Assembly (NCBI GenBank): GCA_048882505.1
Contig: JBHLRO010000060.1
Location: 1 to 5,767, forward strand
Direction of reading: 5' to 3'
Source of the DNA: Candidatus Thorarchaeota archaeon
GTDB lineage: Archaea > Asgardarchaeota > Heimdallarchaeia > Hodarchaeales > Hodarchaeaceae
Length of the DNA: 5,767 nucleotides
A program made the position numbers and the translations under genes. The notes beneath the pieces are model-generated. The model made no database searches. It was given only the letters and a program-made list of their open reading frames with translations, and had not been told where the DNA came from. Positions 1 through 5,767 of the stretch are shown one piece after another. Numbering within the stretch: the stretch's first letter is position 1; every line of letters starts with the position of its first letter.

Positions 1-777
1 GCCGAGCGTTAGTAAGACAGGTAAAAGCCGTGCATTCGGATCGGATGGGTTTAGGATTTTGAAACGACACCATCCAGTGAATCCTACGAATCTGAGAGCC
101 TTTCCCATAGCAACCTCCCGTGTCCTCAACTTGTAAGCGCGGGGATGGACATTATCGGTGACGAATTGGATGAACTGGCTTGGATCAACGATCACGGTGA
201 AGATTTCTAAGGCGGTAGCAATGCGGATCAAATTTCCGAATATCAATCGAGGTTCAGGGAACAAAGCAATCTGGGATGATGACATACGATTAAACTGAGT
301 CGGAGTGAGAAACTGAATAGAAAAATGAGGAGCTAATGGAGACGGAATTAAAGTTTGTTCGGTGTACTGGTGTCGTTCGAAGCCAACACGTTCTAAAAGA
401 AATGATTGGTTTGCAAGGGTGATGGTGGTGTCTGTAAGAGAAAGGATACCTTGGATAATCGCCTGATTGACTTGCGGATTTACAGTATTGAGCCGAAATA
501 CAACGGGACGGCCTGGATCGAGGATGACCATCCCTTGAGACGTACGTGAGAGTGGACCTGAAGGATTAAAGAGTGTAGTGACGCTATAAGGTCTCACATC
601 ATTTTTTCGATGAAGAAGTGCAGATATCTCGGGATTGGCACTTTGGATAAGGTGCAATGTGGCCCCGCGTACTTGATGCCCGGTAAATGGAGGGAGGATG
701 GTATTAGGATTTAGAGCCCGGAGATGAAACGCAAAAGTATAGGCATTAAAATTGATTTGAGTGGTTATTCCAGTCAT
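1..777 (-). CDS. cas6: CRISPR-associated endoribonuclease Cas6 (RAMP; resembles the Thermus Cas6A/COG5551-like group), 3'-truncated by the window edge
   Basis: Not in the ORF track. Hand translation from ATG (775-777) gives 259 stop-free codons to base 1: MTGITTQINFNAYTFAFHLRALNPNTILPPFTGHQVRGATLHLIQSANPEISALLHRKNDVRPYSVTTL...HFSIQFLTPTQFNRMSSSQIALFPEPRLIFGNL...KLRTREVAMGKALRFVGFTGWCRFKILNPSDPNARLLPVLLTLG. The Cas6 motifs are in the expected order: LP-x-x-x-G-x-x-x-RG, LH..RPYS, F-x-TPT-x-F, PEPRLI, GF-x-G-x-x-x-F and the L-x-x-LG helix that normally precedes the Gly-rich loop. That loop would lie just outside the window. GAGGAGG SD at 782-788. Confidence 0.92.
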   Translation of the reverse strand, partial: MTGITTQINFNAYTFAFHLRALNPNTILPPFTGHQVRGATLHLIQSANPEISALLHRKNDVRPYSVTTLFNPSGPLSRTSQGMVILDPGRPVVFRLNTVNPQVNQAIIQGILSLTDTTITLANQSFLLERVGFERHQYTEQTLIPSPLAPHFSIQFLTPTQFNRMSSSQIALFPEPRLIFGNLIRIATALEIFTVIVDPSQFIQFVTDNVHPRAYKLRTREVAMGKALRFVGFTGWCRFKILNPSDPNARLLPVLLTLG

Positions 778-781
778 GTTG

Positions 782-788
782 CCTCCTC
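782..788 (-). promoter_or_regulatory. Shine-Dalgarno motif of cas6
   Basis: Minus strand reads GAAGAGGAGGCAACATG, i.e. GAGGAGG 4 nt before the ATG at 777. Confidence 0.75.
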
Positions 789-821
789 TTCAGTTTTAGA
801 GCAGGATAGGAGTCACGAGAT

Positions 822-840
822 TGTTTAAAGGATTTTGTTG
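822..840 (-). promoter_or_regulatory. Candidate archaeal TATA box (with weak BRE) for cas6
   Basis: Minus strand CAACAAAATCC-TTTAAA-CA, with TTTAAA at 824-829, about 47 nt upstream of the ATG. This leaves room for a short leader containing the SD. Motif match only. Confidence 0.35.
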
Positions 841-1097
841 TTGAATCATTAAGAGACTACTCGAAATCATATTGATTGTAGGTAATAATAAACATTGCGA
901 ATGAATGGATTTTTAGGCTGGAAAACCTTACCCATTTTACTGACTATCGAATGTCCTTCTTCAAACAGCCAGGCATCGTTTAATATGGCTCTTCTATCTT
1001 ATATCTGCCTACAATGCTGATTACCGAACTGGTTACCTTGAAATAGATCAAAGATCCATCCTTAAGAAGTTCTGGGATTCAAAATTGACCTACTGGG

Positions 1098-1120
1098 AAA
1101 AAAAAGGAAATAATATTATT
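1098..1120 (-). terminator. Candidate oligo-T terminator downstream of the membrane-protein gene
   Basis: The minus strand has a 12-nt perfect palindrome AATAATATTATT (1109-1120) followed by TCC and a T8 run (1098-1105), about 110 nt after the stop at 1218. Oligo-T tracts are established archaeal terminators. Confidence 0.3.
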
Positions 1121-1217
1121 ATATTAAAGAGCATTTACAGGAAATATCGTCAAATGAAACAATTAACTCATTTCGTGTAATAGAAACCATAATTAGAACG
1201 TCATCACCCAAGATGGC

Positions 1218-2780
1218 TTATAAGGAATATATAATTAGATTTAACTGATAATCGAGATCGTAGGGGTTCCATACCTCAGTTGTTGTAGTGAAGAGTTGTG
1301 TGACAGTGGACCCGTTCGGGGCTGTAATCACGTCTTCGACAAAGGAAATTACAGGGGTAATACTTCCAGACAGATTGGCAAACTCCCAAGATTCGTAGTT
1401 AGGGAGTACAAAACTGCTTGGATCTTCCTTATCACTCCAAAGCGATCCCCAGTCAACCATTATTTCTTGATAGGGAAGATAATTGTCTTCTAAGGAGGGA
1501 AACACGTCCGATACACGTTTGAAAGAGAGAGGTGAACCGAAATATCCATCCGTGTTGGTCTCAATCCATTGCGAACCTGGAAACGACATTGTGTCCGCCC
1601 ACCTTATGGAACGAGTCTGGTTAGCAAGGATGGCATGTTCAAACTTCTCCATACTACTATTTTCCGTTAATAAAGAGTCGGAGTTAAGAATTGGAGTTAA
1701 TCCGAGTTCGGAGAAAGGGGAGTAAAGATTATACTCCGCAGCCTGAAGGATCCCCCAATATGTGTCCTCCCACTGTGCACTATCGACTTGCCAATTCAGT
1801 CCCGTACTCGCATAATGGTTGAAGACACGGTTTTTGACTGCAGTTACCAATTCTGGGGAAAGTCCATCGATCAAGTCCAACATGTGCAAGGCTTCGATAG
1901 ATTTACGAATTGTCCCCCACCAATCGATGGTTCGGGTATTCTCAACCATAACCTCCTCACTCTTCGTGATCTCCGTCCCATTGACCGTTTCAGTGGTGTT
2001 AACCACCTCGGTGGTATAATGGTACTCATCTACCCGTTGTCTCATAATGAAAGCGTTGATGTGTTGCTTTTCTAACGGTGAGAGGAGACTGGATGCGTTT
2101 AGACGTTGCTGTGTTTCCAATGCATAGAAAGTGTCCTGCCAGTTGGGATCATTCGTACCTCCAGCGGTGAACCCGCCCGCCCCAAGAGTCTCTCGATAAA
2201 GTTCCTTTACTCGGGAGGCAATCAAATCTTCTAGAACAGGTTCATTCTTCTCTTTTCCCGCCGCAATCGGGATGGCGGAATTAAAAAATAATAGGAATGC
2301 CAAACCACCTAGGATTATGAGTTTATTACGAGGACGGGCTCGTACGCCCTCCAAAGAACGTCCAAGTGCCTCTTGACGAGATCCCTTACTTAGAAAATAT
2401 AGGATCAGAAAGAGAACCACTGGAACAACCAAGATCACGCCCCCAAATGGGACAATTACCGCTCCAAGGGACTCTAGGGACCATATGAAAAGTCCGAAAC
2501 AGGTTAAGTATACCGCATAAAGAGGTAGCTTTCGATGGAGGAGTTCCTTCCACGGGTCTGGAGGCGACCTCATTATTAAGAACACCAAGACTGGTGGTCC
2601 TAAAAGCATTAGACCTAGGAGGGATATTGAAGGATTTAAGAAAAAAAAGAATAGGCCCAATGTGATTACCAAGAGGGGATATTTTGTTGAATAAGGGGTT
2701 TTTAGCTCTTTTAAAGGCGCCTTATGACCCCTATTGCGAACAGATAAATTTTCATATTCTAAGGTGTGATCTATTGGCAT
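1218..2780 (-). CDS. Multi-pass membrane protein with a large, probably extracellular, prenyltransferase/squalene-cyclase-like alpha-helical repeat domain (function unknown)
   Basis: The track ORF 1218..2852 starts at a TTG just past a terminator. ATG 2780 (MPIDH) has GGAG at 2787-2790 at good spacing and is the more likely start. About 5 hydrophobic segments lie in the N-terminal ~150 aa. Then come repeat-like motifs GGFTAGGTNDPNWQDTFYALETQQRL, DWWGTIRKSIEALHML and SAQWEDTYWGILQA, which resemble the GGF..DTY/FYAL pattern of the PF00432 family. There are 7 N-x-S/T sequons after the last TM segment. Confidence 0.8.
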   Translation of the reverse strand: MPIDHTLEYENLSVRNRGHKAPLKELKTPYSTKYPLLVITLGLFFFFLNPSISLLGLMLLGPPVLVFLIMRSPPDPWKELLHRKLPLYAVYLTCFGLFIWSLESLGAVIVPFGGVILVVPVVLFLILYFLSKGSRQEALGRSLEGVRARPRNKLIILGGLAFLLFFNSAIPIAAGKEKNEPVLEDLIASRVKELYRETLGAGGFTAGGTNDPNWQDTFYALETQQRLNASSLLSPLEKQHINAFIMRQRVDEYHYTTEVVNTTETVNGTEITKSEEVMVENTRTIDWWGTIRKSIEALHMLDLIDGLSPELVTAVKNRVFNHYASTGLNWQVDSAQWEDTYWGILQAAEYNLYSPFSELGLTPILNSDSLLTENSSMEKFEHAILANQTRSIRWADTMSFPGSQWIETNTDGYFGSPLSFKRVSDVFPSLEDNYLPYQEIMVDWGSLWSDKEDPSSFVLPNYESWEFANLSGSITPVISFVEDVITAPNGSTVTQLFTTTTEVWNPYDLDYQLNLIIYSL

Positions 2781-2866
2781 TTCAATCTCCATCTGAACTT
2801 TGCATGACTGTTCCACGCGATTTCGAACAAGTCCGTTACGAAAGACATCCAAACTGTCTGAAAGTT

Positions 2867-2914
2867 AAAAAAACAATGGGAACGAATTTGTCTCCTTCGA
2901 GACAAAATTGTTCC
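2867..2914 (-). terminator. Hairpin plus T-tract, likely terminator of the LRR gene
   Basis: Perfect 8-bp stem TTTGTCTC (2887-2894) / GAGACAAA (2899-2906) with a 4-nt loop. It extends through two bulges to GGAAC (2879-2883) / GTTCC (2910-2914). On the minus strand it starts 14 nt after the LRR stop and is followed by CATTG and T7 (A run 2867-2873). Confidence 0.7.
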
Positions 2915-2927
2915 TTATACCCAAAAA

Positions 2928-3683
2928 TCAATTCGTTGAGGAAAAGGTCACGACATCCCTATTATTGGTTATTACCCTATGATAATGGTCGGGATCTCCG
3001 GTGTATTCTGTCACAGAGGGAATTAGGATTCTTAAGAACCGATTGAGAGGATGAGGGGGCGGATTCGGGACAATCACCGTTTTTAAGGTTACTGGCACAT
3101 CGTACCCAATATGACTATGTAGGTAGATGCGGGTCAGGTTGGGACAGGTGAATAGGGGACTAATGTCTAACTCAGCAACCTGATTCGCAAAAAGCGAAAA
3201 GCTTTTGAGCAAAGGATGGTGAGCGAATGGGGTCAGGTCTACAGTCTGCACCCGATTATAGTTAAACTCGAACTCCTCCAGGGCAGGCCACGATTGAACG
3301 ATGGAAAAATCGAATGTATCGATTCTGCTATTAGATAGATTAAATCCCTTCATGTGTTTGCACTCCCGTAAGACCGTCACATCAAATTCAGTCAAGGGGT
3401 TGTCCCCCCATATCCCGAAATTCTCAAGGTTTCGACAACTGCTCAATGCCTCAAGTTCCGACAACTGGGTAACCCCTGAGTGCATGAGGGATATGTAACG
3501 CACCTTATTATAGGGAGGATGCTTGAGACCCTTGAGTGAAATCAGTGGATAGGGCGTGTCTCCCCACACGAACTCACTTTCATCGGAGGGATCATACTGG
3601 CCAACTTGTAGTTCCAACCATGACCCGTCATCCGACAAACGAGCAATTTTGGTTAAGTCCACAGGAGTCTGCATGAGATCCAA
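2928..3683 (-). CDS. Leucine-rich repeat protein (251 aa)
   Basis: Five full 24-25 aa LxxLxLxxNxLxxxDLxxLxxxxx units plus a partial sixth (aa 61-189), e.g. LEEFEFNYNRVQTVDLTPFAHHPL / LKSFSLFANQVAELDISPLFTCPN. TTG start with GGAGGG SD at 3690-3695. No signal peptide or TM segment is visible. Confidence 0.9.
   Translation of the reverse strand: MDLMQTPVDLTKIARLSDDGSWLELQVGQYDPSDESEFVWGDTPYPLISLKGLKHPPYNKVRYISLMHSGVTQLSELEALSSCRNLENFGIWGDNPLTEFDVTVLRECKHMKGFNLSNSRIDTFDFSIVQSWPALEEFEFNYNRVQTVDLTPFAHHPLLKSFSLFANQVAELDISPLFTCPNLTRIYLHSHIGYDVPVTLKTVIVPNPPPHPLNRFLRILIPSVTEYTGDPDHYHRVITNNRDVVTFSSTN
3117..3503 (-). repeat. LRR array at protein level (5 full units of 25, 25, 24, 24 and 24 aa, plus a partial unit)
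   Basis: Units begin at V61, L86, M111, L135, L159 and L183 of the 251-aa protein. The repeats are degenerate at DNA level. Confidence 0.85.
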
Positions 3684-3791
3684 CCTAATCCCTCCAACAT
3701 CCTTATTTAAATGTTCCTATAGGTCTCAACTGATCAGATCTATGGTTCTGTTTCTAGTTTTTACGCGGATCAAAATAACCACTTTGAATTT

Positions 3792-3808
3792 GGTTATAAA
3801 TTTCCTGT
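3792..3808 (-). promoter_or_regulatory. Candidate BRE-TATA promoter for the LRR gene
   Basis: Minus strand ACAGGAAA-TTTATAA-CC, with TTTATAA at 3794-3800 directly preceded by a purine-rich BRE-like run. A second candidate, TTTAAATA, lies near 3704-3711, closer to the start. Motif match only. Confidence 0.45.
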
Positions 3809-3982
3809 AATTTCGCTATCCCGACTCTCCTCGGATGTGTAGGTTCACATTAAACCGCGATGGCTAATGAAATGAAAGACCCAGACCGTTTGGGGCATTT
3901 TCCGAAAAGAGCACGAGTATTTTATTTTCGTTTATAATCTCCTAAGCCTCTTAATCGCGTGAGCTTCCACGTTTTACCCGAA

Positions 3983-5767
3983 TCAAACAACAGCTGTGGC
4001 TTGGTCTAACGCCGCCTTACCACCATTTTCTTGCGCAATCTTGGACATAGCCGTAACTACCTGGGCGAACTTTTTGCCTTCCGCCGCAGACATCCATTCG
4101 ATGATGAATCGATTATCATCAATATTCTGCTTTTTCATCCAACGGCGAATCTTTTTCTCCCGTTTCAATGCCCAATCGTTACCAGAAATGTAGTGGCAGT
4201 CTTGTGGATGACAACCAGTCAACATAACTGATCCTGCGCCTTTTTCAAAGGATCTCTTGATGTAATCAATATCGACACGACCGGAACACATGGTTCGGAT
4301 AATTCGGGTATTGGTGGGGTATTGAATTCGAGAAGTACCTGAGAGATCGGCGCCTGCGTAAGAACACCAGTTGCAGGCGAAAATCATGACTTTTTCTTCG
4401 GCATTGTCACGCATAGCGATGTCAATCTGTCGGAAGATCATTGCATCCGTGAAATTCATCATGGTGATACAGTTTTTAGGACAGTCTGCTGCACATGTGC
4501 CGCAACCCTTGCAGAGGACGGGATTGACGCTTGCTTTGATTTTTCGTTTTTTATCTACAGTAATAGCCAAGTAGGGACATCGTGTGGCACAAAGCTCGCA
4601 TGCGGTGCATTCATCGGTATCTACAAAGGCATAAAGGGGTTCAACATTGAATTTGCCTTTGGTAATAAGTCGCGTGACTCGACCAGCCGCGGCGCTTGCT
4701 TGAGTTACGGTTTCTCGGATGTCTTTAGGAGCTTCAGCACCGCCTGCGATGAAGATTCCATCGCTAGGAGTATCCACGGGCTTCAGTTTTGGATGTGCCT
4801 CGATGTAAAAACCATCAGGATCTCGTGAAACCGGAAACGGAATTTCTGTTTTGTTTCCTTCAGCACCGATTGACAGAACAACCAGATCAAAATCCTCTGA
4901 TACCAGCGAACCTTGCATCACTGCTTCCACGGTAATCTGCAGATTATGGGTTTCTGGATTTTCTTGTATCTGCGCGGGGCGTCCTCGAATATAACGCACT
5001 CCTTCTTCCCGAGACCGTGTATAGAGCGCTTCAAAGCCTTTTCCAAAGGCTCTGATATCCATATAAAAGATTGTAACCTCTACATCGGGCCAATGTTCCT
5101 TGATAAGCAAACTATCCTTGATGCTCTCCATACAGCAGAAATTGGAGCAATATGGGTTATGACGAACGTCTCTTGAGCCTGTACAATTGATAAAGGCTAT
5201 CTTCTTGGGACGTTTAAGATCAGAGGGACGAAGTAGGTCTCCTTCCGTAGGTCCCGCGGCATTAATCAATCTCTCAAATTCCAAAGTCGTTATTACGTTT
5301 GGATAGCGGCCCCACCCATATTCAGGAATCTTCGATGCGTCAAATACGTCAAAGCCAGTGCTAATTATGATAGATCCAACTTTGTATGTGTAGGTCTTTT
5401 CGCTATCTTCGTAAATGATCGCTTCTTTATCGCATTCCTTGATACACTTTCCACACGCCAATGGAGAAAGACCCAGACAGTTCTCTTCATCAATGATATA
5501 ACTGGCAGGGACAGCTTGAGGATATGGGATATAAATTGCTTTCCGCCATCCAAGATTTCCAGAATATTCATCTATAACATTCACCGGACAAATATCCACA
5601 CACTCATCGCAAGCCGTACAAAGGTCTTCGTCTACATATCGGGGCTTTTTGGTAATTGTGACCTCAAAATTTCCAACGTATCCATCGATTCGGGTTACTT
5701 CCGCATTAGAAATTAGATTGATATTCTTATGGTTACCCACGTCAGCCATTTTTGGGCCAAGAATGCA
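3983..5767 (-). CDS. hdrA: Heterodisulfide reductase subunit A-like FAD/Fe-S protein fused to a C-terminal MvhD (hydrogenase delta, [2Fe-2S]) domain; 5'-truncated
   Basis: The frame stays open to the edge (5767: CILGPK-MADVGNH, the HdrA C-I-L-x-P-K-M motif), so ATG 5749 is internal. It contains an inserted ferredoxin (CTACDECVDICP...CLGLSPLACGKCIKEC), TLEFERL, the cluster motif CTGSRD..YCSNFCCMESIK, FYMDIRAFGKGFE, AHPKLKPVDT..GIFIAG..PKDI and a C-terminal ferredoxin (CTACELCATRCP, CKGCGTCAADCP). The MvhD motifs FACNWCSYAGAD, RTMCSGRVD and GCHPQDCHY follow. Confidence 0.95.
   Translation of the reverse strand, partial: CILGPKMADVGNHKNINLISNAEVTRIDGYVGNFEVTITKKPRYVDEDLCTACDECVDICPVNVIDEYSGNLGWRKAIYIPYPQAVPASYIIDEENCLGLSPLACGKCIKECDKEAIIYEDSEKTYTYKVGSIIISTGFDVFDASKIPEYGWGRYPNVITTLEFERLINAAGPTEGDLLRPSDLKRPKKIAFINCTGSRDVRHNPYCSNFCCMESIKDSLLIKEHWPDVEVTIFYMDIRAFGKGFEALYTRSREEGVRYIRGRPAQIQENPETHNLQITVEAVMQGSLVSEDFDLVVLSIGAEGNKTEIPFPVSRDPDGFYIEAHPKLKPVDTPSDGIFIAGGAEAPKDIRETVTQASAAAGRVTRLITKGKFNVEPLYAFVDTDECTACELCATRCPYLAITVDKKRKIKASVNPVLCKGCGTCAADCPKNCITMMNFTDAMIFRQIDIAMRDNAEEKVMIFACNWCSYAGADLSGTSRIQYPTNTRIIRTMCSGRVDIDYIKRSFEKGAGSVMLTGCHPQDCHYISGNDWALKREKKIRRWMKKQNIDDNRFIIEWMSAAEGKKFAQVVTAMSKIAQENGGKAALDQATAVV

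Follow-up and report, generated by a model that had tools for sequence, protein, structure and literature searches.

The minus-strand open frame at the left end of the DNA analysed here (the window, 5,767 bp, which is the whole of contig JBHLRO010000060.1, hereafter C60) encodes a genuine Cas6 of an Asgard (Heimdall/Hod-type) archaeon, that is, an ordinary CRISPR RNA-processing enzyme. The explanation that best accounts for all our observations, and that we consider very likely, is that this Cas6 was truncated by the assembly, that it processes the CRISPR repeats of its own genome, and that it serves a type III-A effector whose genes were not assembled. The gene and its landmarks are as follows.

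1..777, minus strand: cas6, partial coding sequence (codons 1-259 of the ~282-285 expected), 3' end cut by the contig end.
782..788, minus strand: Shine-Dalgarno-like GAGGAGG, 4 nt upstream of the cas6 ATG, read directly.
667..669, minus strand: codon of R37, in the motif VRG; equivalent to TtCas6A Arg22 and TtCas6B His23 in the profile-to-PDB alignment.
610..612, minus strand: codon of H56, in the motif LLH; equivalent to TtCas6B His42 and TtCas6A His37, the proposed general acid.
298..306, minus strand: T-P-T motif, residues 158-160 (TPTQF), opening the second ferredoxin-like domain.
247..261, minus strand: F-P-E-P-R motif, residues 173-177 (FPEPRLIF), which aligns with PEPRLV of TtCas6A.
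73..84, minus strand: G-F-T-G motif, residues 232-235, in the beta-hairpin of the C-terminal domain.

The original prediction had described an open frame of 259 codons from 777 to 1, preceded by a strong Shine-Dalgarno sequence. The ORF listing and the translation confirmed that this frame is free of stops up to the contig end; the ATG at 777-775 is the earliest start downstream of the preceding in-frame stop, and GAGGAGG could be read at 788-782. For 259 open codons at 45% GC the chance expectation is roughly 0.95^259, which is far too small, and the coding status of the frame is also backed by 464 database homologues. The gene had further been called uncalled and hidden, and this part of the prediction turned out to be a display artefact. 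The ORF track is empty below position 1218 because the program that lists ORFs omits frames running off an end unless open-ended frames are requested, and the gene looks hidden because the assembly breaks ~25 codons short of its end. A public protein collection already contains the identical 259-aa partial product with precomputed Cas6 Pfam matches. Partial genes at window edges can therefore be mistaken for hidden genes, since the first-stage ORF track drops frames at contig ends.

Profile searches assigned the product to the Cas6 family. The Pfam model PF10040 (CRISPR_Cas6) matched with 29 bits (gathering cut-off 25), and PF21350 (Cas6 N-terminal) reached 26.5 bits, just under its cut-off of 27. 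Fourteen different Cas6 models of PADLOC matched the fragment (best E 1e-20), with a strong score for PDLC01466. In contrast, the NCBIfam model TIGR01877 gave an E value of 7.9e-10 but, at 39.5 bits, stayed under its equivalog cut-off (58.65 bits), and the clade is divergent. The best PADLOC match spans model positions 4-187 of 223 and leaves the C-terminal end of the profile unmatched, which fits a missing C-terminus. An exhaustive HMMER search returned 464 relatives at E<=1e-3 with a typical length of 260-290 aa, and only four of them reached E<=1e-30. The closest ones were P0002 (49% identical, 285 aa) and P0003 (48% identical, 282 aa). The clade to which this Cas6 belongs is thus divergent but ordinary.

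The predicted structure is that of a Cas6 protein. An AlphaFold2 model built on an alignment of 51 sequences had a mean pLDDT of 93.8 and a pTM of 0.87. Its N-terminal half folds as beta-alpha-beta-beta-alpha-beta and its C-terminal half as beta-alpha-beta-beta-alpha, ending in the helix 247-258; the last strand of the second ferredoxin-like half is absent because of the truncation. In a Foldseek search with this model, the best 40 PDB matches were all Cas6 endoribonucleases. The top match was Thermus thermophilus TtCas6B (4c9d, TM 0.71-0.73, E 4e-13), and the matches also included the Sulfolobus solfataricus Cas6 (4ill), the Streptococcus thermophilus Cas6 (6fjw), TtCas6A, the Pyrococcus furiosus Cas6 (PfCas6) and the Cas6 domain of Cas6-RT-Cas1. 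Profile searches and structure prediction had been proposed as checks in the original prediction, and both agreed with it: PF10040 scored over its cut-off together with 14 PADLOC models, and the modelled protein consists of two ferredoxin-like (RRM) halves that resemble Cas6 structures only among the best 40 matches.

We compared the protein with the solved Cas6 enzymes that it most resembles. TtCas6B (TTHB231; PDB 4C98, 4C9D) is the best structural match and has the tandem ferredoxin/RRM fold in common with it; the profile match (E 2e-29) covers nearly the whole length, but the sequence identity is only ~20%, and TtCas6B comes from a bacterium whereas the host of the window Cas6 is an Asgard archaeon. 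His23 in helix alpha1 of TtCas6B corresponds to R37, and His42 after alpha1 corresponds to H56. TtCas6A (TTHA0078; PDB 4C8Y, 4C8Z, 4C97) has the same order of motifs, and its Arg22/His37 correspond to the pair R37/H56, but its N-terminal domain aligns only weakly by sequence to our family (domain 1 not significant). Among solved structures, the type III-A Cas6 of S. thermophilus (PDB 6FJW) gave the best profile match by sequence (E 7.6e-31), and it was the sole phmmer match of the single window sequence, but the alignment falls mainly in the C-terminal two thirds, and this protein is also bacterial. The residue equivalences were taken from an alignment of the family profile to the PDB chains, which have an offset of four residues due to a tag.

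The active site of the Thermus enzymes has been studied by mutagenesis. In TtCas6A, Arg22 and His37 contact the scissile phosphate, and the exchange H37A caused a ~17,000-fold defect whereas R22A caused one of <7-fold (PMC3902920). The site of TtCas6B consists of His23, His42 and Tyr256, with a ~300-fold defect in H42A (PMC3902920). The original prediction had reported an ordered set of Cas6 motifs and had placed R37 and H56 at the catalytic Arg/His positions. Indeed, VRG, LLH, TPTQF, FPEPRLIF and GFTG all occur in this order, the Thermus Cas6A motifs that it named (LRG, EVH, SPTFFR, PEPRLV, GFVG) can each be read in the TtCas6A chain, and R37 aligned with TtCas6A Arg22 and H56 with TtCas6B His42. 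At least 90% of the 51 aligned family members share H56; R37 is the majority residue among these 51 relatives and is invariant in the eight closest. In the same alignment P159 (in the modelled strand 151-160), P174 of F-P-x-P and G235 are invariant, and T160 and G232 are at least 90% conserved. G33 is a further family signature present in the window Cas6. Judged from these conserved residues, the window Cas6 is probably an active nuclease.

The C-terminal end of the protein is missing. The source assembly is a draft of 83 contigs (4.3 Mb, 94.5% complete). Since the window is the entire contig and its left end joins nothing, the final ~23-26 residues of Cas6 remained unassembled: none of the other contigs of the genome overlapped with the first 300 nt of C60, and a tblastn search of the genome found no second Cas6 fragment. 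In all aligned full-length relatives, a short linker, a Gly-rich loop and the final strand come after the helix with which the window protein ends (LLTLG). The loop starts about six residues beyond the break and lies 6-16 residues past it in the aligned full-length homologues. It has the form N-V-G-x-x-R-T-x-G-x-G (or N-V-G-x-(K)-R-T-x-G-x-G), in which each of the residues G, R, G and G reaches at least 90% conservation among the aligned relatives, and it lines up with the corresponding loops of the two Thermus enzymes. The loop of TtCas6A, G-V-G-A-K-T-S-L-G-Y-G, is of the G-x-G-x-K-x-x-x-G-x-G form that the original prediction had expected within about 20 codons of base 1, whereas that of our family is the variant N-V-G-x-K-R-T-x-G-x-G. 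At the position of Tyr256, which TtCas6B uses in its loop, the homologues closest to the window protein have an Ala (KRTAGLG). We conclude that the ~23-26 C-terminal residues, comprising the Gly-rich loop and the final beta-strand, were lost to the assembly break, and we assume that the full-length cas6 gene is intact and functional.

A likely substrate for this enzyme is encoded in the same genome. Contig C61 begins inside a CRISPR array with 37-nt repeats (L005:1-37) at positions 1, 77 and 151, the third of which is degenerate, separated by spacers of 39 and 37 nt. A second array on C61 (1064-1251) has three repeats at 1064, 1138 and 1215 and is degenerate. Further copies of this repeat were not found elsewhere in the genome, and neither C61 nor the window matched any Rfam family. 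When folded, the repeat RNA forms a short hairpin with a 5-bp stem (U15-C19 / G26-A30) and UUGAAAU behind it; the repeat carries the tail AUUGAAAU after the hairpin, and the stem is conserved, without compensatory base changes. A toxin-antitoxin pair, made up of a gene for a VapB-like RHH protein (348-569) and a PIN toxin gene (556-963), lies between the two arrays of C61.

Related loci connect the Cas6 clade with this type of repeat. The locus of the closest Cas6 homologue (L015) contains cas6, a beta-helix protein, a DUF2797 gene, cas1, cas2, cas4 and an array of ~50 units; the repeat of this array, also 37 nt long, matches that of C61 in its flanks and stem and differs in the loop. A search of metagenome contigs with the exact pattern of the full repeat gave no match, whereas a looser pattern of the repeat core identified 46 stretches. 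On two metagenome contigs (L125 and L129), Cas6 relatives with 33-34% identity are encoded beside arrays whose repeats have the same GTTCCTC-N6-GAGGATTGAAA core as the C61 repeat. Direct linkage of cas6 to an array and/or other cas genes was found in the four related loci L015, L027, L125 and L129. These locus contexts give good support to the view that this Cas6 clade and this repeat family belong together. In L129, which is part of the 156-kb contig Ga0315314_1000059, a stand-alone cas6 is surrounded by single or paired repeats (at 2213, 5642 and 8402/8477) in alternation with small genes (~140-170 aa) that come in pairs, an odd layout of scattered mini-arrays; large effector genes were not found near this cas6.

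TtCas6B cuts a hairpin repeat and leaves an 8-nt handle (PMC3902920). By analogy, the intact Cas6 would most likely bind the small hairpin of the 37-nt repeat of its genome (L005:1-37) and would cleave the pre-crRNA at one site in each repeat, 8 nt away from its 3' end. H56 would serve as general acid and also stabilise the phosphate, and R37 would hold the scissile phosphate. Cleavage at this position would leave crRNAs with a AUUGAAAU 5' handle, which is typical of Cas6 products according to established Cas6 biology and PMC3902920. The crRNAs would then be passed to an effector complex that is absent from the assembly, most probably of type III-A (Csm). Both the catalytic activity and the cleavage site on the 37-nt repeat are predictions from alignment and repeat folding.

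The adaptation genes of this genome are on a third contig, C55, whose broken end carries a 312-aa DUF2797-like gene followed by cas1 and a partial cas2; the Cas1 proteins of C55 and of the L015 locus share 67% identity. Thus, cas6, cas1-cas2 and the arrays belong to the same genome but are distributed over three separate short contigs (C60, C55 and C61), which we infer to be physically linked.

A DUF2797-like gene of ~311 aa lies directly upstream of cas1 in three loci: on C55, in L015 of the closest metagenomic relative, and in the complete type III-A locus of G038, a complete genome of the same class.

L004:1232-2170, minus strand: DUF2797-like gene of C55, which overlaps cas1.
L015:6528-7463: DUF2797-like gene of the L015 locus.
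L027:12423-13358: DUF2797-like gene of G038.

The two latter proteins are 37% (L015) and 24% (G038) identical to that of C55. No PADLOC model matched the DUF2797-like protein, and no literature link between DUF2797 and Cas1 was found in searchable papers. An ordinary cas4 is also present in L015 and G038, which argues against the DUF2797-like protein being a mere substitute for Cas4.

A different reading of the truncated gene is that this Cas6 is catalytically dead or decaying, being either an RNA-binding remnant or a gene truncated in the genome itself. The left end of C60 is a dead end without overlap, the degenerate second array of C61 could mean a decaying system, no effector genes were found in the assembly, and cas6 lies in a variable region that is missing from the nearest relative. 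Moreover, non-catalytic Cas6 homologues are known, and PDB 3ufc, which we take to be one of them, was among the Foldseek matches. However, all 259 codons are open, all family-invariant or near-invariant residues that fall within the fragment are kept, H56 included, and the structure model is very confident. C55 and C61 are likewise broken at cas or array ends, as expected of an assembler failing on a CRISPR region. We therefore regard decay as improbable and retain the reading of a Cas6 that was truncated by the assembly.

The remaining part of C60 has the following features.

778..1217: AT-rich spacer (~33% GC, 440 bp) between the membrane-protein gene and cas6.
1218-2852, minus strand: predicted membrane protein of 544 aa, directly upstream of cas6.
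2928-3683, minus strand: leucine-rich-repeat (LRR) protein of 251 aa (LRR_4, LRR_8).
3983-5767, minus strand: HdrA2-like heterodisulfide reductase with a fused MvhD/FlpD domain, cut at the right end and continuing on contig C7.

The spacer contained no Rfam family and no CRISPR repeat; the presence of such a spacer suggests that cas6 has its own promoter. The 544-aa membrane protein matched no Pfam, NCBIfam or PADLOC family and has neither a paralogue in the genome nor a counterpart in the nearest relative. The LRR protein has paralogues on C21 (83% identical) and C46 (63%). At its right end, C60 finishes with 77 nt that recur exactly at the end of C7, so that the two contigs join there. The HdrA2-like protein is 75-80% identical to those of many Hod-, Heimdall- and "Promethearchaeota" MAGs. 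In the nearest relative as judged by HdrA (G061, 96%), the nucleotide similarity to the window ends exactly at the hdrA stop codon, and no match to the window Cas6 was found in this genome. Two co-directional genes directly follow hdrA in the nearest relative, and both are absent from the window.

The distribution of the gene could also be taken to mean that C60, or its cas6 end, is foreign, as mis-binned DNA or as the passenger of a mobile element. The GC content of cas6 is 45% compared to ~41% for the genome, a homologue is present in only one of 21 other genomes of the same genus and is just 36% identical, and the nearest relative lacks window bases 1-3984. Nevertheless, the protein of the hdrA2-like gene on C60 has a 96% identical counterpart in a Heimdallarchaeota MAG, the right end of C60 overlaps C7 by an exact 77-mer, paralogues of the LRR gene occur on C21 and C46 of this genome, and a patchy distribution is normal for cas genes. 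A foreign origin is thus highly unlikely, and we assign cas6 to this archaeon. A Cas6 homologue was detected in 11 of the 60 relatives searched, and we conclude that cas6 is located in a variable region with the patchy distribution that is usual for defence genes. CRISPR-Cas systems are known in Asgard archaea and have been used there for virus-host matching (bioRxiv 10.1101/2021.07.29.453957; PMC8730458). Our analysis adds one divergent Asgard Cas6 (at most 49% identical to any protein within the searched collections) together with its likely substrate repeat and documents a fragmented CRISPR locus whose effector is unassembled; it leaves the current understanding unchanged.

Which effector uses the crRNAs was addressed in the genome itself and in its relatives. 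In the 94.5%-complete assembly, profile searches for RAMP (PF03787), Cas7/DevR, the Cas3 core and Cas4 produced no match that passed the cut-off, but these negatives are weak, as the same search with TIGR01877 missed the cas6 of the window; its only match in the genome was C13:42206-42532 (E 0.077, inside a 344-aa open frame). For this reason the question was repeated by tblastn with Cas10 and Csm2-5 of G038 and with Cas4 and other proteins of the relatives, and only cas6, the 312-aa gene, cas1 and cas2 were matched. A related-locus search with P0003 in a collection of genome contigs found no relative. The simplest reason for the missing effector is a gap in the assembly, since the three CRISPR-related contigs are short and broken at cas or array ends.

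In the complete genome G038, the gene order around the Cas6 homologue is cas10-csm2-csm3-csm4-csm5-cas6-CARF-311aa-cas1-cas2-cas4, and in the locus L157 two Csx1 CARF-HEPN genes flank arrays of this repeat family. Together with the best profile match to 6FJW, these relatives make type III-A (Csm) our best guess for the effector. Because cas10 and csm2-csm5 were not found in the assembly itself, this assignment is derived from the relatives.

The Cas6 could instead serve a type I effector (I-B, I-D or I-A). The PADLOC model of Cas6d (I-D) was the third-best match (E 1.5e-12), and models of Cas6a and Cas6b matched as well; the adaptation module of the relatives includes cas4, which is commoner with type I; and repeats ending in ATTGAAA(N) occur in both type I and type III arrays of archaea. 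However, neither Cas7/DevR nor the Cas3 core nor Cas4 was found in the genome, the sole related locus with an effector beside the Cas6 homologue is of type III-A (G038), and Csx1 genes flank arrays of the repeat family. We consider a type I effector rather unlikely and continue to favour type III-A.

It is also conceivable, with a very low probability in our view, that the genome truly lacks a canonical crRNA effector, and that Cas6, the C61 arrays and the DUF2797-cas1-cas2 module supply guide RNAs in trans to a non-canonical partner, for example an unrecognised effector. In the L015 locus, no effector was found in the 3.6 kb upstream of cas6, and its array is long and uniform. An assembly gap that removed a type III-A effector is the explanation we prefer.

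Finally, at L005:1265-4221 (C61) and L126:674-3653, a HerA-type ATPase of 486 aa and 518 aa, respectively, is paired with a protein of no recognized family (498 aa on C61, 486 aa in L126). This pair adjoins arrays of the repeat family both in the genome studied here and on an unrelated metagenome contig, and the ATPase and the ~490-500-aa protein are possibly a CRISPR-linked defence pair.

Follow-up and report, generated by a model that had tools for sequence, protein, structure and literature searches.

The stretch of DNA analysed here, referred to as the window, is an entire contig (C60, 5,767 bp) of a MAG (G000) made up of 83 contigs and 4.32 Mb, which is 94.6% complete with 3.7% contamination, and whose host is a Heimdall/Hod-type Asgard archaeon, in agreement with the Asgard-like genome suspected in the original prediction. 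All four genes of the contig are carried on the minus strand (Table 1) and cas6 runs off base 1, so that what appears as the "left" of the window is in fact the downstream side of cas6, together with an assembly break. The left edge of the window is this break, and not the boundary of a locus. On the upstream side of cas6, the 440-bp AT-rich spacer, the membrane protein, the LRR protein, and the HdrA described in the original prediction were all confirmed.

Table 1. Coordinates of the features of the window (C60) and of contig C61 of the same MAG.
Feature	Contig	Coordinates	Strand	Remarks
cas6, first 259 codons	C60	777..1	minus	ATG at 777-775; contig end cuts off 3' part
Spacer, 440 bp, 34.5% GC	C60	778..1217	minus	between cas6 and membrane-protein gene
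Predicted membrane protein, 544 aa	C60	1218..2852	minus	~5 hydrophobic segments, residues 58-199
LRR protein, 251 aa	C60	2928..3683	minus	LRR_4, 39.5 bits
Island boundary	C60	3949..3979		imperfect 31-nt copy (24/31) of hdrC-like RBS and first codons
hdrA (HdrA2-type)	C60	3983..5767	minus	5' part cut by contig end
Perfect repeats	C61	1-37 and 77-113		37 nt
Degenerate terminal repeat	C61	151-187
VapB	C61	348-569
PIN/VapC	C61	556-963
Three degenerate repeats (mini-array)	C61	1064-1251

The cas6 gene and its upstream region

The gene at the edge of the window encodes a genuine Cas6, as judged from its profile matches, its homologs, and its predicted fold, which upholds the identification made in the original prediction. 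The protein scored 29 bits against PF10040 (cut-off 25), 26.5 bits against PF21350, and 72.3 bits (E 1e-20) against the generic Cas6 model of PADLOC, whereas the Cas6b models of PADLOC gave a far lower score of 18.6 bits. With hmmscan, the TIGR01877 profile returned an E-value of 7.9e-10 at 39.5 bits, which is under the trusted cut-off of 58.65. Homologs numbered 464 at E<=1e-3, with a typical length of 260-290 aa, and the best relatives in the databases, found on contigs of ~1 kb, are 47-49% identical to the window Cas6. Given identities of at most 49% to anything in the databases searched, this Asgard Cas6 is divergent at the sequence level. The metagenome search for related loci using the Cas6 alignment returned no confirmed locus.

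The AF2 model of the truncated protein (pLDDT 86.4, pTM 0.79), together with Foldseek, points to two tandem ferredoxin-like (RRM) domains, and the top 30+ Foldseek matches in the PDB were all Cas6 chains, with a TM of 0.73 for 4C9D. A histidine, His56, lies in an LHxxNxxRPYS motif, is invariant across 12 sequences, and aligns with the histidine of KLHEA in TtCas6B, which, from the TtCas6 literature, we take to be catalytic. At the other end of the protein, the alignment indicates that some 23 codons before the stop are lacking, as the homologs run on for ~23-30 more residues, and the contig ends at residue 259, directly before the C-terminal glycine-rich loop. In 11/11 aligned homologs, a G.KR.AG.G motif follows directly after the truncation point, with the loop taking the form NVGxKRTAGxG.

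No notable ORF, Rfam match, or sequence resembling a CRISPR repeat was found in the spacer ahead of cas6, and Rfam returned no matches on C60, C61, or C55, the last being the contig with the cas1 and cas2 genes of the MAG. The Shine-Dalgarno sequence that had been proposed for cas6 is present as GAGGAGG at 782-788, 4 nt ahead of the ATG, and a T8 tract at 1098-1105, ~115 nt past the stop of the membrane-protein gene, could act as the terminator of the transcript of that gene. The proposed TATA box, on the other hand, was rejected: the TATA-like TTTAAACA at 822-829 is a 7/8 match, and 10 such sites occur in the window, against 14.8 expected by chance. A promoter of its own, and thus the independent transcription of cas6, is nevertheless plausible, given the length of the spacer, the T8 tract, and the Shine-Dalgarno sequence.

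An insertion in the hdrA-hdrC operon and the CRISPR array of C61

The conserved chromosomal gene hdrA, whose product is 96% identical to that of the closest species, G016 (92% at the nucleotide level), anchors the contig in this organism, and it continues from C60 into C7. Where contigs of this MAG overlap at their ends, they share exactly 77 nt, and overlaps of this kind join the right end of C60 to the right end of C7, and the right end of C61 to the left end of C43. On their left sides, by contrast, C60 and C61 both terminate in dead ends, of which the MAG has 77 among its 166 contig ends, and no overlaps of 12-76 nt were found that would link a dead end of C60, C61, or C55 to any other contig end.

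In G016, DNA resembling C43, hdrA, and DNA resembling C7 follow one another on one contig, and an hdrC-like gene begins ~12-18 nt past the hdrA stop. The homology of the window to this genome breaks off exactly at the hdrA stop, at position 3985, and neither positions 1-3984 of the window nor positions 1-~5571 of C61 have any counterpart in G016. Given the 77-mer joins and this synteny, window 1-3984 and C61 probably represent the two flanks of one insertion. On these sequence comparisons, the insertion into the hdrA-hdrC operon is lineage-specific and carries cas6: none of 48 related hdrA loci has cas6, the LRR, membrane-protein, or NurA-like/HerA genes, or cas1 within 6 kb.

The cas6-bearing insertion in the hdrA-hdrC operon is bounded by an imperfect direct repeat of 31 nt (24/31), whose intact hdrC-like counterpart is located at C61 5576-5606. 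The genes of the membrane and LRR proteins (1218-3683) travel with cas6 on the insertion. The 544-aa membrane protein matched no Pfam, NCBIfam, or PADLOC family and has no ortholog in 21 other genomes of the genus; it is cargo of the island rather than a cas gene, and the LRR protein is likewise cargo. The assembled portions of the insertion showed no integrase.

On what is probably the other flank, base 1 of C61 is the first base of a 37-nt CRISPR repeat, GTCACAGAAGTAGTTCCTCATTAAAGAGGATTGAAAT, whose 3' end is ATTGAAAT. The vapBC pair sits inside the array and splits its main end (1-187) from the degenerate mini-array (1064-1251), which is followed, on the opposite strand, by genes for a HerA ATPase and a 498-aa NurA-like protein, and then by the start of hdrC. 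No other set of CRISPR-like repeats was found in the MAG. Three k-mer candidates for CRISPRs, for which at least 3 exact copies were required, proved to be coding repeats, and the array of C61 escaped that criterion.

When C60 and C61 are set as flanks, the array is co-oriented with cas6 and its degenerate trailer end points away from it, from which it follows that the leader must lie in the gap. The start of C61 at an exact repeat boundary would be explained if the older spacers were common in the population and the newer ones differed, which would account for the break on the C61 side; the array repeats do not explain why cas6 is broken near its 3' end. A hairpin of 5 bp, which stops 7 nt short of the 3' end, is possible in the repeat, but it is weak (-6.6 kcal/mol, z -1.4) and does not fold significantly better than shuffled sequence. 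Scans of genome and metagenome contigs for the repeat, exact or degenerate, gave no matches, and the two spacers had no exact match in viral contigs and no self-match in the MAG.

Adaptation genes, relatives, and the search for effectors

The adaptation genes of the MAG are found on a further contig, C55, at whose left end a DUF2797-like gene precedes the genes of a single Cas1 (232 bits) and of a Cas2 that is truncated where the contig stops. This contig is a dead end on both sides, and no DNA counterpart of it was found in G016 or in four other genomes of the genus. Adjoining the DUF2797-like/cas1/cas2 genes, positions 2734-6798 of C55 hold genes for an RHH/DUF5678 protein, a Bax1-like protein (DUF790), and a ResIII/XPB-like helicase, the last of which runs off the contig.

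Genes of the DUF2797-like/cas1/cas2(/cas4) type recur close to other components in the relatives: in G038 the operon lies ~2 kb past the end of cas6, in G024 it follows cas6 directly, in G307 it is ~6-7 kb away from a cas6 that runs convergently, and in G023 a NurA-like/HerA pair adjoins DUF2797-like/cas1/cas2. Given this, C55 probably belongs to the same locus as cas6. In G023, two tandem cas6-like ORFs of 289 and 346 aa (C161 5394-7386) are both matched by the window Cas6.

The repeats of the relatives are equally informative. Arrays stand beside the Cas6 homologs of G038, G024 (two arrays), G058, and G043, with 37-nt repeats of the form GTYRCA...ATTGAAAT at a period of ~76 nt, and the C61 repeat is of the same family as these repeats beside related Asgard Cas6. 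Within the genus, this Cas6 recurs in just one other genome, G012 (36% identity), where cas6 adjoins a gene that shares 65% identity with the NurA-like gene of C61, and where a repeat 81% identical to that of C61 has the same stem. This genome also has an isolated mini-array of two repeats and one spacer (C361 2818-2931), located on a 4.5-kb contig with no recognised cas gene.

The neighbourhoods of the Cas6 homologs, which the original prediction had proposed to compare, also include effectors. An effector module is found within 10 kb of the cas6 homolog in 6/6 relatives for which 7 kb or more of context is available: type I-B (Cas8b, Cas7b, Cas5, Cas3b) in G307, I-B-like modules in G033 and G027, and type III-A-like modules (Cas10, Csm2-5) in G038, G043, and G116. 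In most relatives, the effectors are located upstream of cas6 and share its strand; as unrelated genes are found in this place in the window, the present locus is either arranged differently or incomplete.

An interference complex was not found in the binned contigs of this ~95%-complete genome. The Pfam searches of the binned contigs for RAMPs, Cas10 palm2, Cas7, and Cas5d were all negative, as were the tblastn, phmmer, and HMM searches with the I-B and III-A effectors of the relatives over the 16,702 six-frame ORFs of the MAG, and an HMM from the relatives detected no Cas4. The TIGR01877 profile search of the genome missed the window's own cas6, despite its hmmscan E-value of 8e-10, so negative family searches are weak, and local HMM searches with positive controls were therefore added. 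These HMMs, built from the relatives only, recovered exactly one cas1, one cas2, one cas6, and one DUF2797-like gene in the MAG, which indicates that the method works at this evolutionary distance.

Two further signals emerged from these searches. One is a weak Csm3-like match on C24. The other consists of matches to PF22590 (Cas3 C-terminal domain) on C7 and elsewhere, which were rejected as generic helicases, given that the family also occurs in 14/14 control genomes. Contig C7 also has a cluster (L041, G000:C7:22000-41000, at 5094-13599) with a DEAD helicase of the MrfA/Hrq1 type bearing an MZB zinc domain, unknown proteins, and a PD-(D/E)XK-like protein. The same cluster encodes a 299-aa protein 24% identical to the product of the gene downstream of cas6 in G012, and is possibly a further defence island.

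Either the effector genes lie in the gap, unassembled or unbinned, or the genome lacks them. The smallest contig of the MAG is 2.5 kb in length, shorter pieces having been dropped, and unbinned accessory contigs are missing from it.

A probable fragmented locus, its alternatives, and known systems

The reading that we favour, and hold to be likely, is that cas6 forms one flank of a single fragmented CRISPR-Cas locus carried on the hdrA-hdrC insertion, where it would be an ordinary Cas6 acting on the C61 array. On the sequence evidence, C60 and C61 would lie on opposite sides of a single gap. The order would then be hdrA, LRR protein, membrane protein, 440-bp spacer, cas6, gap, array, vapBC, degenerate mini-array, HerA and the NurA-like gene (on the opposite strand), and hdrC. 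Within the gap one would expect, at a minimum, the missing ~70 nt at the 3' end of cas6, the leader, and that part of the array which varies between strains, very likely also the DUF2797-like/cas1/cas2 operon of C55, and perhaps an effector operon. An arrangement in which cas2 reads towards the leader is the usual one. In this locus, Cas6 would presumably bind the repeat hairpin (UCCUC-loop-GAGGA) and, by analogy with its family, would cleave 8 nt before the 3' end of the repeat, yielding crRNAs with a AUUGAAAU 5' handle.

Several claims of the original prediction can be placed in this framework. The lack of a cas or array neighbour stands within C60 only, given the array on C61, the cas1 and cas2 genes on C55, and the dead ends of these contigs. 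The proposal of a CRISPR-Cas module beginning at the left edge is borne out insofar as cas6 reads into the gap and the probable far side, C61, starts in a co-oriented array, but the edge itself is an assembly break. It had also been held that a canonical type I or III operon and array immediately to the left would make this an ordinary start of a cas operon: an array is there, and no effector operon is visible, since that stretch is unassembled. In a similar manner, the genome-wide listing of arrays and cas genes, also proposed at the time, yielded one array and one each of cas1, cas2, and cas6, but no effectors on the binned contigs.

The alternative that survives best is a module without effectors, consisting only of cas6, the adaptation genes, the array, and NurA-like/HerA, in which interference would have been lost, as in a decaying locus, or would be supplied in trans, for example by ARAMP. 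It would agree with the lack of any Cas10, RAMP, Cas7, or Cas5 match in a MAG of this completeness, with effector searches that were negative where the same method recovered cas1, cas2, and cas6, with upstream genes that are no cas genes, and with an array whose trailer is degenerate and interrupted by vapBC. We nevertheless consider it unlikely, given that all six relatives with sufficient context have I-B or III effectors close to cas6, that the gap may be of any size, and that contigs below 2.5 kb and unbinned accessory contigs are absent from the MAG.

In its more specific form, this alternative would see a complete module of cas6, DUF2797-like/cas1/cas2, array, and dead-NurA/HerA whose crRNAs serve the type-III-derived ARAMP in trans, ARAMP being known as an array-less CRISPR derivative of Asgard archaea (PMC8730458). 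The weak Csm3-like match on C24 points to ARAMP cassettes, which are not, however, tied to crRNAs, and the chance of such a module is slim. If it were true, the module would provide a source of guides for the "guide-less" Asgard systems.

The pairing of C60 with C61 itself must also be weighed, as the link is indirect, with no read pairs or graph edges joining the two contigs. They may not be the flanks of one gap if cas6 were located at a separate site or on an extrachromosomal element, or if two strains had contributed the flanks. The missing graph edge, the many dead ends, the contamination of 3.7%, and a break that falls within cas6 and not in a repeat would all be compatible with this. 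It is, however, very unlikely, as an exact 77-mer links C60 to C7, the hdrA of C60 is 92% identical in nucleotides to that of the sister species, C61 is linked in the same way to C43, the anchors of C60 and C61 are adjacent in G016, and a partial copy of the 5' end of hdrC lies at the C60 boundary.

Finally, a stand-alone Cas6 that acts in trans on distant arrays or processes hairpin RNAs unrelated to CRISPR, as the original prediction had entertained, is barely credible: the absence of cas genes within 5 kb upstream, the long spacer and Shine-Dalgarno sequence of cas6, and the location of the closest homolog in G012 on a 3.4-kb contig, flanked by genes not recognised as cas, lend it some colour, but the contig stops within cas6, which hides whatever lies downstream of the gene, the single array of the MAG probably shares the insertion with cas6, its repeat is of the family that accompanies Cas6 proteins of this clade, the MAG also has one cas1 and one cas2, and the G012 neighbour is a CRISPR-linked NurA-like gene.

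The cas6, cas1-cas2, and array are each present in a single copy, and the partners of cas6 (the array and cas1-cas2) are spread over other dead-end contigs of the MAG. The apparently solitary cas6 at the edge of the window is, in the present case, an artefact of assembly, which calls for caution in readings of this type.

Among characterised proteins, the closest comparisons of the window Cas6 are with Thermus thermophilus Cas6B (TTHB231; PDB 4C98/4C9D) and Streptococcus thermophilus Cas6 (6FJW), which have the same double ferredoxin/RRM fold as that predicted here, with Foldseek TM values of 0.73 and 0.66, respectively. A profile built from 12 Cas6 homologs for comparison with the structure database reached E-values of 1.5e-16 for 4C98 and 1.1e-22 for 6FJW, although the window Cas6 is only 17-21% identical to these proteins. 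It also differs from them in that its G-rich loop is absent from the contig, and in that its host is an Asgard archaeon.

The Asgard I-B loci (G307, G033, G027) and III-A-like loci (G038, G043, G116) have Cas6 proteins 26-35% identical to that of the window, with the effectors beside cas6, mostly immediately upstream and co-oriented. Unlike these loci, cas6 in the window is preceded by the membrane protein, the LRR protein, and hdrA. I-B operons of the Haloferax type begin with cas6b, and an order of this kind, with cas6 first, would suit the "locus head" of the original prediction, if the effectors sit in the gap.
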